From Scenedesmus sp. PABB004 (taxonomy: Eukaryota), in the NCBI GenBank assembly GCA_014905635.1, contig JABVCE010000004.1:1178001-1242000 (forward strand): a stretch of DNA of 64,000 nucleotides. The letters run 5' to 3'. The notes beneath the pieces are model-generated. The model saw nothing but the letters and a program-made list of their open reading frames with translations. It did not search any database and was not told the DNA's origin. Position 1 is the first letter of the stretch, and every line of letters begins with the position of its first letter. The position numbers and the translations under genes are program-made. Below, piece by piece: positions 1 to 64,000 of this stretch.

Positions 1-566
1 CTACGGAGCCAAGGTGCGCAGCCTGAGCTTCAACCTCAAGGACCCCGCCAACCCCGACCTGCGCGCGCGCGTGCTCTCGGGCGCCATCGACCCCGCGCTG
101 CTCGTCGAGCTGAGCCCCGAGGAGCTCGCGAGCGACGGGAAGCGGCGGGAGAATGCAAAGATCCGGCAGGAGGCGGCGGCCGAGGCGGTGCGCGGGCAGC
201 AGCAGCAGGCATCGACCGACATGTTCAAGTGCGGGCGCTGCAAGCAGCGCAAGTGCACCTACTACGTGAGCGGCGCGCGGCGGCGCGCGGCGGCGGCGGC
301 AGGCGCGGGCGGGCGGGCGCCGCGCTGCTGCGGCGCGCCGGCCGCGCGTGAGCCGCCCGGCGCGCGCGCCCGACTGCGGCGCAGCAACTGCAAACGCGCT
401 CCGCGGACGAGCCGATGACCACGTTTGTGACGTGCGTCAACTGCGGCAACAAGTGGAAGTTTTGCGTGAGCGGCCGGGGCGCCGCGCGGCGGGACGGCGC
501 TCGCCGCCGGGCCGCGCGGCGCGGCCTCACCGCCGCCGCGCCTCTGCTGCCGCCCGTGCGCAGTGA
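1..566 (+). CDS. TFIIS: Transcription elongation factor S-II, 3' part (partial; exons 1-265, 385-465, 564-566)
   Basis: Spliced translation ...[16 protein letters not shown]...LSPEELASD...[47 protein letters not shown] contains the TFIIS Zn ribbon with the RSADEP acidic hairpin. GT-AG introns at 266-384 and 466-563. Confidence 0.96.
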
Positions 567-578
567 CCGCCTGCTGGC

Positions 579-1102
579 GACGGCTGGGGCTTACAGCCGC
601 CGCGGCCGCTGCGACGCGGTGCGGCGGCGATGGAAGCGGGGCGCGCGCGCGGGCCGAAGGGGCGGCAAGCCCCGCCGCGCGTGCAACCGGCCTGCCTCGT
701 CCGTCCGCGCCGCGTCGCCCGCGTGGCTGTTCAGCTGGGGCCAGCTGGGCTGGCAGCCGAGCCAGCGGCACAGGCCCAGCCCGCCGCGGGCTGCGCGGCG
801 GTGTGCCCTGGGGCCTGGGGCCGCGGCGGTTGTGCACGGGCGGGCCGCTGTCCTCGCCGCTTGGTGCGTGGCCACTCCCACGAGTCCGCGCTCTCCCTCA
901 CGACCTGCCCGCCGACCCGGCTGCACCGCGGGCATGCACGCTGCACGTGGCGGCAGCAGCGGACGCGACAGCAGCAGCGCACGGCCGCCGCGCCCCGCCG
1001 GGGCCCCGGGAAGGCCAGGCCGACCGCCCACGCACGGTGCGGGCCTGCGGCTCACTGCTGGGGCGCGGGCGGTCGAGCTGGGAGCCGCCCGCAGGACGCG
1101 CG
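579..1102 (+). repeat. ~520-bp direct repeat, copy 1
   Basis: Runs from GACGGCTGGGGCTT to GCAGGACGCGCG. Matches 2031-2551 apart from a few substitutions and one small indel. Confidence 0.97.
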
Positions 1103-2032
1103 AGCAGTGGCAGCAGCGGCGGCGCGCTCCCAATGCCGCCGCCTCCGCGCGCGCGCGCCGCCCCCCGCCAGGCCGCCCCGGCGGGCGGAGGGGCTGCTGC
1201 TGCTGCTGCGCCGCGCCGCCCAACTACTATGAAGTGCTCGGGGTGCCGACCGACGCCGAGCCGGCGACGATCAAGGCCGCGTTCCGCGCCGCGGCCAAGT
1301 CCACGCACCCAGACGTCGCCGGCGCGGCCAGCGGCGACGCCTTTCGCCGCGTGCGGCGCGCGTACGAGGTGCTGTCGAGCGCGCCGCTGCGCGCCGAGCA
1401 CGACGCCGCGCTGTGCCTGCCGGGCGCGCGCGCGGCCGACCCGCGCTTTGCCCGCTTTGAGCGCTGGCGGCGCGAGGTCGTGCCCGACCTGCGCCTCGTG
1501 CTTGACGAGTGGGGCGACGAGGTGCGCGCCGGCGTGCTCGGCGCGGCCGACGCCGCGCTCGCCGCGCGCGAGGCCGAGCTCGCCGCGGCGCTGGCCGCGC
1601 CGGGCGGAGCCGGCGACGCGCGCGCGGCGCTCGAGTCGATGCGCGGCCTGCTGTGCGACGCGGCCGCCAACACGCAGCGACTGTACGACAAGCGCTACGA
1701 GCAGCTGCAGGTGCGCGGCCGGCGGCGCGCGCGCGCTCGCGACGCAGCCGGCCGCGCAGGCGCCTCGCGCTCGCGGCGCTGCCGGCGCTGCCGGCGCTCA
1801 CAGCATCACCAGCCACTCCAGGCGCCAGCCGTGCACGCTGAGCCCCCCGGGCGCGCTGCTGCGCCGCGCACAGACTCGGTACCCGGCGTATCCTGCGATC
1901 GTGTGGTACGACGTCTGGCTCGAAGAGTCGGACGCCTGGCTCGCCGCCGCGGACGCGCTGCGCGCGCGCTGGGAGCCCAGGCTGGACGCCGCCGCCGCCG
2001 CGCTCGCCGCGCGGGGCGGCGCCGCCGGCTGA
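934..2032 (+). CDS. J-domain (DnaJ type C) protein, possibly organelle-targeted (exons ~934-1710, 1874-2032)
   Basis: [34 protein letters not shown]...[12 protein letters not shown] is a J domain with intact HPD. GT-AG intron 1711-1873 joins to [18 protein letters not shown]...TGA. The start is uncertain: the nearest in-frame ATG lies inside the repeat. Confidence 0.8.
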
Positions 2033-2551
2033 CGGCTGGGGCTTGCAGCCGCCGCGGCCGCTGCGACGCGGTGCGGCGGCGATGGAAGCGGGGGCGCGCG
2101 GGCCGAGGGGGCGGCAAGCCCCGCCGCGCGTGCAACCGGCCTGCCTCGTCCGTCCGCGCCGCATCGCCCGCGTGGCTGTTCAGCTGGGGCCAGCTGGGCT
2201 GGCAGCCGAGCCAGCGGCACAGGCCCAGCCCGCCGCGGGCTGCGCGGCGGTGTGCCCTGGGGCCTGGGGCCGCGGCGGTTGTGCACGGGCGGGCCGCTGT
2301 CCTCGCCGCTTGGTGCGTGGCCACTCCCACGAGTCCGCGCTCTCCCTCACGACCTGCCCGCCGACCCGGCTGCACCGCGGGCATGCACGCTGCACGTGGC
2401 GGCAGCAGCGGACGCGACAGCAGCAGCGCACGGCCGCCGCGCCCCGCCGGGGCCCCGGGAAGGCCAGGCCGACCGCCCACGCACGGTGCGGGCCTGCGGC
2501 TCACTGCTGGGGCGCGGGCGGTCGAGCTGGGAGCCGCCCGCAGGACGCGCG
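2031..2551 (+). repeat. ~520-bp direct repeat, copy 2
   Basis: Near-identical to 579-1102. Begins within the J-protein stop codon (T|GA). Confidence 0.97.
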
Positions 2552-2639
2552 CTGCTCAACCAGCAGCGGCGCTGCCGACGGTGAACTCAGCCACAGCGGC
2601 CGCAGCGGCATCGGCAGTGGCTGGCGGCTCGCCGCCGTG

Positions 2640-3672
2640 ATGGGCTCGGTGGACGGCGGCCCGCCGCAGCTCAGCCACCGCGCGTCGTTCACCGCGCGCC
2701 CCGCGGGCTACGCCGCGCTCGTGGAGCAGCCCGCGCGCGGCGCGCAGCAGGCGCCGGGTCCCGACCCCGGCGGCGGCGAGGCCGCGGCCGCGGCGGGGCT
2801 CGACGCCGCGTACGCGCGGTTGACTTGGCGCCTCATGCCGCTGCTGCTGGCCGTCATCACGCTCAACTACCTTGACCGCACGGCGCTCTCGTTCGCCTCG
2901 ATCCAGATGGCGGCCGACCTGGGGCTGTCCCTTCACGTGTACGGCGTCGGGTCGAGTCTCTTCTTCTTGAGTTACTGCGCGCTGCAGGTGCCGGGCAACT
3001 ACGTCGCCACGCGCGCCGGCGTGGCGCGCTGGCTGTCCGGCATCTGCCTCCTCTGGGGCCTCGTCGCCGCGGCGTTTGCGCTCGTGAAAAGGCCGTGGCA
3101 GTTCTACGCGCTGCGGCTCCTGCTCGGCGCCTCCGAGGCGGGGACCTTCCCGGCAGTGTGGTTCGCGGTCAGCCTCTGGTTTCCCGGCGACAGGCGAGTG
3201 CGCCGCGACGCGGCGCGGCGCGGCTTGGGAGTCTGTGTGAGCGCGCGCGCGCCCGGCCCGGCGGCGGGCGGGGCGTGCTGAGCGCTGAGCGCGCTGTGCC
3301 CCGCGGCGCCCGGCCGCGCGCGCGCAGGGTCGCGTTCCCTTACTCGCTCATGGCGGCCGCGGTGGCGGTGAGCCAGATTGCTGCGGCGCCGCTCGCCGCC
3401 GGCCTGCTGTCGCTGGACGGCCTGTTTGGTTTGGCCGGGTGGCAACTCGTGTTCATCGGCGAGGGCGCCCCGTCTGTGCTGCTGGCGCTGGCGCTGCTCT
3501 GGCTGCTGCCAAACGCGCCCCAGGAGGCCGAGGGCCGCAGGGCTCTGGGGCTGAGCGCGCAGGAGCTGCAGCTGCTGCGCGCCGACGTGAGCGCAGCAGC
3601 GCGGGGCGGCGCCGCGCCGCACCGACCCCGCCGAGCGCGGCGCAACAGGCGACCGAGAGCCGCCACCATTGA

Positions 3673-3714
<42 letters not shown>

Positions 3715-4705
3715 GCCCGCGCAGCACGCAGCCAAGGCTGGCGGCCGCGCGCCGAGCGGCGGCGGCGGGGGCGCGGGCTTCTTGGAGCTGCTCGGCCAGG
3801 CGGCGCGGCTCTGGCAAGTGTGGTACTTGGCGGTGCTCATCGCCCTGCTCAACGTGGGCACGCTCGCGCTCATGTCTTTCTTGCCCTTGATGGCCGCGGC
3901 GCTCCTCAGCGGCGCCGACCCCGGCGGCGCCGACGCCGGCGGCGCCGGCGCGCGCGCGGCGGCAGGCGCGCACGGCGGCGGCGGCGGCGCCGGCCGCGAC
4001 GCGGGCGTGGCCGCGGTGCTGCTCAGCGGCCTGCCCTTTGCGCTCGCCGCCGTCGCGGCGCCGGCGGCGGGCGCGCACGCGCAGCGGACCACGGCGCCGC
4101 CGGAGCGCTACATCCTCGCCGGCGCGGCGGCGGCGGGCGTGTCGCTGTCGGCGTTCCCGCTCGTGGCGCGCGCGAGCCGCGCCGCGGGCTTTGCCTGCCT
4201 GTGCGTGGCGCTGACTGCCGCGGTCGCGGCGTCCCCGCACCCGCCGGTGCTCATCAGCCGCGTCGCCGCCGCCGGCCCGACGACGGCGCTCGCGCTCGCC
4301 CTCTATAACACCCTGGCCATGGCCGCCGGCGTGGCGGGGCCCTGGCTGATGGGCGCGTGCGCGGAGCGCTTCGGCAGCACCTCCGCCGCGACGGCGGTGA
4401 TGGGCGTGCTGCAGCTGGCCGCCGCGGGGATGAGCCTCTGGCTGCTGCGCCGCCCGGCGGCGTGGCGCGACAGCGCCGGCGGCGGCGCCAAGCTCGGGCG
4501 CGGCGGCGCCGACTGCGAGCTCGTCTACACGCGCAGCTGCAGCAGCAGCAGCCGCGCGGCGCTCGGCAAGGCGGCTGGCGGCGCCCGGGCGGCTGGCGGC
4601 GGCGGTGAGTGCGCGGCCGAGGGCGACGACGAGAGCGAGAGCGCGGTGCTGCTGGCGGAGGGCGCGCCCGTGCGGTTGCCAAGCCGGAGCGGGGCGCGGC
4701 GCTGA
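2640..4705 (+). CDS. MFS transporter, anion:cation symporter (TtuB/allantoate/nicotinate permease-like) family
   Basis: LTWRLMPLL...LNYLDRTALSFA...DLGLS...YGVGSSLFFLSY...QVPGN...RLLLGASEAGTFP...WFP, then GLAGWQLVFIGEGAPSVL, with many hydrophobic helices. Introns 3194-3327 (GC-AG) and probably 3587-3724. Confidence 0.9.
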
Positions 4706-4956
4706 ATGCTGGCAACGCGCTCGTGATCACTTGCACGCGCGTGCCGTGCGCTAGGCCCCCAGTCCGGACCGCGCTAGTCCCGAGCGCGCCGCAGCCGCCC
4801 ACGCGCTGGTTCGTGAGCTGCAGTTCAGCCCGCCCCAGTCAACCCACAGCAACCCGCCCCCGGGTCACCATCGCGCCACCGCCGCCGCCCACGTCCAACC
4901 GCCGCGTCAGGCTCGTCAGCGTAGCATGTACAGTCGCCACCCGACCGTCGCCGCGC

Positions 4957-7900
4957 TCACAGCAGCCCGCCGAGCCCGCCGCGCACGGCGGCCGCGCGGT
5001 CGAGCGCGTCCGCGGCGCTGGCGGCGTGCTGCTTAGCGCGCGCCTCCTGCTGCTGCGAGCGCTCGCGGTGGTAGCGCGAGAGGCTCAGCGCGCCCATCAC
5101 ATCATCCCCGAGTGCCATCAGCCCCACGCCGCCGCTGCCGGCCAGCAGCGGGCCGCCCGCCGCGGGGCTGCCGGCCGCCGCGGCGCCCCAGCTGCCGCGC
5201 AGCGGCGGCGCGGCGCCGAGACCGGGGGCGGCGGCGACGCCGCGTCGGCGTGCCACGACTGCTGCGCAGGCGAGCCGTAGCGCGCGTCCGGCCCGGCCCG
5301 CTGCACGGGCGCGGCGGGCTGCTGCCGCAGCTGCCGGCGCTGCTGCAGCGTGAGCGGGCTGCTGCCACCCGCGCACGGCAGCAGCGGGGAGTTCGGTGGG
5401 CCGCCGGCGCGGCCGGTGAAGCCAGCGGCGCCGCCGAAGCTGGCAGGCGAGCGCGGCAGGAGGCTGCTGCCGGGAAAGCTGCCGTCCGCGGCAGCAGCCC
5501 CGCCAGCTGCGGCGCCAACGACCTCGTCCCAGCTGCCGCCGCCGGCGGCGGCCGCCAGCAGCGAGCCCTGCGCCGCCAGCAGGCCCGGCGCGGCGCCGGG
5601 GCTGCCGAGCAGCGGCCGCCCCCGCCGCGCGGCCTGCTGCTGCTGCAGCAGGCTGGCGGCGCGGTGCTGCTGGTGCTTCTGCTGCTGCTGGCTCAGCCGC
5701 AGCTTGAGGCGGTCCAGCTGGGCCTGCTGCTGCATGATCTCGACGTGCAGCCCGCCCAGGCTGGCCACGGGCAGGCCGCCGGCGGGCGGGCTCTCGGCGC
5801 CCTGCGCCTGCCGCTGCCCCAGCTCGGCGCCCGGCGCCTGCGCGGCCGGACCGAGCCCCGGCGGCGCGACCTCCTGGCTGGCGAGGTCCTGCAGGCGCGG
5901 GTGCCGGGCCGGCGCCTGCGGCGCGGGCGCCACGGGGCTGGCCGACGCCGGCAGCTCCGGCAGGCCCGCACTGCCGGGCCGCGCGCCCGCGCCGCCGGCG
6001 GCGCCGTCGTCGCTGCCGGCGCCGGGCGAGGGCGGCACGCTGAGCGCGGCGCGCGCGCCGCGGCTGCTCACGGCGCGGCTGCTGGTGGAGGCCGGCGTGT
6101 CGCTGGCGTACGACATGCGGCACATGTCGTCCTCCGCCTCGCCGCCGGCGCCCCAGCCCGCGGCAAAGCCAGCGCCGCCCGGGCTGGCGACGCCGCCGCC
6201 GTCGGCCGCGAGGCCCGCGGCCGGCACGGCCGGCGCGGGCTGCGGCGTGCCCGGCCGCTCGTCGCCCGTCGCTGGCGGCGGTGGCTGCGCGGCGCCGCGC
6301 TTGGCTGCCTCGTCCTCCGCCGCCTCGGACGTGGGCGGCTCGCGGCCTTGCTGCTGCTGCTGCTGCTGCGCGTCGGTCTGCACCGCCGCGTCCAGCTGCC
6401 GCCCGCCCGCCTGCACGGCCGCCTCGTGGCGCGCCTGCGACGCACGCAGGCGCTGCCGACTGCTGCGCGCGGCAGCGGCGCCCGCGTCCAGGATGGCCGC
6501 CGCCGCGTCTGCCTCCACGTCCATGCGCAGCTGCTCCAACTCCTGCGCGTGGCTGGCCGCCAGGTCGGCAAGCTGACCCTCCAGCGCCGCGCCGCGCGCC
6601 TGCGCGGCGTCCAGCTGCCGCTGCTGCACCGAAACCTGGGAGCGGCGGGCAGGCGGCGGCGGGTGAGGGCAAGGGGCGGGGAGGGGGGGGGGCTGCTGTG
6701 AGCGCAGCGCGTCGCAGTGCGCCGCCGCCCGCGCACCTGCTGCCGCAACTCGTCCCGCTCGTGCGCCAGCACCTGCGCCTGCGCGCCCAGGTCCGCCGCC
6801 TCGGCGCGCGCGGCTGAAAGCTCCGCCCGCGCGGCCGCGAGCTTGTCGCCCCAGCTGGCATTGGCGGACTGCAGCAGCGCCGCTGCCTTGGCCCGCGCGT
6901 GCGACTTGGCCTCGCTCACCGCGCGGCGCGCGGCCTCAAAGCTCACCGAAGACTTGAGCTCTGCGCGGCGGCGCCGCACATCCGGGGCGGTGAGCGGCAC
7001 GCGCAGCCGACGACGCGCCCCCGGCTGCGCTGCCCGGCCCACTCGGCGCGCACCTGCCGCATGCGACTGCAGCAGCTGCTGGTTCAGCTCCTGCAGCCGC
7101 TGGATCTCCTGCCGCGCGGCGGCCAGCAGGGCGCTGCCGGCGGCGCCCTCGACCCTCGCGGGGTCGGCCGCCGCCGCGGCTGCCGGCACCCCGCGCGCGC
7201 GCCGCGCCCCGCGCGGCTGGCCGCGCAGCGGCGAGCTGGCGTCGTCGGCGGCGGCGTCCTCGCCGCCGCTGGCGGGCGCGCCGCCTGCTGCTGCGGTGGA
7301 GCCCGCCGACTCGGTGGTGGCGCTGTCCGTCTGGACCGCGGCATCGGCGCGGCGCGGCGGCTGCTGCGCCGCGGGCAGCGCGGCGGCCACAAGCGCCTGG
7401 TCTGCCTGCGGCTCGTCGTCCAGGCCGAGGATGTCGACCCAGCTGGACCGGCTGGCCGCGCTGTCGTGCACCTGCTGCTGCGGCGCGGGGCGAGCAGCGG
7501 AAGGAGCGTCGGGTGGCGCGCAGAAGGGCAAGCGTGCGCGCGCGCGCGCGCGGCGGCGGCCCCCCCCCCCCTCCCCTCTGCGGCGCAGCCCCGCGGCGCA
7601 CCCTGCGCTCGCCCTTCTGCTGCAGCACGGCCAGCAGCTGCTGCTGCTGCTTGAGCTGCGCCTGCAGGCTCGCGATGGTGTGCGCCTGGTCAGCCAGCCG
7701 CGCCCGGCAGCAGGCCAGCTGCTGCGCGTTGCCGCCGGCGCCGCCGGGGTCGTCGCCGCCAGCTGTCGCGTCATCCTGCGCCTCGCTGCCAGCCGCGGGC
7801 TCCTCAAACGCGGGGTTTGTGTGCACCGAGTGCCAGCTGCCGGTGCTGTCGCGCAGGCCGCGCCGCGGCTGCGACATGACGTCGCCATCGCCATCGCCGG

Positions 7901-9927
7901 CCGCCGCGGGCGCGGCGCCGCCGTGCGAGCTGCTGCTCGCCGCCGCTGCCGACAGCTCCTGCTGCAGGCGCAGGATCTCCTGCCCCGTGAACTGCCGCTC
8001 GTGCTGGCACGACACCAGGGCCACGTCCAGCTCGTGGCGCAGCCGCGCCGCCTCCGCGTGGGCAATGCCCAGCTCCGCGCGCAGCGCGTGCTCGACCGCG
8101 GCGCCACCCGGCGCGGCGCCGTCGCTCGCGGCGCCGCCCGCCGCCGCAGCGGCGGGCGCGGCGGCAGCGGCCTGCGCCGCCTCCAGCTGCTGCTCCAAGG
8201 CCTGCAGCTCCCTCTCCGCCGCGCCGCGCTGCGCGGCGAGCTGCTGCTGCAGCGCTGCGCTGTCGGCGGCCGCCTGCTCCAGCTGCGCCGCCTGCTGCTC
8301 GGCCTGCTGCGCCGCCGCCGCGGCCTCCGCCTGTGCTGCCGCGAGCTGCTGCCTGAGCGCCGCCACCTCTGCTGCGGCGCCGGCCTGGACGCGCGCCACC
8401 TCCGCGGCGTGGCGGTGCATCTGCGGGCGCGGGCGGCGCAGCACGGTTCAGGGCCCGGCCGCCCGCCGGCCGCGCGGCGTGCAGCTCGCCCCAGCGCGCG
8501 GCGCCGCCGCCGCACCTGTGTGCTGACGTCGCCGTCCTCCAGGTCTGCCACCTTGCCCTCCAGCCACTCAACCTGCAGCTGGCGCTCCGCCAGCGTGGCG
8601 CTCAGCTCGTCCACCTGCTCCCGCAGCGCCGCCTTGCCCGCCTCCGCGTCCGCCGCGGCGGCCTGCGCGTCGCCCGCCGCCCGGCGAGCGTCGGCGAGCT
8701 CGGCCCGCAGCGCGCCGAGCTGGCGCTCCGCGTCGGCGACCTGCTGCGCCGCCTCGCCGGCGCCGGCAGACGCCGCCGCCGCCGCCGCCTCGGCGGCGCC
8801 GCGCGCGTCGGCGAGCTCCGCCTGCAGCGCCGCGAGCTGGCGCCCGCGCGCCTGGCACAGCAGGCGCGCCTGCGCCGCCTCGGCGCCCAGGCGCGCGCGC
8901 TCGGTCTGCTCCGCGGCGAGCTTGGCGGCAAAGCTGCCGCTGAGGCGCTCCAGCTGGGCCTCGATCGCGCTGACCTGGCGCTCGCTCGCGCCCAGCGCCG
9001 CGTCCTTTGCCGCGAGCTGCGCCGACATCTGCGCGAGCACCGCGCCCTGCGCCAGCGAGAGCCGGCCCTGCAGGTTGCCGCCCAGCAGGTGCACGTTCTG
9101 CTGCAGCGACACGAGCTGCCCCCGCAGCGTGAGGCCCTCTGTCGCGCTCGCGGCCAGCGCGCCCTGCAGCTGCGTGGCCTGCGGCACCGCGGCGGCGGCA
9201 GCGTGGGCGCGGCGTGGCGGTGGCGCCGTGCTGCGCACCGCGTGGCGGCGGCGCCGTGCTGCGCACCGCGTCGCGGCGGCGCCGCGCGCTGCGCGACCAG
9301 CGCGCGCCCAGCCGGTCGCTCGCGCACCTGCTGCTCCCAGGTCGCGGCGAGGCGGCGCTGCTCGTCCAGGGCCTGCCGCAGCTGGCTGAGCCGCTCCATG
9401 ACCTTGGCCTCGTCCGCGGAGGGCAGCAGTGGCGACAGCAGCAGCTCCAGCGGCGCGGCCGCGGGCTGCTTCTCGCCCTGGTCGCGCGACAGCCGCGCGT
9501 CGGCGGCCGCGGGCCGCGCGGGCGGCGGCGCCGCCGCTGACGGCACCGCCGGCGCCGCGCCCTGCCAGAGCTCTGGCGCGCTGTGCGTGCTCACGGCGAG
9601 CCCCACGCAACCGCCGCGGTTGGCGCCCGGCGTCCAGCACATCGAGCCGCCGCTGCTGCGCCCGCCCGGGCTGGCGGCGGGGGCGTGCTGCAGCGCCAGC
9701 GCCCGCCGGCCGGCTGGGACGGGGCTGTCGCCGCCGGGGCGCGGCGGCGTGCCGGCGCTGCCCTCGCCGCTGCGCGCCGCCGCTGACGAGCACAGCCCGC
9801 TCACGGGCGAGCCGTAGGGGCAGCCGCCTTGCAGTGACGCGCTTCCCAGTGGCGCCCGCTTGACGGGCGTGCCTCCCTCGGCCGGGCGCGCGGAGGCGCC
9901 CCAGCCAGGCTGGCCGGGAGCGTCCAT
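4957..9927 (-). CDS. Large coiled-coil protein of unknown function (about 7 exons; apparent frameshift near 5226)
   Basis: Heptad-rich A/E/Q/L/R exons (KVMERLSQLRQALDEQRRL, LREQVDELSATLAERQLQVEWLEGKVADLE, ARQEIQRLQELNQQLL) joined by GT-AG introns. The C-terminus is either at 5118 or, after a frameshift, at 4957. Confidence 0.7.
9214..9269. repeat. 28-bp tandem duplication in an intron
   Basis: GTGGCGG(T/C)GGCGCCGTGCTGCGCACCGC x2. Confidence 0.85.
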
Positions 9928-10280
9928 GGCCGCGGGCGCGGTGCGCGCGGCTAGCGGGGCGCCTGGCGCGTGTCCATGCCGCCGATCGCGAAGAGCGCAG
10001 TCCCGTCACGCGCCGGGTGCGGCAGGAGATGGCGCGGGGAGCGGCCGGCGCACGCGCGCGCGCGAATCAACAACGCCGCCGCTGGTGGGGCTCGGGGGTG
10101 CTGTGAGCGGCGCAGATTGACGGCGCAGCGCGCTCGCGCCCAGCGCATGCGGCCGGCGGCGGCGTCGCGGGGCACAGGCGCCGCTGCACCGCCGCACGCG
10201 ACGAACGAAGGTTGCCATGCTCAGGCCGCAGCGCACTCGCTCGCGGCCGCAGCCCCGCCGCTCGCCGCTCACTCGCTCGC

Positions 10281-11831
10281 TCACTCGGCGTCGTCGACCC
10301 AGGACCAGCCGTCGGCCTGCAGCATGAGCTCGTCGAGCCAGCCCCGCCCGCCCGCCTCGTCCTCGTCGTCGTCGCTGCTCAGCCAGGGCTCGTCGCCGTC
10401 GCTGCCGTCGTCGCCGTAGGTCACGTAATGGCGCGCCGGCCCCGGCCGCGCGCGGTGCGCGGCGCGACCCCCGCCCGCCGGCGCGCGCGGCGCCGCCGCG
10501 GCGTCAGGGTCGTCGAGGTCCGACGTCAGCCAGTCCAGCGCCAGCAGCGCCGCGAGGTCGGCGGCGAGCCGCGGGTCGGCCGCGGGGCTGGTCACGTAGC
10601 GCTCGGCCCAGTCGCGCGCCGCCGCCGCCGCGCGCGGGCTGCGCGCGTCGCCCATGACGGCAAAGAGCGACTCAAAGCCCATCTCCTCAAAGCGGGGGAG
10701 CCGCCCGCCCGCGCGCCCGCGCGCGCCGCGCCGGCCGCCGGGCGCGCGCCGCGCGGCGCCGCTGCGCTGCCGCGCGGCGTCGGGGTCGGGGTAGGTGCGG
10801 CTCGGCCGCGCGCCGCCGCCGCTCCCACTCCGGCTGCCGCCGCCGTCGCCGCCGCTGCTGCCGCTCCTGCTGCCGCTCCTGCTGCCGCTCCTGCTCCGGC
10901 TGCTGCCGCCACTGCCGCCGCCGCCGCCACTGCTGCTGCTGCTGCCGCTGCTGCTGCCCCTCCACATGCTCGGGTCCAGCGTGACGCCCTGCCGGCGCAG
11001 TGTCTCGAGCGTCGAGACGAGCTCCGCCAGCTCCTGCGCGGCGGCAGGCAGGCCGCCGGTCGGTGCCGCGGCGTGCGCCTGCGGCGGCGCGGCAGCGGCG
11101 GCGCCTGCGCGGCCGCGCGCCACGCGCTCACCTCAAGGCTCTCCAGCCGCTCCAGCGCCGAGCCAAAGAGCTGCTTCACCACGCCCCGCGCCGCGGGGTC
11201 GAGCTGCTGCAGCAGCGCCGCAGCCGCCGCCGCGCCGAGCGGCGGCGCCCCGCCCCCGCCCCCGGCGCTGCCGCTGCCGCTGCTGCTGCTGCTGCGCCGC
11301 CGTCGCCGCCGCCGCCGCCGCCTGCGCGGCGCGGCGCCGCCTGCGGTTGGCGTCCCAGCTCGACTGGTGCGACCCGGACTCGCGGTGCCAGCCATAAAAC
11401 CCAGCGCCCGCCTCCTCCGCGCCGTCGTCGTCGTCGCTGTCCAGCTCGTCCGCAAACTCGCGCGCGACCCACGCCCAGTCGACGGCGGCGCCGCCGCCCG
11501 CGCCGCCGCCGGCGCGCCGCGAGCGCGCGCGCGCGGCGCGCGCGCGCGCGGCGTCATAGTCGGCCCGCGTGGCGGGCTCGGACAGCGTCTCGTACGCTGC
11601 CCTGGCAGCTCGGAACGCGTCGTCGCTGCCCGCGCCGGCGACGTCGGGGTGCAGGCGCTTCGCCAGGCCCCGAAACGCGGCCTTGATATCGTCCCCACTC
11701 GCTGTCGGCGGGACGCCGAGCACGTCATAGTGGCACGCCGCCTCGCAGCGCCCGCACGGGGGCCGGCGGCGCGGCAGCAGCGGCGTGCGCGGCGCGGCGG
11801 CGGCGCCGGCGCGCAGCCGCGCCGCTGCCAT
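10281..11831 (-). CDS. J-domain protein, likely plastid-targeted (exons 11831-11132, 11033-10281)
   Basis: R/A/P-rich N-terminus, then [33 protein letters not shown]...[13 protein letters not shown]...RADYD. One GT-AG intron and an acidic Trp-rich C-terminus. Confidence 0.85.
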
Positions 11832-12304
11832 GCCGCGGCCGTGCGCTGGCCTGCTGGCCCGCTGCTGCTGCGCCTTCTGGTGGCCCGGCTGCGCCCTGCT
11901 GCCGCCCCCCAGAGCCGCGCAAGCGCCGCTGCGCTGGTGCCAGCGGCGGCGCCGGGCGCAGTGCGCGCGACAGCGGCGGCGGCGGGGGTGAGCGAGCGGG
12001 GAGCGATGTGGAGGGCGGAAGGCACTGCCGCCACGTCACGCACCTCACACGCACCAGTCGAGCAGGCACAGAGCTTTGCCCGCCCGGCTGCCCTCCCTGT
12101 TTTGACCGGCCTGCCTCGCCTCATCGCTCGCGGCGAGCCCAGAGCTTCCGCCCGGCCGTCCGCAGCCCGCGCTCCGCCGTCCCGCCCTCGCGCGGCCGCC
12201 CGCGCCCGCGCAGCGGCGTTCGCGCGCCCCCGATCGCCGACACCGCTCCGCGCCGCTTGGGGGGCTCCCACCGGTCCCAGGCCGACCGGGAGGCCTCTGC
12301 CAGC

Positions 12305-14985
12305 ATGGCTGCGGCGGCGGACGACCAGCTGCTGCCCATCGCCATACTCATGTGCGCCCCGCTGCCGCCCGGGCGGCCGGCGGCCCCCGCGCGCCGCGCT
12401 GCGGGCCCTGCGTCGCCTGATCGGCGGAACGGGCGCCCGCGGGGGGCGTGCGGGGCCGGCGGGGCGCGCGGGGGCGGCGCAACAGCACGCGCCGGCCCCT
12501 CACAACCGCCGCGGCCGCCGTGCGCGCAGCGACGAGCTCAAAAACGACGACGCGCTGCGCCGTCTCAACTCCATCCAGCGCCTGGGCACCATCGCGCTCG
12601 CGCTGGGCGAGGAGCGGACGCGGTCGGAGCTGCTGCCCTTCCTCGTCGAGAACAACGACGATGAGGACGAGGTGCTGCTGGCCATGGCGGAGGAGCTCGG
12701 CAAGTTCGTGCCCTACGTCGGCGGCCCGCCGCACGGCCACACGCTGCTGCAGCCGCTCGAGCAGCTCTCCCAAGTCGAGGAGACGGTCGTGCGCGACAAA
12801 GCGGTCGAGTCGCTCTGCAAGGTCGGCGAGCAGCTGCCCACGTCCAGCATAGGGGAGCACTTCATCCCGCTCATCAAGGTGCGCACCCGCGCGCCGCGCC
12901 GCGCCGCTGCCCGACCAGCGGCGGCGGCCGCCGGCGCCACAGCAGCAGCGGCGGCCGCGGCGGCGCACGCCGCGATCGGCCGGCGGCGCCCGACCCCCGC
13001 CCGCCCGCCCGCCCGCCCGCCCACCGCCGCCGCCTACGCAGCGCCTGGCGCAGGGCGAGTGGTTCACGTCGCGCGTGTCGGCGTGCGGGCTGTTTGCGGT
13101 GGCGTACCCCCGCGCCGCGGCGGCGCAGCAGGCGGAGCTGCGCCAGCTCTACGCGCAGCTGTGCCACGACGAGACGCCCATGGTGCGCCGCGCGGCGGCG
13201 CAGAAGCTGGGGCCCTTTGCGGCCGTGCTCGAGCGCGACGCCGTGAGCCGGGAGCTGCTGCCGCTGTTCACGGACCTCACGTCGGACGGTGAGGCGCGCG
13301 CGCGGCGCGGCGGCGGCGGCGAGGCGCGGCGGCGAGCGGCGGCCGCCGGCCCCCCGCAGCGGCGCGCGCCCACGCGCCGCCGCCCGCCGCCGCGCCCGCC
13401 GCGCATCGCCCGCAGACCAGGACTCTGTGCGGCTGCTGGCGGTGGAGAGCTGCGGCGCGTTCGCAGCAGCGCTGAGCAAGGAGGACTGCAGCACCAGCCT
13501 GCTGCCGGTGGTCCAGAAGTTCGCGCAGGTGGGCAGCCGCGCAGGAGCGGGCAGCGGCACGCGGCAGCGGCGCGCGGCAGCTGCATGGTGGCGGCCGCAG
13601 CCGTGGACGCAGCGTGCGAGGCGCACAGCACAGAGGGTGCGCCGCGCCCTGAACGCGCCGCCGCGCCGCGGCGCGCCGCAGGACAAGTCGTGGCGCGTGC
13701 GCTACAACGTCGCGGCGCAGATGGTGCCGCTGTGCGAGGCGCTGGGCCCCGAGCTGACGCGCGCGGAGCTGGTCCCCGCGTACAGCAAGCTGCTGGAGGA
13801 CAGCGAGGCCGAGGTCCGCATCGCCGCCGCGGGCAAGGTCGCGGCGTTCAGCAAGATGCTCACGCCGCCGCTGATCGTGTCGGCGATCGTGCCGCGCGTG
13901 AAGGAGCTCGCAAACGACGCGAGCCAGTTTGTGCGCGCCGCGCTCGCGGGCGTGGTCATGGAGCTCGCGCCGCAGCTGGGCAAGGCGCCCACAATCGAGC
14001 ACCTCGTCCCCGTCTTCCTCAACCTCCTGCGTGACCCCTACCCCGACGTGCGCCTGAACGTCATCTCCAAGCTCGACCAGGCGCGCGGCGACGACGACGC
14101 GCGCCGCGCGGCGGCCACCACGCGCAGCGCCGCACGCGCAGCGCCCGCCCGCGCGCCGCCGCACTGCCCGGCCGCGCAGCGAGAGCGCCGACGCCGTCGC
14201 CTTGTCTGCCCGCCCCCGGCCCGCCGCCCGCGCACCCGTGCAGGTCAACCAGGTCATTGGCATCGAGCTGCTCGCACAGAGCCTGCTGCCGGCGATCGAG
14301 GAGCTCGCGGAGGACAAGCACTGGCGCGTGCGGCTCGCGATCCTGGAGCACATCCCGCTGCTCGCCAACCAGCTCGGCGCCGAGTTCTTCCAGGAGAAGC
14401 TCGGCCCGCAGTGCATGCGCTGGCTGGAGGACCAGGTCGCGTCGATCCGCGAGGCGGCGACCAAGACGCTGCAGAAGATCGCGCAGGTGTGTGCGCGCGC
14501 GTGGCGGGCCGCGCCCTGGCGCGACCGCGCCCGCCTGGCCCGCGCCCGCCCGCCCGCCCCGCGCCCGCGCGCCGCGCGCCGCCGCCCGCCCACGCGCCGC
14601 CGCTGCCGCCGCGCCGCAGGAGTTTGGCCCCGAGTGGGCCAAGGAGCACCTCGTGCCGCAGGTGCTGGGCATGGTGAAGAACCCGCACTACCTCTACCGC
14701 ATGACCGTGCTCGTCGCGATCAGCTCCCTCGCCTCGTACGTGAGCCAGGACGTGTTTGTCGGCACGATGCTGCCCGTGCTCGTCGGCTGCGCGAAGGACC
14801 GCGTGCCGAACGTCAAGTTCAACGTCGCAAAGGTCCTCGAGCGCGTCGCGCCGCTCGTCGACTCGACGGTCGTGTCGGCGACGATCAAGCCCTGCCTCAA
14901 CGAGCTCGCGGAGGACGCCGACGCGGACGTGCAGTTCTATGCGCGCCAGGCGCTCTACGCGTGCGACAACATCCAGATGCAGTGA
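12305..14985 (+). CDS. PP2AA: Protein phosphatase 2A 65-kDa scaffold (A) subunit, HEAT repeats, 7 exons
   Basis: LLPIAILIDELKNDD...[28 protein letters not shown]...[13 protein letters not shown]...[11 protein letters not shown]...[11 protein letters not shown]...[11 protein letters not shown]...[10 protein letters not shown]...[13 protein letters not shown]. Confidence 0.98.
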
Positions 14986-15488
14986 CGCGGCCGGCCGGCT
15001 GCGCCGCCGCGGGCGGCGCGCGGGCGTGCGGGCGGGCGGCGCCGGAGGCGGGCGCCGGGCGGGCGGGCGGGCGGGCGGGGCATCGCATCACCGAAGAGCT
15101 TGGGAGGGGCGGGGAGGGGGCGCAGTGTGTTGCTGTGCGCGCGGGGCGGCTTGCCTGTGACGGGCCGCCTGCGCGACCGCTCGCGCGCCGCCGTCAGTCG
15201 GCCGCGCACGGCCAGCCGGCCTGCCAGCCGCAGCTCGCCCGTCCCTCAGAGCTGTTTTCCCGGTCGCGGTCGGCAGAGGGGCCGACCAACTGCAGAGCAG
15301 CAAACGGGCACTCTTCCCGTCGAACTGCGCGACCAGCGCGAGCCGGGCCGCGTGCAACTATCTCTAGCGTCTGCTGAGAGCTCTCGCACATCGTCTCGCC
15401 CAGCGGAGGGGGCGCTGGCCCTCATTTCAGGCGGCGGCAGCAGCGGCGCCCTCGCCGCCACAATGGCCGGTGCCTGGCGCGCCGCGGC

Positions 15489-16809
15489 ATGCGGCGCCTA
15501 GCACGAGCTGCGCAGCCGCCGCTGCTGCTGCTTCTCGCAGCCGCAGCAGCGGCGGCGGCGGCAGCGCCGGCGGCGGCGCCAGCGACCGGCGCCGGCGGCG
15601 GCGGCGGCGATGGCGCCGCCTGGTCTTACAACTGCACCGACGCGCACATGGCAAACCAGCCCGGCTGCGACGCCACCTGCCGGCACCGCACGGGCAACGC
15701 GCTGCTGGAGCTGTACGCGGGCCTGCTCGGCGCGCCGTCGCGCGAGCCGTGGCGGCACGTGCCGCCCGGCGCGCTCTGCGGCGAGTGCGCCGACGGCAAA
15801 GGCGCGCCGCTCGCGGCGTTCTGCTGCTGGCCGGGCGTCTTCTGCTGCAGCGAGGACGCGCCCGAGGACCAGCACGGCCCCGGCGACTGCACGGTCAGCG
15901 GCGCGCGCGCGGGCGTGCACCACCTCGCGATGCGCGGCTTCAAGCTCGCCGGCCGCCTCGACGACGCGCGCGTGCTGCGCGCGCTGGAGGCGCTCATGGC
16001 CCACGGCCTGCACTCGCTCGACTTTGCCTCCAACGCGATCCGGGGCACCATCCCGCCGCAGCTGGGGCAGCTGAGCGACCTGCGGAGCATCAACCTCAAC
16101 CTCAACCACCTCACGGGGACGGTGAGCCGCGCCCCGCCCCGCAGCCCGCACCCTGCCGTCCGCGCCGCCGCCGGTGCCCCGCCGCCGCCGGGCCAGGGCT
16201 CGTCAACTCGCCGCCCGCCTGCCTGCCCGCCCGCAGCTCCCGGCCGAGCTCAGCGCGCTGGCCAAGCTGCAGCACTTTTACGCGAGCTTCAACAACCTCA
16301 CGGGCGAGCTCAAGGGCAGGTGAGGGGCCCGCACGCGCCTCGCGCGCCGCCGCCGCCGCGCGCGAGCGTAGCCGCGACGGCGACATGCGCGCGCTCCGCT
16401 CCGACGTGCCCCGCCGCGGCGCAGGTTTTGCACCCGCTCCACCGCCCTCTACTCGCTCGTGCTGCGGGCCAACAAGTTCAGCGGCACCGTCGACATGAGC
16501 GCCTGCCTCGGGCTGGGCCTGCTCGACTTCCAGGCAGGGTTTGGGGCGCGCCGAGCGCGCACGAGCAACGGCGCCGGCAGCGGCCGCGCGCGCGCCTCCC
16601 GGCATTGCCGCCCGACATCACCACCCGCCGGCGCCGCCGCAGGACAACCGTTTCACCGGGCGGCTGCCGGTGGGCATCGGCAACCAGGCCCTCGTGAGCC
16701 TGCGCATGACCAACAACCACTTCTCAGGGCCCATCCCCGAGGCGGTGTGGCGCCTGCAGCAGCTCGCCACGCTCGAGGTGCGCGCGAGGGGCGCCCGCCG
16801 CCGCCGCCG

Positions 16810-16846
<37 letters not shown>

Positions 16847-17366
16847 TGCCGCCGCCGCTCACGGCCGCGCGCGGCCGCCGCGTCGCCCGCGCAGCTGTCG
16901 AACAACGACCTCACCGGCACGCTTTCCACCTACGCGGGCTCGGTCAACAACCTGGTCAACATACGGCTCGGCAACAACTCGCTGTCGGGCACCATCCCCG
17001 GCAACATCAGCGCCAACAGCCAGATGCTCGTCCTGGAGCTCTTTGACAACCCAGGCATTCGCGGCACATTCCCAGAGTTCAAGTGAGCGGCGCGGGCGCG
17101 GGCGCAGGGGACGGCACGCGGCGCGCGGGCGGGGCGGGGCGGGGCGCTAGAGGGGGCTTGGGCGGGGGAGCGTGGGCGGGGCGGCGCGCGCCGGCAGCGC
17201 CCGCCGACCGAGCTTCCGTATCGCCGCAGCGGCATGGTCGGCGTGCGGGTGCTCGACCTGCGCAACACCTCACTCAGCGGTGAGCGGCGGCGCGCGCGCC
17301 GCGCGCGTGCGCCGCCCCGGCCCGCGCGCGCCCCGCGCGCCGCTGCGCTCGCCGCCCGGCGCACGC

Positions 17367-17408
<42 letters not shown>

Positions 17409-20400
17409 GGCACCATCCCCGCGGCGTGGGGCCACCTGCCCTACCTTGAGACGGTGGACATCACGAGCACGCGCATGGCCTGCTGCCCCAACCAGAGCGC
17501 CGCCGACGCGCTCGTCGCGGCGCGCGGCGTCGACGCGCTGCTGCCAGAGTTTCTGCAGTTCCACAGCCGCCTCCGCCAGGTCAACACGACCCGGCGCGGC
17601 AAGACCGTGCCGGACCAGCCCGTCAGCATCCTGTGAGCGGGGGAGCGCGCAGCGCGCGCTGCAGGGCAGCCGCACCGCGCCTGGCGGCGCGCGCGCAGCG
17701 GGCAGGGCGCCGCGCGCCGCGCTGCCGACGCCGGCGCCCGCCGGCGCGCGCAGGTGCGGCGACGTCGAGCGGCGGCCGCAGCCGGTGAGCGCCTGGAACA
17801 CGCTGGGCCTGCCGGTCACAAGCGACGCCGTCGAGAACCAGCGGTGGAGCATCGGCCCGCTGTACACTTTTTACACCAATTGCTCCTGCCTGCCGGTGCG
17901 CAGCGCGCGGCGCAGCGCGCTGCGCACCGGCGGCGGCGCCGCCGTGCGCCGACCCCCGCGCGCGCCGCGCGCGCCGCGCAGGGCTTGGACCGCGACGACC
18001 GCAACCGCGTGCCGCTGCCGTTTGCGGAGGCCTGGTGCCGCCCCGGCGGCGGCGGGCCCTGCCTGGGCGCGCAGCTCTTCACGTGCGTCGCGCCGCCGAG
18101 CGGCTCGCTGAGTGCGGCGCAGCGCGCGGCGGTCGCCATCATCGCCGGCGTCTGCCTGCTCGCGCTGCTGGTCGCCGCCAACATGCTGCTCGCCCACGCC
18201 AGCAAGGCGCGGCGGCGGCGGCTTCGCCGCGGGGCGCCCCGCCGGCGTGCCCCGCCCGCGCCAGCTCTGGCGCGGGGGCTGCGCTCACCCCCCCCCCTCC
18301 CCGGGTGCCGCGCAGGTCCGGCGCTTCTACGTCCGCGCCAAGGCGCGCCTCGGCGGCACGCCGCGGCACGGCCGCATGACGCTCGTCTGCACCGACATTG
18401 AAGGCTACTCGGGTGCGCGCCGCGCCGCGCCGCGCCGCGCCGCCGGGCGCACACGCTCCCGCCCGGCCGGCGCAGCCGCCGTGCACGCGGCTGCGCGCGA
18501 GCCCGCCCGTGGCGGGCGCTGTGTCGTGCCTGCGCGCACGCACACGCACGCGGCCGCCGCCGCCGCCCGCCCGGCAGAGATCTTCAAGCGCGCGCCGGAC
18601 GTAATGTTCAAGGCCCTCACCGCGCACAACGCGGTGCTGCGCGGCGCAAAGTACGCCAACGCCGGCTTCGTGCTGGAGCAGGTGCGGCCGCCAGGCCGGT
18701 CGCGCGCGCGGCGCGCGCGCGGCGCCCGGCGCGCGGCGGCCGCCTCACGCCGCGCCGCGCCGCGGCGTGCCGCGCGTGCACCGTGCACCACACCGCGCCG
18801 CCGCGTGCCCTACGCAGGAGGGGGACAGCTACACGCTTGCCTTTTACGACGCCTTTGACGCTGTGGCCTTCTGCCTGCAGGTCCGCACCACACGCTGGCC
18901 CTGCGCTGCGCCGCCGCCACCGCACTCGCTCGCCCTCACACGCCCGTGCGCGCGGCCGCCGCGGCACGCGCCCCGCAGGGGCAGCAGGCGCTCCTGGCGG
19001 TGCGCTGGCCGGAGGGCCTGGACCCGGAGGACCCCAGCGCGCTCGCGTCCGCCGGCTCGCTCGCCAGCCGCAAGCAGAGCAGTGAGTCGCCTCGGCGGCG
19101 GCCGTCTGGCGCGCGCTCGGCCGCCGCGCCGCCGGCCGGCCGACGGGCCGGCGGCCGCGGGGCGCGCGCTGACGCCGGGCCCGCGCCCGTGCTGCGCAGA
19201 ACTGCAGCGGCGCTTCGCGCACATGCTCATGTCCAGCACGCGGCGGACGCGAAACCTGCGCGACCGCCTACGTGAGCGCCGCGCGCGCGGCTACGGCAGG
19301 CCGCGGCGGCGCCGCCGCCGCCGACCGCCGGCGCGCCGTCCGCGCGCCGCGCGCAGCGAGCGCAGCCAGCGCGACGCTGTCCGAGCCGGACGTCCCCTCG
19401 GCGGGCGGCAGCGCGACGATGCCGCGGCCGCTGGCGTTCAGCGGCCTGCGCGCGTCGCCCGCGCCGGGGGCGCTCTTCAAGGGCCTCCGCGTGCGCATGG
19501 GCGTCTGCACCGGCGACGTGCCGAGCGGGACGCCCATCAAGAGCAGCGCGCTGTTCCAGCTCACCAAGGGTGTGCGCCCGCGCCGCGCGCGCCGGCCGCG
19601 CGGCGCGCCGCTCCTCGCCCGCCGCCAATCTTACACGGCCGCCCCGCCGCCCCGCGTGCTTGCGCGCGTGCACGCACGCGCGCAGCGGTGTCTGACTTTG
19701 GCAACGGCGGCCAGGTCATCATCGACCACGCGACCTTTGCGGCCATCAAGGAGCAGCTCACGGTCCTCGGCGCGGTCGGCGCCGGCGGCGTCGACTACTC
19801 CCGCCTCGCCACGCACCGCTCGCTCTGGACGGCGGCCAAGGCGGCGTTCTGCGGCGCGCGGTGCGCGTTCGCGCGCGGGGCCGCCGCGGCGGCGGCCGCG
19901 CGGCCCGCCCCCGTGCGCCCGACGCCGGCGCCGCTGCCGGCGCACACCCACACCCACACCCACAAACACCCCCCCCCCCCCGCCCCCACGCACACACACA
20001 CACACACACGCACGCGCGCAGGCCGGCGGAGGACGCGGAGGAGGCGATCGTGCTCGACATGGGCGCGTATGCCGCGCTGCAGCCGGGCGAGGACGTGAGC
20101 GCCGCGTACGACCCGCCGCCGTCGCCCGGCGCGCCGCGGCCCGCGCCCGACGGCGCGGCGCCGCGCGGCTGGTGGGCCGCGCTGTGCGGCGGCGCGCGCC
20201 GGCGCGGCTCGGCCGACGGCGGCGCGTTGGCGCCGCCTGCCGGCGGGCGGCCCGGCTCGCGCACGTCCGACGCGAGCTCGCCGCTGAGCGGCGCGCCGGA
20301 CGCGCCGGAGCTGGCCTCCGGCGGCAGCGGCCTGGCGCTGCGGCTGCGGCTGAGCAGCGCACTCGCGAGCATCACGTCCTCGGCGTCGCAGCCGCGCTCC

Positions 20401-23400
20401 AGCGACGGCGGCGCCCCGCCCGCCGCGCGCCCGGCCGCGCTGCTCGGGGCGCGCTCCTTCTCTGGCGGCCGCTCGTTCGGGCGGCAGGGCAGCGCGCGCT
20501 CGGGCGGGCGCAGCTGGTCGGCCGTGCGCGTGTACCAGGTGCTGCCGCCGCGCCTCGCGGGCCGCGCGCACGTGTGGCTCAACCGCCTCAACGTCAAAGA
20601 GGAGGATTGGGCCTGCTGGGACGCGCCCTACTTTGAAGCGCCAGGCGCGCCCGCCGCGCGGGGCTGTGCCGGGGTCGCGCCGCGCCGCGCGGGCCGCCCT
20701 CGCCCATGCCCGCGCGGCGCCGCTCACGCCGCGCCGTGCTCCGCCGCGCCGCGCCGCGCCGCGCCGCGCAGGCAGCGACGCGGTGCCGCTCACGACCGGC
20801 GGCGGGTCCGAGCTGGGCCGCGGCGAGCGCGGCTGCGGCTGCTTCGGCGGCGCCTCGGCCGGCAGCGGCGGCGCCTTTGCGGCCACCAGCCCCAACAGCC
20901 CGCCGCTGAGCACCGCCGGCGCCAGCAGCCCGGACGTCTCGTCCGTCGCTCGCGGCTTCAGCGCGCTGCCCTTTGACCGCAGCGGCCTGCAGGCGCTCGC
21001 GCTGGGCCCCGGGCCGCCGCCGCCGCTGCCGCCGGTGACCATGGTCTTTGCCGCGGTGGAAAACCCCGAGCAGCTCGTGCGGCGGCGCCGCGCGTTTGCG
21101 GCCACGATCGCCGCGCTGCTCGGCAAGGCGGTGCGCGACGCGCTGCGGCGCTGCGGCGGCTACCTCTGCCGCGTGCAGGTGCGCCGCGCGGCGGGCTGAG
21201 ACCGCTCGGTCTCAGGGTTGCGCGCAGCGCGCGGCGCGCGCGCGTGCCGCAGCGCTGCGCCCAGCGCTGGCGCCCGGCACTCAGCGGCGCTCGGCGGCGC
21301 TCGGCGGGGCTCGCCCACCGCAGGAGGGTGAGTTGAAGTTCATGCTGGCCTTCTCATCACCCAACGCGGCGCTCGAGTGGTGCCTCGTCGTGCAGGAGGC
21401 CGGTGCGTGCGCGCGCCCGGGGGTCGCGGCGCGGCGCGGAGCGGCGCACCGGGCGCGCGCAGGCGCGGCGCCGCTGACGCGTCCGCCGCGGGGCGGGGCG
21501 CCGCAGCGATGCACCTGCCGTGGCCGTCCGAGAGCGTGCTGCTCTACTCTGGCTGCACGACTGAGCGCGACGACCAGGGGCGCATCGTGCTGCGCGGGCC
21601 GCGACTCAAGATGGGCGTGTGTGAGCCGCGCGCGGCGCCGGCGGCCGCGCCGCGCCGCGCCGCGCCGCGGCTAACGTGGCGCCGCCCGCCCGGCGCGGCG
21701 CGCAGGCGAGGGCGTGCCCCGCAGCATCATGCCCGACCACGAGGCCCGCGCCGACTACCACGGCAGCTCGGTCAACCTCGCCGCGCGCTACATGGACCGC
21801 GGCGCCAAGGGCGGCCAGATCGCGTGCTCCCGCACCCTCGCGGAGCGCGTGCTTGCGCGCTGGGCCGCCGGCGTCGGCGGCGGCGCCGGCTTCAGCGGCG
21901 TCACGGGCAGCTCGGCCGAGGACGCCAGCTTCCACAGCCTGCCCGAGGGGCTCACCGGCCGCGCGCCGAGCAGCAGCAGCAGCGGCGGCGCCGCCGCCGG
22001 CGTCGACCAGGGGCTCGGCGTGCGGACGGCCAGCGACAGCGGCGGCGCCGCGCGGCCGCGCGGCTGGTGGCCGCCCGGGGGGCGGCAGGGCGGCGACCCG
22101 CCGGGCGCGCGCGACGCGCGGAGCAGGCGCGGCAGCCGGGACGGCACGCCGCCCGCCGGGCCGCCGTCGCCGGGCAGCCCTGGCCCGTCGGGCGCCAGCG
22201 ACGACGGCGGCGGCCAGGGGTCGCGGGACGGCCGCGGCCCGCTGCACCTGGACTCGATCCAGAGCGGTCAGGTGCTGAAGCCCGCCGGCAGCCTGGGCGA
22301 CCAGGACTGCCTCGTGGGCTCGCTCGAGCTCGCCGGGCGGGGCGCGGGCGGGCGCGCCGCGCGCGCGTCCGGCGGCCGCCCCTCGCTGCGCGGCGACAGG
22401 GCGTCGCAGCTCTCGGACCGGGGCCCGTCCCACCCCGGCGGCTGCCCCTCGCGCTGCCTCATGCGCGATGTGCCGCGCGCGCCGGTCCAAGTGGAGCTCC
22501 ACCGCCTGGGCCTCTTCTCATTCAAGGGTGCGCACACGCCGCACCCGCACCCGTGCCTGCCGCCGCCGCCGCACCCGCCGCCGCCTGCCGGCGCCCGGCG
22601 TGGGCGCGCCGCGCGCGCCGCCGCCGACCGCCGCGCCCCGCCGACCCCCCGCCGCCGGCGCCGCGTCCGCGGCGCGGCGCGCGCGCGCAGGCGGGCCGCC
22701 GCAGCAGGAGATGGTGGAGGTGGTGCTGTCGCACCTCGCCGGCCGGGCCGCGTTCATGGCCGAGGGCGTCGCCGCCACGCGCAAGGGCCAGTGCCTCCAG
22801 GCGCTCTCGGGCCGCCTCGGCGAGCCGGTCACGGTGGAGCTGCCCACGCTTGCGGCCGAGTACCGCGCAGCGCTGCCGGAGCACGCGCTCGCGCCGCCGC
22901 GCCGCGCGCTCAGCCGCTCGCGCACGGCCGTCGAGCGCGCCGGCGACGGGCTGGCGCCGGGCGCCGCCGGCGGCGCGCGCGCGGCGACGCCCGAGGCGCG
23001 CGCCGCGGCGGCGGCCTGGGCGGGCTGGGCGCCCGGCGGTGGCGGCGGCGGCGCGCGGCGCGGCGCGGGCTCGTCGCCGGGCGCGGGCGGGGCCGGGCAC
23101 CCGCTGGCGGGGCTGCGAGTGATGAGTGACATCACCTCCAGCTCCTCACGCACCACCCTGGGGGGCTGGCCCGGCGGCGGGCCGGGGCACGCGAGCCTCG
23201 CGGCGCTGCGCGAGGTCAGCGCGGCGAGCGAGGGCGCGGCGCCCGACCACCTCGGCTCGCCCCGCGCGCCGGCCGACGGCGGGCGGGCGAGGGGCCACGT
23301 CACCATCACCCTGCCAGCGGGCGACGCCGACGGCGACGCCGGCGGCGACGGCGGCGGCGACGTGGTCGGCCCGGCCTGCGTCGCGTCGCCGGCGAGCGGC

Positions 23401-23586
23401 AGCGGCGGCGGCGGGCTGCCCCGCCACGACAGCTTCCGCTCTGTGGGCTCGGTCGAGGCGGCGGACGAGGAGGCGGGCGTCGGCGGCGCCCGCAGCGCCA
23501 AGTCCGGCTCCAGCGCGGCCGCCGCGGAGCTCGCGGCGCGCCAGGCGCTGCTCCCAGACGCGCCGCGGGGCGGCGGCGGCGCATGA
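15489..23586 (+). CDS. Receptor-type nucleotide cyclase: signal peptide, LRR ectodomain, one TM helix, two class III adenylate/guanylate cyclase domains (about 22 exons)
   Basis: Plant-type LRRs (LDFASNAIRGTIPPQLGQLSDLRSINLNLNHLTGTLP, NNHFSGPIPEAVWRLQQL, NNSLSGTIP). TM helix AVAIIAGVCLLALLVAANMLL. Cyclase 1: TLVCTDIEGYS...QEGDSYTLAF...GLRVRMGVCTG...GGQVII. Cyclase 2: GPRLKMGVCEG...DYHGSSVNLAARYMD...GGQI. The intron phases I checked are consistent with one reading frame. Confidence 0.85.
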
Positions 23587-23897
23587 TGGCTACCGGGCTG
23601 AGAGAGGGAACCCTCTATTGTTGGGCGGGGTGGCCGGGGAATGGAACACGGCGGCTGCCGCTGCGCGCTGTGGTCTGCGAGGCATGGCCTCGCAAAGCAC
23701 GGCCAGGGATTTGCGCACGCGCTGCGTGAACATTCGAACGCGCTGCTGCAGCTGGCAGGCATTTAAACGCGCTGCTGGCCATCATTCACCACACACTGTC
23801 TATGTTGGTCTCGAACGCGGCGGCGCTCGCCGAGTAACCCGATTGGTTGCAACCGACTCGGAGGGCGCAACGATGCGCCGCGGCCGCAGCTGCGCGC

Positions 23898-25543
23898 TCA
23901 CACGGCGTTGCTGGCGGCGTAGGTCTGCAGCAGCCGCGTGTTGAGGCACGAGTCCAGCGCCGCGCGCCGCTCCTCGGCCGTCAACCGCGGCAGCAGCCAG
24001 CCCAGCTTGCTGCGCGCCGGCGCCGGCGGCGGCGGGGGTGGGGGTCAGCCGCGGCGCGTGCGCCAGCGCGCGCGCCGCGGCGCGCCGGCGCCCCCTCCCC
24101 GCCCGCCCCAGCGGCCCCGCCCGGGCGCCCCCCCCCCCCCTTGAACCAACGCCCCTGCCGGCCCACCGCTTGCCAAAGACCTCCTCGAAGTTGCGCCGGC
24201 CGCCCTTGTTGTAGGGCCAGGGGTGGGGCCGCTCCTTCTCATACATCTCGATGGTCGTGCAGTTGGCGGCGACCATGTTGGCGTGCATCACCAGGAAGCC
24301 GCACAGGGAGACGGCAAACGCGGCGTTGACGATGACGCCGATGAACGCGACGGCGGAGCTGCGGCCCCGCGGCGGCGCGCGGCCAGCCAGGCGGTCGGCC
24401 GGCGCGGTGTGTGTACGGCGCGCGGGTGCGCCGGCCACGCCCCGCGCCGCGCTGCCGCCGGCGCCGCCCGCGCGCGCGCGCGCGCGCACCCCGCCGACGG
24501 CGCGGCGCCGGCGGCGCCCGCGCCGAAGAAGGCCAGCATCGGGCGCACGAGCGCGGCGATGGCGACGGCGCTGCCGGCAAAGGTGAAGGCGAGGAACTGG
24601 AGGAAGAACTTGTAGTTGAGCAGGCCCACGCAGTTGACGACCCAAATGCAGTAGTGGTCCTGCGTGGCGGCGCCGCGCGGCCGCGGCGGGGGTCAAGGAG
24701 GGGGTCAAGGACCGCGGGGCAGGGCAAGCGAGGCACCGCGCGGCGCGGCGCGGGCGCGCACCATCTTGAGCACGCAGCGCCCCGTCACGCTGCAGTGGTG
24801 CGCGCGCTGGGGCTTCCAGGCCTTGCAGTGCTTGCAGAAGCGCGGGCGCCGCGGGTCGCGGCGGTCGATGTAGTAGTCGGCGTACGTCATCAGCTCCTGC
24901 TCACGCGCCGCGATCTGCGGCACGGCCGCAAGAGGGGGGGGGGGCGTCGGGCGCCGCCAGTTGCGGCGCGCTGCCGGCGCGCCGCGCGTGCTGCATTTCC
25001 GCTGCAGGCGCAGCCGTCTGCGGCGGCGCGCGCGTCGCGCGTCGCACCGCGTCGTCGGGGAAGGGGTGCCAGCCCGGCGGCACGCGCCCCGGGTCGGTGA
25101 GCACCGTGGCGAGGTAGCACCAGGTGATCATGCCAATCTGGCGCGGCCGGCGGCGCCGCGGCGGCGGCGGCAGCGGGGTGAGCAGCCGGCGCGGCGCCCG
25201 AGCACGCGGCCAGGCCGCGCCCGCGCGCCCGCGCGCGCACCAGCGCGGAGAAGAGCAGGACCAGGAGGCTCGCGCCGAGAGCGCGCGCGGGCGGGCCGGC
25301 GAGCATCGCGGGGCCGTACGTCGCGGGCACGACGGCGTACCAGGTGAATCCGACGATGCCGAGCACCAGCAGCACCATGACGTGGCCCAGGAGCTTCAAA
25401 AACTTGCAGAACACAAAGACGTTGAGGTACGTGAGGTACCGCCACGCGCCGCCGCTGCCGCCCGACGGCGGCGCGGGCACGGGCGGCAGCGCGCCCGCGC
25501 CGGCGCCGCCGACGAGCGGCGCGCTGCCCCCGGTGCTGCCCAT
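23898..25543 (-). CDS. DHHC-family protein S-acyltransferase, DHYC variant (6 exons)
   Basis: [53 protein letters not shown], TTIE motif, YNKGGRRNFEEVFG, four TM segments. Confidence 0.95.
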
Positions 25544-26050
25544 GGCCGCACCGGGCGGCAGCGGCGCCCCCGCCCCCCACGCCGGGCCCGGGCCCGGGGC
25601 GCTGATGGTGACCGCCCGCCGCCGGCAGCTCGGGCGCGGCGGGCGCCGGCGCGGCCGGGCGCCGCTGTTCGGCGCCGCGCGCCGCCGGGCGGCGCGGGGC
25701 CCGCGCTCCCGCTGGCGAGCTCGCTGGCGCGGACGCCGACGCCTCAGACTCAAGCGGAGGGTGCGTGCGTCGAGCTCCCCCTCCCCGCCGTCCTCGCTGG
25801 TGGCGGCGGTGCGCCGCTGCTGCGGTCGGCGCAGCTTGCTGGCTGTCAAGCGCGCGTGCAGGCCAGCGATCTCGGGGCTGCTGCACACTGCGAGCAGCGA
25901 AGCAGCAGCCCGGCGCACGGCGGCAGGGCACAACGGCGGTTGCGGCGCGCGGCCGACCGCTGCGCGCGGCGCGCCGCTGGCGTCAGAGCCCCCACGATCC
26001 CCGCGGCTCGCTCGCCGGCAGCAGCAGCAGCAGCAGCAGCGGGCGCGGCC

Positions 26051-27452
26051 ATGCTGCTGGGCCGCCGCGTGCGCGCCGCCTGCGCAGCAGCACCCGGCGC
26101 GCCGCAGGCGCGCCTGTGGCCGTCGCAGCTCTGCACCTGGCGTGGGGCGTGCATGGCGTCTGGCACGGACGAGGGCGCTGCGTGGACGGCCGCGCTGCAG
26201 CAGCAGCAGCAGCAGCAAACGGGGGGCGCAGGGGAGCGGACGCTGCTGCCGGACGCGCTGCTGCCGACGCCGCACCCCGCCGTCGGCGCCGGCGCGCGCG
26301 AGGCGGCGGCGTGGGAGGCGGCGCTGGCGCCGCGCGCCGGCGCCGCCGCGGCGGCCGCATGCCCGCTGGTGGCGGCAGTGGAGCTGGGATCGCACTCGAC
26401 GCGCCTCCTCATCGTCAGCAGCGACGGCGCGGACGTCGTGCGCCTCACGCGCGACACGCACCTCGGCGCGGCGTCCGCGCTGGACGGCGGCGGGCCCACC
26501 CTCGCGGCGCTGCGGGAGTTCCGGGCGGCCCTCGACGAGCACCGCCCCGCGGCGACGGCGGCGGTCGCGACGGCGGCGGTGCGCGAGGCGCCCGACGCGA
26601 GCGCACTGCTGGGTGAGGCCGCCCGCGTGCTCGGGCTGGGCTGCCCCGTGCGCGTGCTGGCGGGCGCCGAGGAGGCAGCGCTGGCGTTCGCCGGCGCGAC
26701 GGCGGGCCTAGCGAGCAGCAGCGCGGCGGTGTTGCCCTGCCTCGTGTTTGACCTCGGCGGGCGCTCGACGGAGCTCGCAGTCGGTGCGCGCGCCGCGGGG
26801 CCGGCGCGACGCCGGGCGTGTGCCTGGGGGCGCGGCAGCAGACGCACGCACCGCCCGCCGCGCTGCCGCCGCGGCAGGCCTCGCCGGGCAGCCGGCGCTG
26901 CACACGGCGTCCGTTCCGCTCGGCTGCCTTGGCGTGGCAGCCACGGCGGGCGGCGCGACGGCGCCAGCACAGGAGCTGCTGCGCGCCGCGGACGCTGTGC
27001 TCGGGGCGGCCGCCGCGACCGTGGACGGCGTGCTCCGCGCGTGGGCAGGGCTGCGCCAGCAGCACGCCGCCGCCTCGTCCCCGCCGGCGGTCGTCGGCGC
27101 TGGCGGCACCATCACCAGCCTGGCCGCGGCGCTGCGCCGCCTGCCGACCTACGACCGGCGCGCGGTGCACCACAGCCGCCTGGACGCGGCGCAGCTGGCG
27201 GCGCTGCTGCCGGAGCTCGCGGCCGCAGGCGGCGCCGCGTGGGCGTCGCCGGCGTGCGAGCCGTGGCTCACGGCGCGCCGCGCGTCCACGCTCGCGCCGG
27301 GCGCCGCCGCGCTGGCCGCGCTCCTGCGCCGCCTCGGCGCCGACTCGGTGCTCGTGAGCGACGCGGACTTGCTCGACGGCGTCGTCGGCGCGCTCGCGCG
27401 GCGCGGCGGCGCGGGCGAGCACGGTGGAAGTCAGGTTGAAGTCAGCAGCTGA
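26051..27452 (+). CDS. Ppx/GppA family phosphatase (exopolyphosphatase-like, ASKHA fold) with N-terminal extension (intron 26784-26877)
   Basis: VELGSHSTRLLIV, VATAAVREA, LAGAEEAALAFAG, FDLGGRSTEL, SVPLGC, VGAGGTITSLA and VSDADLLDG correspond to the Ppx/GppA conserved regions. Confidence 0.88.
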
Positions 27453-27675
27453 GCGGGAGTCAGCAGCTGAGCAGAGCCTGAACCCTTGTGACGGCCGCGC
27501 GCACCCGCTGCCGCGCCTCCTCCCAGGCGCCGCAGCCGCCCAGGTGCCTCCACAGCCGCCAGCACATGCCACGGACCTCAAGCCCGGTCGCAGCGCCCGC
27601 GCGAGGCCATCACCACATCCAGCGAGCAGCAGACGCGCGCCGCCGCCGCGCCCGCAGCACAGGCCGCCGCCCGCG

Positions 27676-28111
27676 ATGGCGGACAAGGACGCCGCCAAGA
27701 AGCCCGAGCCCAGCAGCCTGGAGGACGACGACTTCGAGGAGTTTGGCGGCGGTGCGGCGGCGGGCGCTGCTGATGGCGCGGCCCGCAGGCGGCGCAAACG
27801 CGGAGCGCCCCCGCCCCCCGGCCGTGCCGCGGTGCACGGAGAGGCAGCGTGATCTTCTATGGCTACGGTGGTGCAGCGCGCAGCACGAACGGATGCGCCA
27901 CAGCTGCGCCGGCGCCGCGGCCGCAACCGCTGCGGTTGCTCCCGCCACCGCGCTCATCGCCGCCGCCGCCGCAGTGCCCGAGGACGTCGCGGCCAAGGAG
28001 GGCGAGGCGGCCAAGGACCTGTGGCAGGCGGACTGGGACGACGAGGACACCGCCGCCGACTTTGCGTCGCAGCTGAAGCAGGAGCTGGCGAGCAGTCAGA
28101 TGAAGGAGTGA
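27676..28111 (+). CDS. DSS1: 26S proteasome complex subunit SEM1/DSS1 (exons 27676-27751, 27975-28111)
   Basis: LEDDDFEEF...LWQADWDDED...DFASQLKQEL; a short acidic protein. Confidence 0.95.
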
Positions 28112-28456
28112 GCGCAGCGGCGGCGGCGCAGCGCCGCTCGCCGCAGGTGCGGCGGCGGCGCGCGTGTGCGAGCTGGGCGCGGCGGGGTAACGGGAGCTCA
28201 CGCGGTTCCACGCGCGCCGCGCCGCTGCCGGGCGGCGGCCCCCGCGCCCGCCGCGCCGCGTCAACAACGAAAGCACGGCGTCTGTGCCAGACGCCATGCG
28301 CCCGCCCGCCCAGCCCCCCCCCCCTCCCTCCCTGGCGCGCCGTGCGCGCGCAACGAATTGCCCCCCCCCCCCCTGATGTACAGCTGCCCCCGCCGCCCTG
28401 CCTGCCGCGGCCTGGCCGGCGGCGCCCGCCGCCCCGCGCGCGCGGCGCCGCCGGCG

Positions 28457-29565
28457 CTAGCACGAGCAGGTGCTGCCGCCGCTGCTCGCTTGCTGCGCGC
28501 CGAGCTTGACGCCGCCGGAGCCGAGCGCCGCGCTGACGAGCGCAGGCGTCTCGAGTATCTTGAGCACCAGCTCCTCAAACGCCTGCTGCACCGCGACGTT
28601 GGTCTTTGCGCTCGTCTCGACGTAGAGGCAGCCCATGTTGCGCGCAAAGTCGTGCCCCGCCGCCTTGCTGACCTGGCGCTCAGACTCCTGCCGTGACGGC
28701 GCGCGCGGCGCGTGCGGCGCGCGGCGCGCGGCGCGTGGGCACGTGGGCGCGCGCCGCATGTGCGCGTGCTGCGTGCGGCGGGCGCTGCGTTGGTCTCACC
28801 AGGTCGACCTTGTTGGCGACGACCATCTTCACCGCGTCCTCGATGTTGCTGTAGATGTCCACCTCCTTCATCCAGATGCGCTCCAGGTTCTCAAACGACT
28901 CGGGCCGCGTGACGTCGTACACTGCGGCGGCGGCGGCGGCGGGCGTCGGTCGGCGCGGCGGCGCCGCCCGCACTGCTGCGCCCCGCCGCCTCCGCGCGCG
29001 CCGCCGCCGCACCGAAGATGACGCCTTGGGCGCCCCTGTAGTAGCTGCTGGTGAGCGTGCGGAAGCGCTCCTGGCCGGCCGTGTCCCTGGCGGGCCGGGC
29101 ATGGAGCGAGGGGGCGGCGGCGGCGGCGGCGGTTCGACGCGGGGCGCTCCGCACCACAGCGTGTGCTGCTGACGCGCCCGGCGCCGCTGGACGTCGGCCT
29201 CTGCCACACAGCGCCAGCGGCCTGCGGCCCCCGCCCGCCTGCTCGCGGCTGGCGGCGGCGGCAGCGGCAGCAGCAGCGGCGCCCGCCGCGTTGCGGCGCC
29301 GCACCAGACCGCCAGCTTCACGCGCTTGCCGTCCAGCGTCAGGTACTTGACCCTGAAGTCCACGCCTGCGAGGTCGCGCCGGCTCAGCGGCCGCGGGGCG
29401 CGCGCGGCGCGGGGGGCGGGGGGCGTTGGCCGCACCGATGGTGCTGGTGGTCACATCGTCGAAGCGGTCCGCCGTGAAGCGCATGAGCAGGCAGCTCTTG
29501 CCCACGGCGCTGTCCCCGACGAGCAGCACCTTGAACAGGTGGTCGTAGGCGTCGCCTGTCGCCAT
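28457..29565 (-). CDS. RAB18: Rab18/RABC small GTPase (5 exons)
   Basis: [70 protein letters not shown]-terminal CSC prenylation motif. Confidence 0.96.
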
Positions 29566-29956
29566 TTTTGCGCCCGGGCGCGACACGGCAGCGCGCACGG
29601 CCTGCGCAGGGCGGCGGTGTGGGACGCTCAGGCCCGCGCGGCGGGCGGCGGTGCTGCTGCTCGGCAGCCGGGCCGTCACGCGGCGGCGCAAGCAGCGAAA
29701 CCGCGGCGAGAAGCGTTGACTCACGGCGCGGGCGCCTGCTTTCCCATCACCGCTCCCACGCGGCCAGACACCCCCGCCCGCATCGTCCCGTCGCTGCCGC
29801 ACGGTCGCCGCGCGCCGCCGCGGCCGCCGCCGCCCTCGCGGAGCAGCGCGCCCGCCGCCGCCGCGCCGCGCCCCGATCCCGCGCCTGGGGCGCACGAGCC
29901 TGCGCAGCACCACCCCCGCCGCTGCGCGCGCTGCGCGGCCGCGCGGTGCCGCCAGC

Positions 29957-31291
29957 ATGGCGCTGCGCGCGTCGGCGCAGCAGGAGGGCGATCGGATGCG
30001 CGATGTGATGCAGCACGGCGCGGGCGGCAGCTTCACGGCGCAGCGCAAGGTGCGGCGCCGGCCGGCGGCGGGCCGCCCGCCACACACGCGCGGCGTGCGC
30101 GGCGCACGGCCTGCTTGGCGCGCCGACTGGCCGCGACGCCGCCCGCGCGCCGCCGCGCAGGCGCGCGAGCTCGAGCGCAAGCGCGCCTACGGCGCGGAGC
30201 TGCAGGCGCAGATGCAGGAGCGCGAGCGCGCGCGCGCGGCGGAGCGCGCGGCGCGCATGGGCGTGCCGGCGCCGCCGCGCCAGCCGCCGGGCGCGCTCGG
30301 CGGCACCTGGCCCGCCGCCGCCTCCACGGCGCCGCCGCCGCCCGCGCACCCTGGCGACTGGTCGCCGGGCGCCTGGAGCGGCGCGCCCTCGGCGGCGAGC
30401 CCGCAGCAGCTGGGCTCGTCGCCGCCGGCCTTCCACCACCAGCAGTCGCCCGCCTGGGGCCAGCAGCAGCTGGCGCCGCCCGACGAGTACGGTGGGACCG
30501 GCGGCCCCGCCAGCGGCTACGCCACGCAGCAGCACCAGCACCAGCACCAGCACGAGCACCAGCACCAGCACCAGCAGCGGGATGCCTACCCAGAGCAGCT
30601 CGTTGCTGCCCTGGCGAGCTGGCCCGACGCGCCGCCGCACGCGCCCATGCCGCCGCCGCACGACGCTGGCAGCCCGTATGCGCAGCAGGCGTGGGGCCAG
30701 CCACCGGGCTTTGCGGCCCTGCAGGCGCAGCAGGCGCAGCTGGCGCAGCAGGCGCAGCAGGCGCAGCTGGCGCAGCTCGCGCAGCAGGCGCAGCAGGCGT
30801 GGGGCCAGCCGCCGGGCCGCCCCGGCTGGCCCGGCGCCGCGCCGTCGCCATGGGCCGCGCCGCCGCCTGGCGGCGGCGGCGGCCTCGGCCTGCCCGGCGC
30901 CGCGCCGGCCGGGGGCGGGGACGCGGCGCGCGCGGCGGCGGCGCGGGCCAAGAAGGACGCCTATCGCGCCGAGCTGGAGGCGCAGATCAGGGACAAGGCC
31001 GCGCGCAAGGCCGCGGAGGCCAGCGCGCGCGCCGCGGAGGACAGCCGCAAGGCGGCCGAGGTCGCGGGCTTCAACCCCTGGGGCCGCGGCGGCGCGGGCG
31101 CGCCGCTGCGCGACGCCAACGGCCAGGTGGGCCAGCGCGCGGCCACGGCGCGCGGCCGCGGCACGGCGCGCGCCGCCGCTGGCTCACGCCGTGCCGCGCC
31201 GCGCCGCCCCGCTGCGCCCGCAGGTGGTGACGGACCTGCGCGGCGCCTCCGGCCGCCACGGCGTGCAGGAACAGCAGCAGCAGCAGTACAT

Positions 31292-31353
<62 letters not shown>

Positions 31354-33929
31354 GGTGGGGCCAGCAGCAGCAGGAGCAGCAGGAGCAGCAGCAGGGCCCG
31401 CACGCCGGCGGCTACGACCAAAGTTGGGGCGCGCCCGTTGTCGAGCAGCGGCACCCGGGCGCGCCGCCGGCGGCGACTGGCGGCGGCGGCCTGGGCGGCC
31501 CCCCCGGCGCGCCGCCGCTGCTGTGCTTCCGCTCCGACAAAGCCTTCATGACCGCCGGGGAGGTGGAGGGCCGCGCGCGCGCGCAGCGGGAGCTTCAGCG
31601 CGAGCTGGACGAGCAGATCCGGGAGAAGCGGCGCCGCAAGGTGCGCCACGTTTGGCTGCGCCCCAGCAACGCGCGCGGGGCGTGCAGGGGCGGCCGGGCG
31701 GGCCCGCCCCGGCGGCGCGCGCGCCGACCGCCGCCGCCGGCGCGACCGCCGTGCCGCAGGAGGCCGAGGCGGAGGCAGAGGCGGAGGAGGCGCGGCGCGA
31801 GGAGGCGCGCCTCGCGGCGGAGCAGGCGCGGCTCGCGGCCGCGTTTGAGAGCGAGCGCGACAAGGAGCGCGGCGGCCGCGCGGCCAAGGGCGCGGACGCC
31901 GAGGCGGCGGTGGCGGGCGCGTGGAGCACGGCCAAGCAGGCCGACGCGGGCCGGCGCAGGTCGCAGGACGGCCGCCGCCGCTCGCAAGGTGCGCGCTGCG
32001 CCGCCGCGGGCTGGGCGGGGCGCGCGCCCTCCGCCGCTGGCCGACGGCGCGCCAAGCGCCCCGTCCGCGTCGCCCCCCTCCCGCAGTGCAACTCGCGCTC
32101 GACGGCGAGCCGCCCAGCTCGCCACGGCAGCAGCCGTCCAGCCCCGCGGGGCGCCAGCAGCCGGGCGGCCTGCGACGCGAGGCCAGCCGCGCGGGCGGCG
32201 CCGACGCGGAGCTGCGCCAGCCGGACGCGCAGCAGCGGCAGGCGATGGCGTTTGAGGCGCTGCGGCTGGAGGAGGAGCGCATGCGTCAGCTGGCGGCGCA
32301 GGAGGTCGAGCGGTGCGGCCCACCGCCACGGCCTGGCCCCCTGCGCCTGGGACGCACGGCGGGCGCGGCCAGCGCCTCAGCGCCGCCGCCCGCCCCGCTC
32401 GCAGGCTGCGCGTCGACATGGATGCCCAGGCGGCGGCGCTGCGCGTCGCGGTGCAGCGCCAGGGCGGCGAGGTCGCAGCGCTGCGCGCGGCGGCGGCGGC
32501 GGCCGAGGCGGAGAGCGCGGCCGCCAAGACCGAGCTCGCCCAGGTGCGGCGCGGCGCGCCGGGGCGCGACACGCCCCTGCGACGCCCCCGCCGGCGGCCT
32601 CACCACCCCACCGCGCCGCGCTGCGCCGCGCCGCCGCCGCCAGGCGCGGCGCGACTTGCAGTGCCGCAGCCAGGAGCTGCAGCACGAGACGGTGAGCACC
32701 ATCCTCGCCGACTACGGCGACGGCCCCGCCGCCGCGCTCGCCGCCGCGTACCACCCCGCGCCCATCCGGCGCGTCGAGCTCGACCTGCCCCCGCCCGCGG
32801 CGGCGCTGCGCTGCTCGCAGCAGCCCGCGGCGGGCGGCGGCGGCGGGGCCGCGCTGCAGGGCGGCGCGCCGGCGGTGAACCTGCTGGAGGAGCTGCTGCA
32901 GCAGGGCCGCGACGGCCCCGCCGGCGCCGGCGGGGCCGGCGCGGCGCCGCCCTGGGCCGGCGCCGGCGCGGGCGGGCGCGCGGCGTCGCTGCCGGCGGGC
33001 GCCGGCGCGCGCGGCGCGGCGCCGGGCGTGCGCAGCTCCATGCTGGTCACCGAAAGCACCCTGATCTTCCCGGCCGGCTTCACGCCGCCCGCGGCCACGC
33101 CGCACGACGCCGACGGCGACAACGAGGGCCGCGCAGGCGGCGAGCCTGGCCGTGCCGCTGGCCCCGACGGCGCCGCGTCGCTCGGTGCGGGCTGGGGCAC
33201 GGCCTGGGACGAGCCGCGGCGCCCGCGACAGACGGCGTCTGCGCCCGGCGGCGGCCGCGCCACCGCCGACCGCGCGCCGGCGCGGCCGCCGGCGTCGGCG
33301 GGACGCCGCCACGGGCTGGTCACGCCGGGCGGCAGCGACCTCGGCGCCCTGGTGAGCGGGAACGCCGACCGCGCGCAGCGCCTGGCGGACATGCCGCCGC
33401 CGGGGGACGCAGAGGCGCTGGACGCGTTCCTGGAGACCTTTGTGGCGCGCGGCAGCCAGGTGCGCGGTGGCCCATTGGTCCGGCGCGCGGCGGGCCCTGG
33501 GCGAGTGCGGCCGCGCCGTCGTCGTCACAGGCGGCGCGCGCGGCTGGCCAGCTGCCCAGCCCGGCGGCGATGCACCGCGCTGACGCGCCCGCCTCGCCCG
33601 CCGCCGCGCGTCGCGCGCAGCCGCACACGCGCAGCGTGGCGACGCCCCCGAGCCGGCTGAACAGCCTGCCGCCGCGCTACGGCGGGCCGCCCGACGGCGG
33701 CGCCGCGGCGTCGGGGCGCTGCTTCCTGGGCATCGCCGATGCGCTGGAGCAGGAGCTCAGCCGCATGAGCCTGGCGGCCCCACTCGGCGGCGCAGCCCCG
33801 CTCGGCGGCGCGGCGGCCGCAGCGCAGCAGCGCTTGCTCGCGGCCGGCGGCGGCGGCGTGGAGGGTAGCGACGCGAGCATGCTGGGGTCGTCGCAGTGGC
33901 TGCCCAGGGCCGTGCACACCGAGCTGTGA
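29957..33929 (+). CDS. CSPP1/CCDC66-like coiled-coil protein (putative centrosome/cilium-associated)
   Basis: Repeated K..Y..EL.AQ(M/I).E(R/K) helices and the motif [24 protein letters not shown], which I recall from CSPP1-type proteins. Contains poly-Q tracts; 7 exons with consistent phases. Confidence 0.7.
31272..31352 (+). repeat. (CAG)n coding microsatellite (poly-Gln)
   Basis: Long CAG run interrupted by TACATG. Confidence 0.95.
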
Positions 33930-34042
33930 CGCGCGCGCGCTGTGTGCAACGGAGCTGTCCGCTTTTGGGTCGTCGGTGCCTCGGTCGATGCTTACGCTCC
34001 ACAGAGAGCTCAAGGCATGCGCAGTCCGCCAGCGCCGCTCCC

Positions 34043-35418
34043 TCACTCGGCCGCCACGCGGCGCTCGAGCACGAGCGTGACGGGGCCGTCCTTCGCCTCG
34101 CCCTTGCGCAGCGCGCCGCGCACGCTCGCCCACGACTGCCGGTCCGCGCCGAACAACACGATCGTGCGCCGCGGCGGCACGGCGCCCACGAGCGCACGAG
34201 AGGAATAGACAAAGTTGGTACACGTGCAACCCCGCAAGACGTCGCCTGGGGCTCGGGGCAAAGCGGCGGCGGGCTGCGCGTCAGCGCACACGCGCGCGGC
34301 GCGGTGCGCGGGTCGCGCGCGCGGCCGCTCTGCGCCCCCGCCCGCGCGGCGCGCACCGTCCTGGACGCTGTCCTTGGCGAGCGCGCGGTTGAGCCCCGCG
34401 ACGCGCCGCCGCTGCTCGGCCGCCGTGCCCGGGACCACGCCCGCCACGACCGTGCGCTTGCGCGCCGGCTCGTGCTCGAATATCACGCCCATCGGCCGCG
34501 GCAGCGTGACCGCGAGGATCTCGCTCGGCTGCGGTAGGGTCTTGGCGAAAACGTAGGTCCTGGGGGAAAGCCCGTGGGCGCCGCCGCGTGAGAACCGCCG
34601 TCCCCGCCGTCCCCGGTCCGGGCGGGTGGGCGGGCGCGCGCGCGCGCGCGCGCGCACCGCGGCCGGCGGTCGCCGACGGGCCCGACGTCGAGCCGCAGGC
34701 GCTCGCCGTCAAAGTCATCCGGCACGAGCTCCGGCGTGTAGCTCACGGCCCTGAACGCGAGCTCGCCGTCCTTGTCGCGCGCGGGCGCGGCGCCGCCCGC
34801 CGGCGCCGAGAACGCGATGCCCGTGTCGGCGTCCTCAAACACAACGCCGCCGTCCGGGAGCTGCCGCGGCGGCGGGCGCAGCAGCCACGCGAGCCCGCCG
34901 ACCGCGGCGGCGAGCGGCAGCGCGAGCGCCAGCAGGAACGCGCGGTCGGCGTGCGCCTGGCACCTGCGGCGCCGCGCGTGGCGGCGGCCGGCGGGTGAGC
35001 GGGGGCAGGCAGCTGGCTGCGGCGGCCCCTTGCTGCACCGTCGCTCACTCCTCCGTGAAGCACGCCGGCGGCACGAACGCGAGCAGCAGCTCGCCTCCAG
35101 GCAGCGCGGCCAGGGCGCCGGCGGGCTGCTGTCGCTGCAGCTGCCGCGCCTGCCGCTGCAGGTGATGCCGCCGCTGCCGTCGGCAGAGTCGAGCGCCGAC
35201 CAGCTGCTGCCGCCTGCGGAGCAGCGGCCGGCGGCGGCGGCGCGCTGCCTCAGACCCCACGGCGCCGTCACGAGGTCCAGATCGCGAGTCTCCCCACCCC
35301 CGCCGCCCCCACGCGCGGTGAGCACGCCGCACCTGCACGGCAGCAGCCCCGGCAGCACGGGATGCTGCTGCTGCCGGGCGCCCAGCGCGCCACAGGGCGC
35401 GCCCGGCCGCGGCAGCAT
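34043..35418 (-). CDS. PDZ-like domain protein with one TM segment, probably plastid-targeted (3 exons)
   Basis: VTLPRPMGVIFE...VVAGVVPGTAAE...VQDGDVLRGCT...PVTLVLER. TM segment FLLALALPLAAAVGGLAWLL after a S/R/C-rich leader. Start codon uncertain. Confidence 0.72.
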
Positions 35419-35857
35419 GTCGGGCGGGCCACTGCGAAGGTAGAGGCCTGTCACGAGCGCCGCTCAGGACGGAGCTGGCGTGGGGCCTGGCGCTGCGAGT
35501 GCTGCTGCTGCTGCCGCTGCAACGGCGCGGCGGTCCACGCGCAGCGGCGGTCGGTTGCACGCACGCCGTGGGGCATGTGGGCGGCGCCGGGTCACGCACT
35601 CACGCACGGCCGTCGCACGCCACGCGCAGCACGTCACGCGGGGCTCAGCAGCGCGTTGGGGCTCAGCGGCGCCCTGCACCCCGCTTGCCCCTTGGTGCGA
35701 GCAACGCGGCCAGCCGCCGCCGAACAAAGCATACTGCTACACGTTGCCCAGGTTGACCGCCGCCGGCCAGCCGCCTCACAGCGCCCCCGCCCCCCTCCCC
35801 TGCCCCACCGCCCGCCCGCGCCTCCCCCGGCCCCAAGCCCCCCCCCACACGGCGCGC

Positions 35858-37298
35858 TCAGAGCGCGCCGGACGGGTCGGCCGCGAGGCTCGCCTCCGCG
35901 GCCACGTCGCTGTGGCCGCCGCCGCCCGGCACGCGCGGCAGCGGGGCCTTGCCGCCGGGGCCGAGCCCGCCGTGGTGCGCTCCGATGAGGCCGCTGCCGC
36001 CGGCCGCCGCCGCCGCCTGCTGGGCCTGCATGAGCGCCATGGCTGCCGCGGGGTCGAGGCCGTAGCTGGCCCCCATCGGGGCGTACGGGTTGAACGCGCG
36101 CGGCGGCGGCAGGCCGAGCTCCTCCGACACGGCGCCTGCGCAGGCACGCATGCGCGCGCGGCGGCCGTCGGCGCACGCGTGCACACAGCCGGCGCGGCGG
36201 CGGCGGCGGCGCGCTGGCTGGCCGCCGGGGCGGCCCCGCTCGGGCGCCGCACCCTGGAAGATGACGAGGGCGAAGAAGAAGAGCAGCAGCCTGCGGGCGT
36301 GTGCGTGCGGCGGGGCAGCGCGCGGGGCGCGCCGGGGCGGCAGCAGGTGGCGGCGCGCGCGCCGCGGACGCGCCGAGCGGGCCGCAGGCTGGCCAGCCAT
36401 GGCCCACGCATGGGCCGCCGTCCCCCGCCACGCACATGACGAAGCAGAGGTAGGCAAACGCAATCGTGGCGAGGAACACGCCCGTGCTCAGCGCCGGCCA
36501 CGCGTCGCCGAGGCGCGCCTGCAGCTGGTCGCGCACCGCGTCCTTGAAGCCGTCCAGCACCAGGCCGACCAGGAGGCAGAAGAAGGCGAGGCCGCCGGCA
36601 AAGGCACACACAAACCCGTAGCCCAGCCCGGCGCCTGCGGCGGCGGGCGCGGCGCGGCGCGGCGGCTCGGCGCCGGCTCGGCGCCGGCGCGGCGCCGGCG
36701 CCGGCGCCGCGCGGCGCGGCGCGGCAGCTCGCCGTTTTTGCGAATGCTCTTGTGGATGAGGACTGCCAGAGGGCAGGGGGCGGGGCAGGCGGCAGGCGGC
36801 GGCTGTCAGGCCCGCGCTGCGCGCTGCCGAGGGCGCGCCGCCGCCGCGCGCGGCTCTCTCCCACTCACTCGCGCAGGAGAGAATGTTGAACAGCAGCACC
36901 AGCAGGCCGCCGAGCACGCTCGCCGCGACGGGGGCGCGCCAGATCTCGTGGGAGACCTCAATGTTGAGCAGCTTGTACGACCGGACGAGGTTGGCGCTCG
37001 TGGCGAATGCGAGCGCGTAGAAAATGCTCGTCACCAGGAAGTTGATCACCCAGCACATCTGAGTGTGGATTGAGGGGAGGGTGAGGGTGAGGGAGGAGGG
37101 CGGGTTGAAGTCGGGACGCGGCGAGCTCAAGTCGGCTGGCGCAACGCGCCGCGCGGCGCCGAGCTCGGCGGCTGACCCAACGCGCCGCGGCGCGCCCGAG
37201 GCTCGGCAGGCGCTGCCAAGCTCGCGAGAGGCTCTCCCTTCCACGCGCACACGCACCCATAAGATCGTGCGGGTCGCCTCCCCGCCCAGGCAGCGCAT
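35858..37298 (-). CDS. Multi-pass membrane protein of unknown function (about 6 exons)
   Basis: MRCLGGEATRTILW|MCWVINFLVTSIFYALAFA...VLGGLLVLLFNILSCA|ILIHKSIRKN|GAGLGYGFVCAFAGGLAFFCLLVGLVL...GVFLATIAFAYLCFV; about 4 TM helices and a G/A-rich tail. Confidence 0.75.
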
Positions 37299-37607
37299 GG
37301 CTGCTCCGGCGAACGGGGCAGCGCCGCGCGGCGAGCAGGTCCCACACCGGGGCCACTGGGCCACTCCGAGGTCACCCTGGGAACCAAGGGACTGCTCGAA
37401 GGCCTCGAAAAGTGCCTCACGACGCCGTGGCCCCGGCGGGCGGGGCGCGCAGCGGCGCAGCTGCTCTGGCTCGCGGCGGCGGAGCGCGAGCTGTGGGGAG
37501 AGGGCGCAGGGGCGTGGCTGACGCGCGGGAGCGGACGCCAAGTCTGAGGGAGGACGCGCAGCGGGCGAGAGGGCGTCGCTGGCTCGAGAGCGCACGGAGC
37601 CGTTACT

Positions 37608-37642
37608 TTTGACCGCGAGCTTTGACCGCGAGCTTTGACCGC
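37608..37642. promoter_or_regulatory. 13-bp tandem repeat (TTTGACCGCGAGC x2.7) forming clustered TTGACC (W-box-like) sites
   Basis: Seen directly about 310 bp upstream of the membrane-protein ATG, with a further TTGACC at ~37647. The regulatory role is inference. Confidence 0.45.
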
Positions 37643-38440
37643 TTGATTGACCCCACCGCAGTGCGTGATTGGCAGCGGTGCCGTGCCGCGTCGCGGCGGT
37701 GCGTGCGTGCGTTTTTTGTGCGCGAGCGCGCGCTCAGAACGGACAACTCTCCGCCCACCAGGTCGTTTGCGCTCGGCCATCAGGTCGCAGTCCGCTCGGC
37801 CAGTCGCGCGCGCCGCAGCCAGGGCGCGCAGGCGCGGGCGCGTGTGCTGCGCGCGCCGCGCGGCAGGCGTCATTATTGGCGTGCGTGTGGATCGGCAGCA
37901 GCGCACAAGCGGCCCGCTCTCCGGCGTGAACAACAAGAACAGCTGCCTAGGAAGCCCTAAGCCACCGACCAAAGAACGAGCAGATGCCCGCCCCCCACGC
38001 CCGGCCGCCGCCCGATGCACCATCCGTCCCGGCATGTGAGCGGCACGCCGTCGCCCCGGCGTGCGTTCGCGGGTGCGGGCGCCGCCGCGCCAGCTGTGCC
38101 CGTCGTCCGCAAGGCAGCTGTGTCACAGACCCCCCCGGAGCATGCTGAGCGGTAGGCGCAGCCAGCGCCCAGCGCGGGCAGGGCGAGACGTGGCGCACGC
38201 GCGAGGCAGGCGCACGCGCGCCCGGCGAGCGCCGCCGCCGGCGCCCCGCTCGGCGGCGGCGCGGGCGCTGCAAGACGAATGAAATGCTACCTCAACTCAA
38301 GCCCAGCAAGAGCCGCCTCCATGTGTGTGCGTGTGTGTGGTGTGCGTGTGTGCGTGTGCGTGGCGGACAGTGCGTGTGTGGTGTGCGATGCGTGTGGGGT
38401 GCGGGGCGTGCGTGGCGCGCGCGGTCGGGCGCGGCGCGGG

Positions 38441-39011
38441 CTAGGCGGGCGCGCGCCACGTCGCGACGCCTGTGGCGGTGCGCAGCTCGAGCTTGCCGGC
38501 GTCGGTGACCACCAGCCGGCGCGCGGGCGAGCCCGTGGCGCCAGCGACGCTCCACACCAGGGTGCCGGCGCCGTTGATGACTGCGGGCGGACGGGCGGGC
38601 GGGGCGTCAGCGGCGGCGGCGCCAGCGGCGGCGGCGCCAGCGAGCCGCGTGCGAGCCGCGCCGCCGCTCACGGTTGAGGTTGCCTGCGCTGGTGAGCGTG
38701 AGGTTGAAGGGCCCCGGCCCGCCAGGCGCGGTGCGCGCGCTCGACCAGAGCGGCGGCGTGCCCGCGGCGCCGCTCAGCTGCAGCCGGCCGTCGGCGCGCA
38801 GGCACGCGCGGTACGCGAGGTTGGGCGAGGTCCGGCACACAGAGCGGACGGACGCCGACAGCGACGCGCTGCCATAGCGGAGCACGAGGCGCGAGGCCGT
38901 GCTGACAGGCGCTGGGCTCGGGCTGGGCGTCGTGCCGCCGCCGCCCGAGGGGCTGGGGCTCGGGCTCGGCGACGCGCCGCCGCCGGGGCTGGGGCTCGGG
39001 CTCGGCGACGT

Positions 39012-39049
<38 letters not shown>

Positions 39050-40212
39050 TGCCGCCGCCGGGGCTGGGGCTCGGGCTGGGCGTCGCGCCGCCGGTGCCGG
39101 GGTCGGGGCTCGTGCTGGGCGGGACCCAGCCGGGCGGCACGACCTGCGGCGGCTCGGGCGGGTCGGGCACGTAGCGCTGGGGCAGCACGTTGGCTGTGAA
39201 GTAGCCGGGGCTGGCGATGTTGCCCGCGGGGCGGTAGCGGCAGACCACGTAGGTGCCCTGGGGCAGCGTGAAGAAGCCGGTGATGCCGTTCAGGCAGAGC
39301 TGCACCGCGCAGCCCAGCGAGGTGGTCGACTTCCACACCATCGCCGTGAAGTGCCCCGTGTTCGTCCCGAAGCCGGGGTCGGAGTAGTTGTACAGCTTGT
39401 ACTCGCTATACCTGCAGGGGCGGCCGGCGGGCGAAGAGGACACGCAGCACGCGTTTTGTTGTGTTTTTTTGGGGAGGATGAAGGGGCGCAGCGCACGCGT
39501 CGCCACGGGCAGGCGCGTGCGGCCGCGGCATGGCCGCGGGCCGCCGCGCGCGCGCGCGTGCGCGCACCAGCTCCTGAGCGCCGCGTTCAGCTGCAGGTGC
39601 ATGCGGTCGGTGTCGGTGTTCTGGTCGATGTAGAGGTTCTCTCCCTCCTTGGCGGTCGCGTCGTGGTTGAAGTCGCACGCGGCCGCCCACGCGGCCGCGT
39701 CCGCGGCGAGCCCCGCGTCCCACACGAGGTCCGGCACGCCGTGCGCGGCGCGGTAGGTGTTGTGCTGGTCCAGCGCGAGCCACTGCACGTAGGTCAGCGG
39801 CGCCTGCTGCGCCGGCGCGCCGCGCGGCCCGCCCGCATCGGGCGGCGGCGCCGGGAACGACAGCGGCGGGCCTGACCAGCCGCCCTCGCCTGCGGCGGGG
39901 CGGGCGGTGGCGGGCGGGCGCGGGCGGGCGTGGGCCGCTGGCGCGCGCGGCGCGGCGGCACCGGCGGGCGCTGCTGCTCGCGAGCGAGCCCGCCGCCACC
40001 GCAGGCGTCCGCCATGCTCTCACGGCTGCGACGGATCCGGCGCGTTCGCCGCCGCGCTGGCAGGCCACTGGGGCGGGTGAGCGCGGCGGCAGAGCGCCCA
40101 ACGCGGCGCGATGGCGACCTCTCCGCCCGCCCTCACCTGGCGCGCCCGCCAGGGCGCCCGCTGCCAGCACGAGCACCAGGACCGCGGCCGCCGCTCGCGT
40201 GGCGGCGGCCAT
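38441..40212 (-). CDS. Secreted CAP (SCP/PR-1/GAPR-1-like) protein with Ser-Pro/Gly linker and C-terminal bulb-type (B-)lectin-like domain (4 exons)
   Basis: Signal peptide AAAVLVLVLAAGALA. CAP motifs HNTYRAAHGVPDLVWD, GENLY, WYSEYKLY, TGHFTAMVWKSTTSLGCA, VVCRYRPAGN. (SP)n repeats. C-terminal LRADGRLQL..PLWSS, LTSAGNLNL..LVWS, VTDAGKLEL..TW. Confidence 0.9.
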
Positions 40213-41357
40213 GGCGCTGAGCAGGCTCCTGGCCGCCGGCTGAACAAGGGGTGAACAAGGGGCGTCGACGCTCGGTGCAGCCGCGCAGCAGGGCGCCCGA
40301 TGTAGCGACGTGGAAGGAGGCGTCTCTGCCGGCAGCAGCTCTGGAACTTGTTGAACGCGGGCCGCGCCGGCGCCGTCGAACCGCCGCCGCCCCGACGCGG
40401 GCGCGGCGACCGGCCGCGCGGGGGAGGGAAAGACAACGACCTCCTGGCTGCGCAACGCGGTCATGGGCCCTTGAACGTCCTGCCGAGTACGGACAGGCCG
40501 GCGGGTGCCTGGAGGCTGCCGGTCAGCGCGGCCAGCGCGCCCCGCGTCCTCCCCCCGCGCCGCTGCTCGTCCGGGCCCGCCTCGGCTCATTCACCCGCTG
40601 TTCCCCACGTGCCGCCACCTGCGCCGGCGAAGCGCCTGCAGCAGGCCAGGGGCGCTGCGCGCGCGCGGCGTCGACGCGCCGCCGCGCGACGGCCGCGGCG
40701 GGTCCGCGGCGCGCCTGCCTCTGCCGCGCTGTGGACGTGCTGGGCCAGTGCGGACTGCGCCGAGCCCGCCAGGCGAGAAGCAGCGCAGAGCGGGGCGCGG
40801 CCCCGGGGGCACAGCGGGCGGGCCGCCGCAGGCAGCAGGGCGCGACGCCGTCGCGGTGCCAGTGCGCGGCTGTCGTCGCCGCAACGCGCGCGCAGCGATC
40901 GCCCGGCAGGCGGAGACGCGGCAGCGCGCGATGCTGCTCTGGACGCGCTGCTCCGCTGCCGCTTGAGCGCGCAGCCCGCCCGACAGCGCGACCTTGACCG
41001 GCACGCGTACGCAAGTGCCTGCCGCCGCAGCGGCAGCGCTCGCTCAGTCGGGCTCGACACCCGGCGCACGGCGGCACGCGGGTGAGCGGGCCGCTCGCGG
41101 CGGTCCCCCGTGCGGGAGGGGCCGCAGGGAGTCGGCGGTGGTGGCCAGGGCGGCGCTGGGGCGGCCAGGGGCGCGGGTGGGCGGGGTGGGCGCGGTGCCG
41201 GCCTTGCTGCCGGTCCGCGCGAGCGCGCTCGCGGGCCCTGCGGCCGCGCTGCTGCTGGCGGTGGCGCCCAGGCGCGTGATCCCGCCGCCGCCCGGGCGCC
41301 CGGGCGCCTTGGCGCCGCAGGGCTGCCGCGCATCGCCGCCAGCAGGGGGCCGGGGCA

Positions 41358-44152
41358 ATGGCGCAGGCCAAGCCCGCGCCGGCGTGGGAGCCGGAGCTGA
41401 GGCGCACCTGGAGCTCGGCCTGCGACGGAGCCGTGGCCTCGATAGCGCTCTCGGCGCGGGGCTCGGTCGCGGCGGCGACGGCGGGCACGCTGTACCTGTA
41501 CGAGGCGCCGCCGGGCCTCGCGCTCAGCCGGGAGGTCACCGCCGGCCCCGCCGGCCTCACCGCCGCGGCCTTCACCAGCAAGGGCGGCGAGGTGGTCAGC
41601 GGCGGCGGCGACGGCTTCATCAAGTGGTGGCAGGCCGACAGCGGCGAGCAGGCGTGCGCGACGCAGTTCCCGCAGGCCGAGGGCAACGCCGTGCCCGCGG
41701 TGCAGGAGGTGGCCTGCTCCCAGGACGGGCTCGTCGCGGCCGTGAGCGGCAGGTGCGGCGGCCGCGGCGCGGCGCGGCGAGCGCGGCGGGACGGCACGGC
41801 GCGGCGGGCGGGCGCGGCCTGCGGCGGCGGGCACGGCTCACGCGCCCGCTCCACTCCCGCCCCGCGCGCGCGCGGCGGCGCAGGTACCTGTGCGTGTTTG
41901 GCCCCGGCGGCGAGCACCTGCACACGCTGGGCGCGGAGGGCGACCACTGCATCGGGCAGGTCGCGTGGCTCGCCGGCACGACCGTGTGCGCGTGCGCGGG
42001 CGACGAGGTCTCGCTCTGGTCCATCAGCGCGGAGGGGTACGAGGAGCTCGGCACGTGCGCGGCCAACCCGTCGTCCCCGATCGAGCACCTCGCCGCGGCG
42101 CCGAGCGGGCGCTTCCTCGCGGCGGCGTGCGTCAACGGCATGGTCCAGGTCTGGGACACCGCGACGATGGCCCAGACGATGGACCCGGTGCTCAAGATAT
42201 CGGAGGGCATCGAGGACAAGGCGCGCACGCGCGCGCAGCGGCGGCGGCGGGGCGCGGCGCGGCGCGCCGCGCCGCGGCGGGCGGGGCGGGCCCGCCGACC
42301 GCCGCGCCGCCCGCGCCCGGGCCGCAGGTGCTGCGGCTGTGCTGGGACTCCAGCAGCAAGCTGCTGGCGGCGGCGGTGGGCAACGACGTGCTGGTCTGGT
42401 GAGGCGGCGGCGGCGCGGCGCGGCGCGGCGCAGCGGTGGCGGTGGCGGGCGGCGCAGCGGCGGCGGCGGCGGGCGGCGCGGCGCCGCGCCGGCGCGGCCG
42501 CCCACGCTGGGGCCGGCGCGCAGGGACATCTCTGCTGTGACGGACGGCAAGGTCGAGAGCTTCATCTGCATGGGCTACGACCAGGGCGCGCGCGTCACCT
42601 GCCTCGCGTTTGAGCCCGACGGCAGCCTGCTGGTGAGCCCCCGCGCGCGGCGCCCGCGCGGCGTTGGCGGGCCCGCGCGGCGGCGAGCGCCGCGCGCTGA
42701 GCGCCGCGCGCCGCGCGCCGCCCCCGGCAGGCGAGCGCCGCGGACAACGGGCAGTGCCTCGTGCACGACGTGGGCGGCCTCGCCGGCAGCGGCGTCGTCA
42801 ACGGGCTCGTCAGCCACGTCAGCGCGGCGGCGATGAGCACCGCCGAGGGCGCCGGCGACGCGGTGACCGCGCTCGCGTGGCACGAGGGCGGCACGCTGCT
42901 GCTCGGCACGCAAGCAGGTGCGCACGCGAGCAAGTGCTGAGGGGCCTCCCTCTCCCTCCCGTGCCGGCGCCCTCGGCGCCCTCGGCGCCCTCGGCGCCCT
43001 CGGCGCCTTCGGCGCCCACGCCCCGCTGCGCGCTGGCGCGCCCCGCCGCGGGCAGGCCGCATTGAGGCCTTTGAGGTGGCCAAGGCGGAGCAGCACGGGC
43101 TGCCGGCCGGCGCGCAGCAGGACGGCTCGCCACACGCGGTGCAGCAGGGCCAGGCCAAGCCGCGCAACCAGGAGCTGGTGCGACGCGCGCGCGCCCCGTG
43201 CGGCGCCGCGCTGCGCCGCCGGCCGGCCGCTCACGCGCGCGCCGCGCCGCCGCTCTCCCGCGCCGCGCAGCGGCGCCAGGCCAACGGCCCCGTCAACGGC
43301 GGCGGCGACCCCGGCGCGCGGCGCGGCGGCGGCCGCGGCCCGCAGGCGGGCTGGGGCGGCGAGCCGCTGATGCAGGGCAGCATGCAGGGCTACGCGGGAG
43401 ACATGATGGGCCAGGGCCCGATGGTGAGCTGGGCTGCCCGCGCCCGCGGCTGCGGGCCCCCTCCGCTCCCTGGCAGCCAGCGCGCGCGCGGGCCGCTCGC
43501 GTGCCGCACCGAGCGCCGCCCGCCGCCCGGCGCCGCAGGAGCCCGGCGCGGGGCTGGCCGCCATGGGCGGCCGGCTGCGCGGCGGCCGCGGCGGGCGCGA
43601 GCCGCGCGCCCCCGGCGGCGCGTACGGCGGCGGCGGCGGCTACAAGCGCGACGGCGGGCCCGGCGACGGCGTGCCGCCCAGCCCCGACGGCGGGCCGGGG
43701 GGCATGATGGCCGCGCCGGGCGGGTGGGGGATGGTCCAGGCAATGCCAGGCATGCCGCCGATGTGGGTGCGCCCCATGGCCATGCCCTACGCCATCCCTT
43801 TCGGCCAGGTGCGCGCGGACTGCCTCCGGCGGCGGCGCCGCCCGTCGCGCGCGGCGCCGCCGCGGGGGCACGCGCCGCCGCCCGCCCGCCCGCCGGCCAC
43901 GCGCGCGCGCCGCCCGCCTGCCCGCCCGCAGATGATGGCGCCGCAGATGATGCCGGGGGTGCCCTACGCCATGCCCGCGCCCGGCGCGCAGCCGCCGCCG
44001 GCTGGGAGCATGCCTGGCGGCGGCGGGCGCTACAGCAGCGGCGCGCCGTCGCCCGGCGGCCTCTCGAGCATGGGCAGCGGCGGGCTGGGCGGCCCGGGGC
44101 GCGGCATGGGCGGCCGCGGGCGCGACGGCCAGCAGCAGCAGCAGCCGTACAT

Positions 44153-44193
<41 letters not shown>

Positions 44194-45160
44194 CGGGGCC
44201 CGGCGCGCCGCCGGCCGTGAACGGCGAGCGGCGGCCCGGCGGCGTGCCCGGGCCCGCGCCGCCTCCGGGGCCCGCGCCGCCGGCTGCATACGAGCGCGCG
44301 CCTGCAGCGGCAGGCGGGCAGGCAGCTGGGCCTGGGCAGGCAGCCGTGCAGCAGTACGGCAGCGGCGAGCAGCCGCGCTACTACGACCAGCAGCAGCAGC
44401 AGCAGCCGCGCGGAGGCAGCGGCTACGGCAGCGGCTCGGACGGCGGCCAGCGCTACGGCGGCCCGCCCGTGCACCTCGAGCGCGGCAGCGAGTCGCAGGG
44501 CAGCGAGGGCAGCGGGCGTTACGGCGGCCCGCGCGGCAGCGGCCCGCCGCGCGCCTTCAGCAACAGCGGCAGCCACAGCTCGGGCGGCCCCGTGGCCGGC
44601 GCCCCGTATGGCGGCGAGCGCGGCGGCCCCGGCGCGCCGCGCGGCGAGCGCTACGGCCGCGGCGGGCCCGGGTCGCGCGACGGCCCCGCCGGCTACGGCG
44701 GCGAGCCGCCGCAGCAGCTGCAGGCCTACATGGTCCCGCCGGGGCAGCCGCAGCTCGTGCGCCAGGGCTCGGGCGGCGGCGGGCAGCAGCCGTACGGCCA
44801 GGGGCGCTACCCCTCGCAGCAGCAGCCCGGCGGCGGCCCGCCCGGCGGCCACCACGGCGGCGACGGCGGCCCGGGCCCGCGCGGCAGCGGCGGCGGCGGC
44901 GGCTACGCCGGCGACGGCGCCGGCGCGCCGGCGAGCCCGCCGGGCGGCTCGCCCGTGCCCGTCGCGATGGTCCCGCGCCCAATGGCTGTGCCGTTGATGT
45001 ACATGTACCCCAATGGCATGCCTGCCTATGGCCTGCCCGGCTACCCCCAGCCCTGGGCGGCCGCGCCGTACGGCTACGGCCCGCCCGGGTACTACGCGGC
45101 GCCGCCGGGCTACGGGGCGGTGCCCGCGGGCGCGATGGCGCCGCCGCCGATGGCCGGCCC

Positions 45161-45192
<32 letters not shown>

Positions 45193-45624
45193 ACGGCCTG
45201 CCGCGCGGCCGCGGCAGCAGCGGCAGCGACGCCGGCGAGGCGGGCGAGGGCCAGGGGAACCGCGCGCTCTACGTTGGCAACCTGGCGCCCGCGGTGGACG
45301 AGCACGCGCTCAACCTGCAGTTCAGCATGTACGGCCAGGTGCTGCAGGTCCAGGTGCGGGCGCGCCGCGCCGCCGCCGCCGTCGCGGCGCCGCTGCGGCG
45401 CCGCCGCCCCCGCCGCGGCGCCGGGGGCCTCACGCCGGCCGGCCGCGGCCGCCGCGCAGGTCATGCGCGACCGCGAGACGCGGGCGAGCCGCGGGTACGG
45501 CTTCATCACCTTTGCCAGCCCCGACAGCGCGCGCGCCGCCATCGCCGCGCTCAACGGCGCGTCGATCGCGGGGCCCTTCGCGGGGCGGCCGCTGCGCGTG
45601 TCGCCGTCCAACAAGGCGCGCTGA
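41358..45624 (+). CDS. WD40-repeat protein fused through a long G/P/Q/Y-rich low-complexity region to a C-terminal RRM
   Basis: WD40 blades (VVSGGGDGFIKWW, LAAACVNGMVQVWD, VTCLAFEPDGSLL, VTALAWHEGG). RRM RNP2 LYVGNL and RNP1 RGYGFITF. Splice junctions at 43036, 43271, 43539, 43932 and 45460 keep one frame. Confidence 0.75.
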
Positions 45625-46614
45625 GGCGGCGCCGGGGGGCGCGGCGCGGAGCGGCGCCGCGGCGCGGGGCCTGCCTGGCGGCGCCGCGCGCCCCCGCCCG
45701 GGGCGTGCGGCCGCGGCGGCATTGAGCAGCGCCTGCGCATCGAGCTGCGCCTGCACTGCGGCGTCAAAGACGGACGGCACGCGGGCGGCGGGATTGCAGC
45801 GGCCCGGGCGTGGGCGCGGCTGAGACTGCAAAGCACCGAAAGCTCCGCCGCACTGCCCATCACGCACTCGGCGCGCCCGCGCGCCACGCCCGCGCCGCGC
45901 GCGCGCGGCGCGGCGGCGCCCGCGCCGTCGCGCGCTCACAGCGCGGGGCCTGGCACGGGGCGGCCGCGCCGCGCGGTGGCGCGGGCTGGGCGTGCGTCGG
46001 CCGCGCGCGCTGCACAGGGGCGGGCCGGGACTGTCGATGCTGCGGACCCGCGGCGCAACTGCGATCGGCCGCCCCACGGCGGTACGGCTCGGGGGATGGG
46101 GCGGGAGGCCCCGTGGCCGGTGGGGCCGCGCGCCCTCCGCTAGCACTAGGCGTGGCGCTCTGGAGTCGGTCTGTCTCGGTCGAGCGGTGTGTGTGGGTGT
46201 GTTTGCGCGGAGGGTGTGTGTGTGCAGCGTGGCTCGCGCGTGTGCGGTGATGGGCGCGGCCTCGGCGGCGGTCCGGAGCGCTGCGCGCCGCACACGGGGC
46301 CGGCGCGGGGCGGGCAGGAGCAGAAGAAGTAACCCCGGACCCCCCCCCCCCACCCGCGGCCCGCCGCGATGGCGGCCGGGCCGCCGCGCAGTCTGCGCAG
46401 ACTGCACACGCCCCCCGCGCCTGGGCCCCCCACCCCTGCCAGCTGAGGGCTGGCATGCGTCCACGACCTCGCACCACCAACGCGCACGTGCAAGTGCCAG
46501 GCACTGCGCCGGCAGACCCCCTCAGCAGCGCTCTCGCGCGCCGCAGCAGCGCAGCGCCGGCGGCGGCGGCTCCCGTGGGGCGCCGCCCCGGACGGCGACG
46601 AGGTGGTTGCGCGA

Positions 46615-48071
46615 TCAGCGGTCGAGGCCAACGATGACGTCACGGATGATGCCCGCCGCCTCGAGGCACTGCTCGTCGCTCAGCACGAGCGGCGGCGCGA
46701 GGCGGATCGTGTCGCCGTGCGTCGGCTTGGTCAGCAGCCCCGCGTCGCGCAGCGCGAGGCAGACCTCCCACGCGCCCACGCCGTCGCGCTCCTCAATGAC
46801 CAGCGCGTTGAGCATGCCGCGCCCGCGCACCGCGCGCACGCGCGCGCTCGGGATCGCGGCGAGCTGCTCGCGGAAGATCTGGCCCAGGTGCTGCGCGCGG
46901 TCCGCGAGGCCCTCGTCCACGAGCACCTGCGCACGCCGCGCGCGCGCGTGAGCGCCGCGGCCGCGCGCGCGCGCGAGCGCCGGCGCGCGGTGCGCGCGGC
47001 GGCGCGCGCACCCGCAGCGCGGCCATGCCGACGCGCGCGGCGAGGGGGTTGCCGCCGTAGGTGGAGCCGTGCTCGCCGCGGCCGATGGTGAGCATGATCT
47101 CATCCCGCGCCAGCACCGCGCTGACCGGGTACATTCCGCCGCTGAGCGCCTTGCCCAGCACCACCATGTCGGCCTTCACGCCGTCCCAGTCCTGCGCGCG
47201 CCGTCGCGCGGGCACAGGCGCATTGGCGGGCGCCAGCGGGCGTCGGCGGAGGGCGCTGGCGCGCGGGCGGGCAGGGGCGCAGAGAGCGGGCGCGGGCGGG
47301 CGGCGGGCGGTGCGGCGGCGCACCTGGCACATCATCTTGCCGGTGCGCGCGAGGCCCGTCTGCACCTCGTCCGCGATGAGCAGCGCCTTGTGGCGGTGCA
47401 GCAGCTCCGCCGCGCGCGCGAGGTAGCCGGTGTCGGGGATGACGACGCCCGCCTCGCCCTGCAGCGGCGGCGCGGCGACGGGGCGCGGCGCGTCGGACGC
47501 GCGCGCACGCGAGCGCGTGCGCGGCGGCGGCGCGGGCGCCGGCGGCTGTGCGCGCGCTGCTGGCACCGCGCGCGCTGCTGGTGCCGCCGCCGCGCTGCCG
47601 CCGCGCGGCGGCGCGCCTGGATGGGCTCGACCATGAAGGCCACGATGTTGGGGTCGGCCTTGAGCTTCGCCTCGAGCGCGGGGAGGTCGTTGTAGGGGAT
47701 GAGATCAAAGCCGGGCATGAACGGCCCTGCACAGGCGGGGGCACAGGCGGCACAGGGGCACAGGCAGGGCCGAGCGGGGCGGCGGGTGAGCGGGTCGCCG
47801 GGTCGGCGGGCCGCGGGTCGGCGGGCCGTGGGCGGCGCGGTGCGGCGGCGCTGCGCGGCGCTGCGCGCCGCGCCGCGCACCGAAGCCGCGGTACGAGGTG
47901 GGGTCGGTGGAGGAGCTGATCGCGCTCATGGTGCGCCCCCAGAAGTTGCCGCGCGCAAAGAGGATCTTGGCCTGGTTCTCGGGGACGCCCTTCACGTCGT
48001 ACCCCCAGCGCCTGGCGGCGACGCCGCGGCGGCGGCGCGGCGGCCGTCGCGGGGCGCGCCGCCTGGCAGCA

Positions 48072-48133
<62 letters not shown>

Positions 48134-48875
48134 CCGCACCGCGCGAGCTTGCACGCCGTCTCGCCGCCCTCCACGCCCGTGTTCATGGGCAGGACCTTGT
48201 CGTAGCCGAGCAGGCCCGTGATGTACTCGGCGTACTCGCCCAGCACGTCTGTGTGGTGCGCGGCGTGAGTGGGTGCGGCCGGCGCGCCGCGCGCCGCGGC
48301 CAGCTCAGCGCCGGCGCCCCGCGTGCGCGCACCGTTGTAGAAGGCGCGCGAGGTCAGCGCGATGCGGTCGGCCTGGTCCTTGAGCGCCTGGACGATCTGC
48401 GCGGGCGCGCGGCCGGGGGCGGGCTCGGCGCGCGCGCCGGCGGCGGCGAGCGCGCGCTTCCGCCGCGCCGGGCGGGCGCGGCCGCCGGGGCGCGCCTTGG
48501 GGTGGCAGTGGCCCTGGTTGACGGCGGAGTAGGCGGAGAGGAAGTCGAAGTAGCGCTTGCCGTCGGTGTCCCACACGAACGCGCCCTGGCCGCGCTCCAG
48601 GACGACGGGGATTGGCGCGTAGTTGTGGGCGCCAAAGTGCTCCTCCCGGTCGATGATCTGCGGCGGAGGGCGCGTCGTGTGGGCGCGCGACCGCAGCGCG
48701 CCGCGCCGACATCGCCCGGCGCCGGCGGCGGGCGGGGGCCCACCTTTTGCTGCGCATCGCTGGGCGCCGAGCCGCTGTGCTGCCGCACGGCCCCCGCCAG
48801 GCGCGCCAGCGCGGGGAGGGACGCGGCGAGCGGCCCCCCACCCATCGACAGCCCGCCAGCGACGGCGCTGAGCAT
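46615..48875 (-). CDS. OAT: Ornithine aminotransferase (class III PLP enzyme), mitochondrial-type
   Basis: [106 protein letters not shown]. Confidence 0.97.
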
Positions 48876-49139
48876 GGCTGCGACGCGAGGGCCGAGGAAT
48901 AAGGCGTGCGCCTGCTGACGGCGCCCTGTGCGTGGGTGCGGCGCGACGCCGGGATTGCAGAGCTCAGCGTGTCGCACGATCAGTGGGGGCGCGCGCGCTG
49001 CCGAACGCGCTCCTTGAGAGGGCAGCCGATCGGCCGCCGCTGCTGTCGCGACGCCGGCGGCTGCGACGCGGGTGGGCGGCGGTGGCCGCTGCCCGTCCTC
49101 CACTCCACAAGGCTGCACCGACGCGACCAGCCTGGTGGG

Positions 49140-50373
49140 ATGGCGGCTGACGCCGGCGACGACGCCGGCGACGACAGCTGGCTGCGCCAGCTGCTCGCGC
49201 GCCTGCAGCCGTGCGCGAGCGCCGGCGATGCCGCGGCGGCCGCGAGCACGCTGCTGGCTCTGCCCTGGCTCGCCCGGCGCGCACCCGCCGCGCTCGCGGC
49301 GGCGGCCGCGGTGTCGCCGGGCGGCGCGCTGGCACTGGCACCGGACGACGGCGCCGGCGAGCACAGCGCGCTGCTGGCGGAGCTCGTGGCGCAGCTCGTG
49401 GCGCGCGGCGACGCCGCGGCGGCGGACCTGCTCGTGCAGTCGCTGCTGCCGCAGCTGCTCGCGTGCGGCGCAGAGTGCGGCGCGCGGGGGCTGCGCGGGC
49501 ACTGGGCGGGGACGCTCTGCGGCGCCGCGGCGGCGCTCTGCGACGACGACGACGCCGGCGTGGCAGACGCGGCCGCCGCGCACCTGGCGGCGCTGGGCTG
49601 GGAGCCCGGCGCGCGCGGCGCGCACGGGGCGCGCCGGGGCGCGCTGGCGCTGGGCGACGCTGCCGCGATGTTGCTGGTCGCGGCCGCGGCCGCGCGGCGG
49701 CGGCTGAGCGGCGGGGCCCTGCGGCGGCTGCTGGCGTGCGCGCTGCGCGGCCTCGCGTGCTCCGCCGGCGAGCTGCGCGGCGAGCTGCAGGCGGTGCTGC
49801 TGCCGGAGCTGCTCGCGGCGGCGGCGGAGCAGCCCGCCGGCGCCGGCTACGCGGAGGCCTGCGCGCAGCTGGTGGCGACGGCCTGCGGCGGCGCCGACGG
49901 CAGCAGCGCCGGCGTGGCCGACGCGCTGGAGACGGCCTGCCGGCTGCAGCTGCACGTGCTGGCGGCGTGCGCGGCGCCGGGCGGAGGCGCCGCCGCCACC
50001 GCGCTGCACGGGCTAATGCTGCGCGGCCTCGCTGCGCGCCACGCGGGCTGCCGCAGCCGCGCGCTGCACCTGCTGGCCGCCGCAGCCGAGGCGGGCTGCG
50101 CGCCGGCGGTGCCCGGCTGGGGCGAGCGGCAGTGGGCGGCGTTTGCGGCGCTGTTCCGCGCCCTTGATGAGCGCGTGCTGCACCTGGTCCAGCCAGTCTG
50201 GGCTGAGCACTGGCCGCAGCTGCAGCTCGCCGCCGGCGGCGGCAGCGGCGCGGGCGTGCTCGTGCGCTGGGCGGGCGCGCTGTTGCGGCGTGCGGCGGCT
50301 CACAGCAAGTACGTGGTGGCTGGGGGCTGACGGCTGGGCAGGCTGGCGGCGCGCACACGCGTTGATGACAACT

Positions 50374-50405
<32 letters not shown>

Positions 50406-53400
50406 AGCGTGTCTGTGCGGCGCCTGGGCCTGGCGGGCCTGCTGGAGCTGCCGCCGGACGCGGTCGGCGCGCTGGCCAGCGGCGGCTGGGCAGCGCTGCA
50501 AGCGCTGCTGCTGGAGCTGCTGGAGGCGTTTGAGAACGAAAAGCTGGTGCCCGCCCCGGGCGCCGCAAGCCGCTCGTCGTCGCATTCGGCCGCGGCGCTG
50601 CAGGGCCAGCTCGCCGCGTTCCTGGCGGGCTGCCTCGCGGCAGCGGTGGCGGCGGTGGCGCCGCAGCAGCAGCAGCAGGGGGGCCTGGCGGCCGGCCTCG
50701 TCACGTCATACCTGGACCGCGCGGCCGAGGTTGCGGCGCGCGCGCCGACCGCGGCGGCGCTGCTCGGCGCGCTCGCAGACGCGGCGGCAGCGGCGAGCGG
50801 CGGCGGCGCGGTGCCGCTGTGCGCGCTGGCGCCGCAGCAGCTGCTGGCGCACGTCGGCGGCGCGCTCGCGCAGGCGCAGCACCTGCACCCCGCGCACCTG
50901 CGGCCGGGCATTTGCCGCAGCCTGCTGCGGCTGGTGCCGCTCTGCGCCGACGCGCGCGACGCCGGCGCGCACGCGGCGCTCACGCTCCTGTCCACCGCCG
51001 GCGTGCCCGTGGCAGTCAGAACTGAACGTTTTGTGGAGTGGCTCGACGCGGCGCTGTGCGCGCCGGGGGCGCAGGGTGCGCCGGACCCACAGGGTGCGGC
51101 GGCGCCGACGCAGCTCGAGGCGTGGCTGGCGCCGCTAGCGCAGGCGGCAGACGGTCAAGCGAGCGGCGCGGCGCAGGGCCTGCCACAGCAGGGGCTGCTG
51201 CGCTGCCTGGGCGCGGTCTCGACGCGACTGTCAGCAGGCGCGCAGCGGGCGGTGGGAGCTGCGCTGGCGGGGGGCGCCGCCGCCGTGGGCGCGGCGCGCG
51301 GCGCGCAGCTCGCGGCCGCGCCCAGCCTGGCGGCCCTGGCGTGTGGCTGCGTGGCGGCGCTGCGCAGCACGCCGGGCGGCGACGCCACGCTCGCGGGCGG
51401 CTTGGCGCAGTTGGTGCCGGCGCTGCTGCAGCACCACGCCAGCGCGTGCCTGGCGCAGCAGGCGTATGACGCCGCCTGGTCCGACTGGCTGGCGCAGCTG
51501 CTGGAGGGCCTCCTGCTGCCGGCGGGGGAGCAGGCGCAGGAGCTGGAGCTTCAGCTGGAGCTCCAGCGGCTGCAGCAGGCGGCGCGGGCGGGCCTGGCGG
51601 CGTGGGCCCAGCGCCTGGAGCCCGACCTGGCGGCGGCCGCTGCCGACGGCGCGGCGCTGGACCAGCAGCTGCTGGCGCTGAGCACTGCGCAGCTCGCCGT
51701 CCTCGTGCTGCCGAGCGGCGCGGCGCCCGCCGCGGACGCGCCGCGCTGCCTGCAGCACCTGTGCCGGCTGCAGCCCGCGGCGGCGTTCAGCCTCGCGTGG
51801 CAGGCGAGCGCCGCGACACGCGGGGGCGCCCCCGGCAGGGGCGAGCTCTCCGAGGCGCTGCTGGTGCACCGCGCGCGCCTCGTCGCGCGGCTGGTCGCCG
51901 GCGCGGGCGAGGCGCTGGACGCCACGACGCGGCGGCTCATTTTCGACAGGCGCGGCGTGTGTGTGTGTGGAAGGGGGGGGGGATGCTCGGGTTTTGCCGG
52001 GAGGGAGCGCGCGGCGGCCGCAGCCGTGCGAGCTGTCCAAGAGCCGCCGCCGCCGCCGCTGCCGCCAGGTGTCTCGAGGACCTGGAGTGGAGTGCGGCCT
52101 CGGATGCCGGCCTGGCGCCGCTGCTGCGCGCGCTGGCCGCGACGGCGCCGTTTGAGCTGCTGCCGCCGGCGCCTGGCGCGCCGGCGCCGCCGGGCTTGGG
52201 CGCCTGGGGCGCCCCGGGGCCGGCGGCCAGCCTGCAGGGGATGCTGGCGCTGCTCGCGCCGCTGCTGCGTGGCGGCAGCGGGCGGCGCAGCGGCGCGGCG
52301 GCGGCGCAGCTCGTGGGCGTCGCGTTCAATGCTCAGCTATTCAACGACAGGTGAGCGGCGGCGCCGGCGCGCGCCGAGCCCCGCCGCGCCCTAAAGCACT
52401 GTCCCGCCACCAGCGCACACACACGCCCTTACACACGCACGCGGCACCACGCCCCTGACGCCCCCGCCGCCGCCCGGCAGGGGCCTGCGGAGCTACGTTG
52501 AGGCCAGCCTGATCCCGGTCGGCCTTGCGCACGGCGGCGCGCGGCTGTCCGTGGCGGTGATGGCCCACCTCTCCGGCGTGCTCGCGCCGCGCCCCGCCTT
52601 GCTGCTGGACTATGCGCCCTGCCTCATACACATGGCCGCGTTCAGCCTGTTTGCGCCGCGCGTCGACGGCGCGGCCGCGCTCGCGCAGCAGCACTGCGAC
52701 GCGGGCGTGCTGCTGCCGGCGCGCGTCGTGTGCTGCGCCTTTCTGGCGCGCCTCGCCAGGCGCGGCGCGGCGGCGCGCCCACGGGGCCGGCGGCGCGCCC
52801 CGAGCCCCCGGCGCCGCCGCGGCAGCCTCGGACGGCCCGGCCCGCGCGCCTGCCCGCCCGCAGGTCGGGCCGCCACGCGGAGCTGACGCGCCGTGTGCTG
52901 CTGGGCCTGCTGGACATCGCGCAGGCAGCGGGTGGGCCCTACGCCTGGCTGGGCGGTCGCGAGGCGGGGCAGGGCAGTGCAGTCAACGCCGTCAAGGTCG
53001 CCGTCTGGCAGGCGCTCTGCCTGCTCGCGCCGCACGCTGGCGCGCTCGCCGACGAGGCGCTGGAGCGCGGCTGGGCGTGCCTGCTGCAGTGCCACGCGCA
53101 CACCAACATCCGCCCGCACGTGCAGCTCTTCCTCCTCACCCTGCTGACCGGCCGCCCGCCGGCGGTCGAGCGCTACCTGCTGCCCGCCCTCGCCAGCTTC
53201 TCGACCACCAGCTACCAGGTGTGTGCTTGTGTGTTTGTGTTGTGTGGGTGGGGAGGGCGGGGGAGCAAGGTGCTGGCACTGCGCCCTGTGAGGCGGCCAC
53301 CGCGGCGAGCGACGCCGCGCCGCGCGCGCCCTCTGCGGCGGCCGGCGGGCCGCAGGTCACTACCTCGGTCACCATCCTGGCCCTCTTCGTGCTCCGCGGC

Positions 53401-54103
53401 GCCGACCCGGGCTCCCCCACTTCATGCCCCTCCTGCGCGCGCTGCTGCCGTGGGCGCTGCACCACCGCCACGCCGTGCGCGTGCCCGTGCAGGTGCGGCG
53501 CCGCCGCGCGCCGCGCGCGCGGTGCGCCTCAGCGCGGCGCGTGCCGCCGCTCACGCCGCCGCCGCCGCCGCGCTGGCAGGCGCTGCTGCACGTGGTGTTG
53601 GGCCGCGACCTGCCGGCGCTGGAGCCGGCGCTCGGGCCCGAGGCGGCCACGCTGCTGCGCGGCGTGTGGCGCTTCCTGGAGGAGAACGAGGAGACGGCCA
53701 AGCTGCGACAGCGCCAGGCGCTGGTGGACCTTGAAAACTTTGACCTCGCGAATGAGACGAGCCTGGAGGGCGTGTTCGGGGTGAGCGCTGCCGCTGCCGC
53801 GCCCGTGCCCCTGCGCGCGCGCGCGCGGCGCGGCGGCGCGGCGGGCACCCCGCCGGCCGCGCGGCCAGGCCCCGCGCCGCGCCGCTCGCAGGTGCGCGAG
53901 GCACAGCTGGAGCAGCTGCTCGATGGCGAGGGCGACGCGCAGGGCCTCGCGTGGCACGTGCACGTGCGCGACCGCCTGCCGCTCGACCTGCTGCGGTCGC
54001 TGCCGGGTGCGCTCAAGGCGGTCGGCGGCCGCAATTACGCCCGAGGCGGCGGCGCCGCCGCCCCAGACGGCGATGCGCCGGCGAGCGACGAGGAGGCCGA
54101 CGA

Positions 54104-54142
<39 letters not shown>

Positions 54143-55076
54143 GGACGAGTCGGGCGGCGGCGGCGGCGCGGCCATGCTGCAGTTCCGGCCCCGGGCGCAG
54201 GTGGGGCGGCGGGCGCGGCGGGCGGGCGCGCGCCGCCGCCCTGGCGGCCTCCGCGCTGAGCGCGCCGCGGCCGCCCGCCGCATTTGCCCCCACCCCAGGC
54301 GCCGCTCTTCGATGACGACGCCGCGGAGCGCGCCGACGCGCTGGCTGCGGGGCGCGCTGTGCGGCCGGGGCTCGTGGTCGTTGCGTCACTGCTCACGAAC
54401 CTGCCCAACCTCGCAGGCCTCTGCAGGTGTGTGTGTGGGGGGGGGGACGGCTGGCAAAGCAAAGCGGCGCGCGCGCCCGCGGCGGCGGCGGTCCTACGAT
54501 GCGCGCCGCGCGCGCTCGCGCTGCCGTTGCCGCGCCTGGGGCCGCGCAGGACGTGCGAGTCGCTCGGCGTCGAGGCGCTGGTGCTGGCCAACCGCGCGGT
54601 CACGGCGACCGAGGCGTTCAAGCGGCAGAGCGTGACGAGCGAGCGCTGGCTGCGCCTGCTCGAGGTGTCGGCCGCCGACCTGCCCACATTCCTCGCGGAG
54701 CGCCGCACACAGGGCTACACGCTCGTCGGTGAGCCCGCCGCCGCCGCGGCCGCGCGGCTGCGCCGGCAGCGCGCAGACCGCCGCCGCCGCCGCCCCGCGC
54801 CGCACGCGGCGCCCGGGCACAGGCGTGGAGCAGGCGACGGGCAGCGTGCCGCTGCAGCGCTTTGCCTTCCCCCGCCGCTGCGTGCTGCTGCTCGGCAACG
54901 AGCAGTGCGGCGTCCCCGCGGCGCTGCTGCACGAGCTGGACGCGTGCGTCGAAATCCCGATGCTCGGCGTCACCCGCTCGCTCAACGCCCACGTGTCAGG
55001 CGCGTTGGTCGCCTGGCAGTACACGACGCAGTGGCTCCCAGGGCGGGGCGCGGACGGCACGGGCGCGCGCGCGTGA
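49140..55076 (+). CDS. TARBP1: tRNA (guanosine-18-2'-O)-methyltransferase TARBP1/Trm3 (long helical N-terminus, C-terminal SpoU domain); apparent frameshift at ~53416
   Basis: LVVVASLLTNLPNLAGLCRTCE, SVTSERWL, GVEQ, LLLGNEQCGVP, CVEIPMLGVTRSLNAHVSGAL. The upstream Leu/Ala-rich helical exons link in phase except at one C5 run. Confidence 0.9.
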
Positions 55077-55120
55077 CCGGCGGCGGCGCGCGGGCAACTC
55101 ACGCGTCGCGCCCGCCGCAG

Positions 55121-57603
55121 TCACTGCGCGCTGAGGAGCGCCGACACGGTCGCCGCGTTCACGCGCGACACGAGCTCCAGCACGCGCGCCCGCTGCGGCT
55201 CAAAGTCGGCCGCCGCCGCGTGCTCGCGCACAAACTCGGCCGCCGCGTCGACCTGCGCCTGCACCTGGCGCGCCTGCGCCTCGAGCCGCTCGATCGCCGG
55301 CCACGCGGGGTTGGCCTTCAGCTGCGCCTCCGCCGCCTGCTGCTGCCAGGCCTGGTCCGCAAGCTCCGCCTGCGGATGCGGCGCGGCCGGGCGGGCTCGC
55401 GGCCACAAACCCGGCCGGCAGTCGGCGGCGCCCCGCGGCCGGTCAGCGGCGCGCCGCGCGCACCTTGAGCGCGTCGCGCCGCGCCTCCACCTCCGCGCGC
55501 GCCGCCTCGAGCCGCTCCCGCGTCGCGGCCTTGGCGCCGCGCGCGCCCTCGACGTCCGCGAAGCGCTCGGCCTCGGCCTGCAGGGCCGCCACGCGCTCGC
55601 GCAGGCCCGCGAGCTCGGCGCCGATCTTGCCGCCGAGGCCGTCCACGCGCGCGAGCTCGCCCCGCGCGGCCGCGAGCGCCTCCGCCTCGCCCTGCGCCGC
55701 CCCGCCCGCCGCCGCGGGCCCGTTCCCTCGCTGCAGCTCGCGGCGGGCCGCGCCGCCGCCGCCGCCGCCGCCGCCGCCGTCGCCGCGCGCGCGCAGGGCG
55801 GCGAGGCGCGCGAGCGCCGCGTTGATCGCCTCGCCCCGCGCGGCCAGTTCGGCGGCCTTGGCGGCGCGGCGCTGCGGGAAGGCGTCCATGAAGGCACGCA
55901 GCTCGCGCTCCTTGCCCACCAGCTCGCCAAACTTCTCCCTGTGTGCGCGTGCGTCCCGGCGGCGGCGGGTGCGCGCGACCGCGCGCGGCACCGCCGGCCG
56001 CGTGGCACGCGCGCGCGGGCAGCGCCCCGCTGCGTCGCGCACCTCCGGCTCGCGTCGTCCTGGCCCAGCGGCGCCGCGGCGTTGGGCCCGGCGGCGGCGG
56101 CGGCCTCGAGCGCGCGCACCTCGTCCTGCAGCGCGCGCGCGCGTGCGGTGTCGCGCTCGACCGCCGCGTTGTCGCGCTTGATGCGTGCCAGCAGCGCCTC
56201 CCGCTGCTCCTCCGGCGACGCCTGGGCCGCCTTCTCGGCCGCCGCGAGCTCGTAGCGCCGCTCCGTCAGCACCTTGAGTTGCTCCTGCGGGCGGCGAAGA
56301 GCCCAGCGGCGCGGGCGGGCGGGCGGTGGCGGCCGGTGGCCCGCTCACTCAGGGAGAGCGGGCCGGGAGAGCACAGGCCCCCTGGCGACCGCTGCCGTGC
56401 GGAGAGGCTCGCCGCCACGCCTGCAGCTCCAGCGCGCGCTGCTTGAAGCCGTTGCGCCCCAGCTCGCCCTCCGCCGCGGCGAGCGCGGCACTGAGCTCGG
56501 AGAGGCCCTCCTCGAAGCTCGCCGCCTGCGCCAGCAGCGCCGCCTGCTCCGCGAGCGCCTCGGCGTGCGCGGCGCGCGCGCTTGGCGGCATGCTGGCCAG
56601 CCGCGCGTCGAGCGTGGCCTGTATGCCTGCGATCTGCCCCTCCACCTGGGCGGGCCGGCGGGTGGTGGGCGGGAGGAGGGGCAGTGAAGGGCGGGCGACT
56701 GTGACCAGGGGCAGCCGGGCCGGGCCGGCCGCGGGCGAGCCAGCCGGCTGCAGCCCCTGCGCACGCGCCTGCTTGGTGCGCTGCTCGAGCGCGAGGCGCT
56801 GCGACAGCACGTCCTCCACGCGGCCGTGCTGCGCGTCGTTGCGGGCGCGGATGTCGGCCAGCTCGGCGTGGATGTGCCCGAGCGGCGTGTGCGACCCCGC
56901 CTGCGCGGCGCAGCGCGGCGCGGCGGGGCGGCGGGCTCAGCGAGGCAGCCGCAGCGGCGGCGGTCTCAGTCCCGTGTGGTTCGTCCAGCCCCCTGCCGCG
57001 CCCTGCTGTCACCTTGTCGATGATGATGTTGCTGTCAGCCAGCGCCTCCTGCAGCGCGCGCACGTCCCTTTTTAGCTGCGCGGCCGCCTTGTCCGCGCGC
57101 GCGGCGGCCGCCTTCTTCTGCTCCAGCAGCTCCAGCTCCTCCTGCGCGCGACGCGGCGGGCACCGGTCGGCGGCGGCCGGCGCCGGCGCCGCGGCAGCGG
57201 CGGCGCGCTGCGCGCTGCGCGCGCTGCGCCGCACCCGCATCTGCGCGACCGCGGCGATGATCTGCTGCCGCTTCTGGCGCAGCTCGCCGACGAAAAAGGT
57301 GCGGTCCAGCACCTGCCGCCCGCCGGGCCCGGGCGTCGCGCGGGGGCCGCCCATGCCCTGCGCCGTGAGCGGGCGCGGCACCGCCGCGAGCGCCGAGTCC
57401 AGCGCCGCGCCGCCGCCCGCGACGCGCTTGAACGCCATGCCCGGCGGCCCGCCGCCGCGCGACGCCGTGCCCGGGGGCGGGCCCTGCGCGCTGCCCAGCA
57501 GCCGCTGCGCCGTGCTGGGGCGCTCTGGGCGCTCCACGCCGCTGCCCGTCGGCGCCTTGGCGAGCCCGCCCGCCAGCAGCCCCCGCGAGGCGGGGCGGTC
57601 CAT
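55121..57603 (-). CDS. IFT74: Intraflagellar transport protein 74
   Basis: MDRPASRG...KAPTG...RPLTAQGMGG...GRQVLDRTFFVGELRQKR, LQEALADSNIIIDK, EQREALLARIKRDN; resembles Chlamydomonas IFT74 as I recall it. Confidence 0.92.
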
Positions 57604-57848
57604 GGCGCCGTGCAGCGCTGATGCGCGCTCGTGGGGCCTCGAAACGCGCGGCCAGGGGCAGCAGCCAGGCGGGGGAGGCGGGAGCGGGCCGTTTGACCGC
57701 CGCTGCCGGGCTGCCGCTTTTGCGCTCCTGCGGGATCCGCTGCCTCACCAGCCGCGCGCAGGGACGCTGAGCTCGACCCAGGGCTCGCACGGGACCAGCG
57801 CGGTTCAACGCTGCGTCCCGCCGCTGCTCCGCGCGCCGCGCCGCCGCG

Positions 57849-58750
57849 TCACTTGCCGGCGCCGCCGCCCCGCTGGTCGGCCAGCCAGCTGAGACCGCCG
57901 CTCACGAGCGCGCCGGCCATGAGCACGCCGATGGCGGGCTGGAACACGAGCGGCCACAGCGGCATCCACGCGTCGATCAGCGCGCCGCTCCCGGTCGCGC
58001 CCTTGAGCGCCAGCCCCGCGCCCAGCCAGCCCAGGATGGCGAGCACCAGGAAAAAGTCGGCAATCAGCAGCTTTGGGGGCGGCGGCGGCACAGCGGGCGG
58101 GTGGGGGTGCGGGGTGGGCGTGGAGGCAGCAGTTGGGCGAGCAATCGCCGCGCGGCACTGGCCAGCCCGCTGCAGTCGGCCCGCCCGCGGCCCCACCTTG
58201 TCCACCGCCTCCTTGACCGGCGAGCTGCTGGGCTGCTGCTGCTTCTGCGCGCGCGGCGGCGTCGGCAGCGGCGGCGGCGGCGTCAGGCCGGCCCCGGCGC
58301 CGCGGCGCACCGCGAGCGCGCCGGCGCGCACTCGGCGCACCTGCTCGGCCGCGGCCGGCGGCTGGCGCGCCGCGAAGCGCTCCATGTCCTGCTTCATGAT
58401 CTCGCTCAGGTCTGCGCCGGGCGGCGCGCAGTGCGGCGCGCAGCGCGGCCGCGGTGAGCCGCCGCCGAGGCGGCGGGCGCCGCCGTGCGACCAGCGCCCT
58501 CGCTGGCGAACGCACCCTCACCGCCCTCCGGCGCGGCGCGCGCCAATGTCGTCCGCCCCCAGCTGCTGCCCGCAGCTGGACGCGCCGGCTGCCTGCGGAG
58601 AGCGGGGCGTGAGCGCGCAGCGAGCGCACGCAAGCAGCGCCGCGGCCGCCGCTGCCGCGCGCCGCACCTGCAGCCCGCCAGCCCGCGCCTGCTGCTCGGG
58701 GAGCTCGTGCAGCTGCTGGGAGGCGCGGCGCGGCGCGCCAGGGACGCCAT
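57849..58750 (-). CDS. Small two-TM protein with transit-peptide-like leader (probably plastid membrane; 5 exons)
   Basis: MASLARRAAPPSSCTSS...DLSEIMKQDMERF...KEAVDK|LLIADFFLVLAILGWLGAG...WMPLWPLVFQPAIGVLMAGALV. Confidence 0.75.
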
Positions 58751-59133
58751 CGTCCGCGATCTGCTGCTCCGGCAAACCGGCGGCCTCCGCGCTGCTGCTG
58801 GGGGTCGGGCGCTGCTCGGAGCGGGTGCGTTGCGGTCCTGTGAGCTCGGCGGCGCGTCGCAGATTTGGCGCGGCTGGCGCCAGAACTCCTGGGTGAAGCG
58901 CCGGTTGGCGGCGGCGCTTCAGTGCCGCGGCTGCCGTCGCCGTCAAAGTCGCCGCCTGGCCGCCCTCACTCACCAACACCACACCGACGCTTGCGTCGAG
59001 AGCGCCGCCAAAACGCCCGCGGCAGCGGCGCCGGGCGCCGTCGAAACTCTACCACACGCCGCCGCGGCGCGCGTGCGCAGCGACTGGGCCCGCCAGCCCG
59101 CGTGCTGAGGCGCAGCTGCTGGCGGTCGTTGGG

Positions 59134-60675
59134 ATGACGCGCCTGGACGCGCCGCCGGCCGCGCGGCAGCCGTGCGCGGTCGGCGCGCCGCCGCTGCGCA
59201 TCCGGCCCTACGTCCCCGCGTCCGACCACGCCCGGGTGCTGGAAATATGCAAGACCGTCTGTGAGTGTTGTTTTCGCCTGCGGCTGGGCGTTGCGCCGCA
59301 CGCGCGCCGCGCGTGCGGCCGGCCGAGGGCGCTGACCACCTGCTCCGCCCCGCGCAGACGGCGGCACCGACTACATCCCCCGCCGCATCCAGCACTACGC
59401 GTCGCGGTGCGTGCGGCGCGGCAGGCAGGGCGAGAGGGGGGCGCCCGCTGACCCCGGCGCGCGAGGCTCAGCTCGCGCAACCCCCGCGCGCCCCGCGCCC
59501 GCCTAGGCCGGACATGACCGTGCTGGTCAGCGAGCCCAGCGGCGGCGACGGCGAGGCAGGCATCAACGGTCTGGGTGCGCGGGCGGCGCCGCCGCGCGGG
59601 GCTGACGCGGCGCGCGCGGGAGCCAACTCCGCCGCGCCGCGCGCCGGGCCGACGCCGACGCCGCCGCGCCGCCGCAGTGTGCGGACACAGGCGTGGCAGC
59701 TCCTTCTTCCTCTTTGGCCTCCGCGTCTGCGAGGCGGCGCGCGGGCGCGGCGTCGCGCGCGCGCTCATGCAGCGCGTGTCGAGCGCGGCGTGCTCGCGCG
59801 CGCACGGGCCGGTCGCGGCGGTGACGAGCGCGACCATCCCGCAAAACGCGGCCGCTGTGCGCCTGTTTGAGGGCCTGGGCTTCACGCACACGCACACCGT
59901 CGACGTGTGGCCGCCGTCCGGCTGCCTGCGCAGCTACGAGGCGGCCGTGGACTTCGTGCCGGGCGTGACCAGCCCGTCGCACGCGCCCGCCGTCGCGCTC
60001 GTCGACCACGCGCCCGGTGCGCCCGCCGCGCGGCGGCGGCGGCGGCCCGCGGCGCCGCGGCCGGGCTCGGGCGCGCGCGCTGCGCCACGCGCCCGCGGCG
60101 CCCCCCGACCCCCCGCCGCGTGCCGCGCCGCAGGCGCGCGGGCGGCGCTGGAGCAGGGCGAGCGCAGCCTGGGCGTCGGCGCGGCGCACTGGGTGCGCTG
60201 CGAGAGCGTGGAGCAGCTGCGGCGCGCGGTCGCGTGCGTGCGGCGGCAGCAGGCGCAGCTGGCGCCGGAGCTGCTGCAGGGCCTGGCGCAGGGGCTGCCG
60301 GACGCTTGGCTGCCGGGGCCGTACGAGACCTGGCCGCTCGATTCGCCCGAGGTCGCCGAGCGGGTCGCAGCCGGCGACGTGTGGCTGCTGCCCCAGCCCC
60401 GTCAAGGCGGCCTGGTCGCAGCGATCGTCGTCACCACGGTCTCGGTCGAGTTCAGGCGTTGCGTGGCGGGCGCGCTGAGCGTGGGCGACGCGCCCGTCGC
60501 GGCGGCGCTGGCCCACGTCGCGCGGCGGCAGCCGCACTTTGTTTGCTTCGTGTGCCGCGGCAGCCGGCATTCGAGCGGCGCGCCCGACCCGGGCGTCGTG
60601 CTGCCGCTGCCGTGGGCGGGCGCCGGCGAGCCGGCCGGCTGCTTCAACGTCTATGCGCGGGCCCACGAAGCTTGA
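59134..60675 (+). CDS. GNAT family acetyltransferase, NAT16/histidine N-acetyltransferase-like N-terminus (5 exons)
   Basis: VLEICKTVYGGTDYIP, GLRVCEAARGRGVARAL (acetyl-CoA motif A), NAAAVRLFEGLGF (motif B). Confidence 0.85.
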
Positions 60676-60958
60676 GCGTGTAACGGCCACACGCGAGCGA
60701 AGCGGCTCGGGCGGCGCACCGCGTCTGCCTCCTGCTTCACGTGCCAACCGGGGTCCGGCGGGACCCCGCCGACCGCCAGCGGCGCGTGCGCCCGCCGCTG
60801 CGCCCTGACGCGCGGCGCCGCCACAATGCCCCGGCTCGCCGCGGCTCCACGCACAACGTCAGACGCACACACGGCTCCCCCGCTCGCTCGCGCCGCCCCT
60901 CCGCACGCAGGCAGCGCGCAGGCGCCCGCCAGCTTTCGGCGCCCGCCGGGATGCTCTC

Positions 60959-61929
60959 ATGAGCGTCTCGCTGCACACCAACCTAGGTGACGTGAAGATA
61001 GAGCTCTTCTGCGAGCAGGCGCGCAGCCGCGCGGCGCCCGGCGCGCCGGCGGCGCCGCGAGCGCGGCCGCGGCAGCAGCAGCGGACGCGCCGCCGCCGAC
61101 GCAGGCCCCGCGGGCGTGCGAGAACTTCCTGGCGCTCTGCGCCAGCAACTACTACGATGGCGTCATCTTCCACCGAAACATCAAGGGCTTCATGATCCAG
61201 GGCGGTGCGTGGCGCGCGGCGGCAGCGGCGCCGGCAGCGCCGGCGGCTGCGGCAGCGGCAGCGGCCCCGGCCGAGGCAGCCGGCAGTCACTGAGCAACGC
61301 TGCCGCCCCCCGCCGCCGCCCAGGCGACCCCACGGGCACGGGCAAGGGCGGCAAGTCAATCTACGGCACGCCAAACGGCAAGTTTGCGGACGAGATCAGC
61401 GACGCGCTCAAGCACAGCAAGCGCGGCATCGTCTCCATGGCGAACAGCGGCCCCAACTCCAACGGCAGCCAGTGAGCGCGGGCCGGGCCGGGGCGCGCGC
61501 GCGCAAGCTCGGGCCGCCGCCGGGCGCAGCGGCCAGGCCCGCGCGCGCGGGCACGGGCGCCGGCGCCGCCGACGCCGTCGCCCCGCGCTGCGTGGCGCGG
61601 CAGGTTCTTCATAACCTATAAGGCCCACGCCCACCTCAACGGTGCGCGCCGCTCCCTCGCGCGGCGCCGCGGCGGCGCCGGCGAGCCACGCGCCGCGGGC
61701 CGCGGGCCGGCGCGCGCGCCGCCGCGGGGGCTCCCGGCGCGAGCGTCCCGCTGCCCCGCTGCTGCTGCTGCTGCGCCGCGCAGGCAAGTACACTGTGTTT
61801 GGTCAGGTCATCGATGGCCTGGACACGCTGGACAAGCTCGAAAAGATCCCGGTCGACGGCCAGGACCGGCCCAAGCAGGAGCTGCGCATCAACCGCGTGA
61901 CCATTCACGCCAACCCGCTCGCGGGCTGA
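60959..61929 (+). CDS. PPIL3: Cyclophilin-type PPIase-like 3 (5 exons)
   Basis: [63 protein letters not shown]...[34 protein letters not shown]...TIHANPLAG. Confidence 0.97.
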
Positions 61930-62488
61930 GTCGGCGGCGGGGCGCAGGCGGGCGGGGTCACCGCGGCAGCGGCGGCGGCGGGGGCGGCGGTGCGGCGGGG
62001 CGGCGGCCGCGGCCGCGGCGGGGGCCCGCCCTGAGCAAGGGCGGCGGCGCGCGGCAGGGCAACGGGTCGCCGACGGGCGGGCGGACGCGCAGCGCTTACT
62101 CGCGGCCTGGTAGCCGCTGCGTGGCACGCGCGGCCCGCGTACGCAGCACGCCCCGACCCACGCGCTCCCACCCACGCGGGCCCGGATCCCTCTCGCAGCA
62201 GGCCCCGCACGCAGCGCGTGCGGCGCCGCCGCAGCAATCCTCAGCAGCAATCCGCTCCACGCACACGCGCACGCGCTACATCGGTCGGGCGCGCCCGCGC
62301 CCGCCGAATCCGGCCGGGCTCCTCTCGGCGGCCTGCGAATGCGGCAGGCCGCCGCGCGGGAGGGCGCCCGCGCCGCCGCCCAGCAAAGCTATAAACAGGG
62401 AGGCCGCCGCCGCCCGGCAGCCCCGCGCGCGCTCGGCGGCGCGGCGCGCGGGGGGCCGCCGCGCGGCCGCCCCGGGCGTGCCGGGGGC

Positions 62489-63345
62489 TCAGTGCACGAC
62501 GCCCATCTTCTTGGCCAGGTGCGCCTTGTACTCCCGAATCGTGCCCTTCCACACGCGCACGGTCTGCGGCGCGCAGGGGGCGCGTGCGAGCGTGAGCGGG
62601 GCGGGGCCGGCAGCCGGCCGCGGGCTGCGCCGCCGGGCGCGGGCTGCGCCGCCGGGCGCGGGCTGCGCCGCCGGGCGCGGGCTGCGCCGCCGGGCGTGGC
62701 GCGGCGCGGCGCTGCGCACCTGGTTCTCGCACACCCAGATCTCCTTGGCCACCTGGTCGATGAGCCGAAAGTCGTGGCTCACCAGCACCATGCCGCCCTT
62801 GAAGCCGTTCAGCGCCTCTGTGAGCAAAGCACCGCGCGGCGCGGGGCGGGGCAGGGCGGGGCGGGGCGGGGCGGGGCGGGTCAGCAGAGGCCGCGGCGCC
62901 GGCCAGCGGGGGAGGAGTGGCGCGGGCCGGCGGCGGCGGCGCGCGTAAGTGCGGGCGGCGCGCGGGCGGGGCGCGGGCGCGCACCTGCGAGGGAGTCGAT
63001 GGCCTCGATGTCTGCGGGCCCCCCACACGCGCGCGCAGCGGGCGGCGCCGTCAGCACGGGCGCGGCATCAGCATGGGCGCGGCGCGGCGCGGCGCAGCGC
63101 GCGGCGGCGCGGCGCAGCGCGCGGCGGCGCGGCGGCGCACCGAGGTGGTTGGTCGGCTCGTCCAGCAGCATCATGTTGTGGTTCTGGCGGGGTTTTGAGG
63201 GCGGCGCGGTGGCGGCGGTTTGGCGGGGCGGCGGCGCGGCGCGAGGGGCGGCGCGGCGTGGCGCCGCGCGCGCCCGCCTCCAGTCGCAACGAGGGGCGCC
63301 GCCGAGGCCCGGGCCGCCCCTTCATGACCCCCCCCCCCCCCACCA

Positions 63346-63379
<34 letters not shown>

Positions 63380-63721
63380 CCAGCCAGCCAGCCAGCCCCC
63401 CGCACCTTCATGCACATCATGCCAAAGATCAGGCGGCTCTTCTGGCCCTCGCTCAGCATGCCAATCTTGTTGGTCTGAGCGCGGGGCAGCGGGGCAGGGG
63501 AGAGAGAGAGGGGGGCAGGGGGCGTGAGGCGGGTGATGAGGCGTGCAGGGGCGGGGGGCGGCGCGGGGCGCACGCGGCGCGCGGGGCGCCGGCGGGCGCG
63601 CAGGCGGGCACGGCGCATCGCCGCCGCGTGCCTGCAGGCGGCCGGTGATGCCGAAGCGTCCGAGGAAGGCGCGCCACTCGTCCTCCTCGCGCTTGAAGCC
63701 GGGGCCGTTGGGGTAGGTGAA
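62489..63721 (-). CDS. ABCF-family ATPase (ABCF2/Arb1-like), 3' part; gene continues beyond the window
   Basis: [20 protein letters not shown] signature, [50 protein letters not shown]; includes a 27-nt exon at 62985-63011. Confidence 0.95.
62619..62694. repeat. 19-bp minisatellite x4 in an ABCF intron
   Basis: CGCGGGCTGCGCCGCCGGG, four perfect copies. Confidence 0.95.
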
Positions 63722-63796
63722 CTGCGGGCGTGTGCGCGCGCAGCGCGTGTGAGCGTGGGGCTGGGGCTCGCCGGCCCGCGCTCGTGCTGAGGCTCG

Positions 63797-64000
63797 CACC
63801 CACCCACCCACCCACCCACCCACCCACCCACCCACACCCACCCACCCACCCACCCACCCACCCCCCACACCCACCCACCCACCCACCCACCCACCCACCC
63901 ACCCACCCACCCACCCACCCACCCACCCACCCACCCACCCACCCACCCACCCACCCACCCACCCACACCCACCCACCCACCCACCCACCCACCCACCCAC
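63797..64000. repeat. (CCCA)n / (TGGG)n microsatellite in an ABCF intron, running off the window
   Basis: About 200 bp of nearly pure CCCA units. Confidence 0.98.

Follow-up and report, generated by a model that had tools for sequence, protein, structure and literature searches.

A predicted leucine-rich repeat receptor with two complementary class III cyclase domains in a very G+C-rich, chlorophyte-like genome

Results

The window, which is the whole stretch of 64,000 nucleotides analyzed in this study, carries a gene at 15489..23586 of the plus strand (Table 1). This interval could be spliced into 22 exons totaling 5577 nt, which encode 1858 aa with zero internal stops and a GC3 of 0.952. 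The G+C content of the window (74-82%) leaves all six frames open. The exons were therefore modeled from a GC3 frame plot and an enumeration of the frame-compatible GT/GC-AG pairs at each junction. The ATG at 15489 is the first in-frame one past an upstream stop, and the stop codon at 23584-23586 closes the frame of the last exon. The 21 introns range from 85 to 165 nt. All 21 acceptors are CAG, and the donors are GT in 19 introns (mostly GTGAGC or GTGCGC) and GC in 2. The least certain parts of the model are intron 9 (GC donor or frameshift), the acceptors of exons 13 and 15, and intron 17. Intron 9 requires the weak GC donor AAG/GCGCGG, and splicing it out leaves the protein about 6 residues shorter than the relatives at this point. 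A frameshift close to a C10 run would be the other way to read this junction.

Table 1. Coordinates of the modeled gene and of the predicted features of its product
Feature	Position	Strand	Remarks
Exons 1-8	15489-16121; 16237-16319; 16425-16533; 16643-16777; 16895-17082; 17230-17279; 17410-17632; 17754-17895	+	
Exons 9-16	17982-18206; 18316-18412; 18578-18681; 18818-18880; 18979-19081; 19200-19271; 19357-19569; 19686-19860	+	
Exons 17-22	20022-20665; 20772-21178; 21324-21402; 21507-21620; 21706-22527; 22691-23586	+	stop included
Predicted signal peptide	15489..15581	+	aa 1-31; hydrophobic stretch aa 11-31, KD maximum 2.15; inferred
Cys-rich N-terminal cap	15621..15908	+	aa 45-140, 10 Cys
Plant-type LRRs, about 11	15921..17510	+	aa ~145-433, exons 1-7
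Cys-containing extracellular juxtamembrane region	17480..18098	+	aa ~424-560; eight Cys; conserved in family consensus
Single transmembrane (TM) helix	18108..18203	+	aa 564-595; KD maximum 2.64; aligns with TM of relatives
Cyclase-homology domain 1	18376..20592	+	aa 617-~1062, two long low-complexity inserts; collinear with relatives in blastp
Domain 1, first metal Asp, D623 (TDIEG)	18394-18396	+	
Domain 1, second metal Asp, D666 (EGD)	18824-18826	+	
Domain 1, Asn position, F809	19554-19556	+	
Domain 1, Arg position, K813	19566-19568	+	
Cyclase-homology domain 2	21035..22779	+	aa 1175-~1590, ~200-aa insert
Domain 2, first metal-Asp position, A1181 (FAAVEN)	21053-21055	+	
Domain 2, R1220 (YLCR)	21170-21172	+	
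Domain 2, second metal-Asp position, E1225 (EGE)	21330-21332	+	
Domain 2, D1303 (DYHG)	21753-21755	+	
Domain 2, N1310 and R1314 (NLAAR)	21774-21776 and 21786-21788	+	
Domain 2, K1560	22524-22526	+	
Low-complexity C-terminal tail and stop	22780..23586	+	aa ~1591-1858

The tblastn searches with three relatives gave 7-10 collinear plus-strand HSPs each, solely within this gene, and the match is therefore not due to chance. The HSP ends lay no more than 1-3 codons from the modeled exon ends, and the summed E values for the domain-2 exons were 1.7e-27 to 3.8e-30. On this sequence evidence, 15489..23586 was confirmed as a single multi-exon protein-coding gene of a very G+C-rich, chlorophyte-like eukaryote. 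Its neighbors are separate genes: a PP2A A-subunit gene lies upstream (plus strand, ending at ~14985), and the other one is a DHHC gene on the minus strand.

All parts that the initial annotation had read from the DNA were present in the spliced protein, namely a signal peptide, a Cys-rich cap, LRRs, a Cys-rich juxtamembrane region, one TM and two cyclase domains. Every motif that it quoted (TDIEG, EGD, FQLTKA, FAAVEN, EGE, YLCR, DYHG, and NLAAR) was also found, the FQLTK/A motif being split by intron 15. Only two segments, aa 11-31 and aa 564-595, exceeded a Kyte-Doolittle value of 1.8 over 19 residues. The gene product would thus be a type I membrane receptor with one TM. The C-terminal tail would be disordered, and no family match was found for it; a short motif directly past domain 2 is kept in the family consensus.

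Eight strict LxxLxLxxNxLxGx matches were counted at aa 174-340, with a spacing of 22-25 residues. Looser matches and irregular repeats flank them on both sides and bring the total to about 11, not the 9-10 proposed before. The Pfam family LRR_1 matched the ORF at 16499-17083 with 30.6 bits (cut-off 20.6), and LRRNT_2 had no Pfam match over the N-terminal cap or elsewhere in the window. Exon 1 had 78 matches in the PDB at E ≤ 0.01; the best 60 of the 78 were plant LRR proteins throughout, with GSO1 at the top (1.8e-26). The best PDB matches of the relative P0066 were likewise ectodomains of plant LRR receptor kinases (1.7e-86). These data support the assignment of the LRRs to the plant receptor type, as first suggested. 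In the AlphaFold2 model of the relative P0175, the LRR superposed on plant receptors (Z 18, rmsd 1.7 A), the juxtamembrane counterpart was predicted as beta strands, and a helix at 217-241 occupied the TM position. The output part is also as previously read, with cyclases where a kinase would be expected; Pfam found no kinase domain in the window or in the scanned family proteins.

The spliced protein was compared with database proteins by blastp. It matched P0050 at residues 136-698 (E 8.8e-65) and 1038-1348 (E 6.3e-50), and GAX74576.1 of Chlamydomonas eustigma (P0046) at residues 112-888 (E 1.9e-58) and 1169-1579 (E 3.1e-50). In both proteins, a single HSP starts in the LRRs, crosses the TM and continues into domain 1. 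All three parts (LRR, cyclase 1, and cyclase 2) were covered in 24 of the 45 best-scoring proteins among 220 searched, where coverage meant at least 150 of 266 LRR, 140 of 173 domain-1 and 140 of 170 domain-2 positions. The full layout occurs in Volvox africanus (Vafri_16318), Gonium pectorale (GPECTOR_32g423), C. eustigma (GAX74576.1 and GAX72947.1) and Tetradesmus obliquus (OEZ86_006000). Monoraphidium minutum and other relatives cover the layout only in part. P0066 (1560 aa, 5723-nt contig) and P0175 (1095 aa, 4840-nt contig) are each encoded by one uninterrupted ORF. P0174, one of the 24, carries an MMETSP identifier; MMETSP is a transcriptome project, and this peptide is transcriptome-derived. 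The collinear alignment to full-length database proteins supports the predicted single-chain architecture.

These data also bear on the possibility that the LRR-TM and cyclase parts are two adjacent genes wrongly joined. The unusual GC donor of intron 9, which lies at the junction, would agree with such a join, but we regard it as very improbable. The TM exon ends just 109 nt before the first cyclase exon (18206 to 18316), and G+C does not fall there as it does around 15.3 kb and 23.7 kb, the true ends of the gene. In the frame plot, coding-type GC3 is unbroken from 15.5 to 23.6 kb and stays at 0.9-1.0 up to 23580, beyond which it falls. The stretch that directly follows the TM, which matches the RKRxxGxPxxG region in the family consensus, belongs to exon 10, the relatives show the LRR-TM-domain 1 unit as a single HSP, and all parts are carried by the uninterrupted-ORF relatives and a transcriptome-derived one.

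In Pfam scans of 25 relatives, LRR families were found in 25/25 and Guanylate_cyc at E ≤ 1e-3 in 19/25, 17 of which were over the gathering score. The initial annotation expected both LRR and two Guanylate_cyc matches; LRR_1 was recovered in the window, and none of its 21 raw ORFs matched Guanylate_cyc. The cyclase assignment in the window therefore rests on homology to the relatives. As a query in the representative search, the domain-2 exon gave 141 matches. Domain 1 of the P0175 model superposed on the Trypanosoma brucei receptor-type adenylate cyclase 1fx4 (Z 21.6, rmsd 2.9 A, 211/231 residues, 26% identity), the closest catalytic domain of known structure. Domain 2 of this model superposed on bacterial class III cyclases (3r5g, Z 17.8; 5d0g, Z 17.6, rmsd 1.9 A). 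By hhalign, domains 1 and 2 are paralogues (probability 99.2%, E 2e-19), and they share a motif peculiar to them, FCLQ..Q..L....WP. A phmmer search of P0063 against the PDB reached the trypanosome receptor-type cyclases at E 2.6e-5; in it, domain 1 was matched by the N-half of GRESAG4.3 and domain 2 by the C-half.

The catalytic residues were compared in 37 relatives. Domain 1 keeps the first and the second metal Asp in 34/37 each. Its Asn is found in 0/37, and its Arg position is Lys in 34 and Arg in 3. In domain 2, the first Asp is found in 0/37, the purine Asp in 33/37, the Asn in 34/37, the Arg in 37/37 and the FKG Lys in 33/37. The division of labor first noticed in the window, with the metal Asp in domain 1 and Asn/Arg in domain 2, thus holds across the relatives, which supports a predicted complementary set split over the two domains. 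The window gene shares part order, collinearity and these complementary residues with the Volvox, Gonium, C. eustigma and Tetradesmus proteins. It differs only in the lengths of low-complexity inserts and tail and in LRR number, and has V1221 and E1225 in domain 2. By sequence comparison, it is one more member of an LRR-TM-cyclase-cyclase family spread across Chlorophyceae.

Discussion

In this study, we believe that the gene probably encodes a type I LRR receptor whose tandem complementary class III domains, of a trypanosome-like subtype, form one composite active site. Neither domain would have activity by itself or in a homodimer. Domain 1 would contribute the two metal-binding Asp, and domain 2 the transition-state Asn and Arg, the purine-contacting Asp, an Arg/Lys beside the canonical Lys position and the phosphate-binding Lys. 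Head-to-tail pairing of domains 1 and 2 would then yield one complete and one degenerate site, like animal C1/C2, and the output would be governed by whatever the LRR ectodomain binds. Enzyme activity, substrate, pairing within or between chains, and ligand control are the parts of this proposal that we infer.

The composite site may instead form in trans, between domain 1 of one chain and domain 2 of another, so that ligand-driven dimerization of the LRRs switches the enzyme on. We consider this possible, though rather unlikely. Dimerization is the signaling mode of plant LRR receptors and trypanosome receptor cyclases. An AlphaFold model had been proposed as a check for an intramolecular dimer. 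The single-chain model of P0175 lacked the canonical C1/C2 arrangement: taken as a whole, it fitted neither AC5 (rmsd 16.1 A over 327 residues, Z 16.3) nor AC9 (rmsd 15.6 A over 314 residues, Z 16.3), and its Z was not above that of one domain alone. However, the inter-domain linker (aa ~1062-1175) has the length and flexibility that intramolecular pairing would need. The core of the model has a pLDDT >90, but the pTM is 0.61, and an alignment as shallow as its 37 sequences often leaves domain packing undetermined.

Regarding the product, cAMP would be more likely than cGMP. In a straight alignment, R1220 of YLCR, which had been assigned to a purine-selecting position, lies one residue ahead of the canonical purine-binding Lys position, and V1221 occupies that position here; the Asp, D1303, is conserved. 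The canonical position varies in the family and is Glu, the guanylyl-cyclase residue, in 18/37 relatives. The relatives are also labeled 'guanylate cyclase domain-containing', although this label merely mirrors the Pfam name. A cGMP-making or promiscuous enzyme would agree with these points, but we find it unlikely. The second specificity residue is Asp in most relatives and in the window gene; Asp is typical of adenylyl cyclases there, and guanylyl cyclases have Cys, Ser or Thr. A basic residue precedes the hairpin of domain 2 in 36/37 relatives (Arg 32, Lys 4). This hairpin has one extra residue on either side of the G-D/E turn, and the preceding Arg may sit spatially at the Lys position. 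In addition, the closest solved relatives are adenylyl cyclases.

It is improbable that both domains are catalytically dead and belong to a receptor-like scaffold or pseudo-enzyme. Each domain is degenerate on its own and interrupted by long inserts, the Pfam scores in relatives are low (20-58 bits), and no activity has been reported. Yet the retained residues are the exact complementary set for one composite site, kept in 33-37 of 37 sequences across genera, which is not expected of a dead domain. The high GC3 and the open frame also fit a functional gene.

The initial annotation knew of no characterized cyclase with this architecture, and full-text literature searches likewise found no characterized family member or assay of one. 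The architecture itself is not new, because it is already deposited from several green algae as 'hypothetical' or 'guanylate cyclase domain-containing' proteins, apparently unstudied. 'RNI-like' denotes an LRR superfamily. This term appears among the partner domains of Chlamydomonas cyclases in a 2017 review.

The layout is a variant of the receptor-type cyclase. GRESAG4.1/4.3 of T. brucei (1fx2, 1fx4) likewise have type I topology, in which a single TM links an extracellular sensor to an intracellular class III cyclase. The ectodomain of trypanosome receptor cyclases resembles a periplasmic binding protein, and their one catalytic domain has to homodimerize, whereas the algal gene combines a plant-type LRR ectodomain with two catalytic domains that are not equivalent. 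Animal membrane adenylyl cyclases (AC5, 8sl4; AC9, 9u3r) have on paper the same division, in which C1 provides the pair of metal-binding Asp and C2 the Asn/Arg, the purine Asp and a Lys, with one active and one degenerate site. They contain two six-helix bundles, in contrast to the one TM and LRR ectodomain here. The algal domains are mutual paralogues with a motif of their own, and their asymmetry probably arose independently of animal C1/C2.

The plant LRR receptor kinases FLS2, GSO1, BRI1, PEPR1 and PSKR1 share the repeat type, signal peptide and single TM, but the algal protein carries a canonical class III cyclase pair as its output, and no LRRNT_2 was detected in the window. This pair is also distinct from the short 'cryptic' guanylyl-cyclase centre that has been proposed to lie within plant kinase domains. 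Fungal Cyr1-type adenylate cyclases likewise carry LRRs and a class III cyclase on one polypeptide. In the ESM Atlas they were the nearest clusters, with a weak score (0.76), and a chytrid protein (P0210) matched at E 2e-8. Cyr1-type enzymes are cytosolic, bind Ras through their LRRs, and contain a PP2C domain and a single cyclase domain. The algal LRRs, in contrast, are predicted to be extracellular, and Pfam found no PP2C in 54/54 family proteins scanned. Soanes & Talbot 2010 stated that, of 101 eukaryotes including chlorophytes, only fungi combine LRR and PF00211 in a single gene. The algal LRR-cyclase family, as read from sequence, contradicts this fungi-only statement.

Gene structure of the receptor locus

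The G+C content was 74-82% across the whole window. At this composition few stop codons occur and all frames stay open, so ORF lists were uninformative. The plot of third-codon-position G+C showed a single frame at 0.9-1.0 at any point from ~15.5 to 23.6 kb of the + strand. This high-GC3 frame changed at intervals of 50-800 nt, as in a eukaryotic gene with many exons. Every frame-compatible GT/GC...AG pair was enumerated at each frame switch to place the exon junctions. The resulting spliced model had 22 exons and 5577 nt (GC3 0.952, GC1 0.727, GC2 0.612) and encoded 1858 aa without an internal stop. Its ATG and stop were the same as those that delimited the gene in the initial annotation. The 21 introns were 85-165 nt long and all ended in a CAG acceptor, and the donors were 19 GT (mostly GTGAGC or GTGCGC) and 2 GC. 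Many introns were made up of simple GC-rich repeats, such as (CCG)28 in intron 4 and CACACC in intron 16, which matched the intron calls. A (CGCGC)25 repeat lay over intron 17. In the receptor gene, G+C was higher in the introns (0.878) than in the exons (0.764), which is unusual for a eukaryote.

The least secure points of the model were intron 9, the acceptors of exons 13 and 15, and intron 17. Intron 9, which separates the TM exon from the first cyclase exon, had no usable GT donor. Either a weak GC donor (AAG|GCGCGG) is used here, or the reading frame is shifted at a C10 run; after splicing, the product was ~6 residues shorter than the relatives at this junction. Possible alternative acceptors were found at 18985/18988, at 19366, and at 18265 for exon 10. 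Acceptor 21327, a NAGNAG alternative, was rejected because the family consensus CRxQEGxLKY fits acceptor 21324. Intron 4 was 117 nt long, in frame and stop-free, and consisted mostly of its repeat. Its retention would place a run of Arg residues within an LRR, and the sequence alone is compatible with splicing or retention. A scan of the 64 kb for the polyadenylation signal TGTAA gave one site on the + strand and five on the minus strand, none of them at the gene ends.

Positions of the receptor gene, its parts and its neighbours in the window
Feature	Position	Strand	Evidence or remark
PP2A scaffold (A) subunit gene	13247-14982	+	Pfam PPP2R1A-like_HEAT 2.2e-30, HEAT repeats
Receptor gene	15489-23586	+	Spliced model
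ATG of receptor gene	15489	+	First in frame
Intron 4	16778-16894	+
Juxtamembrane module	~17480-18098	+	P0175 ~120-210
Intron 9	18207-18315	+
Stop of receptor gene	23584-23586	+
DHHC palmitoyltransferase gene	24291-24692, probably to ~26700	minus	Pfam DHHC 7.5e-11

It is very improbable that the LRR-TM part and the cyclase part are two adjacent genes. The end of the TM exon and the exon that opens cyclase domain 1 were 109 nt apart, and the gap had no G+C dip like those at the actual gene ends. When the spliced window protein was compared with its database relatives, single HSPs spanned the LRRs and the TM and ran into domain 1 in collinear order. Examples were the relative P0050 (query 136-698, E 8.8e-65) and C. 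eustigma GAX74576.1 (query 112-888, E 1.9e-58). When three relatives were compared with the window by tblastn, the HSPs were confined to the receptor gene, were collinear and ended within a few codons of the exon ends. The neighbouring genes were unrelated: the frame of the PP2A A-subunit gene ended near 14985, ~500 nt upstream of the receptor ATG, and the DHHC gene was convergent with the 3' end of the receptor gene. A single gene, from the LRRs through both cyclase domains, is supported by these several indirect lines. The architecture first proposed for the locus (LRR, TM, two cyclase domains) is upheld by the spliced model and the collinear relatives.

Ectodomain and membrane topology

The predicted protein had only two hydrophobic segments, the signal peptide at aa 11-31 and the TM at aa 564-595. 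A Cys-rich N-terminal cap (10 Cys) was present, the LxxLxLxxNxLxGxIP-type repeats (8 strict, ~11 in total) lay between the signal peptide and the TM, and the extracellular juxtamembrane region held 8 Cys. Tandem repeats of ~24 residues of this type, with a signal peptide before and one TM after, constitute a plant-type LRR ectodomain. Pfam LRR_1 scored above threshold on one raw window ORF (30.6 bits), and overall the LRR matches across the 21 raw ORFs were weak. Against the PDB, the best match of exon 1 was GSO1 (1.8e-26), and among the matches listed 60/60 were plant LRR proteins. The protein search with exon 1 returned generic LRR proteins only, at 14-32% coverage. The LRR part in the model of P0175, a compact relative, aligned with plant receptors at Z ~18 and rmsd 1.7 A. 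The LRRNT_2 cap (PF08263) gave no Pfam match on the exon-1 ORF; it was present in two distant relatives, P0196 and P0199. The module between the LRRs and the TM was conserved, Cys-containing and beta-rich, and its family consensus included LPxFLxF, DPxYY and GCxC.

Pfam detected no protein kinase domain on the window ORFs or in 54 family proteins. Plant LRR receptor kinases have the same type of ectodomain, but the algal protein is without any kinase and is therefore not an LRR-RLK.

Homology and fold of the cyclase domains

The TM was followed by two cyclase-homology domains, each broken by long low-complexity inserts, and then by a disordered tail. PF00211 matched 0/21 raw window ORFs because the exons are short. 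Among the relatives, 19/25 matched PF00211 at E <= 1e-3, 17 of them above the gathering score, and the window protein aligned to the relatives so screened at E 1e-50 to 1e-65. For one domain-2 exon of 66 aa, the PDB search gave no cyclase match. A homologue search with ORF 18112-18855, which holds two exons and a translated intron, gave no match, and low-complexity words probably swamped it. When the sequence of the relative P0063 was searched against the PDB, the top match was T. brucei GRESAG4.3 (2.6e-5); domain 1 aligned with the N-half of this structure and domain 2 with its C-half. As judged by profile comparison with hhalign (probability 99.2%, E 2e-19), domains 1 and 2 are paralogues. 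Both domains had the motif FCLQ/WCL..Q..L....WP after the third helix.

An AlphaFold2 model was made for P0175 with the 37-sequence family alignment (mean pLDDT 74, cores >90, pTM 0.61). Domain 1 matched GRESAG4.3 (1fx4) at Z 21.6, with an rmsd of 2.9 A over 211/231 residues and 26% identity. Domain 2 matched bacterial class III cyclases, 3r5g at Z 17.8 and 5d0g at Z 17.6 (rmsd 1.9 A). The model predicts a cyclase fold in both domains, of the relative P0175 rather than of the window protein itself.

Division of catalytic residues

The catalytic positions were mapped via the GRESAG4 alignment. The roles of the mapped residues (metal Asp, transition-state Asn/Arg, etc.) are presumed from the class III cyclase literature.

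Residues at the mapped catalytic positions in the receptor gene and in 37 relatives
Position	Domain 1	Domain 2
First metal Asp	D623; Asp 34/37	A1181; Asp 0/37
Second metal Asp	D666; Asp 34/37	E1225; Asp 15, Glu 9, other 13
Transition-state Asn	F809; Asn 0/37	N1310; 34/37
Transition-state Arg	K813; Lys 34, Arg 3	R1314; 37/37
Purine Asp	P802; Asp 10/37, not conserved	D1303; 33/37
FKG Lys	No Lys-Gly at matching strand	K1560; 33/37

The metal Asp pair of domain 1 and the Asn/Arg of domain 2 are together present and would be available across a dimer. Both the residues of the gene and the counts in the relatives agree with the complementary split of catalytic residues that the initial annotation had described. 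The counts further indicate that this split is a conserved trait of the family and not an accident of one gene.

Class III cyclases specify the purine by a residue pair, Lys and Asp for ATP, and Glu and Cys/Ser for GTP. A basic residue (in YLCR) and an Asp had been assigned to this pair in domain 2. The Asp stood, as D1303, but the basic residue proved to lie one position before the canonical Lys. The YLCR position was occupied by Arg in 32 and Lys in 4 relatives (36/37). The canonical Lys position of domain 2 was Val in the receptor gene and Glu in 18/37 relatives. Compared with the hairpin of domain 1, that of domain 2 was longer by one residue both before and after the G-D/E turn, so the YLCR Arg may still reach the Lys site. 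The predicted substrate leans towards ATP, and GTP is a clearly weaker candidate.

The single-chain model of P0175 was compared as a unit with the animal membrane adenylyl cyclases AC5 (8sl4) and AC9 (9u3r), and the rmsd was 16.1 and 15.6 A, respectively. The whole-model Z was no higher than that for a single domain, and the Foldseek TM was 0.23-0.28. The model thus lacked a C1/C2 arrangement like that of AC5 or AC9. Against the two-domain chains of AC9, AC5 and soluble AC, the whole model gave an rmsd of 15-21 A (Foldseek, VIA-align). The pairing of domains 1 and 2 could be intramolecular though unpredicted, or one receptor chain could pair in trans with another.

Comparison with known systems

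Receptor-type cyclases with other ectodomains are found in trypanosomes and among the animal receptor guanylyl cyclases. The C1/C2 asymmetry is known in animal adenylyl cyclases, and plant-type LRR ectodomains feed kinases. All three features, receptor-type cyclase, C1/C2-like asymmetry and plant-type LRR ectodomain, are united in the algal gene family. On paper, the algal domain pair resembles the C1/C2 split of animal adenylyl cyclases. However, in the animal membrane enzymes two six-helix bundles flank C1 and C2, whereas the receptor gene has one TM. Because of this single TM, and because the domain duplication was probably independent of animal C1/C2, the receptor protein is not an animal-type adenylyl cyclase. 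The closest catalytic domains were those of the trypanosome receptor-type adenylate cyclases, from which the algal protein differs in its two non-equivalent domains and its other ectodomain.

A fungal Cyr1-type LRR adenylate cyclase was considered and rejected. Cyr1-type proteins have a PP2C, a single cyclase domain and cytosolic LRRs, whereas the receptor gene has two cyclase domains and extracellular LRRs that lie between the signal peptide and the TM. Neither the window ORFs nor the 54 relatives scanned had a PP2C match. The ESM Atlas gave weak matches (0.76) to fungal Cyr1-like clusters. According to Soanes & Talbot 2010 (PMC2939053), the combination of LRR and PF00211 in one gene was found in fungi only among 101 eukaryotes, chlorophytes included. 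The algal family contradicts this statement and corrects the published fungi-only claim for LRR-cyclase fusions.

The algal family and its possible role

By its sequence, the receptor gene is a member of an unnamed chlorophyte LRR-TM-tandem-cyclase family, held in databases as 'hypothetical proteins'. The family motifs were VVTDIEGYS, EQEGDS, GYLCRxQEGxLKYM and GRADYxGxSVNxAAR, and the order was LRR, TM, cyclase 1, cyclase 2. With the largest domain-2 exon as query, an exhaustive HMMER search returned 141 proteins, the long ones with LRRs and cyclase domains, and a second search, seeded by one long relative, returned 83. All three parts were covered in 24 of the 45 best-scoring proteins of 220 searched, with coverage defined as at least 150/266 LRR, at least 140/173 domain-1 and at least 140/170 domain-2 positions. 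The 24 included proteins of Volvox africanus, Gonium pectorale, C. eustigma and Tetradesmus obliquus, and one peptide with an identifier of MMETSP, a transcriptome project. Two others of the 24, P0066 (1560 aa, contig of 5.7 kb) and P0175 (1095 aa, contig of 4.8 kb), were each a single unbroken ORF.

The novelty at first ascribed to the architecture was overstated, as the family had already been deposited for many green algae, without study. A search of the full-text literature, confined to the main text of articles, found no characterised chlorophyte LRR-tandem-cyclase. Gehring & Turek 2017 (PMC5632652), who cite Meier et al. 2007, give 13 partner domains for Chlamydomonas cyclases, one of them 'RNI-like'. 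A ciliary proteome paper (PMC9561859) reports, for the cilia of gametes, a channel-cyclase, CYA18, and CYG38, and names no LRR-cyclase there.

In C. eustigma, the relatives P0046, P0173 and P0069 were the gene models g2025, g2027 and g2029 on one contig of 1,024,824 nt. P0041, P0183 and P0178 were g6173, g6175 and g6176 on one contig of 515,999 nt. These paralogue clusters suggest tandem expansion as in receptor families.

To our knowledge, LRR receptor kinases are largely missing from chlorophyte algae. The family suggests that green algae may sense their surroundings via LRR receptors that feed directly into cyclic-nucleotide signalling. A tentative joint reading, which we consider possible but rather doubtful, is that chlorophyte LRR ectodomains were wired straight to second-messenger synthesis, with an independently evolved asymmetry and a diversifying receptor repertoire. 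An outside ligand would bring together or re-align the two non-equivalent cyclase domains, in one chain or two, and the single composite site would then make cAMP. The C1/C2-style asymmetry would have arisen separately from that of animals, out of a trypanosome-like cyclase domain, and the tandem paralogue clusters might represent diversifying receptors for mating, kin or microbe sensing. If this were true, the family would offer candidates for the cyclases that underlie cAMP signalling in the gametes of algae. If active, the proteins would be an independent and tractable example of an asymmetric cyclase pair evolving from a homodimeric one, and a clue to the roles of LRR ectodomains before or beside kinase fusion in the plant lineage. 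The cyclases behind gamete signalling are termed "elusive" in PMC5632652, and an active family would supply concrete candidates for these cyclases of algal cAMP-dependent processes.

One relative from Raphidocelis subcapitata, P0185, was annotated as 'inactive leucine-rich repeat receptor kinase-like'. It was retrieved via the cyclase region, and Pfam detected LRRs only and no kinase in it. This name looks like an annotation error.
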